In this document: positions 1 through 64,000 of the stretch, piece by piece
Layout of the letters: each line of letters opens with the position of its first letter
Position numbering within the stretch: the first letter of the stretch is position 1
Assembly (NCBI GenBank): GCA_010093605.1
Contig: MU004193.1
Location: 1,630,579-1,694,578, forward strand
Direction: 5' to 3'
Length of the DNA stretch: 64,000 nt
DNA from: Lophium mytilinum
Taxonomy: Eukaryota
Notes under the pieces: generated by a model
Seen by the model: only the letters and a program-made list of their open reading frames with translations
Told to the model about the DNA's origin: nothing
Databases searched by the model: none
Position numbers and translations under genes: made by a program

Positions 1-2545
1 AGATTCTTTCTTCTATTAATTTAATAATAATTTAGTTAGAAGAATTATTAAAGGGCGGCTAATTCTTTTCTATTATAAGTTTATAAAAAGTAGAAGTCTT
101 ATCTTTTAGATTAGTTAATTGCTCTAAGGCTACTAACTCTTCTAGTTTTCTAATAGCTTCTTAGCTAGCTAAGTATAGTTGCGTTTAATATAGCCCTTCT
201 CGCTATAATTATAGTACTTACGCGTATTAGTATTCTATTAAGTATTATCTTTACTATATCTACTATAGCCTTAACCGCGTTTTTAAGATCTAGTAGTATT
301 TCTACCTTTAAAGGCGTTTAGTTTAGCGTTATCTTTAGTATCTAGATATTTATATTTATTAGAATTAATATTAGTTTCTTAAAAGTAATTATTATCTAAT
401 TCTTTATTAGCCCTAGAGATAGCATTAAGGTGGCCTTAATAGTTTCTTATTCTCTTATACTAGAAGATCTAATACTTATTAGTAGTAGCAACCTATACTA
501 TCTATTTATTAAAATTAGAAGGGGCCTATACTTAGGCGTTAATATAAAACTTAAGGCTAGGTTTTAAATCTACGCAGGCATGTTAATATACTTTAAGATT
601 AGATAGAGCTATATTAAGAGGGTATATATAAGTAGCCCTAATAAGCTTATTAAAGAACTAATAAGTACTAGTTATCTATACTATTTTATTAAAGTAGCGT
701 TAGCGTTACTCTAGCGTATCCACGCTCTTATAGCGGCGGCTAAAGGTAGTAAAGAACTAATTTAATATAGTAAACTTAGTATTACCTTAGTAGTGCTATT
801 AAATATCTTAGTTCTATTAAATAGCTATAGTTCTAGCTATATAGCTACTAGCTAGCTAAATCTTTTAAGTTTCTAGTATCTACTAGTAAACCTATTAATA
901 GGTGTCTACTTATATAGTAATAAAGTTATATATTTAAACTATCTAGATAGGGTATATATTATTATTAACTTTATCTAACTATATAGCGGGAGTTCTTATA
1001 AAGACTTTAGATAGCGCTATTAAATAAGGTTTTCTTATAGCTAATATTCTCTTAAAGGCTTATTAGAGCTCTTATATAGTTTATTTTAATAAAGGCTTAT
1101 TATAGTCTAGTATTAGATAATCTAAGAAAGCGTTAAATAATAGACCCCGGGAATTAGTAGTACTTTAAGAAGTAGGCTGCTACTAGAGGTTATCTAATAT
1201 ATTCTTAACGCAGGCATAGTAATTAGAAACTATAGCTTATAGCTATTCTAGTATAGTAGCCTACTACTATTATATAGAAGAAGCTAATATAGAACTAAAA
1301 AGTTCTAGTTTCTAGTAATCTATTATATACTCTATTATAGGGGCTTAAAAGCATTAATAGCTATCTAAAGAAGGTATAAATAATAGCTCTTAATAGGTAA
1401 GCCCTAGATTATAGGCTAGAGTACTACTATAAATAATTAAAGAACCTTAAACTAGTAGCTTAATAGGTTCTAGAGTAGTAGCCTACTTAGCCTATAAGGC
1501 TAATATTAGATTAGATAGATTATAAGATATAGTACTAAACTAAAAGAGCCTTTAGAAGAGTTCTTAAAGGTTAGAAGGTAATCTATTAGAATAATAATAT
1601 CTATTACTAGATATAAAAGAAAGCTAAGGGTTATAAAATATCTAAGAATAAAAAAGAGTAGAAAAGAGTTAATAACTATAATATAATTAAAGTAAAGAGT
1701 AAGAAAAGGGTGCTAAAATAGTAATATTAAGTTTCTTTCTTAAATGCTTTTTAATATCCTATTAAAGAGGGAGGATTCTTAAAAGGACTTCTCTACCTTC
1801 TTCTTATAATTAACTTATAAGGATTTCTAATTACTATATAATTATTAGGCTCTATTAAGCTATAATATTATTCTTCTTACTATTCTACTATTACTCTTAC
1901 TTTAGTAGCTAATAGAACGCGTAGTTAGTTATATAGAAGTATTAAAAGGAATAGAAAAATCCTATAGTAATATTCTAGCTAAGGGCTCTTTAGACCTATA
2001 CTATTTAATTTTTATAAGAATATTTATAATAGGCGGTTATACTATAACACCAGCCTAATACTAATTAGGGGCTATTATTAATAGTTATTATTAATTACTA
2101 ATTAGGTTAATTTATAGAAACTATTAATATAGCTTAGTATTATTATAATAATCTAAAAATTCTACTAATTATAGAAGCTAATATCTTCTATTATTACTAA
2201 GAGTTAATTATAAGAATATAGCCTTAGCTAGCTTTATACTATTAAGTTTAAGAATTTAATAGCCCTCTAAGAAGGCCTTAAAGGTAGCTAGAACTATAAC
2301 TAAGCTACTAGATATAATATTTCTAATTATATAATATAAGAATTTAAAGAATAATAGATATTAATTCTATATAGAAATCTAGCTAGGCTATATATATATT
2401 AAAGAGGCCTATATAGGCCTTAATTATACTAGATCTATATAGAAAAGCGTTTCTATAGTAGATCTATATATTATATATATAATATCTAAATATTAACTAT
2501 ATATTAAGAATTCTATACTATATTACTAATTTCTAGATATTTAAG
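1..2545. mobile_element. AT-rich RIP-degenerated repeat/transposon relic (family not identifiable)
   Basis: Very AT-rich, saturated with TA/TAG/TAA and nearly devoid of CA/TG, while CG dinucleotides survive (cgcg, gcgtt). No ORF of 60 aa or more in any frame. Composition changes abruptly near 2545. This is the classic outcome of repeat-induced point mutation (CpA->TpA). Confidence 0.8.
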
Positions 2546-2904
2546 GACTGTACCCTAGTAAGCTAAGCAACTGCAAACACTAGTTGTGGCGCAGGCCCAG
2601 GATGATATTAAAGCACGTGGTAGAGGAGGCTAAGGGGCGTGCATTCGTCTTCCTTAATTAGGAGAGTTTAGCGTAAATTACAATGTGAAATGATAGGTTT
2701 TAGATATTAACCGTTACCATTCATACCCCTGTAATCCTTCCCAATACTTAGGTTTTCTTGCGTAGTGACTCAAGTGTAGACTTCCTAGGTATTGAAAAGC
2801 CGTTATGTTTCTAGAAGTAGAGATCAAAAGATGAAACGCACCTGGGAAAGAGAGCTAAAGAAGTACGTAAAACGCTGACAGAAAACCATTCTCGTATAAG
2901 GTCA

Positions 2905-3918
2905 TCAAATAGGTAACCCACGCTCTTCCCTTTTCCTTGTTGTAGTCTCCCTCCACAACCGAAATGCAGCAACCCGTTCCTCTCTCGGGAGATGGCCGAA
3001 AGTAGCTCCAGCATCGTAGTCATCCAGTGTCCTCAGCACCGTTCCGATCTCAAAGTGCGCGAAACGCTTCCCATTCACGCTGAACTGAATACTCCCGACC
3101 CTCTCATGGAGAATCGCACCATATTGGGCCGTGTGATAGGTCATGCCAAGAAGTTCTAAGCAGTGACGCATAAGGAACCAAGCGAGCCAGGTGGGCCTCA
3201 AGACTTTTTTTTGCACAGTCTCGTCGTCCTGGAGGCTCGCGGACTGGGCATGATATCGCGTGTACTTCCAATTCTCCGAGGCGGGGGGTGGAGTCTCGCC
3301 AGGGATTTCTTCCTTGTCGTCCTTACCAATGAAATTTAGATCTAGGTTCTTGATAGTAACTTCCCTGTCAAGGGATGAATCGGTATGCGGCACAGGTCCG
3401 CGCCTCAGCACATATTCCAGCAGATAGAAGAATGGCCACACTTGCCAAGGCGGCCCACCATTGCCTAAAGGCCAAGGAATATCGTGGTGTCCAGAGATGC
3501 GGATTGTGGCGTTCACCTGATCGAGCTGACTTGAGAGTGCGGGGACGGATAACCAGGTTGGCCACAGCTTGCTCTCCTCAAGGAAGATGACATCGAGTTC
3601 GTAGGGGGGATGAAACAGAGTGAGGGCCGCAGCTGTCTTGGAAGAGATTTGGCGGTTTACGAGGAGAAGAGAAGCACTGTTCGAGATGTACCCACGCGGT
3701 TCCAAGTACACTGCGAATCGGCCAGGCGCAGAGTTGAATTCGGATGGATCTTCTGGATGCCATCGTGGAGATGGAGTCGGCCGAGGCTCTGCCGTACTAA
3801 CATCTTGCGGAGGTGGTCGGGAATAGGATATGACGAGTTCGAGAATTGTATCACGAATTTCACGGGGAAGAGAGAGGAGAGGAGACGGGGTGTTCGGATC
3901 TAGGCTATTCTGCGCCAT
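2905..3918 (-). CDS. Hypothetical protein with N-terminal F-box-like motif (337 aa, single exon)
   Basis: Uninterrupted ATG-initiated ORF. The N-terminal SPLLSLPREIRDTILELVI resembles the L..LP.EI...I...v F-box-like pattern common in fungal accessory proteins. Confidence 0.75.
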   Translation of the reverse strand: MAQNSLDPNTPSPLLSLPREIRDTILELVISYSRPPPQDVSTAEPRPTPSPRWHPEDPSEFNSAPGRFAVYLEPRGYISNSASLLLVNRQISSKTAAALTLFHPPYELDVIFLEESKLWPTWLSVPALSSQLDQVNATIRISGHHDIPWPLGNGGPPWQVWPFFYLLEYVLRRGPVPHTDSSLDREVTIKNLDLNFIGKDDKEEIPGETPPPASENWKYTRYHAQSASLQDDETVQKKVLRPTWLAWFLMRHCLELLGMTYHTAQYGAILHERVGSIQFSVNGKRFAHFEIGTVLRTLDDYDAGATFGHLPREERVAAFRLWRETTTRKREERGLPI

Positions 3919-6068
3919 ACTTGGAGGTTTGTTGCTTCTTATGAATGACCTATGCTTGAGACGTCTGCGGATACGTGCTAAGATGTGTACTACAAAGCGA
4001 GGACGAATGTTGACCGTTAGGTCGCGGAAGCTGGTGGTGAAGGAAGGGCTGCAGCCTGCGGCGATCGGCTAGATCTCCCCAAGGATGGTCAGGTGACCCT
4101 TTTCCGTATCATTGATGTTGAACGCTCACATTCTGTTCTGCCATGAGAGACAGACTAGTGGGGGTCTGGAAATTTGTTAGGCTCCTTGTGGTTTGCCATA
4201 TTCGTGTAGTGGGAGTAGATCCTAGCCAATCAGCGTACAGCTACAGAAGAAATTGAGTATTTATGAAGAAACACGATCGATTGGCATTAAAAGAAGCAAC
4301 CGATATCAAATAAGAGCCTTGCTTATGTTCCAGGCAGTTATGAAACGTTTTTGGTCTTCCCACGCCAAAGAATGATTCGAATTGATATGATCTTACATGA
4401 ACAACACGTGACCCCGTACTACACCTCATACGAACATCTCTGCATCTCCACATCAAAACAACTCTCCCTAGCCCTCCGACGAAACGAAAGCCTAGAGGCC
4501 CTACACCGCCCCCCAACGATCAACCTAGTCGCATGCGGCTGACTTACTCCCGCGATGCTGCGTAACAAGGCTATCGACCCCTCCCCCCTCCACCACACAA
4601 CGCCTTCTTCCACACACCATACCCACCACTTCCCGAAACCGATTAAGTTCCCCACACGACCACTTTCACTTGATAAATTCCAGCCTCCCATGAGAAAGTT
4701 GCATCAGGCGAAGTCCGATTACAAGGAAACTGGCCCTCACGGAGGCTCAACTGCATATGCGCTCCTGCAAGCCGCGAGCCTCATTTTCAACGTCACTTGT
4801 TCTACACCGACACAATCTGAATCTTAGAAGGGCCTCAGAAGGCTTACGGAGGGATATGATTGCCAGTTTAGGTAAATGGCGATGCTGGTGCCTGGGAGGC
4901 CGCCCATAGATAGCACTGCTCCACTTCCGCACCGCCGTTGCACGGTGACTCGTGAGAGCAATAGACAACGCTGAAAGGGCGATGCAATGCGCCTTGGGTA
5001 TCAATGTTAACCTGGTGTCAAGTTACAGTTGCCAGAGGCCCGACAGTTTTGAAGGAAAGCAGGGTTGGATGAGTTGCCCGAATCCGCTATTGCTGGAGCC
5101 TACGGGCACCCGCATTGCCTGCAAGTCACGTTGGCTGAGCTCGGTGAAGGTCACACACGAGGGAGATTGCCCCTTTCCACTTGGAGCCTGCGCCGGCATT
5201 TCCGGAAGTGCTGGCGTCCACTCGAACGGACGAAGTGACGTCGCACTCTTGCAAATTTGTGCCTGTACATGGGAGTCCGGGGTGAGTATTCCACTCATGA
5301 TGCTCGCCCCTTCTTTGCGCCCTCGTAGTAGCTCCACCCCGGCTTTTGTCTCACAAGGAGGTCAGGCCTATTAAATCCATGCACGGCGCCACAACCGCCG
5401 TTCCATGCCATTGTTTCACGCTTAAATGCGACGGCTGATCTTTACGAGGGCGACCGGACGGGAGGGGCTGTGTTCTGGGCGGAGAGATGACACAGTGAGG
5501 CGAGTGACCACGATGCTTACAGTGTTGAGATGAGGAGTTGACGGGTATTAGGAGGGGGCGAAACATGAAAGAAATGTTGCACTTGAGGAGTCCATAACTA
5601 AGACGAAATTTGCATGGGGTTTTTCGCCTTCAAAAGAAGCCATTGTGTAAATTCCATGATGCGCAATTCAAAGCAATTGTCCAGCCCCGCGGGAGAAGTG
5701 AGTCTTCAGATACAAGCGCGCCACCAGGATGCTTGCTTGCTAGAATGCTAAGAACTCCCCTGAACATGATGGACATATGAATCACCGCTCGATACGATAA
5801 GACATTGAAATGAATAGGAAAACCTAGATAATAAAGTTACCACCGTGGTAGGGTATTCCGAAAGGCCATAGATTATGTAGCAGCCGGTTTACATGCAAAG
5901 AACGAACGAACTTCTACATGATGAAGTAAACCTTCCATATGCGCCCAGAGTGTGAAAGGAAAACAAACGAACGCAAACCTATCGTCCATTAGCTTGCAGA
6001 TGTGCACAGGGAAAGTACACGACATACTGTGAAGTCGCTATAGCCAGGAATGCGCATCCGCTTATCTG

Positions 6069-6663
6069 CTAGCGTTTAACGTACTCAATCACACACTTGT
6101 CGCACTTCGGTATCCCACACATGGGACACCCCGTCGTCACAGGTCCAAGCCCACCATCGCCGCAATGGCAGCAATACCACACCCAGTCCGTGTCACCATC
6201 AGTCGGGTCGCCGGAAGGGATCGAGTCGTTGCCGCGGGTGTATGCAAGGAGATACCCGGTGGAAGACGAATGATGATCGAGAAAATCGAGGTGAACAGCG
6301 CGCATTCCGGTAGCAATAGCGTCAACGATGGGTATGGCAGGCCGCGGGGACGGCATCAGAGGGAAGTTGTGGTCGTGCGAGTCAAAGGCGTTGACTAACA
6401 CTTGCCCGACGCAAGACGGAAGCAGAGGATCGTCCTCAGCATGAACATGTTCCGAGCCATCGGAACTACACACATTGCACTTGGAGATAATTAGCATCCT
6501 TGGAGACATAACTGAACGAAGAATCACATACCCCTTTGTGCTCACAATTGATGCAAACGGGTTGCAACGTGATGCTCTGTGGGCCGTCCCCACACTGGCA
6601 GCAATAGTAGTGCGTCTTCGGACCGCACATGGTCGGGCCCTTAAGCTTCGATAGAACAGCCAT
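6069..6663 (-). CDS. Small Cys-rich putative zinc-binding protein (180 aa, 2 exons) with two CCxCGDG..CxxC..CxxC modules
   Basis: Exons 6663-6532 and 6479-6069 are joined by intron 6531-6480 (GTATGT..GCTAAT..AAG, phase 0). This gives YYCCQCGDGPQSITLQPVCINCEHKG|CNVC at the N-terminus and WYCCHCGDGGLGPVTTGCPMCGIPKCDKC at the C-terminus. Confidence 0.75.
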
Positions 6664-9600
6664 CGAATTGGTCGCGTATCTCGGGGCGGAATGGATTAGA
6701 AGTGCTGATGGATAGAGCGGTTGAGAGGTTGGTCGGGGTGATTATGAGGGCGATTGAAGGGCAGGTGCTCGGGCATCTTATAGCGAAAGATGGGAAGCGC
6801 CTGAGGATCGAAGCAAGCATGGCTGAGCCATAGCTAGAAGGAAAGGGCGATGCCTAGGCGCCTTGGAGGCCGTAGGGCATCTGAGGGACCAAGTAAGCTG
6901 AGACAAGGAGAAACAAGGGCGAAGGGCGACTTGGGCACCATGCACTGCAAGAGCTGTGCAAATCTACTCAACCGGAGTCATCATAAAGGGCAAAAGAAAG
7001 GAGTATCGATGGGATGGGAGCCGGGGACGTGAAGAGAAGGTCAGGGGAACATCAGTGACGGACCGCAAGGCACGACATGATTGGATGACGCAGAACATTC
7101 CGCAGGCCAAGAGGGCGACAGGAGCTATGGTTGACTAGAGTGGAGACGCCGATGCCGAGATTGGAGACTGACAAGAATGCCTCAGCTGACGACGAAGGAA
7201 AGCAGGGGATATTTGAGCGGTGATAGTAAGGCGACGCCGTGAGTCGTGAGAGGTGGCGGAGCGGAGATGCTGGGGAGGAAGTGCAGGACCACGGACGTCC
7301 TGTAGAGACTCGCTGCGAGAAGTAGAGTAGACGAAATGTATTCCAGGTATGGTATCCGGAGGATCGACGCGATCATTACATGGGCGACAACCTGGGCTTT
7401 GGGCCAGTCAGGGCAGCAGTATTAGGAGCCCGCTCCTGAGTGGATAAAAACATCCATCCGAAGGCCCGCCAGTTGGGCGCAAATGACTAAACAGGATCGC
7501 GGTGTGTGTGCCTTCTTGCCTTCATACTAAGGAAACTAGTGAGTATTACAAGGGAAGGGGAATAGCTTACACCAAGACGTCGGTTGAAAGTTTCAATAAG
7601 AGAACGCAAGATAGAAGAGTCCGATCAACAACCTCGAGCTATTTTCCCTGAACACAAGCAACCCCCTGAAAGGTTTATATGGATATAGTGAGGCCCGCGG
7701 GCGTTAGCGAGGTTGAAAAGAGCACTTATGAAGGGTCCAGATGAGCTGACCACACTGAATACGGAGTGAACACAAAATAACAGTATTCATGGATAATGAT
7801 AATATTACTCATAATAATAGGAGGCGACGACCATTCAGAAATAACCTTCAGGTTAGCAAGAAGTTGATTGGCAAGGAGGCTATGCCGGGCGAGAGGCGTG
7901 ACCGTTGAGCAGAGACGCCGAAGTGTGAGGCAGATCGTAGTATGCCGGCTAAGGCAAGGCGGCCGTGGACGTAACTGAGCAGAGCTTGGTTCAGCATCTC
8001 TTCATTGCGCGAGGACGCTGTTTAGCGGCCACGAGACGACTGCACCGCTATGGCTCGGCTGTAGAGTGTCTCGGTATCTGTTGCGGGACTGGCACACTCT
8101 AAAGTCGGCCACTAAACCCCAGCCTTCATGTTGTAACTGTGGGGTGAGAAGCTCGCCCAAGTTCCTCAGTCTTGTTGCCCCGGCCGCGGAGGACATTGCC
8201 GGACGTATTTCAAGTGTGTAGCTTTGCACGGCCTCCTCCTGTGCGCCTGAGTGTATCCGCCTGAATCATGCAAGTCTGGTGGCTTTGCGAAGGGCGAGGC
8301 GGTCGTATGAGGCGGCGATATGAGGCAGTCAGCGAAGAGGCATCGTTGGGCAGACTCGTGAGAGGGCTCCCAGGAAAACGAGGTAGCTGTATGTCCCTAT
8401 TAGCTAGCAGGTGTAGGATCATAGGGAAGGCATGACACTACTCAGCCCCCGCGATGTTCTAAGGTGCGACCATCTGCGCTTCCCCCAGCGCCTGATGTCC
8501 TTAGGACTCCGTCTCGTTGCACCCGGAGTGATGCCGGAGTGCTGCCTGGCTAGATCAAGGCACAAAAAGACAACATGTTGACTAACATTGGGCACGGAGC
8601 AGCCTCGGGGCCGCCTCACATGGAGCTGGTAGAGGGAAAAGTGCGGTGAGAGTCAAAACGGCGACCGGGCGCAGCTCGTCTTTTATACCGAGCACTCAGC
8701 CTCGCCGCAAGCTCTTCTTGAGGCTCAAAACTCTCGCCGGGTGTCTTTTTAGGTACGCCAGCTTCAATAGGTTGTATGGTGTGGCATTCTGTCTCGCACG
8801 CGTGAGGGATGGGGCCAGTGGAGAGGGCCCCCGTTGGAGCAGGCCTGCGCATCTTAAGATAGGGCGGCCGATGAGAGCTATTTTCAACCCTGAAAGTCTA
8901 AGGCTGAGAAGGCGGAGGAGGTTTTTGGGACACTAGACCCGTCGCCTTCTTTGCCGGTGAGCGAAAATGAACATTTTGCGATGCCTGAGGATTGTTCTAA
9001 CTGCAGTTCCGGGCGCATCAAGGCGTAATGGATCATCCGTAAGTACCGGTGAAGAGTTATGCTCAATACAATGCTGGAGAGTGTCCGACTGTGGGTGGGT
9101 TGGGGTTGAGCTGAGGGGATGTTGTTGCTTTCTTTTTCCCCGCTATACTTGTTGCGTCATAGTTCAATCAGTAAGCGCATTAAACGTGCCTTCTGTAATG
9201 GGGCGTATTTAGCTTATTCTGATAGTTAGGTAAAGGATACCAGTGTGAAGTTGTGTTTCAATTGAGTATGAAGAAGATGTGGTGAAGTTGGATTTAAACA
9301 CAGATCAATCGCATCCGTCATAGACATTATAGGCTGAGCATAAATAGAGTGTCCAATGATGGAGACTCACCTTTCCTTGGAAACTTGCAGGCATTCGCTG
9401 TCGGCGCGTAAACAAGCTAAAGGTATGCTTGCTAGGGCATTATTGACCTATGCACAGCTCTTGACCAACGAATGAGTCGTTCTCGAGATCTTGCTCGTTT
9501 TGCACACTACTTGGGTTGGAATGTGTTTGAATCATCGAAAATTAATTAGAGCACCTCAAGCGGCGGTAGAGAGAAGTACCCAGATTCGCGAGACTCTGCT

Positions 9601-10034
9601 ATGTAGATAGATGTACCGCGTGCAGAAAAGGAGAAAGGGGAAAGAAAGAGTCACGTGCTCTGGGTATATCAACCAATAGGACGGCTTAATGTATTTGGCA
9701 ATCCATGAATGCGAAGTCTTACTCTCAGACTTCCTGATTTGAAGTCCACGACGTCTCTAGTCTTATGTGCACTTACCTATCACCGCTCGAGCTCCTCTAA
9801 GCTATGATTGCAATGTACAAAGTGAGGTTATGGTAAGCCTGGTCTCTCTTCGGGCCATCCCTGAGATGATAGTGCCAAGTCCTGCTTATTAGGTAAGCCT
9901 GACTCGACATGATTCACGTCGCGATCATCTGCAGCTATGCCAGCTTCAGCCTGCCTCGTCTGCACCGCATGGCCCCTCGATATATATTAGCAACTCGTTA
10001 GGACCGACGAGTCGTGTGCCCGTCGTCCGCACAC

Positions 10035-11832
10035 ATGCCACGAACACCGGTAGAGAGGGCTGTGTCCCGTTGGACAGCCATCATCATCCCTCTTATCATG
10101 ATCGGCTCTGCAGCTTACGGGACATGGTGTATAGTTGTGAAGGTCGCAGGTCAGTCGCTTGTGTACACTTGACACTTCAGTTGCTGCTAGATTTCCACAA
10201 CAATGCTGACCATTGGCAGTCGAGTACCTGCTTAATCCTCCCAAATCGTACCGCCGTAACTTCCACATACACCCCCGACATGGAGCCGCCATCGCCGTTC
10301 TCGTTTTATACTTTATCTTGCTCTTCTTAATGGCCATCACGTACTTTCGCACCCTCCAGGTGATATGGATGGATCCTGGGTATATTCCTCTCGGAAACGC
10401 GTCGCAGAAGGGAGGTATACCTGGCCCGGAGTTCACAGCAAAGGACGCTTTCGTTTGCGATAGCAATGGGAAGCCTCGATTTTGTGACCACTGCAACAAT
10501 TTTAAACCGGACCGTACACATCACTGCAGTGAAGTCGAGCGCTGCGTGCGCCGTATGGACCATTTCTGTCCTTGGGCTGGAGGCATCATATCGGAGCATA
10601 ATATGAAGTTCTTCTTGCAGTTCCTGTTCTACGGCTTTTTCTACAACCTTTTCTTGATCGTCACAATTGGGGTTCTGATGCAAGAACGAAAACGGAAGGT
10701 GAGTCGCTACTTTTGTTTCTTAGCTTCGTTCATATCATTCGCCATTTTTGGGAGCGGGCCCTTGTTGGATTACAAGTCAGGAAAGCCTACGAAATCATAG
10801 ATCACAATGGCCTATAATCGCTCCCCCAAGCACCTTCACGACGTCTTCACCCAGCGGACGCCACAATTCTGAGCACTCATTTGCCACCGTGGAGGTGCCT
10901 CTATGGGGGGTTTCCAAGATCTAGGCGCCGTGTCAAGTTTCATGTAGCGGAAGCTGAGCTAGCTCTTGGCTTTTTGGCAACGAAGTTGCTCACTACAGTG
11001 ATGACTAGCTTGCAAAGTGGCATTCAAGCAACGGCAATCGTATGCCCATATGTTTGGCCTGGTACTCCAGGTCCTCTAAAGGCTTCCGGGGGCTTGGGAG
11101 GATGGCATTGTGTCATCGTTGCACCGCAGAAGGTCTCCATTCGATTCGTGGTACTCTGACTCGTTTCCCACAAGCAGAGTCTCCCAACGTGTTTTTTCTA
11201 TATTCAGGCGCGATGTCAAAAGTTTTGCAGCGGAATCCGAGCTAACATCTGCCTCATAGATTGGACACTATGAAACTACATGGATCGTCGCCATAGCTCT
11301 TGCTTCCGTCTTTGGCCTCTTCTCCTTCGGGATGAGCATCAGCTCGCTCGTTTCTACCGCGCGAAACCTAACTACCATCGAAAATCTCAACAAAGGCAAT
11401 GCAGTATATAGCCTCGCTGTTTTTACTGGCACAGGGCCCATGCAACAACCCCAAGGAGAGAAAACAGTACTTGCCCGGAACTTCACCATATTACAAACCG
11501 ATACGGGTGACAATCCATGGGACCTCGGTGTAATCCGCAACTTGAAGAGCATTCTGGGCGAAAGCTATCTCGACTGGCTCCTTCCAATCAAATATAGTCC
11601 CTGTACAAAGCACGATCGCGCGGACGGTCACTTTGAATTCGGTCCGGTGTTGCAAAAGGTGAAGCAAAGAGCTGGGCTGAACCCTGACATATCCAGACGA
11701 AGGAGCCATAGACGGCGCTCTAGCCACCGAAGTCACCAATCGCATCGGAGCCATAGAAGTCACAGGAGTCAAACGGATAATCCGAGTAGCGACATCTCTG
11801 ATGAGAGACCACGCGCTCCTGAACCGGAGTGA
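10035..11832 (+). CDS. PFA5: DHHC palmitoyltransferase, PFA5-like (3 exons)
   Basis: Exons 10035-10149 (MPRTPVERAVSRWTAIIIPLIMIG...), 10220-10698 (DPG; CxxC..KPDRTHHCSEVERCVRRMDHFCPW) and 11260-11832 (TM helix, NLTTIE, NPWDLG). Introns 10150-10219 and 10699-11259 are GT..AG. The active-site motif is the DHFC variant. Confidence 0.88.
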
Positions 11833-14002
11833 ATGCCCTCTATTGTGCAAGCAATGCGACAACGCTCCGAAGTTGAGCTATCCTCGGCGGAAGAAGCATC
11901 ACAGGTCCGATGCATTCGCCTAGTCTCAAGCAGTACACTGAGTGGGGGAGATACTAGCTAGTAACATCTCACTAGCAGGCTCTCAGGCTAAGGGATTATG
12001 ACCTAGCCCCAATCGACCGGCCCATTTTCGGCCCAATGCCGACATTAATGGGATGCGGGATGATAGAAAGGCTCTTCAGGTGTCACCGGAAGAGTGGTCT
12101 GGCTACGAAAGAGTGAGAATGCTAGCTACCAAGAGCTATGTTTGGTTATTTCCCTTGTAATCTTGATACCTGGCGTCGTGTTACATCTTCGAGCGTCTTT
12201 CCAAGAATCGCATTCGCCATCTTCTATTTGTCCATAGCTCAACAGGCATTTGCATCCCTATCATCTTTAATCAATGAAGACATACATCAGCTCCAATTCT
12301 CTCAGAAAGAGTCATCTGTTTGCGATTTCTTCGACGCCGCCTGTGGAATCTCAGGGAAACATCAGGATTGCCACAATCTGAAGGCCTGTGAGAGTGTGAT
12401 TCAGGCTTGCCTTTGGCGGCTCGTGAGTATCTGCTGGATCTATGATGCTTAGCCAGGCGCTGCTGTTTGACAGTCAAGATCGCTCGCATCTCTCGATCCT
12501 TTGATAATTGGCTACTCTTTTAGGGTGGCTTCGATAGGGCAGCTAGCGCGTCGCAAGCATTCAAATCAAAGCCTCGATCTCGCTATCGAGAACGTTACAT
12601 TTTTTTTCAAACTTCCAAATTGTGTTCAAGGACTCCCTGCAGTGTAAAGGCACTGCACACACATCAGAACCATAGAATTGTGAAACAAGCTGCAGTATGA
12701 TGTGAGTCATCCCTGATCCCATTACATCGTAGTCTGTGAGTGTTTTGATAGGCTTCTAATGAGTTTAGGAGATCCTGAAGACTGATACACCATTGCCAAA
12801 TCTGAAGCTCGTCTAGTCAACGTTGCTGTCGCGAGCCTCAGCTATTTGAGTTAGGGCGTCGACATGGGAGCAGGTGGGGGCGCTGCGGTGGAGACGCGGG
12901 GAACAGTCAAGTACTTGATCAGTTCCTCCATGGTGATGCTAGAAGGTTCGTGTGGGTATGGCTGAATATAGGTGGTGTGTTGGGGGAATGAGCGCAAGAA
13001 GGCCGACGTCAATTGAACGGTTGGGGGACCAAGCGCGGTAAGTCCCCCAAGAGGGTGAACAAAGGTATGATGTTAGGCATTCAAGTACATAAGACTCTTT
13101 ACTTTGGGGATCTACTGTAGAAAGTCTGCCTGAGGGCAATGGTTGCTGGCTTCTATCACTCTCACTCTCGCATACTCTCAAACACCAAAGAATTCTTGAA
13201 AGACTCCTTGAGCCCCCCTGGGCACTAGACAAAGGTTTTCTCTCTGCGTTCGGGCCAATGTTTTTGCTTCCGGAGACCTACGCCCAAATCTCGGTGATAA
13301 TCTCTCTTTTTGTTATTTTGCTGTTCATTCTTACCAATGTCTCGCTTGGGGCCCACCTTAAGCCAAACTTCCCTCGCCCTTGGAATGGTGTCCTCTATCT
13401 ACCTATTCTCGTCCCTTATATAGCTAGTTCGATGGTCCCCCGGTTTTGTTCTGACTTTCTCTCCTCCACTCCGTTGGCTTGCTAAACGTTCTGGAGTGAG
13501 TGGGTACAATAGTTCGGTGTCTAGCGTTTGTCTTCGAACGAAGAGAGGTGTTCAGAGTCTCACAGGGACCCGAAGCAGTGATTTGGGGATGTCACATGTT
13601 TCTGGGAAGACAATTTTCCGGTCGTAGTAAGCCAATATTTGATCGACGTCACAACTGTGTCAAATCTTTAACAACCTCGGTCATGCAAAACCTTTGATTC
13701 ATTTATGGAAAAAAGAGAGGAGCTGCCGTAGCTCATAGAAAAGCCATCGCATTGATCGTGGTGGACCAATGACTCAGCCCATTCATTCATTCCGAAACTC
13801 CAGAAACCCCATTGGCCTCGAGCCCTCTACCATTACACACCATAACCCGCTCGCCGCCATCCACCATCATCGTCGAGGCCAACCCGTGTTGAGATATCCC
13901 ATCACCAACGAGCAACACCTGCGAGCAATAGTCAGTCTAAGCCGAGCAACGACACGCAATCAACATACCTTCGATCAATGCCTAAACGGTCACCTTCGGA
14001 GC

Positions 14003-15100
14003 TCAGCAATCAGCCGCATAGGTCACCGCCGAGGAGCCCGTCGTGATGTTCAGCATGATGAGCTGCTCACGGAGCTCGTCCGCCTCGGTGATCTTGAGCT
14101 TGACGGCAACCTCGAGCGCCTCGCGCTGGGCCTGCACATACTGTAAGCGCAGTGCCGCCCTCTGCCGCTCTGCGCGCCTCTGCTCGGTGTTCAGGTGTTC
14201 GAAACGCGGAACATTCAGGATACGGCCCCAGTCGCGGGACACTTGCGAAGTTGGGGGTGTGTCATGCGGCGTACGGAGCCGGGGCGAGGCATGAGTGCCG
14301 TTGTTGAAGCTGCTGCCGGGGGTAAGAGTGGGGGTAAGAGTAGGGCGGCCGTCCGGGGCAGAGGATGAGGGTACACGGCCATCGTCGAAGCTGCCCTGAG
14401 GGTGGACAGGCGTGCGACGCTCCGGCGCACTCGAGGGCGGCTGGAAGGACGGCGCGCTGAGGGCGACGAAAGACTGCATGCGGGCATCGTTGACGGAGCG
14501 GTCCTCGTCGCTCAGCTTGCGGCGGATGCGGCGCCTGTCGGTCGCATCGGTTATCTCGTTGCCTTGGACTTCATCGCTCAGCTTGTGCTTCGTGCCGTTG
14601 CCATCTCTCTGGTTGAGGGTGGCGGGGTCGGGCATAGGATGAGGAATCGGGGGTCCGTAGACCCGCTGGATCGTGAAGGGCATATCCTCGAGCAGCTCTT
14701 GCTTGATGGCCACATTGCGGGGTCGGGAGTGGTGGGAACGACCGTGGTGAATATTGTCCATACGGGATCTGGAGTCGTGGGCCGCCGCCGGGCCACCACG
14801 CGCCGATCGATGGGAAACGGCAGCCTGTCCTGGATACTCCGCTCCAGCTCTGGCTCCAAGGTCGTCCGAGGAAGAGGACTCGTCCATGGGCTCTTGGGAA
14901 TGATCTGGAGCAGCGCCTGCGATTCCGAGACCGTGCGCTTCCTTGACGGCGGTGGTGAGATTGCGCGGGTGAGCAGCGCCTGTCTTGTCCAAAGACGCGC
15001 TCATCATTGACAGTTGGGAACGGGAAGGGGAAGCATTCATTGTGTCCAGGTACTGCTCAGATTCCGAACCTGAAGATGAGGAAGCAGTCCGCTGGGTCAT
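14003..15100 (-). CDS. Hypothetical low-complexity S/P/R-rich protein with C-terminal coiled coil (365 aa)
   Basis: Long ATG-initiated ORF with GC-rich coding-like composition and a heptad-like EQRRAERQRAALRLQYVQAQREALE segment. No family recognised. Confidence 0.65.
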   Translation of the reverse strand: MTQRTASSSSGSESEQYLDTMNASPSRSQLSMMSASLDKTGAAHPRNLTTAVKEAHGLGIAGAAPDHSQEPMDESSSSDDLGARAGAEYPGQAAVSHRSARGGPAAAHDSRSRMDNIHHGRSHHSRPRNVAIKQELLEDMPFTIQRVYGPPIPHPMPDPATLNQRDGNGTKHKLSDEVQGNEITDATDRRRIRRKLSDEDRSVNDARMQSFVALSAPSFQPPSSAPERRTPVHPQGSFDDGRVPSSSAPDGRPTLTPTLTPGSSFNNGTHASPRLRTPHDTPPTSQVSRDWGRILNVPRFEHLNTEQRRAERQRAALRLQYVQAQREALEVAVKLKITEADELREQLIMLNITTGSSAVTYAADC

Positions 15101-16090
15101 GATTGAGGAGAGATGTAGTGGTCGTAGGTAAAGAAAGAGGTGGAGTGGAAAGAGTGTGGAGGTGGTTCATGGCTTTGTTATATACATACGCTGACGGTCC
15201 GTCAAGTTCCCCTCACCGTATCCCTCAACGCTGTACCGAAAAGTCGTATGATCGCGGCTTCATTGTCCGCTGTTGGCCGCAGAGGCCCGAGAAGAACTCT
15301 AAGTCAGGTGGCCTCAAAAGGCCGAGAAATCCGACAAACTACCTCACGACAGAGCACTGGAATTCAGGGGAAGGGAAACAGGTAAGTGAGAAGAGTGAGC
15401 TTCCGCAGTCTGTTTTGTCGCTGCACTATAACTCTTCAAAGTTTCCAAAGCAGCCGATCTCCAAGCCGATACGCCTGCGATTCTCGATTTATGACATAAG
15501 AGTTGCACGCGAGGAGTGAATCGATACCATCTATCAGGACTTTTCCTATGCAACCCGAAGCGTGTGCACATGGCTTACGACACATGAACGCCCGCTAAGC
15601 TGATACTTGATAGCGAGTCTCTACCTTGAACCCCGTTCAACCTGACCTCCACCTTCTTTGTCGATACCACCATCCATAAACCCATTTCTCACTCCAAACC
15701 TGGCATCAAACCAGACTCAGAGCGTCACTACATCTAGAAGAGTTGCCCGACCAGCTCTATCACGCGTGACGACGAAGAACGTCTACGCCGGCATCGCGGC
15801 TTCACGTGTCTATTCACCCGTGACCGCTCACCGACGGCTTTGGTCGTCTTCTCAAAAGTGGAGGCTCATCACGCGACCGTCAGACACAGTACCCTCTCTT
15901 CGTCAACACATCATTCACCTTACCCGCGGTCGGGTTCGTCTACGTTCTCGCCCGCCACTGCGATCGGCTTTGCGAGGGCCTGGGTATGCGCCTCCAATTC
16001 AAGCCGCACTGAAGCACGTCTGAAGCCGCACATAGCAAAGCGATCCCAAAAAGCTGCACATTGACCTGACATCCCCATCTGACTGCATCT

Positions 16091-17287
16091 ATGGCTTCTC
16101 GGAACTCGGGCGGGGGCTCTGCAGCACCGCAGCCAGCGTCAATGACTGAACTTCGAGAACCTCTTCGTAATGCCCAGGCTCAGGCTGGCATTGCCGAAAC
16201 CCTGAATGCAGAGCTGAGGCAGCGGGTTGAAGCTCTCGAATCGGATCTGAATCTAGCAAGATACCGTGCCACACTTGCTGAGGAGAGATACAAAGCCCAC
16301 ATCCGGCGGGACGTTGAGCGCTTTCATCGGCATGCCGCTCGTCTTAGCAATAGGCGAAAGCGCAACATGACTGCTGTGAAGGAGGAGCTTGAGAAGCGCG
16401 TCAAGAAGGTTGAAGAGGAACGCGACTTAGCAAAGAAAGCTGCCGGCGATACGGAAGAGCTCAGGAAGCGGGTGGAGAAGGTTGAGATGGAGCGGAATCT
16501 TGCGATGAAGACTGTGGAGGACATGGCGGAAAAAGCCGCGAATGACTCGGAAGATCTCAGGAAGCGTGTGGAGAAGGCTGAGATGGAGCGCGACCTGGCA
16601 ATGAAAACGGGGAAGGACTTGGCGGAAACATCCGCGCACGAGATGGAAGATCTCAAGAAGCGTGGGGAGAAGGCTGAGAGAGAGCGAGACGATGCGTTGA
16701 AAATGGTGAAGGACTTAGAAGATGCGCAGAACAAGTTGCAAGCCCAGCCGAATCAAGTCTTGGAGTCCGCTGGGAATGCACTTGTGAAGAACCCGGAAGA
16801 GCAGCCACAAGACGTGGTCGAGCTGAAGGCAAAGCTTGAGGGCCTTCGGGTGACGCTCAAGCGTGTTAGGAAGGAGCGGGATACAGCCCAAAGCGTATCA
16901 AGAATCAAAGGGAGAGAACATGCCAAGTTGAAGCAGGCCTGGGATCAGGAGCGGATTGCGTTGAACAAGTCAGGGGATACATTGACGGCAAAAATCGTGA
17001 CAATCGAAATGGAGCGAGATTTGGCAAGGGAGAGTACGGAGAATCCTGGAGAATCGCGTGGTGATATGGAGCTACGCTGGGAGACGCAGCACCACATAGC
17101 CATTGCGAGAAGTAAGCGGGTGTCGGAGGCACAAACCCTCGAACAGAATATTGCCGACACATGCAAGACACTGCTAGGACCTGGAGTGTTGCAAGGCTCA
17201 AATCTCGCGCGATATCGGCGCCGGAATGTGGATATCTGCTGCGACACCATTAGGAGCTTCTTGGTCAATTATCGGCTGAAGATTTGA
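16091..17287 (+). CDS. Hypothetical coiled-coil protein with internal ~32-aa repeats (398 aa)
   Basis: Single ORF, E/K/R-rich, with four imperfect (E/D)L.KRV.K.E.ERD.A.K repeats at ~16381-16720. Confidence 0.7.
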   Translation: MASRNSGGGSAAPQPASMTELREPLRNAQAQAGIAETLNAELRQRVEALESDLNLARYRATLAEERYKAHIRRDVERFHRHAARLSNRRKRNMTAVKEELEKRVKKVEEERDLAKKAAGDTEELRKRVEKVEMERNLAMKTVEDMAEKAANDSEDLRKRVEKAEMERDLAMKTGKDLAETSAHEMEDLKKRGEKAERERDDALKMVKDLEDAQNKLQAQPNQVLESAGNALVKNPEEQPQDVVELKAKLEGLRVTLKRVRKERDTAQSVSRIKGREHAKLKQAWDQERIALNKSGDTLTAKIVTIEMERDLARESTENPGESRGDMELRWETQHHIAIARSKRVSEAQTLEQNIADTCKTLLGPGVLQGSNLARYRRRNVDICCDTIRSFLVNYRLKI

Positions 17288-17904
17288 CTCGTGAGTCACG
17301 GCCTCAACTTTTGCCAGGGGGCTTGAGGTTGCTAGGAACGTTATGGAGCGACGGAAAAGTTTTTATCTCACTCTTCACTTTATTTGCTTTCGCGGACATG
17401 CCTTACCGATGGGATTACTCTGCTCTTTTGCAATATAGAAGCCTTCGGTCATCATTGCACCATATTCCTGCTAAAGCCTCGACCAATGCGTTCCGGCGAA
17501 TGTCTCTTCGGTTTCTATTTGGAAATATGATCTTTTCCACTTCTCTACACTTATGCTTCATCATAAATAGTTCAATATCTTTCTACTAATTTCTAAATAA
17601 CATCGATGCATGCCCAACATTCTCCGGGAAATCAAGGTTTATCATTACTAACACTAATTGAGCTTTGTTTGCTGTCTCATACCGAGCTTTCGAGGAGTTG
17701 GTGCAGCAGTACCCAGCGCTTTCTACCCCCTCATGGATTCCATGCCGGGTGAATCTCTGTGCGATTCCGTTTGCCCTCCGTAGCAATAACTCAGTTCCGT
17801 TCCAGCCTACGCATACAGTGCTAGGTCCTAAGTTTGGGCATCTCGGATGCACGACTGCCATAGCTTTGCTCTTACTCTTCAGACATCACTGGAAGGAGGG
17901 CCCT

Positions 17905-17955
17905 AGGTATCACGTCTCTGATTATATAAAATGAGGTATCACGTCTCTGATTATA
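17905..17955. repeat. 22-bp direct repeat x2 (aggtatcacgtctctgattata)
   Basis: Identical copies at 17905-17926 and 17934-17955. Confidence 0.85.
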
Positions 17956-18301
17956 CAACATGACGTGTTTTGTTCACTGACTTGACCTGTATATCATACT
18001 TGGAGACTTAAAAGCCTATCCGGGCACCCCAAGCAGTTGCAAGGAGTGCCCAGACTTATGTCTTGGTACTCTATCTGACGTTCTCTAAGTTCTTCAAGCC
18101 TAGGCATAAGTACTTGAGGTAGTGGGATATGGGAATATGCATGAGTTGCTTACCGCTCTATCAAGAAGTAGGATCGCTGGATAATTTGTTGAGATTGTCT
18201 TCTTGCAAGACTGCTGTCGAGCTGCCCTATATGCTAGCAATTTCACGACCATTCGCTCCCAGCTCCCTAAATATCAACCCAACTCCCTCGCCCCAAACGA
18301 C

Positions 18302-19396
18302 TCAGTACCCTTCCGTATCGAACAATGCCGCCTCATCATCGACCTGCGCCGCATCTCCACCTCCCGGCTCAGCTGGAGCCGGGGCCTGATCCCACCACGT
18401 TACTACTTCCCACTTAGCATGTTACACTCTCCCCCGAATGTGTTTCGTTCTCATACCTTCTTTCATCTCCCTCTCCCTTTCCCTCGCCCTTGGCTTCAAC
18501 ACAAGTCCTTTCAGATCTGCCGGAATCTCCGCTTTGAGGCGCTCATACGCGCCGTCCGCAACCGTTCTCGAAGCTTTCTTCCCGGAAATGACGAGGCGAC
18601 CGAGGGCGAGTAAAGCATCTCGCGGCAACTTGCCTCCGACCCGCTCTGGTGTTGTCGTATTTGGAACTTGTTGGAGATTCGGTGGTGAGTTTTCGCCGTA
18701 GGCATCCAGAGCTGGTGCCTCCTGCTCCTGCTCCAACTCTGCGTCTTTGTGCGGGTTCCGCAACTTCGGCTCTTTCACCACCCTTCTCCTAGACTCAACT
18801 CCACCACGACGACGGCGGCGATACACAGGACGTCTACCGTCGGTGTCAGAGTCGAACGCCTCCTGTAACGCGGCCGCTAGCTGGTCCGGCGCAACCCCAG
18901 CCAGCATTTGGGACGCTCTTTCGTCAACTTCTTTACGGAGGAGGCGTAGGCGTTCCTCAGCCGCTACCGATAATGCGTGCACGTTTTCGTCCTCAACCCT
19001 AATTGCGCTATGGAGAGGGAACCCCGGCGGCGGGAGGAGGCCTGGTCGTACATTTACAGTGTAAGTGACGGGGATCAAACCGTGGAATTCAGCTAGGCTC
19101 GGAAGCGGGATGGATGGCTCCTCCCAGGGATACTCTGATGGGATAGAGAAGCTTAATCTTTTGATCCTGTCGCGCTTAGGAGGAGACTGTTGATAATGAC
19201 GCCCTGGAGCGGCGGACTTCATGATAGACGGAACTCGCTCCGGTCGGTGACCGTTATCGAATGGGTTTCTGAAGAAAGGTGGGATGAAAGGATATGGTGT
19301 GAAACCATTTGGAAAGAACGGTTCTGGGGTGGAAGGTGTGGCTGGTGGGGAAGTGGCGTTGCTCGCGCTGGTCTGAGCTTGCAGGTGGTTGTCCAT
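18302..19396 (-). CDS. Hypothetical Pro-rich protein (2 exons)
   Basis: Long ORF 19396-18457, then predicted intron 18456-18403 (GTATGA..GCTAAG..TAG, phase 1), then terminal exon VTWWDQAPAPAEPGGG...DTEGY* ending at 18302. Confidence 0.6.
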
Positions 19397-19784
19397 CGAG
19401 GTGAGAAGTTGTGTGTGGCTTCAGTCTTAAGTTGATGTTGGTGAAGAGTGAGTTCGAGAAGGCCTACCAAACAATCGTTTCAATGGAATAAGATTGGCGT
19501 GTTGCCAATTCGTGATTCCAAGGTTGAGGTGTGGTTGATTCCACGGTTCCATCTTATGACCCCTCAACCGCTCACGTGTCCTAAAGGTTGATTTAACCTT
19601 TCTCATGGCGGGGCCCTCCTCGACATATTTTGGGTGTTGCTCAATAGCTTGAAGTCTTCAGTCGCTCTGTCTGCCACCATCACTCCTCAAGGTATGTCTC
19701 TGTGACCGTGGCGGTCTCCTAGTGCCTTTGTCTTCAAGCAAGGAGTGAAACCAGGAGTGAATGGGCCTTTTCATCGGGGCATGC

Positions 19785-21222
19785 TCATACTAACACTGCG
19801 GGTCGCGGAAACGAAAGTCCGCACCGCATCTTTGGGTAACGCAGCATCTCCATAATCTTCTTGTCGTCCGAGTGGTATTTCTCCAAGTACAAGCAAGTCG
19901 CTTGACACTCTAGTCTCGCCCGTCGTTTCATCCACCACATAGCATCGACGACCATTCCATACCAGTAAGCTAGCATTGTCAACGCGCGCGGGCTGTTGCT
20001 GTTAGCGTCAATCCAGATTCGTTTCTGCGAGTTATTGAACTCACTCTTTCAGTCCTAGTAGTCTCTTGTACTCTGGCGTCATGTGCATTATGAACGCGAG
20101 ATACCTGATGAACGTAACACGATTGTAAGTGTCCCTAAGAAGCTGCGACAATATATGCAACGAATGATAGTACGGACAGGACTCGTTTGACGAGGAAGGG
20201 GTTAACTCGAAAAGATCCACAAACGTTCGAGGGATACCCTCGATTCCGTGTTCCGGTATGTGGCTAAGGTAGGTAGTCAAATACTCATCCCTGATAGCAT
20301 AGAACATGCTTCCATATCTCAAGGGGTCTGTAAGTTTATATATCGCGTGCTTCAGTTCCGTCATCCGCAGCCATTCGAGGTCATCCGGGTCTGAGGGTTT
20401 GAGTGGCCACGACTCTGCCGGAACAGATGCATCAGTGTAGGCGAAGGCGCTGACGCCTAATAGAATAGCGGTCGACCAGATAGCATCGCGCTCTGTCTCC
20501 TTTAGAGGTGCGGATAAGGCCTTGTTGAAATGGGCTGCAGCGTGAGACATGTGGTATGCCTCTATCATGGATCGCTTAGCAGGCTTGTCAGAAAAGTGGC
20601 GATCTTCAATCGCGGTGACGGTTTGGACAGCGTGCATTAGGTACGGTCTCTAAAGAAAGAGTGAGTCGGTAATTCCACCAACAGCGTTCGAGGGCGTACC
20701 GATAGAGCCATTGGGATTAGCTCGGACTGGAATATCTTCGAGCATCGTGCAGTTCCCACGGACAGCACTGTTCTCATCTGGAAACGCGCGATGCGATCTC
20801 TGCTTGCCTTGTCAAGCTGCAAGACCGACTCTTTGAAGAAGTCCAGGTCCGGGTAAAGAAAGTCGGGCAATGGATAATCGGCAAAGCTGAACTGTTTGGT
20901 CTGGGGTTCGTGGACGGTTACTTCCGAAAATCCATCAAAGGAAACAGAAACACCAGCAAATGACATGTCAAGGTCTCCGGCACGTTTGCTCATGTCATAA
21001 TTACAGGAAGCCCCAAAGTCAATGCATTTCTTGCATTTCGGTGTGGCCTCGTCGCACTGGAAGAGACGTTAGCCTTTCCTTCTTTCGTATTCTCGTATGC
21101 CTCCCGAATTCGGTTACCTTTACTCTACGAAGCTTGCAATTCCGGCATCCTCGACGTGACTTCTTGTGGGGCTTACGTTTGCGGCTTGGGTCGATGCCTG
21201 TAAGGCGGGCTGCCGCTGGCAT
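19785..21222 (-). CDS. Zn2Cys6 binuclear-cluster transcription factor (UPC2-like/C6 finger type, 4 exons)
   Basis: RKPHKKSRRGCRNCKLRRVK|CDEATPKCKKC..C cluster. Introns 21117-21057, 20699-20650 and 20044-19993 are all GT..AG and restore the frame through PYLMHAV... and DPRALTMLAYWY...WW. Confidence 0.9.
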
Positions 21223-21829
21223 GGTGTGCAATGGAGGTCTCGGATTGGGAGTGAAAGGGCGAGGTCTGAGCAGGAAGATGTCGAGATGGGCGTAAGGGAG
21301 TTTAGCATACGAACTAAGTCCGATACGCTAACTCCTACTCGTATTCGACATTGGTCTAACCACGATTCGTATCCAAAATGCGCCAAGCCTCGTCTCGTGT
21401 TTCGACGTCGGTTTGTTCCGACCAGACAGCTGCTTCGACTTTGTTCATCTTTATATAAATGCACTGCGCATGCCACTTCTCGCATATATGTGTTGGAGGA
21501 TGTGGATTTAACGGTCTTAATGCGCTTCGGACTGGAAATGTCCCGATACTTGTATTCTGGCCCGTCTTCGGATTCTTGAACACAGCTTCCTCCGATCATA
21601 CATACTGGCCACTTCAGCATCGGGTATACTGCATCCTCCGATACATGCCGTATTCAACACGTAGAGTCTATGTGATATACCACCCTATAGTACTCCTGTC
21701 CAGAGCTCTGGAGCATCTCATGCCTCATCGACTCAGGCTAAGATGTGAGATATTCATGGATCGATTGAGCCATTGCAATACTTTGAACTGAAGAAGCTGA
21801 ATGAAGAGTATATTTCATTTACTTTCGTA

Positions 21830-23077
21830 TTAAAGATGTTTCCACCCGTCATTCCCCACTAGAACCTGCATTTCATTGATTAAGCAGTGAGCTCCGACCT
21901 CTCTATTCGCTAACCCATCAACCGATGTCTGTCCGTGCCACCGCTTCAGTCTCCAGGCAACAACGACGTTCTCTATTATGCGTTGCGGCATGCCAAGTAA
22001 CCACACCAATCGGAGCTTCCAGATCCCCCGGAAGCGTTCTCGGGATGAAATCCACCCAGAAGGAGCATTCACAGTCGTGTATGCATCCGCATTGTAGCCC
22101 ACTCTGACATTTGGGTTCAGAAAGACCCCTTTCGAGGCGCTCAGAGGATTATCTGCATGCACGAGACAACACTCCGAGCCTTCCAAGTGCAGTTCAGCCA
22201 GACCGTCAGGGATGCCTCGGAATCTGAGCGGTGTATTATTGTAGAAAGGTGTTGCATCCATGGCGACCATGCCATTCCAGCACGATTGAACGGGAATAGG
22301 GTCGTTCAGACGAAGAGCGTGTTGTGAGGTGCTAGACAAAAAGTACGGCCACGTCTGCGTGAGTGTCTTCGCGCCAGAGATATCACGCAGAGCAAAGGTG
22401 TCGTAGTAGAGCGGCGGCTTGGAAAAATCGAAGCTGCATGTTGACGCATACTCGCCCGCATTTGTAGACAGAAGCGTAAGGACGTCTTGAGTCGTGAAGA
22501 CCACATCATTAAGCCAGAGCACTTTGTCGAAGCGTCCCAGACCATCTGCAAGCGCTCTGTCCATTTCTTGCATCACTCTATTCCGCACGCTCGCCAAGTA
22601 CGGAATCCGTCGGAGCTCCTTCTTCCCCCGAGATGTCTGTATCCAGCCTGGCTCACTGGGAGACGGTGTTCGCGAGATTTGATCCTCGTGTGTGATGTTC
22701 TCCATCATGAATGAGCGGGGAACGTGTAGTTGTGCCAACTGGAAATCCAATTCTTGGAGTGCTCCGATGGTGTTATCCACACTTTTGCTTCCGATCAACG
22801 ATATGTATACGTTATCTGGACCCAGATGCTTCACTAAGTCCACCACCGCCTTGTTCCAGTGTGACCTTAATATCCTCTCGTTGTACCAATGTATGCTCGC
22901 AATGAATATCCGTCCATGATTCGAAGGGCTCGAAGGAGCCGGGTCACGTTGAGGTGGTGGGACGGAACGCGTCAAGAGCAGGGTGTCTAAGGCCAAATAC
23001 AATGCTATAGCTAGGAAGAGGAGCCTGAGAAGGGTTCGCTTGGAGCGACGACTAGGGTGGTGGAGTTGGTAAATCAT
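21830..23077 (-). CDS. CAP59/CMT1-like glycosyltransferase family 69 (alpha-1,3-mannosyltransferase-type), type II membrane protein
   Basis: N-terminal TM anchor and motifs RRIPYLASVRN, LWLNDV, YDTFALRD, SCWNGM, EGSECCLVHAD, NPNVRVGY. First in-frame ATG is at 23077. Confidence 0.88.
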   Translation of the reverse strand: MIYQLHHPSRRSKRTLLRLLFLAIALYLALDTLLLTRSVPPPQRDPAPSSPSNHGRIFIASIHWYNERILRSHWNKAVVDLVKHLGPDNVYISLIGSKSVDNTIGALQELDFQLAQLHVPRSFMMENITHEDQISRTPSPSEPGWIQTSRGKKELRRIPYLASVRNRVMQEMDRALADGLGRFDKVLWLNDVVFTTQDVLTLLSTNAGEYASTCSFDFSKPPLYYDTFALRDISGAKTLTQTWPYFLSSTSQHALRLNDPIPVQSCWNGMVAMDATPFYNNTPLRFRGIPDGLAELHLEGSECCLVHADNPLSASKGVFLNPNVRVGYNADAYTTVNAPSGWISSRERFRGIWKLRLVWLLGMPQRIIENVVVAWRLKRWHGQTSVDGLANREVGAHCLINEMQVLVGNDGWKHL

Positions 23078-23843
23078 GTTTGGATACTCTGTGCGTTGTA
23101 CCAGAGGTTTGAACTCATTGCGCAATGGAAGACTGTAGATAGGAATGAGTTCGGTGGAAGAAGAGCTGCAGTGATGGTACTGTATTCAATCAATTAGCTA
23201 TGAAAGTACTAGGTAGATGGTATTATAATATGGGCGGGTACTTGCGTTGTTCAATGTTTGGTTTGTGATTTCGTATCTCTGCTCGTAAGAACTAGCTACG
23301 GGGACAATGCGCCTGGACCGTCATGATCGACCTCACAGTCTATCAATACGCCTAATATATGTGATGAGAATTGAAGCAAGTGATGAAATTCAAGGTGACG
23401 AGGCATGACAGGAGTTGGGGCTAGACGTATTCATAGCGTGAGCCGAGCCTTCTCGGCGACCGCAACTCGGCAGACTTGCCAAGCAGAAGCTAGAACGATT
23501 GCTCAGACTAGGGATTGCGGGGTACGGGTATCTGGTATCGTGACGACGTGGTTCTTTCCGTGATAGGTGATGAGGCTACGAAGTGCGGAGATGCGTAAGA
23601 TGCTGCAGGTGGTAATAATCTTGAGAGCTTCAAGGGTTTCTTATCTTCACGGAAAGACTATCTCCACGTGGTCATGTTCACGTCTTCGCGGAAACCTTCG
23701 AGAAGAACATAGAACATGGCTATGTTTAATTAGAGAATCAATGGAATGGAGAGCAGCAGTCTAGCGATGCATCTACAAATCTCATCCCTCCAAAGAGCAC
23801 TAAAAAGTTCATCCATTACATCTCCCCCGGCCTCACAAACACC

Positions 23844-24691
23844 CTACATAATCAAAGCCCCCCCATTCGTACTAATCACACTTCCTGTGCAATTCTCATC
23901 CCTCAGCGCCCCCAAAAAGCTCTCCACCACGTCCTCCACCCGCCCCACCTTCCCCGTCGCCAACCGCTTCTCATAACTCTCAAACATAGCTTTCTTCTCC
24001 GCCTCCCCCATCGTCCACAGGGCTGTATCCACCGCCCCAGGACTCACCGTATTCACCCGCACCGGCCGCATATCCAGCGCCAGCCCACGCGCGATCGTAT
24101 GGTGCCCGCCCGCGTACGCGCCCACGACCGCCCACCCGGGCATCGGCTTCTGCGACACGGCGCCGGTCGTAATGGTATACGAGCTCCTGGAGGACTTGTG
24201 CAGGGCGAGGGCCGCTTCGCGCGCGACGAGGAGTGGCGCGTTGAAGCGCACCATGCCTGCTTGCTGGATGTACTCGAGCGTGATCTCGGCGAGGGGTTTG
24301 ATGGCGAGCGCGTCGCCGGCGGTGAAGACGACGTGGTCGAGTTTTTCGCTGCCGGAGGCGGTTGCGGCGGCGAAGAGGGATACGATGTTCGCGTCAAGCG
24401 TCTGAGCGTCGGCGAGATTGCAGGCGTGGCCGGTGATGCGGGTGGAGGCGCTGGGGTAGGCGGATTGGAGGGCGGAGATGGCCGAGTTGATGCGCGTGGG
24501 GTTGCTGGAGGAGATGATTACTGTGGCGCCGAATTCGAGGCAGGCTTCTGCGAGGCCTGCACGGGGTTAGCACGAGGGTGATGGGGCTTGGGGAAAAGAG
24601 GATGTGTACCATAGCCAATTCCGCTGCTGCCGCCGATGATGAGGATGCGGGCGCCATGAAGCTTGTTGGCGTACTTGACTTGGTCTGACAT
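23844..24691 (-). CDS. Short-chain dehydrogenase/reductase (atypical SDR, 2 exons)
   Basis: ILIIGGSSGIGY|G Rossmann motif across intron 24609-24557; later RVNTVSPGAVDTALW and TGSVISTNGG. Confidence 0.9.
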
Positions 24692-25466
24692 TGTCGATGT
24701 GCGTGGAATGCGCGCTAATTTGGAGCTTTGGGGAGCGAAGTGCCTAATAAATCAATGGAGGTTTGCCTGAAAGACTAGAGAGTTTGCGGATGCAATTGAG
24801 TGTTTATTTGACAACGGAAGCTCGAAGAGGTGGTATGTGGTAGAGGTGTCGAATTGACTCAAGGACTCTGCATCATTTATATGCTTAGTCGGCCGAGCGA
24901 ACGGGGTTAAGAGGGTGCATCATGCGTTTCGCTCCTGCGTGTTTAGTACCTTAATTGAATTGATGTTATTATGGGGTGGGAATTGTGGTAGCCTATCGAG
25001 AGACGCGCTCGTGACGTACTTGACACGTCGGGAATAAGTTGACTTAACGCCGATTAGGCCCTCTCAACAACATCTGTAGAGCCAAGCTAGTAAAATTCCC
25101 CTGTACGCATGCCATGAGTAATCCCAGCTACAAGAAACCCTGTCATGCAAGTGCGGAGTTGAAGAAAAGTCTCTCGGCCGGTGTAAGAGCTTTACACGCA
25201 TGAGCAGAATCTGAGGACCGTGAATCGTGGGATCTCACTTCCACTTAGAGTTAATGAGAAGGCATTACCGGCAAGTAGTTCACGATGGCTTTTTTACATA
25301 AGCAATGAGCTCGGAATCCAGCAAGGGTGAGGTGTGCTCAATGCAGACAAACCTCATCGGAATGTATTTGTGGAACGGTAGGGTTAGCGCAGTTCCTAGA
25401 CATAATCAGTCATAATTTCAAACCAACGCTTTCTATTTGAATATGATATGGACTTTGAAAGGCCCT

Positions 25467-28393
25467 CTATGTAATCTGCCATAAAGCATTGATTTGCTTT
25501 CTTCGAACCTACACGACATTAGCTTAGGCAGAGTACACATTGGAAATGCCAGGGTTGAACTTACCAAAGGCGCAACAAATACAACACCTACACCCAATGC
25601 AAGCACAGTCGCCAACATTTGAATCTTGTTGAAGCCTTTCCCAAGCATGTCGAATGCGAAACTTGGGGCAACTCTCGTCCCAAAAATATCCAAGCCGTAC
25701 GAAAAGACTAGGCTGGTGCTCTCAACAAGGGCAGCACTAGTGATGACATCTTTGACGCCAATGATCTCCATGTTGTGATTGAGGTACCACTTCGGGTCAA
25801 ATTGAAGGGCTGGATTGTATTTCGTGATGCCCTCGCTGGCTTCTAGGGGGGTTGGATCCCTCCCAATTGGTCTTCGGGGGTCGATGATGTATCGGGGAAT
25901 CCCGACTATCGAGTTACTCTCAGGAAGAGTGATAAGAAGCTCGCGCGAGGTGATGCCTTGACGAGTTTGCGTGGCCGTCATAAGCGAGATCTCTTCCGGG
26001 ATCTGATATGTCTGCGAGATGACATATGGCTTCGCAGCATCGCCCGACGCGGAAGAGGGTTGGAAGCTGGAAGAATTGGATGCAGCGCCGAGCGGGCCAC
26101 GATCATTAGCGAGGGCAGACTCGTAGAGCTCTGCAACTATGAGTTGGTATCCCCTGCAAGTGTCATCGGTCGAAGCATCCAAGGTTAAGGAGTAGCTGAA
26201 CCAATGCTCCGATATAGCGGATGGGATAGCGCGAGAAGTATCAATATTAGGGTGAGAAACTGCATGCAGGACATTGCCTGATGCGGAGTCGAGGAGGTAT
26301 ACGGAGGCAGTCCGAGTGGAATCAATTACCGTGGTGACCAGAACCAGGTTTGGGTTCAGGTATTTGTAAAGAACGCTCCGGTCGCCTAGAACTTTGCCAA
26401 TGGAGGCCACGGGGTCCACCACAGGCCTGGCGGTATATCCGATGATGCGTTCTCCCTTGGAAGGGGCAAATCCCCAAATTGGGTCTACTGCTTTGACATC
26501 ACCGAGATAGCCTTTGAGCTCTCCGTTGACGACATCGTAGGATATCAACTCATCAGCAACCAGGGTAGGATCTTGAATAGCTCGGGCAGCTTCCGAAGAT
26601 ATAAGAGCTCCGGTTGTCGAGTTGACGAAGATTGGTGTCTCCAAACCCTTTGCGTTGACTTCAATAAGGCCATGGGCAGCCCTCAGCACCGGATCCTGTA
26701 GTGTCGCAGCCGCGGCCAGATCTACGCTCCATACGATTCTGCCAGCAGACCCCGCATCAAGAGCAACCAGGCGGCCTTTGTCTGTTGCGACGATGACGAG
26801 TTTGTGGAAGCCAAAGGCGTCTTGCTGGACTTCCCTAGGAGTAGGATTCGCACTCTTGCCGGCGAAATTCGCTACAACCTGTGCAGGAATGCTTCGAATA
26901 TAGGCCGGCAGATGCGTTAGATCACGAATATGCCGAGTGATCCTATGAATGTAAGCGGCGACTACATTTTGGTGGCCCTCGATGGCCAACTCGTGGGCAA
27001 GAGCTTCTTCCTCGGGGAGGTCCGCCCACACAGCAGTGATTGCGTTTGCGAGTAACTCTGGGCGAGCCCAAATCAAGACCCCATTACGAACAAGAGTCCA
27101 TTGGCCGTTGGAAAACAGCACAGCAGATCGCACAGCTTGGGCAGACCCAGATCGGAAAGCTACCTCGGAGACTCCCTGGACTGGATACGCGTCATCAGTG
27201 AAGGTTGCCTTCTTGGTCGGCCAGCGACCGAGCACTGCGTGCGAGGCCGAGGAAACAACAATGGTTTCTTCGGGGGTGATCCTCGTGAAGAGGACATTTG
27301 CATCTGAAGTACTCGTCGTGAAAGCTCCCTTGCCTGGCAACTCCGGGAGAGAATAAGCCTTGATTATCGTGTTTTTCTGGGCGTCGACATGATAGACTTC
27401 TGCGGCATGCGAAGTGGCAGTATCGTATTGAATGAGGAAGTGGGAGAGCGAATTAATGCGATGAGGAGCGTGCAGAGTAATTTTCACAACGTCGTCTGTG
27501 CCCTTGGTGGGCACCGCAATTGTTGTCGTGGACTTCGTCCCTAAGATGTTTATTTTCACAGTCTTCTTGGCCTTGTCTGTCCATGCTAGAAGAGGAGAGG
27601 CGGAGTTTGCTCCAGCGAAGAGGATGGATTCATGGGAGGAGACGTCACTTTCTGAGCTCAACGTATACTGTTCCAGTTTTTGGCCACTCAAAGTATCAAG
27701 AGACGTGACTTTGATTTTTATGCCTCCTAGCAATGTTGAGTGGAGCGAGATGTAGTATATGCTGATTGCGGACGAGGATACTTGGAAGGGAACATCTCCA
27801 CTGCACGTTATTCAGTCTACGAGCTCAAGTGTGGAGAAAAAGTGCAATACATACCTGGCATCCTCATATGTCCACCTTACAATACCAGTCTTTCCATCTA
27901 GTCTCTTAACTCCCTGTACTCCTCCGCTGAGCAGCACAATCGCATCTTTTACGTCTCTATCGGCTTTGCTGTCCGGGAGTTCCAGGATCTCTAAATCTTT
28001 TACTGTTGACCCCGGAAACTTCGAGCCCCACACGTATCTTCCATCTGAAGAGCTCCAGGCTGCGACCTGATCTCCGGCGGCGCTGATAACTGTGTCCTGG
28101 TCCTCACCAGCTCGGAGGTAGCCCTCTGTGGTGTTCGTGGACGACGACAATGGTTGGCGCCAGACTAGCTCTCCATCTTTTGGATTCACCGCGCCAATGA
28201 CCAGTTTGTCCGAGAGAGTGTAGATGAGAGAGGCTTTCGAGCCCGCGAAGGGCTGCTGGAAGAGGGTCGCATCTTGCTTCGGGAGTCCCACTAGAGCGTA
28301 GTGGTAGTCGATGTGGCCTGCGTCGTCAGCGAATATCGCAAGACAGCTAGCTACGAACAGCGAGGTCGAGCCCAGCGCTGCATGGAGGCGCAT
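25467..28393 (-). CDS. EMC1: ER membrane protein complex subunit 1 (3 exons)
   Basis: Signal peptide, then DDAGHIDYH..G.P and a beta-propeller region. Motifs SIGKVLGDRSVLYKYLNPN, TRQGIT.R, ESTSLVF..GLDIFGTRVAPS..FD.L, then a C-terminal TM and RRKQINALW. Introns 27854-27801 and 25564-25509. Confidence 0.95.
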
Positions 28394-30752
28394 TGTTTGG
28401 TCGGTGTGGAAGTCGGTGAGAGCTGCGCCTTGCTCGTCGTCGCCGGGGCCGATGCTGTAACGTTCCTGCCACTTTCGTGAGATTCGGAGCTAGTCGGCCC
28501 GCTCTTAGCGTTCGCCGTTTACCCCCGAGGATAGTGGCCGCCGTTTAGGCGGCACCGCAGGACTCGACGACATGGCCCTTGGCCCTCTGGGCACTAGTCA
28601 GTCTAACTACGAAATGTCCGCAGCCTCGGAAACAAGTCTCATTCGGTATCAGACTAAGTCAAGGTGTTTCAAACAGTCGCGCAAAGCTTACAGAAGCGTA
28701 TAGATAGGCAGCGTATGCCCTCTTTTCAGAAAAGCAGCTTATCAGACACCTGCTGCACTGCCACCTGCATAATCGAAGTCGTACATTGCTAGTCAGTTTA
28801 CAAGTTCTCGTCTAAGCGCGTCCTTCCCGGGTTCCTAAACGTCACCGTGCTGGCACCGCGCTGGGCACCAGGTGGAGGCCTCTCCGCAAAAAGAAAGGCC
28901 TGGCATGCTTCAAACCCGGGTACACAGCACCCACGAGGCAGTCGTTCCGGCATCCCCGTCCCTGGACACTAACGCCTAGCTGGAGAGCTTAATTGATCCT
29001 TCATCGGCTTTTGCAGCAGCCTTCCTTCTCGCTGTCGTCATGCTATGGCGGTGCATGGCTACGTACTCGCTGTTACTTGTGCTGTGCCCTTCTTGTTGCT
29101 GCACGTCTCACGTCTAACGTCTCACCACACAACGTCACGGCCTGTCTCGGGTGCGACCTCCACGCTCCTGGTGATGGTCGTGCCATCAGGATCTGATGCT
29201 CAAGGGTTGCAGGCCCTGGGAGGCCCGCACTGATTTCCCGTCGGACCCATTTGACGTTCACGGCCAGGGGGGTTTACCACAACGCGGGATAGGGCCCAAC
29301 CTGGGCGGCTGGGACGTGACGTGCTCCACCTGCAGTTCCCTCGTTCCCGCAGCATCGGACTGCCGTCCTCGGATGTTTGCTCCTCCATCACTCGGTTGGT
29401 GCCCAGCAGCGCATACATACATATGTCTCGTCACCGTGCCGTGGTCCTGGAATCCGACGAGGCCCGGGCCGGCATCCCAGCGCCTCAGCTGCATTGTGAC
29501 AACTGCGCTCGACTGCAGCGGGGCATCTCAATGGGGACGCAGGCAGTGAGGCCGTTCAGCCAGCAGCCCGTTTCGGCGATAGCTCCAGCATCGGATCCAG
29601 CTCTGTGGGCATTGGGTCCGGCGGAGCATAATCCATGCTGCCGGTAGCGCCGACGACGCCTCTGGGCCTCTTTGCCGTCGTTGGCTGGGGGTGTTGTGCC
29701 CTCGCCGGAGCGTACGCGGATGGCCGGCTTGACTGGCTAAAGCTGAAGCGGTCGAATTTTCCGGCCTTGCGTGCAGCCATCTGGAGCCGTATGGGAGAGT
29801 GGGAAAGGTGCAAATGCAGCAGAGCACGCCAATCACGCCCAGCTGCCGCCGACGTCTAAGGGAGCTCGTCTGCGCGCCAGCAAGTCCAGCGCATCGTTGC
29901 AGGCATGTTGCTGCGATCCCACTCTGCGAGGCCAAAGCCGTCGTTCTCGCCTATCGACGAACTGTGAGCCATTATGTCAAGTCAGGCAGCCGGCGTGGTG
30001 GAGGTGGGAGCAATGAAATGCTACATAGACCTCGCGACCTCCATGCCTCCCTCCGGACCTCCGTCCCTGAAAATCTCGCTCCCAGCAAGCATCAAACGAC
30101 AGCAATCAGCAGCATCACGTCGCAGCACGCCGCCCGCCGCCCAGCACGCCCAGCAAACATCAAACATCACATCCCACGACGGGCCACGCTGCTGCAGCCC
30201 AACGTCCCTTGGGCCAACCTCCACGTGCCCCAAGCTCCCCGCACCAGCTTCGTGTCCGCCTTGCCGGCTATGTAATCGATAAAGCCATAATTTTTGAAAA
30301 CGCTTCTGGGAGGTGCGTTCACAATTCGCGCACCAGGCAATTTATGAACCTGGCCGCGGCCGATCCCTGGCCACCATCACCTGCTGAACACAGGCACCTG
30401 CAGGCCTTTCTCCATGTATAATATAGCTGACCCGCGCCGCAGTCCTGGTAGGTGGCCATTCGCAGCGCGCGCCAAATCGTACCCGCATCGTACCACGCAC
30501 CGTTGATTTCGCCGACCCGCCGCTAGAATACAGAATCTGTGGACAGCATACCCAGTGACACCTCTAAGAGCTGCCAAGACGAAGTGCTGCAGAGCTCCTG
30601 AACTTGGGTGCACGCGCAATTGGCTCTGGACTGGCAGACGAAGGCGAAATTGGCCGGCGTTGGCCACTGTGGCGAGTGCTCAGCTGGCGTCAGCTTGATA
30701 TACGAACCTACGCGGCTCCGACATTGCTCCTGCTGCGCGCCTTTCTTGAGGC

Positions 30753-31737
30753 ATGTCGCAACGTGAATACCATATCGTCGTCCTGGGCTCAGGTGAGTTA
30801 CCGCGCCGGCGGACTGGGTGCCGAGTACACAGCACTGACGCACGCGCAGGTGGAGTTGGGAAGAGCTGTCTGACCGGTATGTCGTGTGTGCCGCGAGAGC
30901 AGAGCATCCAACCTCGGCGTTTGGCGAGCTAAACCCTCGAAGCACAGTTTGTCCAGAATGTTTGGATAGAAAGCTATGACCCAACCATCGAGGACTCGTA
31001 CCGCAAGGGCATCATGGTAGATGTGTGTGCTGCCCGCCTCCGCGCGTTGCCACTGCCAGAAAACTGACAAGACTGCTGCAGGGCCGACACGTCGTCTTGG
31101 AAATTTTGGATACTGCTGGAACAGAGCAATTCAGTGAGTGCTTACTGCCCCGACGAGCCGCATCTTTTCTTGTTTTGAACCATGCTGACTGGACCCCTGC
31201 GTAGCTGCGATGAGGTACCTACCCCGACCTTCTGTCACTTCCGTGCCGCGTTGCGCCGCTGACGTCCTGCGCAGAGAACTTTACATGAAGACAGGCCAGG
31301 GCTTCCTCCTAGTCTTCAGCATCACCTCCATGACGTCGCTCCACGAACTCGCCGAACTACGCGAACAGATAATACGCATAAAAGATGACATGAGGGTGCC
31401 GATTGTGCTCGTAGGCAACAAGTCTGACCTCGAGGAGGACCGCGCCGTGTCGCGCGCGCGCGCGTTCGCCGTGTCTCAGAGCTGGGGAGGGTGTCCATAC
31501 TATGAGACGAGCGCGAGGCGGCGCGCAAATGTTGACGAAGTCTTCACGGATCTCTGCAGGCAGATAATCTTGAAGGATATGAAGGACGCGCAGGTGCGAG
31601 ACTACGACAACCCGCGACGACCCCACAGAAATCAAAGATATCCAGACCGAGACTCAGGCGGAAGAACCGGTAGGAGAACCGGCGAGGGATCCGGCAGGAG
31701 ACGACCTAAAAAGAAGGAGAGATGTACGATTCTATAG
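30753..31737 (+). CDS. RSR1: Rap/Rsr1 (KREV-1-like) Ras-family small GTPase (6 exons)
   Basis: Exons 30753-30792, 30850-30876, 30943-31022, 31082-31133, 31205-31214 and 31275-31737 give [39 protein letters not shown] (Rap-type Thr at Ras position 61), NKSD, ETSA and the CaaX end CTIL. Confidence 0.93.
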
Positions 31738-31955
31738 GGCTGGATGTCCCTTAGCCCTCCGGTCCTGCGGCTGGGCCAAAAACAATCGACCCTGCCGGCC
31801 AGGGCATTCAGTCTTCCTTCAAAGAAAAAGCGAGATTTGTTTTGGTAAGATTTATGTTTAAGACCGAATATAGAGGTATTAGATGCGCAGCTCGCCGCCT
31901 ATGAAAAATAATTTCTACACGTATATCTTATCTGATATGTCTTCGTCGGTATCTA

Positions 31956-32693
31956 TCAGTCTATAGGTATGAATCGTATCTCCCGATGTTCGTCATATGT
32001 CAGTATGTCTAGGCTCCCCTCCTCTGGAACTATTGACAGCCTTCTGTCTACACTCTGGATGGCATCGGCCTCGGTGAGTAGTTCCTCGAGCTCGCCGTAC
32101 TGCCACCAATGCACTCTCAACCCGCTCTTGACCCGCAACACATAGTCCTGCCCCACTACACATTTGTCCATTCCGTAAGGCCCGCCTGGCGGCCTCAACT
32201 CTCTCAAAAACCACTCTGCCTCTTCCCCCTTGGCAGCTTTCAAGCCTTCCTTGATAGTCTCCAGATCCACTCCCATTCCCAGAGTCCTCGGATTTTCGTA
32301 CTCTTCATACGGCACTGAAGGGTCACCCGGCGCCGAGCCCTCTGGTCTGAAAGACGTGGCGAATGCAAGGGGCTTCTGCGGCCAAAGCGTCAAAAACTGG
32401 TCGGCTCTCAATTGTGAAAGCTGCCTGGATCCTCGGTAGCATCCGCTCCCTCCTCCGTAAGGGCGTCTTCCCCTACCGTCCGGATTGATCAGGTCCACGC
32501 AGTGACTAGGGTGCGTCAAGCCACTTTCTATGGTTCGGACCGTTATCGGCTCAGACGAGTTGTGCAGTTGCAGGGTTATGGAGAGTACTGGCTGGTCTGG
32601 CGATGTGAAGGATGGAGATGTCGGCGACAGGGAAGGGGTGAGTGTGATGTATGGCCTACCGGCCAGTAGATGGGCGTTGATGTGGTGCTCCAT
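31956..32693 (-). CDS. Hypothetical protein (~245 aa)
   Basis: Open frame with likely start MEHHINAHLL at 32693 and globular-looking sequence (LSITLQLH..PITV, V.WWQYG..EE). No family recognised with confidence. Confidence 0.65.
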   Translation of the reverse strand: MEHHINAHLLAGRPYITLTPSLSPTSPSFTSPDQPVLSITLQLHNSSEPITVRTIESGLTHPSHCVDLINPDGRGRRPYGGGSGCYRGSRQLSQLRADQFLTLWPQKPLAFATSFRPEGSAPGDPSVPYEEYENPRTLGMGVDLETIKEGLKAAKGEEAEWFLRELRPPGGPYGMDKCVVGQDYVLRVKSGLRVHWWQYGELEELLTEADAIQSVDRRLSIVPEEGSLDILTYDEHREIRFIPID

Positions 32694-33320
32694 TTGATAT
32701 TCGTGCTGAGCAGCTTGTCTTGAAGAAACCTCAGTAGAGTATTGCTCTTGTTGAAACTGACGAGGGAAAACTATGAACTTCAGTATGTGTACGCCGCATA
32801 CGCCGCATTCGCCACCCCCGCCTCGCCGCAACTCTCACTGCCACTCCGTAAAAGTAAGTGTCAACTATTCTGAAATCTGTCTTTCTTTATTTGTTCCTTC
32901 TCGCAGCACAGGGTTTCTTTTCTCGTCTCACGACACCCATGCAGAGTGCCACAGCCTTACATGGAGGCACTCCAGTCGTCTTTACATCCAGACCGTCCTT
33001 TGCTGTGCCGTGGTGCTGTCGTCGTGCAGGCTGTGCGACTTCAACTCGTAGCCACCAACTTCACAATGAGCTCCTACATCGCTGATTTAGAATCCATGCG
33101 GTCTGTTTGCCAATAGGTCCTTCAACTCTTCAAATGCACCAACCCAGTCTCTACTAATTTAAGCCGAATCACACTGCTGTTGCTAGAGCATAACCCTTGT
33201 AGGCTTAGAGTTACCAACATTTGCATGGGCGAAGTCCAGTCTATGATCTTGGGTTCGACTTGAAGAGGTCTTTGCCGCTAGTCGTTGTGCCGCATCCTAT
33301 CAAGACGGTTTGCGTAGCAA

Positions 33321-33387
33321 GGAGGATCTGAAAGCGAGGAGGATCTGACAGCGGGGAGGATCTGAAAGCGAGGATGACTGAAAGCGA
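33321..33387. repeat. 17-bp tandem repeat x4 (ggaggatctgaaagcga)
   Basis: Units at 33321, 33338, 33355 and a degenerate one at 33372, about 160 bp upstream of the metalloprotease start codon. Confidence 0.85.
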
Positions 33388-33548
33388 AGAGCGGCGCAGT
33401 ATCATGGAAAGCACCTGCAGGTGTATGAAAGAAGTGTCCTCTTCATTGCCTACTTATGCCGGCTCCACCAAGCTACTTATAGTGTCAGCTATCTACACTC
33501 ATTCTTGATCAACCATTCTACCTCATCGTTCGATACTATCTTTCCATC

Positions 33549-34514
33549 ATGAAGCCCTTGCTATTTCTTTCAGTGCTTGCAATAGGGAGTCTATCCTACT
33601 GCTTGCCCACTTATCTACCCTTACTCCGTCGTGCTGGATCTAGACCTTTTGTCTGGTTCCGAGACAGCCATGATGCGAACGCCATGCGCGAGGCTACCGA
33701 CGGAGCTATCGACGACGCCTTCGAGCTAGCATCATATGCCCAAATTCTTGCTGATGTAACGCCCGACATCTACGAGAAGTACTTCCCAAAAGAATGGGTT
33801 CCCCAAGTCATCGACATCTTCAAGCAGATTGTGCCCGATGCTGTACGTCACCTTAATTCCCATCCAGTATACAAACACTCGATTTAACCAGTTCATCCCG
33901 GCTTGAGTTGTTCCCTTCTGCCCCATGTTAATACTCCCCCACAGCAATCTGGAGAGCAAGAAGGCGGTCCCCTAGTCGGCTCCTTCTTCATCATCGACGA
34001 CAACTACAACCCCGACATCTGCAACCGCGGTGGCGAGGCCTACACCGACAATCGCCAACGCCCCGCCGACAGCGGCGTCCTGTACGACTATTCGCAGACC
34101 TACATCTGCCCCGCGACCTTCAACGAAGTCCTCGAAAAGGGAGACGGCCCCGCCCCACGCCGCGCCGACCTCGAGTGCGACGACTTCAAGTTCGCTGGCA
34201 GCTATCGCATGGCCAATGAGATGAACTACATTGGTGCCACCATCTTTCATGAGATGATGCATAGCAACCTGATCGTTGTGGTGGCGTTTAAGGATGTGGA
34301 AATTCCGGGCAGGGGAGTGTTGGATAATATGATTGTGGACGATGGGGGATATGGACCGTTCACGACGAGGAAGCTGTTAAGGGAAAATCCGGAGGCAACG
34401 AAGAGGAATGCGGACTCGTATACGTGGTGTGCGATGGAGGTGTTGTGGACGATGTTGTGCTCAAAGGAGTTGCAGAGCCAAGGGGGAAGGTTTGTCGATG
34501 CGGTTGCTGATTGA
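33549..34514 (+). CDS. Secreted zinc metalloprotease, M35/aspzincin-like (HEXXH+D), 2 exons
   Basis: Signal peptide MKPLLFLSVLAIGSLSYC. Intron 33843-33944 (GTACGT..CAG, phase 0). Motifs YICP, IFHEMMH, GYG and NADSY. Confidence 0.82.
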
Positions 34515-35164
34515 TCGTCACTCAGCACATTCCTGGAAAGACACGTAGCGCGTAGTATTGTTTCCCGTGCGTTATATACTGTTATCTAATTACTTTATAC
34601 CATCCGCATGCATAGCTTCATAGAGCAGCTCCTTAACTGCTCAGAAGGATATATGCCGAACTACCAGCCGCCTACTAATATCTCAGCCTGTATCCCTTCC
34701 CTTTTCCGTTCACTCCTAGCCTTCGCTTTCTATTTCATGTTTTGGGTTACAAAGCCATTATATCAACACGATTGGACGTATAAGTTTTCCATACCTATGT
34801 ATTCGTATAGCTAGGCTAACCTACATTGGATAATTTGCAATTGAAGCATTATATTTAACTAAGCTTGAGCGAGACGAGATATCCCAAGAGATACTTAGCT
34901 TTTACTGCAGCTTATTGGTCGGAGCAACAGCATTAGAGCTTGGTAGATAATCTAGCTGCCTACTGTTGCCTGCATGCACACCCCCGCCGCTTGAAATCTT
35001 CATAGCCAGGACGTGTCCCACTCCTAGCCTTGCCGCTAGGATTTCCAGCTATTTCCCCACCTCGTTGATCTAATCCTTCTTCCGATAATACCCACGCTTA
35101 CCTCCTCGCAACCTACTTCCCCAACTTTCGCTTCGATCTCCCAGCGTCACCCGCCATCTGCAAG

Positions 35165-35473
35165 ATGACAGACACCCCTTTAGTCCGTCTGTTCATAGGG
35201 AATCTTCCCCGCGACGTCACTAGGAATGATGTTGAACGTCTCTTCCAGCAAATCGGCGAACTTTTTGAAATCAGGCTCATGAACGGGTTCGGTTTCGTGG
35301 AGTACAACAACGCTGTGGACGCACGAGACGCTGTCGCTGCGCTTCATGGCTCAGACTTCATGGGTCAGCGTTTGGTCGTCAATTTCACCAGTGGTAGCTC
35401 TATGCCTGGACGACTCGCCCAAATTCGGCCGCGAAATCATCATAAAAAGGAGAAAGTTGCGTCCAGGGAGTGA
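35165..35473 (+). CDS. Stand-alone RRM protein or fragment resembling RRM1 of fungal SR-like proteins (Srp2/Npl3 type), 102 aa
   Basis: RNP2 LFIGNLP, RNP1 NGFGFVEY, and DARDAVAALHGSDFMGQRLVVNF. Intronless, with no second RRM or RS tail; possibly a pseudogene. Confidence 0.7.
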   Translation: MTDTPLVRLFIGNLPRDVTRNDVERLFQQIGELFEIRLMNGFGFVEYNNAVDARDAVAALHGSDFMGQRLVVNFTSGSSMPGRLAQIRPRNHHKKEKVASRE

Positions 35474-35559
35474 TTAGTGCACGATTTGAAGAAGACGACG
35501 TTTTTCTGGTTTGGAGATGGCGAGGATGAGATTGATAGGCGTGAGGCTATTGAGGGGGA

Positions 35560-35850
35560 GTGGACTACGTTAGTGCTACGGTCTTCCGTACGATGATGGA
35601 TTGCAACTTGATTGCTGTTGAGGTTTAAGCTGTGGATGCTTCGGGTAGGGGAGTGATCGATAAATTGACGTGGATGCTGAGGGCTATGGGTTGCTAACGA
35701 CGAGGGAGATAGTGGTGGAGGATATGAAGTCGATGACAAGGAAGGCGGCTCGTATGCGCGGTGTGCAATGGAGTTACTGTAAACGATGTTGTGCTGCAAG
35801 GAGTAGGAGGTTTGGGGGGGGGAAGTTTGAACATATGGTAGAGACTGATT
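35560..35850 (+). pseudogene. Decayed duplicate of the 3' half of the M35 metalloprotease gene
   Basis: Colinear with ~34225-34520, e.g. actacgttagtgctacggtcttc vs actacattggtgccaccatcttt, ggtaggggagtgatcgataa vs ggcaggggagtgttggataa, acgatgttgtgct in both. HEMMH has become RTMMD, with stops and frameshifts. Confidence 0.8.
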
Positions 35851-36249
35851 GTCATTTATTATGAGGATAATTAGTGCAAAGTATCACTCTTCCCACGCTC
35901 TATACTGTCTTCTAGTTTATCATATTAAAATATAGGAATTATGATCAGTATCACGTGATGTAAAAGTGGGCAAGCCACTGGCTTTTCACTGAACAATATC
36001 CCTCCCTTGCTCCACGAACCTTCATCAAAATTCAATCTCTTGATCTTCGTTTTTCAACCGCCATCTTACAAGAGGGATGCGTCTATGGCTTACGCCAACT
36101 CATGTCATCAGAAGACAAACCGCTTCCTATAGATGCCGAGGCCGCTACTTACACCCTGTCCTGCTCGATAGTGCTCATATTGGTTGGGCATCAAGTCCTT
36201 ACTGAATCCGAGCTTTCCGGTAGCCCGTTTCCCGTCTTTCTGAAGGCTG

Positions 36250-37377
36250 TCACTCTTCCGTTGGACCGTCTTCATGTGATGAAAATCTTGAAGGCTGCCG
36301 AATTCTCACTCCTTCCGTCACGGCTTCAGGGGGGCTCGTTCGTGTCAGAGCTTCCGAGGTTTCCACTCACGAAAACGACAAGCACTGCGGCGTAACTTGA
36401 GAGTAGCGTTAGCATTCGTAGGAGATGGCGAAGGCCGGGACACCTACGCAGCAGTGGCCGCAAACACCTCTGCCCTCCTCGCATTTGTGAGCAGAATTAC
36501 GCTGAGGGCGAACAGCGCTGTGAACGCTCCTATCATCCCCAATCGAGCTTTCGATGATCGCACGGCGTAGAGCCCTGCGATGGCTCCTACGAGCAGCACC
36601 GAGGCTATGAACGTGCTGATGATAGCTACAGCCCAGATAACGTGCCGCTCTTGGTAATGACCTGTTCGGTCTGCGCTGTGTTGGCGACTCTGAAGCCGAT
36701 GAGACAGGGCTCAATACTGAGGAAGACAACTTACAGTAACGGGCCAATGATCTTGTAGGAATCGGGAGAGAAAATCGTCGTCCGCAGGTGTCTTGAGAGC
36801 GACTAAATCCTGCTCATTATCAAGAACGTACTTTGCACGGCCTCCGAGGACAGGATCGGGCTTTGGACTCCCGTCCTTTGGTTTGCCGCCATCGAACCAG
36901 ATGCGGAATGCTTCGATGACTCGATTGCTCGGACGTTCGAGTTTGGAGACTTGGCTTTGAAGCAATAGAGCCTTGTCTTCGCAAATTAGCCCGATGCAAC
37001 TGATCAGAGGAGGAAGAGAACTCACGATACTCTTTCACTTTCTCTCTAATCTGTATAACGATGTCCATCATTTCGCGCTCTTCATCCCTAGATTTTGCGT
37101 TCTTAGAGAAGGCTTCCCACCGCCTCGCGGAGTCTTTGAAGTCGAGATCTCCCGTACTTGCGACATGGGCATCGAGTTGTGCTAAACGCTGTTCTAACGC
37201 TAAGAGCTCGCTTTGAAGGTAAAGCAGGTTTCGTGCGCTAAGCTGATCGAAACGCCGGTAAATGAATGTTTCGTTGTCCGGGTCGCGAGCTATCCAGGCG
37301 GCTACCGCTCGATAGCCATCACGGTTGGTGCTTAAGAGGCGTCCGAGTTCTATGTCTGCGGACGGTGAGAGTTGCAT
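36250..37377 (-). CDS. DUF6594-like protein: N-terminal helical domain plus C-terminal TM helices (4 exons)
   Basis: GY..VAAWIARDPD..FIYRRFDQLSARNLLYLQSELLALE..L at the N-terminus and the hydrophobic C-terminus ending ARRAEVFAATAA|YAAVLVVFVSG. Introns 37025-36977, 36734-36690 and 36447-36396 are GT..AG and keep the frame. Confidence 0.85.
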
Positions 37378-37684
37378 TTTCCCTTCATCCTTCCCAAAGT
37401 TCAACAACTCGTTTCATGTTCCGACGAGGCTTCAGGTGGTCTACGAGGTGTTTCCCATCAGCTCAAGGGCTGAGCTGCCCTTAGCGTGCATGCAGGCGGC
37501 AGGCGATGTGGCTGTGCATGACGCAAGGTGTCGTGGCACAGTGCAGGTGGGTGCGTGGGTGTCTGTCCACCCCAGCCTTCTTCCATCCTCCTATCCCCAT
37601 TATCGTGGAATGGTTCCGGAGCTTCAACATCTATTACAACGACTGATGAAATCGACTTGGACTGAGTGCTCAGCTTAGGCGTCC

Positions 37685-39381
37685 ATGGCGCAAGAGGTGC
37701 CTTTGCTCACTAACGGCCGCGGGCTGCTAAAGCGCGAAGAGCCTCCTCGGAACGCAAAGGATGACTTTGTCTGCTCACATGCAGAGTGTGCAACCCTGGT
37801 CTTCAAACGCAAATGTGAATGGAGGTTCGTAAATCCCATTATTCTCGATTGAGTTCAACGGCATTAATTCAATGTCAATAGTAAGCACATGGATAAGCAT
37901 GATAGACCTTACAAGTGCAAAGGTTCTGGCTGCGCAACACTTCAAGGTTTCACCTACAGCGGAGGGCTGCTAAGGCACGCGAGAGAGGTCCATAAGTTGC
38001 ATAGTGGAACCAAAATGACTCTATTCTGCCATCACGCCGATTGTAAGCGCTCTTCGGGCAAGGGCTTCACACGAAAGGAAAATCTCGAAGACCACAATCC
38101 GCCGCGTTCATCCCGGTACCCTCTTAGAGATGGGAAATCATATTTTCGAGCCGATAACCACTCCGAATGGCCATTTTGGTGGTTGGAAGTTAGCCCAGGT
38201 TCTTGATCGACCGTATCTGTCTCGGATATTAAGAGGTCACTTGCCCCCCGAACACCCAACCCTCAACCACTCTCGTAATCTCAAACGTCACTACGAGATA
38301 CACGGCACATTAGCAAACACCTCAGTGGCAGCTCTTCCAGATACTGGATCCGGACACAATATTTTGTCGCTTGCGTTTGCGAACGAGCATAAGCTGAACG
38401 TGGATCAGTCAGCAAAGGTCAACTTCTTACTACCCTCTGGCCAAATGACTCGCTCCGTAGGATCTGTGAAAGTTACATGGAGCTTCCTCGGCGAGTCCAA
38501 GCCACTCGACATTATTTTCGATGTGCTGCCTCGATGCACCCATCCAGTGATCCTCGGTAAGGAGTTCTTGAAGCTCACTCGGACTCTAACCCATTTGGCC
38601 CAGCGCATCAAGTCAAAGCTTCTCCCAGTTTCCGCTCAGCAGGGTGTACGTCTGCTAGGCCGGCAAAATGAAAGAGTGTTAGGCCTTCTTGAGGGACGAC
38701 CTGTCACTGCCGTGCCGGACACCGGGTCCGACGTGATGCTCATCTCGAAAGCTTACGCCATACAACACAACTATCAGATTCTCAAGGATCAGCACCTGCG
38801 ATCGGAACTTGAATTTGCTGACGGTTCTCGCGCTATCACTAGCGGGATTATTCCAGATCTAAGGTGGCGTTTTGGAAGTTCCGACCAAGATTTTTGGTGC
38901 GATTTCCACGTGCTAGACGACCTCGTTGAAAGCATCGTATTGAGCAACGACTTTTTGTTCGGTACAGACGCCTTTTCAGTGTATGCGCCATCTTTCTATG
39001 ACGAAGACGTCCTCACCCCCGAGCTTGTTTATGAGCTCAGCCTGGTGAAGCAGATTAGCTGGCTCGGGGAAAGCTTTCGGAGGGTCTTTAGGAGAACAGC
39101 CGTCACGGGTACGCACTCTCCTAGATCAGATTTCACTAGGCTGAGTACCTGGCTAACTAATTTCTCTACATCTGGACCCAGACGGTGATCTACTAAGGGA
39201 AGTTCGACAAGAGCTCCAACGTAGAGATGATGCGGAAGAGGCCATTTTCACCTTGCCTCCACACCAACAGCTTACTGCCAGAAGCATAGAAAATGGTCGC
39301 AGAGATACGTGGCAGAGGTCTCGACATCCCTCGGGGCACCCTCAAACGTTGAACACCCGCGCTTCTAACACTTCAACCTGA
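37685..39381 (+). CDS. Triple C2H2 zinc finger fused to a two-lobed retropepsin-like aspartic protease; interrupted by a +1 frameshift at ~38096
   Basis: Exon 37685-37824, intron 37825-37881, then KRKCEWS|KHMDKHDRPYKC..GFTYSGGLLRH.REVH..C...C..GFTRKENLEDH. Removing one A at 38096/38097 yields HIRRVH and reads into ORF 38130 with ALPDTGS..VILG and AVPDTGSD..FADGS..IVLSNDFL. Intron 39109-39181, then last exon ELQRRDDAEEAI.. to stop 39381. Confidence 0.75.
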
Positions 39382-40066
39382 ACTCCGGCTCTAAGGTTTA
39401 CCAGGGGTTGCCCAAGCCTGTGATCTCCCTTTCACTATGTTGTCTTTTGGGCATACTCGGAGTTGAGGTCCTTTGGCGTTGATCGGGTTTTCAATGTTGG
39501 AAATGTTCCTGGCCCAGTAATACTGATACATATATCACGCACCTCTTGCTAACAACCATTTTCAAACTGTAACACAACGCAGTCCGGCTATTTCTCCGAT
39601 TTAGGATCTTATCAGGACTACTGCTTTAGTGGTGGAAAGAAATATAAAATATCAATTCGGGAAATCATAAGCATCCAAGCCGCGTCTTTTAATTGGATAA
39701 GCCTGACAGCGCATGCCTAGAAGTACTTTGTTTCTATGTTTTACAGCTACTTGCTTAGCAAAATAGCCTTAGCGAATAGCCTTGGAGCTTGGCAAATGAG
39801 TTGGCTGCCTGCCACCACCTGCATGCAGTTGCACAGCCCCAGCCTTGTCGCTAGAAATCTTCAAAACCAAGGCATCTCCCACTTTTGAGCGAGTGCGAGG
39901 GTTTCTAGCTTTTTCCTCTCTTATTAGTCGATATTATCTTCTTGCAATTCTCGAGTAGCCAGAAACGCAAATTGGCCTGCAAATGCCGATCTTTTCATCG
40001 ACACGCCTACCTTGTCGCAGTCTCCTTTAGCGATTGCTACCCCGAAATCACCCACCGTTCTTCGAG

Positions 40067-41770
40067 ATGCATTGGACCCCATATTCCTTTCTCTACATAG
40101 AGAATCTTCCTCGCAATGTCACAGGCGGTCAAGTTATACACCACTTTCGAGGAATCTCCTACATCATTTATGTTAGGCTCCGGGATGGATTCGGAGTTAT
40201 CGACTGTGAGGGCACTCCGGACGTACGAGACATTATGACTGCCCTCCACTCTTCCACGACTCTAGACTCAACAGATGCTGTGCTTGAACTCCGCTATAAC
40301 GAGCTCATTGGTGAATATCTGGCCGTCAATTTCGCCCACGGCAATAATTCCAAGCAGATTGAACCTGAACAAAGGCCTGGACCGCTTGTCCGAAGCGATG
40401 ACCCCCTATTGCAAAGGTGGGCCAAGCCTTTGTGGGACAAGACAGGTTCGATACAAGGGAATATAAGACGATATCGGGAGTGGCAAGACAGTTGTTTTAA
40501 CCCTCAATTTTCTAGAAACTCATACTCGTACCTGGGCTCGACATGGGAGACTGATATTGCCAAATTGAGCCGCCGACAACCTTTGCAAGGACACTACCGC
40601 ATCGAAGGTACACTGAATAACAACCCAGTATCAGCCTTTCCGGACACTGGAGCAGCGAAAAACGTTATATCGCTCAACTACTGTGAGCGACTCGGAATTT
40701 CTGTTGAGAAGAGTTCCAGGCTATCTTTCCAGTTACCTCATGGTAGAATCGTCCATTCCACAGGCAAGACGCGACTCCGATGGAGATTTGCCGACGAGTC
40801 GAAGTACATTACCGCAGATTTCCACGTGGTTCCGAGTTGTACCCACAACGTCATTCTAGGCAACTCATTCTTGACATTAACGAAGTCCTTAACAAAATTC
40901 TTCCATCGAATCAAAACAAGCTGGTTGCCAACTCCCCAGCGCTTAGGGGTACAACTCTTGGGATTCCAAAGACAGCGAGTATTCGGATACCTGAATGGTA
41001 ATCACGTTGATGCAATCCCAGACACCGGCTCTGACGTTCTCCTTATTTCCAGAGCATTTGCAAAAAAGCACGGCTACCAGGTCCAAAAGTCCCTGCGCTC
41101 TGAACTCGAATTCGGAGATGGCTCTCGCACTTTCACTGACGGCATGGTGACTGACCTAGAGTGGAATTATGGCGATCCAGGAACCTCTTACACGCGTGAC
41201 TTCCATGTTCTAGAGAACCTACCCGCGGATCTCATCCTGAGCAACGATTTCCTATTTGGTACCGACGCCTTCCGGAAGAACAAAGACTGCTTCTACGATA
41301 TTGATGGCCCAGGAGCAACACAAAACCACGAGTTTAGCTTGATAAAAAACATTGGCTGGTTGAGCGATCGAATATCGAGTTTATTGAGCCGGACCTCTTC
41401 AAAAGGTACGCGACAACTCCATCGACTTCTAATCTCAATGCTAACATACACAGTATCTCAAGGTAGCATCACAATTCGATCTGAAGACGACGAAATCCGA
41501 AGAGAGCTCCAGCGTCGCGACGAGGCCGACGAAGCTATCGCGGCGCTACCGGGGGAACAGCAACGACTCGCTCAGGACGCAGAGACTCTGAGACGGACCA
41601 CGTGGACTCCCGAAACATTGGCTCCTTCGAATCCATCGATACCGTCACCAAATACCTCGAAGAGACAGAACGAGTGGTCCATTCGGATATTCCGCGGAGC
41701 TAAGGGGCGGCATAAATTCTTACAACCTAGAGACACTCGACAATCGCCTTCACGTACGCCCGTATCGTGA
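40067..41770 (+). CDS. Degenerate RRM fused to a two-lobed retropepsin-like aspartic protease (paralog of 37685-39381)
   Basis: LYIENLPRNVT..RLRDGFGVID (RRM relic), then AFPDTGAA..NVILG and AIPDTGSD..FGDGS..LILSNDFL. In-frame 48-nt intron 41406-41453 (GTACGC..CTAAC..CAG) lies at the same position and phase as in the paralog. Tail ELQRRDEADEAIAALP. Confidence 0.82.
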   Translation: MHWTPYSFLYIENLPRNVTGGQVIHHFRGISYIIYVRLRDGFGVIDCEGTPDVRDIMTALHSSTTLDSTDAVLELRYNELIGEYLAVNFAHGNNSKQIEPEQRPGPLVRSDDPLLQRWAKPLWDKTGSIQGNIRRYREWQDSCFNPQFSRNSYSYLGSTWETDIAKLSRRQPLQGHYRIEGTLNNNPVSAFPDTGAAKNVISLNYCERLGISVEKSSRLSFQLPHGRIVHSTGKTRLRWRFADESKYITADFHVVPSCTHNVILGNSFLTLTKSLTKFFHRIKTSWLPTPQRLGVQLLGFQRQRVFGYLNGNHVDAIPDTGSDVLLISRAFAKKHGYQVQKSLRSELEFGDGSRTFTDGMVTDLEWNYGDPGTSYTRDFHVLENLPADLILSNDFLFGTDAFRKNKDCFYDIDGPGATQNHEFSLIKNIGWLSDRISSLLSRTSSKGTRQLHRLLISMLTYTVSQGSITIRSEDDEIRRELQRRDEADEAIAALPGEQQRLAQDAETLRRTTWTPETLAPSNPSIPSPNTSKRQNEWSIRIFRGAKGRHKFLQPRDTRQSPSRTPVS

Positions 41771-44700
41771 AGCAGCATGCCGGGCTAGGTGTCTCATACT
41801 GAACCAAGGCACTCTTTCAGTTGAATGGGCTCGAATCACAGGGTGCTATCTGCCAGCCGGCATATAGTGCCCTGAGACATACCCTACCTCTAGATGATAA
41901 GATGAAGCTTCCTTCCCCTTGAATAATATAAAGATATAGGCGAGTTTGATAGTGGATTGATGGACTGGGACACCTCGAACTTGACTATGTTACGTGCGGC
42001 TAGGAACAGTATATCGCTGTGATTGAGCGGAAGTGGCATATAAGAAAGCTAGCCCCCGCCTGTTTAGATTTTCTTGGCTGAACGTGGTTGGCACGCAAAA
42101 CTGGTGTGTGGAAACGTCGGAGCTGCTAAAGTATGATTGGATAAAAGGTGTCGTGTTACGGCCCCTACGTAATTAACGAGATTGACGAGAGTTTTACAGT
42201 CTTGCGCGTGATCCTCCCTGATTCCGTGCTCCTCCCTATCCGCATCCTTTCTAGCCTATATTACGAGCTCCCGGCTGCACAGGCGAGCATCAATCACTAC
42301 CTTCCCCTCTCCCAAACGCTCTAGTCTACTCTTGAGACGACACCCGTGTTCCGCACCCACGGCTCCTTGAGCCGCTCCACCCTCCGCTGTCTCACCTTCT
42401 CCCAACCACGGAGCCTCAGTGACTTCTATCTCCGCACGTTCCGAAGCACAGCCCAAAATATTCGAATCCATACATCCTTGGGAGATAGAGGAGCTTCTTG
42501 CCTCGCGCTCGGATGGATCGCATGCGCCGGATTTTCCAGCAGCACCCTTCCCCTGGCTCATAGAGAATCGGGATGGGAGGTTTGGCAGCACGGCGACTGA
42601 CTATCGGATGCAGGGGTTTGCTATTTACAATGCGTCTTTAAGGGTTTGGGGCAAATCCAGATGTCTTCGAAAATGGTGGGAAGAAACTCGGCGTTGCTGC
42701 GTTTGCGGGAGGGGATCGGGGTTGGGGATGCGCTGATGGCGAAGGAGCCGGACCAGGTCTTGGCGCGGGCAGCCTTAGGTACTGGCGACGTAGGCCTTGT
42801 GGGCTGTGTAGAAATCGATGTCAGTGCCGGGGTTGGGCTGTAAACCCGGCGTGTTTGTATGATCGGAGGCAGAGAGTTGCTGATCATAATGATGTCAGAT
42901 GTCTAGTGAGGATCGAAGACGTGTCGCAATGCTCTCCAAATCAGCTCGTGAGGCCCGATTGACTGTCAATATGGTGCATTCGGGTCGAACTGCTGTACCG
43001 CTATTTTGGGATGAGAGAGCGGTCCTTTTTCGAAGACTGCATGCTGTGGCCTCTATGTGCGAAGCGCGAGGAGGGGGCTTAGACCATCGCGAAAGCAGGC
43101 CCTCTTATGTTGCATCCGTAGAAAGCGTGCTTGGGTTTGTGTACATTAGGGTATTATGGTAGGTCGCAATTGGGTTTCATATCGAGTGGCAGAAAATGCC
43201 TGCGTGTTCAGAACTTGTACACTGCAAGCTCAGACGCCTTGCAATTGCTCAAAAAGACGGTGTTGTGCTGTCTCATATCAAGTAAGGCTTTGTGCTTGGT
43301 ATAAGGAGGGATGAGTTCCCCGCCCAATGCACTCTTTGCGCAAGTAGAAGCTTGGGGCAACTGAAATAAGTGAATGGTGAATGCAGGTTACTAGTAACAT
43401 CAAAAACTATGTGAGTGAGATGTGTAAGTGAAATGTCGGCAATCAGTCCATGAATGATTAGCAGACTCTAAGAGCGAGACGGAGATGACGCGTGAATGAC
43501 TGAAGTCAAAGTGTTATCAACCCGACGACTCCTTATGGAGCACAAGAGGGACAGGAGGGTAGGACGAGGCTACAAGGATCGAGGAACCTTATTTGAAAGC
43601 ATTCTAAGGACAGGAGGGAAGACGTTTTCTTGGAGGATCCTATGAACTAGGCCAACAGCTTATTCCCGCAAGACGGAGTATAGAGCAAGGAATACAATAT
43701 ATGGTACGTAACCTTGTGAAGGTGAAAAGGGACACAAAGTCTGAAAGGTTGGATTAGGGTTGAGCGCACGTGCCTTCGGTGCACGTGAATTGGATAAGGT
43801 TTCCTGTTTCGGTCCTATTCGTTATTCGTCAGTCCTATAAATAGGCCAAGAAATTAGAAGATTTGTAACATGCTTGTCCCCTATGATGGACATGTAGCCA
43901 CCCACTTTGACCGGTGAAGACTGCCTACGGAGATGAAGGACTCCTTTGCTAGTTCGTTTTCAGTCTGCCAGGCCGAATCCCACACGGGCAGCTGAAGGGA
44001 ATCCCATGCTTAGCCAGGGCAGCAGCGGCCGAGGAGTGAATAGCGTGAAGCTATCTCCACTATCCCTCGACCCAGCATTCCAAGCACAAGAAGGAACATC
44101 ACGAAGAAACCTCGCACAACTTGCACCGCCGTTTTAATGAGCGATGAATGGCCCCCAAATATTGGTATTACGCAACACTAGGACTTTTTCCGTCAACAAT
44201 ACCGGCCGATCAGCATTCAGGTGCCCCGGACTACGCGGCCCCCAGTCGCCCGTCCGTCATCGAAAGTGCGAGCTGGCGACGGCAGACGGTGGTTGAGACA
44301 TGGAGTGGTTGATCTCGAACTGCGCCTTAAGGCTACCCAAGAGCTGATGTGAGTGAGGCTCCAGCCGAAGCTGAAGATCGCGGTCGCTTCTGCACATCAG
44401 CCCTTCCAGTGGCGCATGGTGGTCGAAACAACGTGGAGTATCCCGTCTAGACTGCGTTCTTAAATCCTTGGCTCGGGCAATGGCCAGCTGGCGGGGAAGC
44501 GTAGGGCGCATGTGCTTTTGTGGGCCGTTCCTCGACTTCTCATCACCATCTTTCATTGGTGCCTCAGGACGGCTGTATGCAGGGCTGCTTACCACGGTGC
44601 TAGCACTGTCAGCGCAGTTGAGCTTGTGCTGATTTGAACCTTGGCACTCCCGGGGAAAGGCGTCCACGGGTAAGTATATGTAGGCGATCGCCACTTTCTT

Positions 44701-44840
44701 CCGCAGAAGGCCTTGAGTAAGCTTTAAAACTTCATCTTCACTACTTTCCTGCCGCGTCGAGGACGAATTCCAGATATCTGCCCTTCGATCGTCGAGACCC
44801 TTTACTTGCCTAGCGTTTCCACTTGCCGCCTTCAAACAGC

Positions 44841-45597
44841 ATGGCGTTTCTACCAATCTTCCTCTCTTGTTTGCTACTTTCTATTTTGTCGATTACGAAT
44901 CTTTCGCTCATAAGCTCGATGGTTGCTTGGCTACACATTCAAAAGACCCAGGTCAAAAGCTACGCTATCGACTGGCCAAATGGCCCCTTCCACCTGGAGG
45001 CATTGCCAGAACACCTCTGGTTAGACCAAGGACATACTTCCAACGGAGTGGCAGGTTATGGTTTCTTCCTAGGCTTGGTGGGGCTGTATGTCGCTTGGAG
45101 ACAGCGAAAGCGACAAGGAAGGGTGAGTTTGTTTTGACTATCTCTACCAAAACACCTCGTACTCTTTGGGCTCTAGAGGGGTGACGTTTAGATTTGGACA
45201 TAAGCTTACTAGTGTTTAGGGTGCTTCTAAAACACTTCTAGCGCTCGTCGTACTACTCTCGCTGGCCGTTGTGTTCACTATTGCGGCGCTCGCTTTCGTC
45301 TTCACCGTTGCACACGATACCAAAGGCCAAACCATCCAGTCGGCAATCGCAAAGCCTGGCGTCAAGTACCCCACGCACAAATGGACTCCAGTGACATGGT
45401 ACAAAGCTGTCCTGAAACTTCCCTTGGCCGACGACAGTGTACGATCCAACATCAAGTCTCATGTTACCAATATCGAAGCCTGGGAATACATGCTCATCCC
45501 GATCTTCCTCACCGACCTCCTCGCCCTGGGCATCGCGGTCATGGCGATGATGAAGCAGCGAAAGGGTCAGCCTTCCGAAATCTCTACCGAGAAATGA
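44841..45597 (+). CDS. Hypothetical four-TM membrane protein (2 exons)
   Basis: Exons 44841-45122 and 45220-45597 with a GTGAGT..TAG intron. Four hydrophobic segments; motifs DQGHTSNGVAGYGFF and YP..KWTP.TWYKAVL. Confidence 0.8.
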
Positions 45598-46463
45598 GCC
45601 CTCGCTTACGTCCTCGAAGGAGTAGAATACAGCGGCCTAAGCCGTGGAGAAAACAAAGTCCCCCTTGAGCCATATCGACCATCTGCGTAATGACCCTAAT
45701 GGGGCTTGGGATTGAAATTGTTGGGAGTGTCTTTCGTTTGGGAGCGTGGTCATAGGCTGATGACTTTTATCGTCGTATGGAGTTCTGGAAGATCTAAACC
45801 TCTACCTTCATTCTCTTCTCGAGATTTGGAAGCGATTTCACCGATGGGATCCTTCATGTTATGATATCCACTTTTCAGATATTATTAATAACACTTTCGT
45901 TATACGCTGCCATAACGTGTCTTTTGTCGTGAATTCAAATGGTGTCGAAGTGTCTGACCCCCAAGCATCACAAGGTCTGGAACCGAATATTGAACCATGC
46001 TCGACCCCTGCCGGCATCGTCATCTGCGTTTTCAGGGTCACGCGTACCCACAAAGCAGACGTCCAATTTAGTTGCAGAAGAGAAGGGACTACCTCACCAA
46101 ACTACCTACATTCTTCCACCTCTCACCTACCTGAGCCCCCTGAATCATTCCTAGTATTGTGCCTTTCTCCCTTGATATTTCAGCGTTGGAAGTGGAAACA
46201 AGAAGCGTACTAAGCTTCTCACCGCCGCCTCGGCACGATCCAAATCGTTGAGCTGGAAAAAAGCATCCCAGATCCCTTCACATGCCACACCACCCTTGCG
46301 AAACCCCAGAGCCTCTACAATCCACAAACCTCAACCCTAGAGTTTAAATAAAATATCGAACTGCGTTCAAGGCCCCGACCCGCCTCTCGCGACAACTCCG
46401 ACCCAGCGGCCGTGAAGCGCCGCAGCTCAGCTTAGCTCCCACCACCACCTCCACGGCCCCACC

Positions 46464-47696
46464 ATGTCCATCCTCCTCTACGCACTCCTCCTCCCCACCG
46501 TTCTCGTCTTCGCCCTCCTCGGTTTCTCCCATATCACTCCCGCAAACTCGCCAATGTCGAACGCCTCGGCTTTCTACGCTCGCCTTATAATCTCATGGGT
46601 CGCTATGATCATCGCGGCGGGCTACGGCGTCTTCGCGAGTATAGCGCTGCGGCTGGCGGGATACGGGGGCATGAGCCAGTGGGCTACAGGGAGAGTGTTC
46701 AAGTGGATCATGTGGTACACGACTGGCGTCATGTTTGTGGTTACTGAGGGCGGACGAATTGAGGGAGGGCGGAGGGGCGGTACGGAAGCATTGAATGAGA
46801 GGCCGGCGGTTTTTGTGGCAAATCATCAGACGTGAGTAGTCTTCTCTTTTGGGGGTTGGGGAGGTGTGTATGGTGCTGTTAGTGTGGATCGTGTTGCGAT
46901 TGAGCGGATAATTCTTCGGCAATTGAGGATGATGAAGCTAATTGTGTTCGAACAGAGAACTCGACGTCCTTATGCTCGGTACCCTATTCCCGAAATACTG
47001 CAGCGTAACAGCGAAGAAGAGCTTGAAATGGGCGCCATTCTTGGGCTGGTTCAGTAAGTCCCCCCATATTGTACCTCTCCAACCGTATTGCGCAGTCCTC
47101 AGCACACAACCGAAAACACAAAGCTAATATATCCTAGTGACCCTTTCCAAAACCGTATTCATCGACCGTGCAAACCGAGCTACCGCCCTAGCCGCCTTCG
47201 ACGGAGCCGCAAAGCACATGCAATCCGAGCGCCAAAGCGTCTGGATCTTCCCCGAGGGCACACGGTCATACGGGGAGAGGCCCGAGCTATTACCCTTCAA
47301 GAAAGGCGCATTCCATCTTGCTATAAATGCACAAGTGCCCATCGTGCCAGTAGTCATTGGTAACTACTCGCACGTCTTGAACGTGAAAAAAAGGATCTTT
47401 AGGCCGGGAACAATTGACGTGAGCGGTATGTGCATATTATCTCGTAGTAGGATGACTGAAGTTAGGAGAGTGGTGCTGACTTATTCTTTTCAGTTCTCCC
47501 ACCAATCCCCACGAAAGGCTTGACGGCGGCCGATGCCGACGCGCTCGCTACGAAGACGCGGGATGCGATGATGAGCGAGCTGATTCGACTGTCGACTGTA
47601 GCGCCGTCGAACGGTCATACGCCCGCAGCGGCGATGGCGACAGGAGTAGAGCGCGAGACACAGCCTGCACAGCGGAGAGCCGCAAGTGCCATATAG
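46464..47696 (+). CDS. SLC1: 1-acyl-sn-glycerol-3-phosphate acyltransferase (PlsC/AGPAT, 4 exons)
   Basis: Motifs NHQT|ELD, AKKSLKW.P, FIDR, IFPEGTRS and PFKKGAFH. Introns 46832-46955, 47054-47137 and 47426-47493. Confidence 0.93.
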
Positions 47697-49098
47697 TGCC
47701 TTTGGCTACCCTCACTCTACAGAAGTTTGACTGTCGGAAAAGTTCTTCATCTTGATACCGTTCTCGTTCTAGTGCATCTTTATGCATAGGCTTATGAAAT
47801 ATGATTAGGATTATTGGGCGTGCGAATCTGCATCGAAGAAGACATCTGCATTCCACGTACGGCGTTTAGCGGTATTCGGTTGAGGCTGGCATGCACAGGA
47901 TGTGCAATACCCCCATTTTCGGATCTTTTCCTTTTCCTCAAAAAAGAATCACGAGTGAATCACGAGTTTTGGAATGGCACGCATGGAGACGACGTAGATC
48001 TAGACATAGATCCTAGGAGAACACAAGGAATTTTTTTTACATGTCAGGCCTAAACGCAACGATGAGTGAGGCATAAGCAATATCAATTCTTAGAGTGTTC
48101 GAGGAATCTGACCCAAAATCAATGAAGTCTTTCCCAGGGGCTGTGTCGAAGAAAGGCACAGAGGAAATTGGCTGACAACTTCAAGCCTTCAAGTGGTGCT
48201 CCGAATCGCCTGTGAGCTTCTGATCGATATTCGGCATATCTAATCTGAGAAGCTGCTATAGCCTTCCGTTCGACTTGGTGGTCCGGGATAACGTGGAAAG
48301 ATTTCCTCTGATTCTTTAATGCATGTGAAATGTGCTCAACGTAGAGGATTTCCTTCGAACCACTTGAGTCAGCACTGATGTCTATTTGAAACTTTCCCTC
48401 CCAGAGATGTCTAGAGCCTTACTCAGCGCCATAGCGATAAGTGACTTCCATACGTCTATTACCATATCGATGCTGATTTTCGCCCTCTCCTTTGCGTCGT
48501 AGAGAATGAAAAGGACTGCGTTCCTGGCATGGAACGAAGAAGCGCGCAGAGCGAACTCGATGACTGTAAGACAAACCGGCGAGACATATTCGAAGGTCAT
48601 CTGTCTTCAGATAGGTCCCCGATACTGATCCGTCCAGTATGTAAGCCCGGCCTTCTTGTCTAGCGTGACAATCATGCAAGTTGAGAAGACATTGGTTGGA
48701 GTGTATCAACGGGGTTGTGGGGTGTCAGAAGTATGAGATCTGGTTTCTGAGGATGAATTGTCGTTGAGGACGCTGTCCTGGCATACGAGCAATCAGTAAA
48801 CAACACGCAATCATCACAGATCCATATGAGTCACGAGCTCTTGATCTGAGTACAAAATATGTCATCCCTGAAGAGATGGTGAAGAGATAGTGAAGAGCAT
48901 TTGAGGACTCGGATACAAGCAGCATTGCTTCTAGGTAGATAGCCTAAAGAGGAGATCACATTCACACAGAGGAAGCTAGAGGCAACGCAAAACAACAAAG
49001 CAATCGACTTCACAGTTGAATGACTTCCACGCTCCAGTAATGCATATCAGGGTATCTATCCCGGCCACTTTCTTAATACATACAATGCAGTCAATCCT

Positions 49099-50160
49099 TC
49101 AACGCCACAACCCGTACGGACCGGTAGTGAATTTCCACAGTTTGATAGTGCCATCCTCGCTGCCAGTGGCATAGAGCTTGCCGTCGGGAGAGAAGCTGAT
49201 CGTCCAGATGGGACCGTGGTGACCTTTACCCATTTCTGTGCACTAGGTTAGCGAATCAAATCATATAGCAATAGATGCGATTGAAGCCATACCTAATTCC
49301 TTCTCCTCATCGAAGTCCCACACCCGCACCCAGGTGTCATTCTGAGAGCTGCCACCCGTCACAAATTTCCGCTGTGCACCGTGCAGTGCCACACTAGCAA
49401 TATCGTATTGCGTCTTCACACTTTTGATCAGAGTAGCCGGTTGCATGCTGTCGAAGAAGTAGGCGGTTTTGCCGGCCGCTACACTCAGCACGCCGTCGGC
49501 CGATGTGTTGTCTAGCTCGCACGTCCCAACCATACCTTCAACCGCGAATTCACCAATGGTCGAGCGCGAGCGCAGATCCCACCACCGCACCATCTTGTCC
49601 TCGGCTGCGGTGATGATGACGTTGCGGTCAGCGCCCCATACGATAGACTTGATGCTACCGGCATGGACGCCTGGACCAATCTCGTAGCTGGGAGGGGTGA
49701 CAGAGGAGGCGGCAGTATCGTATGTAGGGGATGAGGACGCGCTGCTGCTGCGGGAGAGGTCAAAGATGCGAAGCTTCTTCTCCATGCCACCAGTTGCGAG
49801 GATCTGAGGTCGCGGTTGATTGGGGAATGCTACAGCTCGAACAATGTGGTTGTGCTGCAGGGTGTGCAAAGCTTCTCCGGTGTGCGTATCCCATACTTTA
49901 GCAGAGAAGTCGGCGGAGCCTGTTGCTGCTAGTGTAGCGTCAGACGACAGCCGTGCCTGCCATACAGCGCCCTTGTGCCCAATGAAAGTTCCGATCCAGT
50001 CCCCAGTTATGCCATCACGGAGCATGGGGTTGTTGTCCTTGCATGCTGATATGAGGTAGTATTGGTCGTCGTCGACAACGGAGGAGAAGCTCAGGTGGGT
50101 GATGGGGCGGGAGTGTCCATGGCAGGTTAGCGGAACAACTTTGGTCTTCTCGGTGGTCAT
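49099..50160 (-). CDS. STRAP: WD40 protein, serine-threonine kinase receptor-associated protein (STRAP/UNRIP)-like (2 exons)
   Basis: [45 protein letters not shown]. Intron 49292-49236; last exon KGHHGPIW...[12 protein letters not shown]. Confidence 0.9.
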
Positions 50161-51480
50161 GATAAATTTGAATACAACGGTTGGCGTATAGATGCGGACG
50201 TGGTTGACAGGTACGTGGTGGTGGAGGTCGCGTGGCGGAATCGAGATTCGAGGGCACTGTAAAGTGCGGCCTGTTTAATGAAACAGCTAGACCGATGGTG
50301 GTGTGGGAGGGTTCTAGTATTGTAAAGCTAGTCGGAGCTCCCTATGTTGCTCGAGGGATCGTTAGATACTACAGACAAAGGTTGCGGAAATCCGGTTTGC
50401 AGGTGCGTATGCGGTGAATGCGTGGAGCGAAATGGATGGGGAGTCAAGAGATTCGTTTCAATGGTCGTAGCTTCGTTAAGGGCGTTAAAAGGCGAGTGTA
50501 GGCGGGAGGTAGACGGTGAGGCCTGCGATTGAGCAGTGAGGCCCCAATAGCTGTGAGGGAGGGAGACGAGGTGGGATTCAAAAGGAGCCGCAGGACGCTA
50601 GAATAGTCACGTGATTACAACCCCACTCAACCACATCGGGAATGAAGAGTTTGAGCAAGCGGGAGTAGAGACAGAGCCCCTGACTATCAACCAAGGGGTC
50701 TGCGGCTTGGTACCTTTGTAAAGGGGTCTCTGGCTGTAGGACCATGTGCTTCCTAGATCCACGGCGCAAAGGTAGACTCAAGTACCAAGCCATGCTGGCG
50801 AAGGGGGCATCTCCACCTGCATCTGTTGGCTGATAGCATGCAGCTGTTGATAGCATAGGGCCATGGAAGAATAGGATATAGCCCGAGTAGGAGCTTTCTG
50901 GTGAATGGATTCGATCATTGATGCCTGCGGCTTTCATGGGCCCGCGCCCCCCATAGACGTCTGAATAATTTCACATGGAACCCTCTGCATGCTTCCAGTC
51001 CCGAATCATGACGAAGTTTGTCCGGTGGTGCGATTCAGAAGCAAGGAATAGCGGGATGGGAAGAGAGACAAGCCGGTGATGCTCGAAACCACCAAGACTT
51101 CATCGTGAGGTCCTGAAGCAGAGAATCGGCTCTTCAAACGTCCCTCGATATTCGTTGAGGAGCGAGGTCACAGCGGCCGGGGAAGTTTTCCCGAATAAGT
51201 CAGTGGGTTCCGCCGCTTGGCAACATCAACCGCTTCTCCAGCTTTTTTAGTTTGTGGAATTTCCTCCCGCGCTCCCCTCCATCGCCCCGCCTGTCCGTCT
51301 CGAATCTCTATATCCCTCCAACATCCCCCCTCACACGCCCGACGACGCGGGGATGCAATCGGAGTGAATTGAGTCAATTGGAACCCTCAAACCCCCGGTC
51401 GGCACCCAGAGCTCAAATTCCGAATCGCTCCTCAAAAGTACCGAGCTCAACACTTTTCTTCCTCTACACAATCGCCCACA

Positions 51481-52589
51481 ATGGCCACGCCCTCAGGCCC
51501 TTTTGCGCCGCAGTACGTCCACGGCGTCTACATTCCCTGTGGCCTTCTCATCGTAGGCTGTGCGATTGTGAAGTCGGAATGGCTGCCGTACGCCTTTGCC
51601 GTCGCGGCGCTGCTGGGCGGGTGGAAGGTGTACAGTAACCGTGAGCATTCCGGAATATCGCGAGCGGATGGACGAGGCTGACAGAGAGCAGAAGCGCGCA
51701 AGATACTCAAGCCGGACCAGTTCCAACAGTTTGAGCTCAAGGAGAAGACCATTTTGTCGCACAATACCGCCATGTACGTTTCTCACCTTCATCTTCACCG
51801 CTGGTGTCCCGAGCTTCATTCCGGCAATTCTGACAGACTATCGTACGATATAGCTACCGCTTCAAGCTCCCCCGGCCAACCGACATCCTCGGTCTCCCCA
51901 TCGGCCAGCACATCTCCATTGCAGCAACGCTTCCCGGCCAGCCCAAAGAAGTCGTCCGCTCATACACTCCGATCTCCTCCGACCTAACCCCCGGCTACTT
52001 CGACCTCCTCATCAAGTCATACCCCACTGGTAACATCAGCAAGCATGTCGCGTCGCTAATGGTCGGGCAAACGATGAAGGTGCGCGGGCCCAAGGGCGCC
52101 ATGGTCTACAAGCCCAACATGGTCCGACACTTTGGCATGATCGCCGGTGGCACGGGCATTACCCCGATGCTACAGATTATCCGTGCGATTGTGAGAGGCA
52201 GGGCAACAGGGGATAAGACGGAGGTCGATTTGCTGTTTGCGAATGTGAACCCAGAAGATATCTTGCTGAAGGAGGACCTGGATGAACTGGTGAAGGGTGA
52301 TAGCGGATTCCGGGTACATTACGTGCTGAACAACCCACCAGAGGGGTGGAAGGGGGGCGTAGGATTCGTGACGGCGGATATGATGAAGGTAAGAAGTCGT
52401 GGATCGTCTTAAGAGAGTTGTGCTAACGTCGCATTACAGGAGAAACTCCCTGCCCCCGCAAAGGATGTCAAGGTCCTCATTTGCGGCCCACCACCCATGG
52501 TTAGCGCGATGAAGAAGGCCACCGAGTCGCTGGGCTTCCAGAAGGCTAAGCCAGTGAGCAAGCTCGAGGACCAGGTCTTCTGCTTCTAG
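51481..52589 (+). CDS. CBR1: NADH-cytochrome b5 reductase (4 exons)
   Basis: N-terminal membrane anchor; motifs [53 protein letters not shown]; ends DQVFCF* at 52589. Confidence 0.95.
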
Positions 52590-52773
52590 GCAGACGGAGT
52601 AGCGCCGGTAAATACAGACATATGACAGCTCCCGTGTGCATGGCGTACGGACGTTGCTGAAAGACATTAACAACATAGCGCGGTTCATTAGGCGTAGGGC
52701 GGTAGATAAAGACAAAATCTTGTTTGATCGTGGTAACATCTGGCTTCTTCAATTCCTAGACAATTCATCCTCC

Positions 52774-53733
52774 TTATAATGTCTTCCAATCCTCCCCTTC
52801 CCCAATAGGAACCTTCGAACTCCACCCGCCTCTCGCCTCGTCCCCAGGCCGCTGCTCCCCTCTTTTTTCCCACGGTATATTCCTATCATACCGATCCCAA
52901 TGAAACCTATCCATGAAATCCTGCGCCGTCAACTTCTCGCATCCCTTCCCCACCACTCCATCGCCAGGTCTGCCCCACCCCCAAATCACATTTCCGTCAT
53001 TCATCTTCGCATCTCCCTTCCCATCCTCAAGTTCCTGCGCCGCCACCGCGCACAAATCCCTTCGCTTATGCCGCTCCAAACACCGCCCGCACCGCCTTAG
53101 ATTCGGATCCACATCTCCCATACGTTTAACGCGTCGCTGCCCGCTAAGCTCTCGGAACGAGTACCCAGCTTGTTTGATACCCAAGCGCCGGGTCGAGATA
53201 TCGACCTTTTCGTCTTCGGGCTGCAGGGTCCCTTCGCAGATGTATTTGAACCAATTCTGGATGGGCATATGGATGCGATCTTCAACATACACCCCCGAGA
53301 TCAGATAATCAGCTTTCTCCAACAACATCTTATCTAGTTCTTCTTCGTCCTTTCCTGCGATAACCCAGTTCACTTTTTCTCGTTCTAGTCTCCTCTGGGT
53401 TGCTGCTGCGTCCTTCGTGCCCACTTGCGACATGGAGAAGTACACGGTAATCTTCGCTGGGTACAGCTCCGGTGTTGGTAGTTTCGGCGCCGTATCCCAC
53501 CGTGCCCCGAGATCCGGCGGATCGAGCAGGTAGTCTAGCGCGAGCTTGTCGATAGGGGAGGAGGCGCAGAGGATGAACTTGTGCGCACGGCGCATGGCGT
53601 AGCGGATGCGAGTGGGGTAGCGGGGGAGGCCGGTGCGTGTGTCGTCGGGGAATGTGGAGGGAGAGATGTGCTTGGTGCGGATGTAGCAGGTTCGGTGGGG
53701 CTGGTTGGGGGTTGGGGGAGGGTGGGGTGGCAT
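52774..53733 (-). CDS. Hypothetical protein (319 aa)
   Basis: Long single ATG-initiated ORF with a small CxxC..H..C cluster (CGRCLERHKRRDLC). No family recognised. Confidence 0.65.
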   Translation of the reverse strand: MPPHPPPTPNQPHRTCYIRTKHISPSTFPDDTRTGLPRYPTRIRYAMRRAHKFILCASSPIDKLALDYLLDPPDLGARWDTAPKLPTPELYPAKITVYFSMSQVGTKDAAATQRRLEREKVNWVIAGKDEEELDKMLLEKADYLISGVYVEDRIHMPIQNWFKYICEGTLQPEDEKVDISTRRLGIKQAGYSFRELSGQRRVKRMGDVDPNLRRCGRCLERHKRRDLCAVAAQELEDGKGDAKMNDGNVIWGWGRPGDGVVGKGCEKLTAQDFMDRFHWDRYDRNIPWEKRGEQRPGDEARGGWSSKVPIGEGEDWKTL

Positions 53734-54756
53734 TTTGGAGATTGGTTCCTGACTACTCGCTTTGTGTGGGTCTGTAGATATTTAAAGGAGGATGTTCTGC
53801 ACGATATGGGGGGGCTTTTATGTCGCGGAACGAGTGACGGATATGTCGGGGGAAGAGGTGCCCTGAGAGTCGGGCGCTTGTGGCTAGATGTTTTATTTTT
53901 AAGAGTTTATAAAATTGAGGAAGTTTTCTAAAATGCTTATGCGCGCGTTGATGTTTCTCGTAAATCATCAAATCGAACGATGGAGTCATAGCTAGACAAA
54001 ATGAAAGCTATCGCTGATTAAGGAGAGCTACGCTGAAAGAAGTTTACGAGAAGACGAATGTGGAATAGGAGACGGCAAAATCGATAGCTCAGAGCTCCCT
54101 ACTATTGTCCCCTCGTTCTCGTGGTTCTCGTCTCAACACTAGACAGTTCGAGGCGATGGCAGGAGCACGGAAATCCGTGTTCAGCCTTGCAGACGAAAAT
54201 AGCGTGGCTAAGGCTTGGAAATTTTGAATTGGGTGTCGCTACTCGGCCTCCCTGCCTCTTGGCCCCAAAACTCTTCACGAGAATGCTGGCCCCTTTCGCC
54301 TGATTAAAGTCACCAGCCTCAGAGCCTCTAACGCAGCCTCTCGATTTAACGATCAGATCGTCGGTTTAGCATCACGGCGATGTAATCAAACGCCGCAAGA
54401 ACCCCGCAAAGCTGCCTTGTCGTGATGTTTAAGATGTGGCACAGCCATCACTGCGGCCGGGAGGATTCACGCTTAACCGCGTTGAGTGAACCCGTAACCT
54501 CATTAAGAGGGATGCCACAATTTATCATGCAACGGCCCCTACGGCACAGCCTTGCCCAGGCTTTAAGCTTCTGCCTGCTGCGACAAGCTCCGCGAAAGGT
54601 AAATGGGATGGTATACATAAGACGTTCTCTTCCATCCCCACCTCTCTCAATATCAAGCTTCAACCTCACTCTCCACCAATTTCTATGCTCGACCTCACCA
54701 CAATCTCACGCATAACAACCCACTTCTACACCAAAAACCCGCTCTACACCACCACC

Positions 54757-55320
54757 ATGCCTCCATCCGCCCAAAACGCCCCCAGCCGGGCCCTCGCCCT
54801 CCGCAACGCCACCATCCTCGCCTTCCCGCCGGGCTTCCTCCTCGGCCTCATCCACGGCATCATCACCAACCACCTCTTCCCAGCCCTAAGCGCCGTCCCG
54901 CTCTTCGGCTCGGCCGCGCTCGCGCTCGCCATCCACCCAACGCTCCGCTCCAAACTCAGCTACGGCGGCTCGCCCATCTCGCTCTCGCCGACCAACGTGC
55001 TCGCGCTCGACTTCCTGCTCGGCGCCTTTCACTTGCTGTTTCTGATCCTGGCGTGGGTGAACGTGCCGCACACGTACGACCGCGGTAGTATTATGCTGGG
55101 GACGTATGCGACGGTGCCCGGGTTCGTTTGCACGGTGGCGCATGGGTGGTTTGTGGCGCGCGATGTGGGCAGGGTGGTGCAGCATTCGCGGCAGTGTGAG
55201 GAGTGTGCGGCGGGGATGGGCGGGCATGGGGAGGGCGGGCATGGGAGGGGTGGGGAGTATACGCCGCTTACGGTTGGGGAGGACTATGAGGAGGTTGAGG
55301 AGGGGAGGGTTGGCGTTTAG
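54757..55320 (+). CDS. Hypothetical small multi-TM membrane protein (~187 aa)
   Basis: ATG in a strong accaccATG context, four hydrophobic segments, and an acidic tail with YTPL. Confidence 0.75.
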   Translation: MPPSAQNAPSRALALRNATILAFPPGFLLGLIHGIITNHLFPALSAVPLFGSAALALAIHPTLRSKLSYGGSPISLSPTNVLALDFLLGAFHLLFLILAWVNVPHTYDRGSIMLGTYATVPGFVCTVAHGWFVARDVGRVVQHSRQCEECAAGMGGHGEGGHGRGGEYTPLTVGEDYEEVEEGRVGV

Positions 55321-57648
55321 ACGGCGGTAGTTGACGTCTCGTGTGTTCGACGGATTATTACCCACCAAAAGTTTGGAGGTGGAAACTGGTTTGATGCGGG
55401 AGCGGATTCCATCATGATGGCAAACGTTGTATTGTGGAAGGTGAATGGAGTTGATGGATGAGAGTTCGCTCTTTTGGAAAACTTCTTCAAGGGTTTCGGG
55501 TGTTTTTGATGCATGATCTGCAAGGCTCTCATTTACAGATACCAAACTGCACAACTAATTTTCAACCATTCAAACTTACGCACTCCTTATCGATTGACTG
55601 ACACAGCGGGGATAATTCCGGAGCTAGAGGTGAGGTTCACGCATCCAGCCCGCTTCACAATTCATATCGTGAGATCACATCCCACGGCTGGCTCCAGACT
55701 CGAGGTCGCGTTGTTCCCGGAGCAAACAAGTGACTCGGTATCAATCAGCAGGGACCCGACCATGTCACTCCTGTTATCGCAGATAAGCAGACGGTCGGAA
55801 AGCGTGTGCTTTAAGCTGCATAAAGCTGCATCTGCAGTGCTGCACGCCTATCTCTCCGCATGGGTGCCGGAACATCGGGACTGTCTCAGACGCATGCACT
55901 AGATATTGCCTGGCCTAACTAGCCCTGTCCACGGGCGCCTTAAGCTTTTTATCGGCGGCCGCCTGAGATGGGATTCTTAATTGCAGTTCGCGAAATCGGT
56001 GGCGGCCTTCCCTCCCGGGCGGCGGAAACGAGAGTTGACGTAGTAAGTCATATATCCAAAGCAGCGTTATATAGAGCACAAGCACCAATGTGGCCGTCCC
56101 GTCGTCCTGTGGTTCAGTTAGAGAGAGTCGGAAGAGTACTCGTACCAGTAGGCGTCTGCTGATGGCCTGAATGTAGACAACGAGTAAGTTTGCTGGGGCG
56201 ATGCCTTGATATCGTATTATCTCGCCGCGCTGCTGCACGCCGATGAGCTATTGGATGCTGAGTGAGCCGGGGAAGACTTCTTCGCAAGATGTCGCTTGTT
56301 CCGGAGGTCGGTAGCGGCAGTGATTGGCCGGGCGAGTGTGAATTGTCGCGTCACGGGTGATAGGCCCTAGGCGATTGCTGATGTCGCTGCGAGGTGTTCT
56401 ATGCTTAGATTGCATTCGGTGGCGGCTGCACCTCTTCCCGTCGCTAGGCTACATGCGGCGGTCCGTGTTGTTTAGCTGAGGAGCGAGGACGCGTTTCAGG
56501 TGGCCGAAAGGAGTGCCGCATGAGGCAAATGCGCGATGCGCTGTGAAGGCTTCTGCCTCGGGTGCCATGTCTTCAGAACAAGCAATACGCACAGCAGACG
56601 AAGCAAGGGAAAGGCCCATGGCTCGACAGACACACTTCCATGGTTCAAATGCTCGTCTCCCGGATGGACCGGCGATTGAGTAGTGGGCCTCACAGCCTTG
56701 ACAGCGCCAACCTGGGAGAAGGGTCTTGGAAGATGGGAGCATCTGCCATTCTCATGACGACTTGCTGACAGGCCTCCCCTGGTTCACTCACGTCTTCTGT
56801 CCCTCTGCAGGTGCATCAGCCGCGTGGCCGCTGCTCGCTGCTCGCTGCGCCGTGTGGAATGCTGGCCCGATCGGCGCCCCGTGGCCGGGTGAAGCAGCTG
56901 TGAAGGCAGCGCAGAGGCAGCATAAAGGCAGTTGGACGACGTCTGGCAGGTGAAGAGGCAGGAAAGGAGGCCCTTTAAATTGAGGCCCCGCTGTGACTTC
57001 ATCGCGATAGAGCCTGTGCCCAACGGCGCAAGTATAACGACCGATCGGCCCGTCTGTAACGCGCCGCACACTTTCCCAGCGAGCGACCAAGCCGTCTGAT
57101 TCGTCCAAGCATCTCCCAAAAAGGGTTCCATCCTCGAGCGCCCTACCCCCGTGTCTTCTACGCTTCTTCTACGGGTACCTGTCCACCTGCTTGTACCTCT
57201 CTCCTCTCTCTTCTCCTCCTCCGCAGCGCCCTCTGGTCCCCGAGTCCTCGAGTCCTCGAGTCCTCGCTCCCTCTAGCGGTGTATTTGTATCGTCAATTGC
57301 CTCTTCCGCGCCCTTGGTTCAAAGCCTCAGCCGTTTCAGGGTTCAGTCGCTTGGCAGATCTGCGCGTGCGGCTGGCGCTGGGAACATTTCTCTTACCACT
57401 TCTCAGTCACCCATCCACCGCCCGACTCCTGCAGCGCTACCACAGTCTTGCTTGCTGAATCTGCAGGGAAGGCTCACTACCTCACCGACGCCTACCCACA
57501 GACCGGGTCTCCACCGCTGGCGAGCAGTAGACCCGATTTCTTATCTGCCCTTATTTCCCTTCATCCCTTTCACGAGCCAGCCTCCTCACCTGGCTCCCAC
57601 AACCGCAGCTGAACCTCGCAGCTGCAACCCCCCAGGTCTCCCTCAACC

Positions 57649-59028
57649 ATGCTCACCTTCCGCCGCGCATTGGTCCTCGCGGCCGCCATCCTCACCCTCT
57701 TCTTCATCTTCCACTCCTCCCACCGAGACCCGCCGCGGATACACAACGCGAAAGACCACCCCAAGCCCGCCTCCTTAACAAAGACAACGCAGAAGGAGTC
57801 ACCCTCGAAGCAAGAGACTACCGAGCCGCCCAAGCACAAGGACGTGACGTCCTGGAAGACCCCCGGCAGCACCCAGGTGCCTTCCCAGGCCCCGAAAATC
57901 CAGATTCCGCTCGCCGAGCTCCGCAAGCGGCCCCTGCGCGCCCAGCTCGAGTACCAATACCCTTACGACGTCGAGGCCAAGTTCCCAGCGTACATCTGGC
58001 AGACATGGAAGAACACACCCGCGTCGGGCGACTTCGAGCCCATGTTTCGTGAGACAGAGGCAAGCTGGACCATTATGCACCCAACCTTCGTCCACGAGGT
58101 CATCACCGACAACGTCGCCAAGCACCTGATGAGACATCTCTACGCGTCAGTGCCCGAGATTCTCGAAGCCTACGAGGCCTTGCCATTGCCCGTTATGAAG
58201 GCCGACTTCTTCCGCTACCTCATCTTGCTGGCAAGAGGAGGAATATACTCAGACATTGACACTGCGGCGCTGAAGAGTGCAATAGAATGGGTGCCGGCTG
58301 ATGTTCCAAGAAACTCTTTCGGCATGGTCATTGGCATCGAAGCTGATCCAGACAGGCCCGACTGGGCGGATTGGTATTCGCGAAGGATACAGTTTTGCCA
58401 GTGGACCATCCAGGCCAAGCCCGGTCACCCTGTTCTCCGCGAGATTGTCGCCAACATCACCATGGAGACCCTCAAGCGTAAATCAGAAGGTACCCTAACA
58501 AAGGATGTCAAGTCGATTGTCGAGTTCACCGGCCCAGCGCTGTGGACTGACATCATCTTCAACTTTTTCAACGACCCCGAATACTTCGACATGTCCACCA
58601 GCAAGGGCAACATCTCCTGGGAGCACTTCACGGGCATGACTTTAGCAAAGAAGGTCGGTGATGTGGTTGTCCTGCCCATTACTAGCTTCAGCCCTGGTAT
58701 CCGGACCATGAACGCAGGCGAGGACGACGACCCAATGGCATTCGTGAAACACAACTTTGAAGGTACGTTTTGACATCTGCCGCTATGTTTGATTCCGTCA
58801 CCCTCCGTCATATGACCGCAACCTATGCTTGTACTACATGTCACTTGTCATCCTCGCATGCCTCGCACCAGAGCTTTTCGGAACTGTACTACCCCTTAAC
58901 CCTGCATCGTCACATTCCGCCATTTATGTGCACTCCAGATCGTGCAAGCGAAGTTGCTAACCAACCCCGTCACAGGCACCTGGAAACCCGCCGAAGAGCG
59001 TCACATTGGCGAAATCTTCACAGACTAG
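57649..59028 (+). CDS. OCH1: Initiation-specific alpha-1,6-mannosyltransferase (GT32, 2 exons)
   Basis: Type II anchor; motifs FPAYIWQTWK, KADFFRYLILLARGGIYSDID (DxD), GIEADPDRPDW..WYSRRIQFCQWTI, FTGP, LPITSFSPG, KHNFE|GTWK. Intron 58763-58975. Confidence 0.95.
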
Positions 59029-60103
59029 ATCGCTCCCTGCCATCTCAATGTTCGTACCACAAAACTCTACGAATTCCGGCCTCAACCACCCTCAGCCCAC
59101 CATCCTCCAACCTTGCTCCACTACCGTCTCCGAACACGCTTTCAAATAATATCTCGAACCTGTATACCACACGATCTCGCACAACTTCGACTTTTGCTCT
59201 GCATTGCCTGGCGCTGGCCCGGGCCGTTTCCTCCTTATTCTTCCGACCTCGAACACGAATTATAGTTCGAAGGCGTTGTCACTTGAAGGCGCATAGCGCG
59301 GCGTATACCTAAAACTGCATCGACAAGGCAGGGTTCAGCATGATGCTTGGATATCTATAGACTTTTTCTTCTTTTTTCCATTACTATTTCATTGAAGTGC
59401 GGTGTGGAGCGTTGAAAGCAGTTGGAGCGGAATGCCACACAAGTTGGGCTAACAAACCGGCGGATGTTGGATCAGAGTTAGCAAGAGGGGGGAATCAAGA
59501 AGAGAGAATGACAAAGACGCGCACGACGATTCCGGTTCAAGTGCTGAATTCGGAAGCATCGCAATTTGGCGATTTGCTGCGCCGGAAGAGGGGGGTTAGA
59601 CAAGCGACGGGGGGAGTGTCTGGTCTGGTCGGGGCGGGCAGGCGTTCTTCTTGGTGGGGCTCTTTGGTTTCTTAGATCTTTTCTGGGTAGGTTGGGGGGA
59701 TGTTGGGTGGGTTGGGTTGGGGAGTAGGGGCATATATGATATATTGGATATGAATTGGATTTTTGGAAACGGTGGACTCGAGCTCTTGAGATGATACTGG
59801 AACGTGAAACTGCACTCTGAGCCACTACTGGCTGAGGTACCCCGAAGCATTGGAGCACATGAAGGAGTGCATCAACTAGAGGCCTAGCATTGTGGTAATT
59901 ATCAACCTTGAGAACTATGAAATGGTGGGTATCTATAACCAAACCCTGCCCTGCCCTGCCCGGGGCATCCATCTCTCCCATTCCCATATTCCCAAACGCC
60001 AGATACCAGAATGTCTTAAAAAAACATCCAAAAACAAATGAGGTATATCTTTCTCACTGTATAACCCTCCGTTTTCCGTCTCTTCTCCGTCTTGCGACCA
60101 CGT

Positions 60104-60604
60104 CTACCGCCGTCTGCCCGTCACAGCACCCATAACCGTATCCCACACCAGCATCAGCGTATCGCCCAGACTCGGCCGCCGCTCCTCCTTCCTGCCGCCG
60201 TCGTGATGGTGGTGCTCATGCTGCCCGTTCGAGTGGTGCGAGTGCGCGTCGCCGATGGAGTGGTGGCTCCGATGCGACTCGCTCGAGTGGCGCGCGTGCT
60301 CGTTCGAGGGCGGCGAGAGCGAGTGGGAGGAGTGGTGGGAGTGGTGAGAGTGGTGCGAGCGCTGGGACTCGTGGCTGGGGCGGCGGGGTGGGGCCATGGG
60401 GACGAGTTGGTTGTTTGCGGAGTAGTTGGGTTGTTGATTGTAGTGGGGCTGTTGAGCGTATTGAGGCTGTGGGTTGTATTGGGGTTGCGATTGGGGTTGC
60501 GAGTAGTGGACGTGGTTGTGTTGGCTTGCTGCGTACTCGGGTTGAGGCTGTTGGTATGGGTATGCTTGTTGCTGGGGTGGCGGAAAATAGTCTTGTGTTG
60601 ACAT
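60104..60604 (-). CDS. Hypothetical Q/P/Y- and His/Ser-rich small protein (166 aa)
   Basis: ATG in an aaaATG context, low-complexity body, and an amphipathic C-terminal RRPSLGDTLMLVWDTVMG. Confidence 0.7.
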   Translation of the reverse strand: MSTQDYFPPPQQQAYPYQQPQPEYAASQHNHVHYSQPQSQPQYNPQPQYAQQPHYNQQPNYSANNQLVPMAPPRRPSHESQRSHHSHHSHHSSHSLSPPSNEHARHSSESHRSHHSIGDAHSHHSNGQHEHHHHDGGRKEERRPSLGDTLMLVWDTVMGAVTGRRR

Positions 60605-61945
60605 TTTGAATTTGTATGGAGACAGTGGTAGTGAGGAGGGGGTGGTCGTAGCTCGTGATTGTTCGCGAGAGGTGGTGCTGCAGCTTGGAAGGGTTGGTGA
60701 GTGGGGTGGTTGTATAGCTTCCGAGCTTCTTTGGTGATGGGGTGCTAATTGGAGTGGTGTTGGGTGATTTTCTGGTATAGCTCAAATGGGGTGGATTGGG
60801 GTAAAAGAGTAGCAAACAGGTGATGTAGAGAAAGATATATAAACCCTAGAAGGCTGTGCTATGTAAAGAACAAGAGTGGGAATGCCTAGCCTCGTTCATG
60901 ACATAACCCAGCATCGATCACGAGCGGCAGCCTCTTACCGCGGTCGGAAACGAGTCCGGGGAGTCAGAGATCTGGGGTCAGCAGGGGCTACAAACTCTTC
61001 TCTCAGGCAATTCAGCCCGGTGATTCATCACTCGGATGCATAGTAAGCAGGAGTGTGTAATCGCCGCTTCGAACAGCGTCCAGCCTCGTCTACCCGCCGC
61101 CTCTCTTACTGAAATAACCATCGAAACTCGGGCAGAGTAATCACCTGCAAGCACCCCAGCGCGATTCAGCCTTACGGGTGATACCTCGTGCCATGCTTCA
61201 CGCCACCCGCCGGTGCGCTTGGCGGCGGTCAGACGGTGAACGTGATGCAGAAGCGAGCGGGTAGACGGCCGCTGCTGAGAGTGATATGACGTTTGGGATT
61301 CTTGGGGGAAGAGAATCTGCCTTGGCACCGGTGAGACTGAAGATGAACATGATCGACGGGGAGGGTACAGTCTTTTGACACGTCCGGTGACCCAGCGCTA
61401 AACTGAGTCGATCCTGGTATTCCTCTTTTCCGGGCTAGAACTTAAGCGACTCGAGAATTGGTTGGTCAGAAGGGTGCTATTCCTCCCTAAAGGCGCTCGG
61501 AGTCGCTCCTTTATACGGTAAGTTTGTGGCTTGGTATTAGAGAGTGTCCACCGGACGTGTCAAGAGGCTGTACAGTACTTTGGGATCCTCATTGGTGTGA
61601 GAAGTGATGGCATGGTGCGCCCTGGCATTAGGGCGGTGGCGAGGAGGGGTCAACGGTGGAGGTAGGTGGGAAGTGGTACGTTTATAGTGGTAGCCTAGCT
61701 TTCCATACCACTTACCATCACGGTAGCATTGTGTGAAGCTATTGGATCAAAACACCATTTAATAAGCATATGCCAGATTTGTGGCTGTCTCAACGAGACC
61801 AACTCCGTATCTCTATAATAGCTAGACACTCCCTTATAGCATCTTTATATCCCAAATCTCTAAATTACGTCACTTATTACATCCATATATCCAACTTCCT
61901 CAACTCTCAATCAGCACATAGGACCGTACGTGTCAGAATACAGTC

Positions 61946-63164
61946 ATGCTAACAACAGACCTAACACCGCACCTCGCCCTAATTACCGGCACAACCGGAG
62001 GCATCGGTAAGGCAACTTCTCGTGCTCTTGCGAAGCTAGGATGTAGCATCGCCGTGCACTACCATTCAGCGGAAGATGCCGCCAAAGAACTGGTTGCCGA
62101 GCTGAAGGGAATGGGGGTTCGATCGGAGTTCTTTCAGGCAGACTTGAGCGTTTATGATGAGGTGAGTGATGTTTGGCAGGGGCCGTAATAAATTTTGATG
62201 TCTGATACCTCCATTTTGCATACGTGTTTCCCCATGTTGTCATTGAGCATATTTCTATATCTCAATTGCCTCATTCTATGCCCCAAAACAATCCTCCCAA
62301 CCTGTCTCATTGCACTTGCTCAATTCCCCTCCCCGCCCACTCCCCAGCCCCCACGTGTCCCAAAACCCCAGATCCTCATCTTATGCCTATCCCAGGTCCG
62401 CAGCCTCCACGCCTCCGTCCTCTCCACAATGGGCGCACCGACCATCCTCTACAACAACGCCGGCTTGACCCTAAAACACGGCATCACCTCCATCGCCGAC
62501 ATCTCTATCGAAGAGTTCGAGCACACCTGGCGCGCAAACACCGGTTCTGCGTTCCTCCTCACTCAACTCTGCATCCCGGCCATGGAAGCGGCGGGCTGGG
62601 GACGCGTCATCTTTTGCTCCAGTGTGGCGGCGTTTACCGGGGGTGTTGTGGGGCCGCATTACGCGTGAGTGCTACCCTATTCGTATCTTGGGGGTTGGGG
62701 GGAGGAGAAGGGAGGGACACGGGGTAGCGGAAGGGACGTAGGATAGGGGAAGGGAAAGGAGATGTGGCGGAAGAGCGAAAAATGGGGACGGTCGGGCTAA
62801 TACGGGAACAGGAGTTCCAAATCCTCCCTCCACGGCCTGATCCATTGGCTTGCAGGCGCGTATGCCACAAAAGGCATTACGGTGAATGGGGTTGCGCCGG
62901 CGCTGATTCAGGAGACGAAGATGCTGCCGGGTAGTGATGAGGAACTTGCGAAGAGTATGTCCTCTCCTTTCTTTCGCGCTTGGCCATTCTATGCTGTGGT
63001 GTGTTCGAAGTTGAATCTAGTTGAGAGTTGATTGAATTATAGAAATCCCAATCGGACGCCTCGGCACACCAGACGAGATCGCTGAAACTGTTCTTTGGTT
63101 GGTGAGGACGGGGTATGTGACGAATAAGGTTGTTGGGGTTGATGGGGGAATGTTTGCGCAGTAA
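61946..63164 (+). CDS. Classical SDR, 3-oxoacyl-ACP reductase-like (4 exons)
   Basis: Motifs TGTTGGIG, NNAG, SS, HYA|SSK (YxxxK), NGVAP, IPIGRLG.PDE, VDGG. Introns 62162-62395, 62665-62811 and 62955-63042. Confidence 0.92.
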
Positions 63165-63486
63165 GAGTGATGCGCTTCTGGGTGTAGGATTTCCGAAATA
63201 GTTCAATGGGATTCCCCTTATACATTTTAAATACTGTAGTTGTTGGCGCTGGGAAGTGTTGGGTCGGTGTAAGGATGGCTTCAATGGGTTGAAAATGAGC
63301 GGTGCAAATGGCGACAGACAAGAGTCCAATCCACAGTCGAGGTCAAAGGACATGCAATCTAACCCCAAAATTGAGATGTAGACAGCTAGAAACCGTAGAC
63401 CGAGCGCCAACCCCATGGAACTTGAAGCCTACATATCCGCTAGAACCCTCTCAATCCAATCAACTATCCCACATTCAACCCCTCAC

Positions 63487-63770
63487 TCACCTTTCCAACA
63501 ACCACCTCATCCCCTCCAGCATATCTCCCCAGAATTGCCGACTCCGCTGCATTGTCGGAAAGTTCGCATGAAACATGTGCCCGTACCCAGCATATAGATC
63601 AAGTTTCGTTTCCACGCCGCTTGCTAGCAGTTCTCGCTCGTAGAGCAGCGTCTCGTCGCGCAGGGGGTCGATGCCGCCGATTTGGATGTAAGCTTTGGCC
63701 ACACCGATATGGCCCGCGGGGTGGTTGAAGGGTTCCCATAGCCAGGAAGTGGGGTCGGGGTTGTAGGCAG
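63487..63770 (-). CDS. Terminal exon of an HSL-family alpha/beta hydrolase (lipase/esterase); gene continues beyond the window
   Basis: Acceptor CTAAT..CAG at 63771, then AYIQIGGIDPLRDE (catalytic Asp) and YAGYGHMF (catalytic His), stop at 63487. Confidence 0.85.
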
Positions 63771-64000
63771 CTGGCAGACATTAGATAGGGGTGAACGGAT
63801 TGGTTGGTGAATGGAGTGAGGGGGGATCGGAGTTGAGTGAATAATTGAGTGCACAGGATGTGATCAGCGAGTCGTATGTGAATGGCGGAAGGAGACGAGA
63901 GTCAGAAATCAAGTAATTGGCGAGCAACTAAGTGAACAGTGGGAAGTACTTGAGAAGCGGAAAAGCAGGCGAGAGAGAGGAAGCAGGAAGTATCCATTGG

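Follow-up and report, generated by a model that had tools for sequence, protein, structure and literature searches.

The question raised by this locus is which of its genes belong together. The window, i.e., the whole stretch of 64,000 nucleotides that was analyzed, comes from Lophium mytilinum (Dothideomycetes), and the initial annotation had tentatively read about 8.5 kb of it as one system in which a zinc-finger- or RRM-gated retropepsin would cleave a membrane effector. The unit that is retained here is smaller than this 8.5-kb island and probably consists of two genes, one coding for a DUF6594 membrane protein and the other for a single-chain retropepsin; their head-to-head pairing probably marks an undescribed two-part system.

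The locus

The six features of the initial annotation are all located at the place given, with three caveats: (i) the score of the M35-type metalloprotease is sub-threshold; (ii) the zinc fingers of the first aspartic protease (protease e) are out of frame; (iii) the RRM of the second one (protease f) is degenerate. The local duplications that were claimed are borne out by sequence self-comparison. The features are as follows.

33549..34514, + strand: aspzincin-like secreted metalloprotease gene, exons 33549-33842 and 33945-34514 (motifs, weak Pfam)
35165..35473, + strand: lone RRM ORF, 102 aa (Pfam RRM_1, E 1.2e-17)
35545..35851, + strand: metalloprotease 3' fragment, pseudogene (72% identical to 34211-34513)
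36326..37377, − strand: DUF6594 membrane-protein gene, core of the putative module; four exons (37377-37026, 36976-36735, 36689-36448, 36395-36326), 301-aa product
37378..37684, no strand: divergent intergenic region between the DUF6594 gene and protease e, 307 bp between the two ATGs
37685..39381, + strand: protease e, head-to-head partner of the DUF6594 gene (ORFs, sequence, Pfam)
40067..41770, + strand: protease f, intact paralogue (single ORF, Pfam, RNA contig, model)

No gasdermin match and no NACHT or NB-ARC domain is found by Pfam among the window genes. The three sequence runs used (X1-X3) are letter-identical and represent one strain.

The DUF6594 gene and its divergent partner

The DUF6594 profile (PF20237) matches three ORF pieces of the gene (E 8e-20, 8.4e-9 and 8.9e-19, i.e., 72.2, 36.1 and 68.8 bits for a cutoff of 30 bits) and is covered from position 1 to 232 of 238, which places the product in this family. 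NCBI model P0159 is 98% identical to it. RNA contig record 6 lacks all three introns (36977-37025, 36690-36734 and 36396-36447). The predicted layout of the protein is an N-terminal helical hairpin, a linker and three C-terminal transmembrane helices, and its sequence contains three hydrophobic segments. The structure model was made on the orthologue P0161 (89% identical) and is of middling confidence (pLDDT 68.7). Foldseek and VIA return generic coiled-coil hairpins and helical bundles with Z values up to 9.7, i.e., below the level that the tool considers meaningful for helical models. Gasdermin, HeLo and MLKL-type folds are absent from these match lists, which excludes nothing. An Atlas search excluding PF20237 gave no usable match and no paper on DUF6594 was found in full-text searches.

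Protease e starts at ATG 37685 and, after an intron (37825-37881), codes for three C2H2-like fingers (pattern C-x2-4-C-x12-H-x3-5-H), recognized by eye and without Pfam match at E ≤ 10. A +1 frameshift lies inside finger 3 (about 38089), so that the second His pair of this finger is in the +1 frame; the frame of the fingers ends with a stop at 38204-38206. The two DTG lobes are in the protease frame, which extends to about 39108 and is followed by a 73-nt intron, a C-terminal tail exon and a stop at 39379-39381. The joints observed in RNA contigs are 37822/37880 and 39107/39181. None of the three runs has an indel at the frameshift site, and the zinc fingers are left out of NCBI model P0015, which begins at M38130. 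A programmed +1 frameshift was considered and rejected: since the site (CAC-A-ATC) is not known to match any slippery heptamer and sits inside a zinc finger, the frameshift is read, from the sequence, as a mutation. In Lophium, the partner protease would thus have lost the reading-frame link to its own zinc fingers.

For both partners (DUF6594 gene and protease) the introns are removed in RNA contigs of the same Lophium RNA library; the RNA identity of run X3 is labelled a guess, but its contigs are devoid of the introns. The 307-bp intergenic region is presumed to be a bidirectional promoter for the DUF6594 gene and protease e. It contains CGATGTGGCTGTG at about 37503-37516, and the 8-mer GATGTGGC recurs in the intergenic regions of four related loci (L002, L006, L011 and L013). 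In related loci the ATG-to-ATG gap is 375-851 bp (8 distinct loci), and is estimated at about 2.0-2.3 kb in L002 and L003.

A single-chain retropepsin family

Protease f begins with a degenerate RRM-like region, followed by two DTG lobes and, at the C-terminus, a helical tail. Its 48-nt intron (about 41404-41451) is in frame and is removed in RNA contig record 7 (39181-42189). P0001 is 97% identical to it. Both proteases score above the cutoffs of Asp_protease_2 (PF13650) and gag-asp_proteas (PF13975), two families of clan AA, with 59.9 bits (cutoff 24.3) and 55.9 bits (cutoff 28.2) for f and 44.7 and 39.2 bits for e. Each lobe carries one D-T/S-G motif (PDTGSG and PDTGSD in e, PDTGAA and PDTGSD in f), so that e and f belong to the retropepsin-like proteases. 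They are 46% identical over 284 aa. The initial annotation was right about two paralogous two-lobed proteases; it also gave them different N-terminal nucleic-acid-binding modules, and this part needs qualification, the fingers of e being out of frame and the N-terminus of f matching RRM_1 (PF00076) at 13.5 bits only (E 0.066, cutoff 20.7 bits). Among 116 aligned family members, 115 retain the catalytic Asp of both lobes, and 933 representative clusters are found at E ≤ 1e-30 with the protease profile.

The usual retropepsin is a homodimer of one domain of about 100-130 aa, whereas two domains are present here in one chain. The core of the f model has a pLDDT of 94-98; it superposes on a tethered HIV-1 protease dimer with Z 15.2 and rmsd 2.6 Å (182 of 198 residues aligned), and Foldseek matches it to tethered HIV-1 proteases with E 9e-9 and TM 0.64-0.71 by target. 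The family is thus predicted to fold as a retropepsin pseudo-dimer. Because two domains lie in one chain and the model is aligned over both lobes to tethered HIV-1 dimers, the family appears, on the model, as a variant architecture of retropepsin-like proteases.

The two lobes are 28% identical to each other. The nearest solved sequences by profile are the RVP domains of DDI2/DDI1 (E 1.6e-7), and single lobes superpose on Ddi1/DDI2 with Z 13-14 and rmsd 2.0-2.2 Å. The similarity is limited to the RVP domain, i.e., the proteases do not belong to the Ddi1/DDI2 family, and no UBL or UBA is matched by Pfam in e, f or 155 relatives. Neither do they belong to the pepsin-like A1 family: PF00026 is not among the Pfam matches, there is no hydrophobic N-terminus and the structural match is weaker than to retropepsins. 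No signal peptide or hydrophobic segment is seen in the proteases. N-terminal additions found by Pfam among the 155 relatives are EST1, DnaJ, Tcp11, the PAN3 zinc finger, M16, an ATPase N-terminus and RRM. No publication on tandem or single-chain retropepsins came up in full-text searches, a Talaromyces aspartic-protease paper dealing with secreted pepsins only.

Recurrence of the pair

Twenty metagenome loci were taken with the protease alignment, one scan being seeded by two peptide patterns. Fourteen are informative, i.e., extend 1.5 kb or more upstream of the core; the six others have at most 1,013 bp. In all 14, a DUF6594 gene lies upstream of the tandem-retropepsin gene, on the opposite strand and at 0.4-2.3 kb, the linkage being counted from the protease side (protease loci with a DUF6594 neighbour). 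These 14 loci correspond to 11 distinct ones (L006=L007; L017=L018=L020), which represent at least 5 lineages and are about 30-40% identical to each other; several may belong to a single clade or be paralogues from the same genome. The DUF6594 N-exon is above the 30-bit Pfam cutoff in 10 of the 11 (20.2 bits in L014), and no further DUF6594 match is present elsewhere in the 229,307 bp scanned. The protease and DUF6594 genes are the only content common between lineages. The other flanking genes differ by locus: amino-acid permease, PRPP synthetase/OGT, P450/ADH, DEAD helicase or NACHT-ankyrin. Across loci, exons are interrupted at identical positions of the profile. Pairwise identities among the proteases and among the DUF6594 proteins are correlated (Pearson 0.95 between the two matrices), as expected for any two co-inherited genes. 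Loci with the pair turn up in each major clade of a FastTree tree of 174 rows, which omits P0001 and P0015 (the f and e genes), L007, L018, L020 and the rows with a core match of at most 200 profile positions.

In Lophium, the accessions KAF2493057 (DUF6594) and KAF2493059 (f) follow the order of the window and serve as positive control. In Mytilinidion resinicola, KAF2804458 (DUF6594) and KAF2804459 (e-like protease) are consecutive, and KAF2803327 (DUF6594) is close to KAF2803329 (f-like protease); this suggests two more pairs, adjacency being deduced from accession order only. Moreover, in P0064 (Cladosporium fusiforme) the N-domain of DUF6594 (profile positions 3-123) is found at residues 56-156, directly before the two lobes. 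This is the one fusion among the 155 family members scanned; a search for longer proteins starting from the DUF6594 N-domain gave one 363-aa protein and no fusion.

The recurrent linkage of tandem retropepsins and DUF6594, which the initial annotation had proposed to check, is thus found in the 14 informative loci and in the fusion, and is suggested in Mytilinidion. Two other proposals are not supported: (i) that the 8.5-kb patch is a single system, since none of the 20 loci contains a relative of the metalloprotease, of its fragment, of the lone RRM or of the zinc fingers; (ii) gating by a zinc finger or an RRM, which does not fit fingers that are out of frame in e, an e-like Mytilinidion protein with only about 25 residues before the core, or the N-terminal extensions of the 14 locus proteases, in which no Pfam family is found.

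Possible role of the pair

The reading that we prefer, with moderate confidence, is that the pair is a co-regulated, membrane-linked proteolytic module, divergently expressed from a short common intergenic region. The N-terminal helical hairpin of DUF6594 would be a docking surface bringing the soluble protease to the membrane. There, the protease may cleave the DUF6594 linker, or clients chosen by its own variable N-terminal extension. In Lophium this module may have been reworked, f being possibly an older paralogue with a decaying RRM. It must be said that f has no DUF6594 gene of its own in Lophium and that the adjacent e is frameshifted, which counts against the module.

Docking or regulation is ranked slightly ahead of a DUF6594 protein acting as a cleaved effector. 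According to the latter explanation, which we consider unlikely, the retropepsin would cut DUF6594 and so free its membrane part or its N-domain, which would bring about death or arrest of the cell, in the manner of gasdermin/protease pairs. Cell-death-type domains in 2 of the 155 relatives (HET in P0110, PNP_UDP_1 in P0148), a P-loop seen by eye in P0012, a NACHT-ankyrin gene adjoining the pair in L018 and many paralogous pairs within one metagenome agree with such an effector. However, the transmembrane helices of DUF6594 are constitutive, its model has no informative fold match, NACHT and NB-ARC have no Pfam match in the 155 relatives, and, with 11 distinct loci, a single NLR neighbour is roughly what chance would provide. 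A bidirectional promoter that is hard to split, with products that do not act on each other, is less probable still. Short-spacer divergent pairs resist separation even without joint function, and the short spacers (375-851 bp in 8 distinct loci), the intergenic motif common to several loci and a correlated divergence that follows from co-inheritance alone are in line with such inert synteny. On the other hand, the two genes are still together where identity has dropped to about 30% and all other neighbours are different, and mis-annotation of a divergent pair cannot give rise to a same-chain fusion such as P0064.

The pair, or the protease alone, could also be a mobile cassette derived from a co-opted retroelement protease, spreading by duplication and capturing host 5' pieces; among these explanations it is the one to which we give the least credit. 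The best Pfam families are indeed gag-asp_proteas and Asp_protease_2, PF13975 (n=296) is among the commonest domains in the fungal host-TE fusion candidates of PMC10799480, the N-terminal additions are fragments of ordinary proteins (EST1, DnaJ, Tcp11, PAN3 and others), genomic contexts vary, and the window pair sits between the two halves of a duplicated block. Nevertheless, no inverted repeats of at least 25 nt are present in 33000-42500, no reverse transcriptase or integrase is present in the flanks scanned, intron positions are conserved and the nearest solved sequences are of the cellular Ddi1 type, not retroviral.

A bolder proposal, which is doubtful at present, is that the pair is a widespread and so far unseen fungal proteolytic switch at the membrane, i.e., a third class of protease plus membrane executor beside gasdermin/S8 and gasdermin/CHAT; the fast-changing N-terminal host pieces (RRM, zinc fingers, EST1, DnaJ, PAN3, HET) would serve as baits which, on sensing interference, set the protease free to act on DUF6594. 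If the pair is a cleavage switch, a new protease class would enter fungal regulated proteolysis or cell death; if the membrane-switch reading is true, it would give the DUF6594 family its first function. The conserved divergent partner, with its clear predicted catalytic activity, already provides a first testable functional hypothesis for DUF6594.

Comparison with known systems

The best match over both lobes is to engineered tethered («covalent dimer») HIV-1 proteases (1G6L, 1HVC, 4EP2). These are laboratory fusions of two identical subunits, whereas the gene of the window protease is a natural one: the lobes of its product have diverged, the linker between them is longer and the chain ends in a helical tail. 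The protease can be regarded as their natural counterpart. Pepsin-like A1 proteases and compact bacterial bilobal folds also have one chain, two lobes and one Asp per lobe. The f model is aligned with B. fragilis 9IY9 (Z 13.3, 210 residues) and with the C-domain of M. tuberculosis Rv0977 (4EHC; Z 10.4, 189 residues), and more weakly with pepsins, renin and BACE (Z about 9, TM 0.3-0.4). A duplication-and-fusion step between retropepsins and pepsins was reportedly proposed by Tang and colleagues in 1978, and the protease would be a living example of it.

Ddi1/DDI2 and the window proteases are all cytosolic aspartic proteases (by prediction for the latter), and the former are the nearest solved proteins by profile and by lobe. 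Ddi1 is a homodimer with one RVP domain flanked by UBL/UBA, while the window family has two RVP-like lobes per chain. Among retropepsins, DDI2 offers a precedent for action on an anchored membrane protein, since it cleaves membrane-tethered NRF1 (PMC7369636).

Two-gene gasdermin-protease clusters of the het-Q1/het-Q2 type are described in filamentous fungi by Clave et al. 2022 (PMC8851545). In both cases a protease gene recurrently adjoins the gene for a membrane-acting protein, the pairs are widespread and multicopy in Pezizomycotina, and the protease partners have variable extra domains. The het-Q-like clusters associate an S8 or CHAT protease, the only two named in the passages of PMC8851545 on these clusters, with a gasdermin, a soluble protein whose cleavage leads to pores; on the contrary, sequence and models give for the window pair an aspartic protease, i.e., a single-chain retropepsin, and a partner from an unstudied family whose three membrane helices are constitutive. 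Fungal proteomes frequently contain fusions between gag-type aspartyl-protease domains and host domains (PMC10799480); the passage on PF13975 candidates says nothing of tandem lobes or of a neighbouring DUF6594 gene.

Neighbouring genes and local duplication

The metalloprotease, its fragment and the lone RRM look like bystanders to the conserved module and by-products of local duplication. In a phmmer comparison with the 20 loci, the zinc fingers, the RRM, the metalloprotease and the N-terminus of f had no match outside the window; only the C-tail was matched in related loci (L002 and L003).

The metalloprotease gene extends from ATG 33549 to the stop at 34512-34514, with an intron at 33843-33944. 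The aspzincin (peptidase M35; PF14521, PF02102) signature is HExxH plus GTxDxxYG. The gene, the hydrophobic N-terminus, HEMMH and DDGGYG agree with the secreted M35-type protease that was announced; the Pfam score does not (Aspzincin_M35, E 0.047, 14.6 bits for a cutoff of 30). The nearest ESM-Atlas clusters are Ascomycota hypothetical proteins, 11% of which have Aspzincin_M35, and exon 2 has no PDB match by phmmer at E ≤ 10. Run X3 has no cover over 33634-34901 (metalloprotease), from which no inference is drawn.

The fragment is indeed a pseudogene: it is 72% identical over 298 aligned nt (score 218, maximum 40 for shuffled sequences; blastn E 5e-29), has lost HEMMH and contains stops. The flank 34849-35086 matches 39687-39948 at 72%. 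A local segmental duplication of about 1.3 kb probably produced both the lone RRM and the fragment; an 816-nt RNA contig (35051-35866) covers the former and includes the latter. The lone RRM, also announced, is a true member of PF00076 (64 bits for a cutoff of 20.7). It is 32% identical to the N-terminus of f and, judging from this resemblance, represents a truncated copy of 5' sequence related to the first part of f. Its best PDB relatives are the RRMs of SRSF6 and Npl3.

The patch and its gene pair

The initial annotation had read the whole 8.5-kb patch at 33321-41770 as one candidate protease/membrane-effector system. Its observation is real, with caveats, and all the features that it listed are present:

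ATG 33549, stop 34512-34514: metalloprotease gene, with a 102-nt intron (33843-33944)
35165-35473: ORF of a lone RRM (RRM_1, E 1.2e-17)
35545-35851: metalloprotease fragment, a copy of the metalloprotease 3' end (72% identity)
37377-36326, minus strand: DUF6594 gene (PF20237, membrane-protein family), intact, three introns
37685-39381, plus strand: e, tandem retropepsin (two DTG lobes)
40067-41770, plus strand: f, paralogous tandem retropepsin

The long ORF of f has its best protein match in Lophium mytilinum (97% identity), a fungus of the Dothideomycetes, order Mytilinidiales. The patch is flanked by ordinary genes: (i) upstream, EMC1, a CAP59-type mannosyltransferase, a DHHC palmitoyltransferase and a Ras-family GTPase; (ii) downstream, an acyltransferase, a WD40 protein and a cytochrome-b5-reductase-like gene.

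DUF6594 and tandem retropepsin genes form a conserved, divergently arranged and co-inherited pair. The linkage check proposed at the outset was run on 20 metagenome loci, fetched with an alignment of 14 tandem-retropepsin proteins and each containing one tandem-retropepsin ORF. A DUF6594 profile built from 50 homologues was run on all their six-frame ORFs. It has a match upstream of the protease, on the opposite strand, in 14 loci (L001-L007, L011-L014, L017, L018 and L020) and none elsewhere in the 229 kb scanned. The six other loci extend no further than 1,013 bp upstream and are too short; the pair is thus found in 14/14 informative loci, from several lineages. These are 11 distinct loci once identical copies are removed; Pfam's own DUF6594 model is above cutoff in 10 of them and reaches only 20.2 bits in L014.

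The ATG-to-ATG gap is 375-851 bp in 8 distinct loci, about 2.0 kb in L003 and about 2.3 kb in L002 (first-Met estimate), and 307 bp in the window (to the ZnF start of e). The pair loci agree in the profile positions of their exon breaks. At least five lineages are represented, with 28-40% identity between lineages for both proteins. Protease and DUF6594 are the only ORFs common to different lineages, the flanking genes being variable. The paired loci are scattered over all major clades of a FastTree tree of 174 cores (SH-like support only). P0001, P0015, L007, L018, L020 and rows with a core match of no more than 200 profile positions are absent from this tree. The identity matrices of the two partners are correlated (Pearson 0.95, Spearman 0.81), which shows that partners were not swapped; co-inheritance alone would give that correlation too.

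In named genomes, the Lophium GenBank accessions follow gene order: DUF6594 (KAF2493057), e, then f (KAF2493059). From accession numbering, not coordinates, we infer two pairs in Mytilinidion resinicola: (i) DUF6594 KAF2804458 and the e-like protease KAF2804459, which are consecutive; (ii) DUF6594 KAF2803327 and the f-like protease KAF2803329, two places apart. Both members of each pair are on an equal-sized scaffold. Moreover, in protein P0064 (Cladosporium fusiforme) DUF6594 profile positions 3-123 immediately precede the two lobes. Since mis-annotation cannot join a divergent pair into one chain, this natural fusion, a single case, is independent evidence of a functional link.

The one-system reading stands for the link between protease and DUF6594, a recurrent pair, and fails in its extent. 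None of the related loci has a counterpart of the metalloprotease or its fragment, of the lone RRM or of the zinc fingers, all of which are treated as probable bystanders.

The motif CGATGTGGCT(G/T) is found at 37503-37516, in the DUF6594/e intergenic region, and in the intergenic regions at L006 (~8557), L011 (~1131), L013 (~2302) and L002 (~8611), i.e., in the divergent intergenic regions of pairs representing four lineages. Its 8-mer has 23 occurrences in 229 kb in total and 5 in some 6.6 kb of intergenic DNA. The motif may be a shared promoter element. In L018 an NLR-type ORF of 1,709 aa (1150-6276), NACHT (NPHP3_N)-ankyrin, adjoins the DUF6594 gene of the pair.

Predicted structures and possible function

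The protease model (P0001, the public model of f; 116 sequences) has a core (115-360) with pLDDT 94-98 and a confident C-terminal helical hairpin (401-440). In Foldseek, engineered tethered dimers of HIV-1 protease take the first 17 places (E from 9e-9; TM 0.64-0.71 by target). Residues 118-347 of the model align with tethered HIV-1 protease (VIA-align) at Z 15.2 and rmsd 2.6 Å over 182/198 residues. Ddi1-type RVP domains resemble one lobe of the model (Z 13-14), whereas pepsins have a Z of about 9; by sequence profile DDI2 and DDI1 are the closest solved proteins (E 1.6e-7). Both catalytic Asp are conserved in 115/116 members, lobe 2 being stricter (DTG in 104 members vs. 65 for lobe 1). The protein is apparently an active single-chain retropepsin.

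The DUF6594 model, made on the Mytilinidion orthologue (89% identical), has a mean pLDDT of 68.7. Two long helices run antiparallel in it (32-68 and 92-123, pLDDT 85-92); after them come a linker of poor prediction quality and three transmembrane helices. Hydropathy likewise gives three transmembrane segments. Fold searches returned generic helical matches only.

The DUF6594 protein and the protease would act jointly at a membrane, the DUF6594 hairpin being the putative contact between the two partners; DUF6594 may be an anchor, a regulator or a substrate. Its two main readings are framed by precedents: the cleavage of membrane-tethered NRF1 by DDI2 (PMC7369636) and the gasdermin/protease gene clusters (PMC8851545). 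PF13975 is listed among fungal host-TE fusion candidates (PMC10799480). Full-text searches found no literature on "DUF6594" or "PF20237", and none on tandem or single-chain retropepsins except an unrelated plant paper.

Protease family and add-on domains

The protease profile, searched against 1.84 billion representatives, has 2,916 matches at E<=1e-3 and 933 at E<=1e-30. Named members are from Cenococcum, Mytilinidion, Cladosporium, Elasticomyces, Plenodomus, Botryosphaeria, Stachybotrys and Hyaloscypha, genera spread over Dothideomycetes, Sordariomycetes and Leotiomycetes. A Pfam scan was made of 155 members (64 at E<=1e-3 plus 91 at E<=1e-5).

Table. Extra domains among 155 protease members
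EST1_DNA_bind: 2
DUF6590: 3 (P0032, P0105, P0042), plus 1 weak (P0031)
DnaJ: 2
Tcp11: 1
Cation_ATPase_N: 1
HET: 1
PNP_UDP_1: 1
zf-CCCH_PAN3: 1
WW: 1
Peptidase_M16_C: 1
DUF6594: 1

DUF6590, EST1 and DnaJ are the most recurrent add-ons; DUF6590 is another fungal domain without known function, and in 3-4 of the 155 it is fused N-terminally to the tandem retropepsin. P0002 (522 aa) has three lobes, with an extra copy of lobe 1, preceded by a single C2H2-like finger. The add-ons, which vary from member to member at the N-terminus, might serve as baits or for targeting. Duplicated protease genes could equally have captured them as a promoter plus first exon, a reading which the history of f and the lone RRM in the window fits.

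Duplication within the patch

Three duplicated colinear blocks were found.

Table. Duplicated blocks
Block 1: 34211-34513 vs. 35545-35851, 72%
Block 2: 34849-35086 vs. 39687-39948, 72%
Block 3: 35174-35346 vs. 40076-40248, 62%

They fit a duplication of about 1.3 kb, from within the metalloprotease gene to just beyond the N-terminal RRM of f, which would have left a truncated RRM copy, then the metalloprotease 3' fragment. In the right-hand copy, the DUF6594/e pair (~35944-39381) separates block 1 from block 2; no inverted repeats flank it (none of at least 25 nt in 33000-42500). The duplicated RRM coding block (62%) is less similar than the duplicated non-coding flank (72%), and the copy in f has an extra insertion and almost no Pfam signal left, which suggests relaxed or diversifying change in the RRM block after duplication.

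Gene models and RNA

e and f are 46% identical over 284 aa, and the two lobes inside one protease about 28% identical to one another. The N-terminal nucleic-acid-binding modules first ascribed to them were located, with reservations. In e, three C2H2-like fingers, recognised by eye and without Pfam match at E<=10, lie upstream in a frame other than that of the protease; finger 3 (EDH/IRRVH) is complete only with a +1 shift (...GAA GAC CAC A ATC CGC CGC GTT CAT...). The RRM of f is degenerate (RRM_1, E 0.066).

The contigs of sequencing run X3, from a study other than that of runs X1 and X2, match the window letter for letter. Absent from them are the three DUF6594 introns, two introns of e (the ZnF one and the C-terminal one) and the f intron, which supports the three gene models and places the three genes in one RNA library. 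No run has inserted or missing letters relative to the window; the frameshift of e is thus real in the sequenced strain.

Public models differ: P0015 (e) begins at M38130, excluding the fingers; P0001 starts within the RRM; P0159 (DUF6594, 278 aa) is without the 23-24 residues VALKTPADDDFLSRFLQDHWPVT (36690-36760, minus strand). These residues are kept by the RNA contigs and both Mytilinidion orthologues, and the annotated intron of P0159 is too long.

One RNA contig (39181-42189) joins the last exon of e to the complete f gene, either by read-through or by co-assembly of overlapping transcripts; another spans both divergent genes, DUF6594 and e.

The metalloprotease has HEMMH, DDGGYG and a hydrophobic N-terminus. 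Its assignment to Aspzincin_M35 is weak (E 0.047, 14.6 bits, below the cutoff of 30); phmmer against PDB gave no match, and the closest Atlas clusters are Ascomycota hypotheticals, 11% with Aspzincin_M35. The fragment contains stops and has lost HEMMH. The nearest relatives of the lone RRM are the SRSF6 and Npl3 RRMs; an 816-nt RNA contig (35051-35866) covers it, then the metalloprotease fragment.

The start of the patch coincides with a 17-bp tandem repeat, AGCGAGGAGGATCTGAA (33316-33391; 4.5 copies with 85% matches), located some 160 bp 5' of the metalloprotease ATG. Finally, positions 1-3000 are AT-rich (GC 27-31% vs. about 50% elsewhere), seemingly as in a transposon relic after repeat-induced point mutation.
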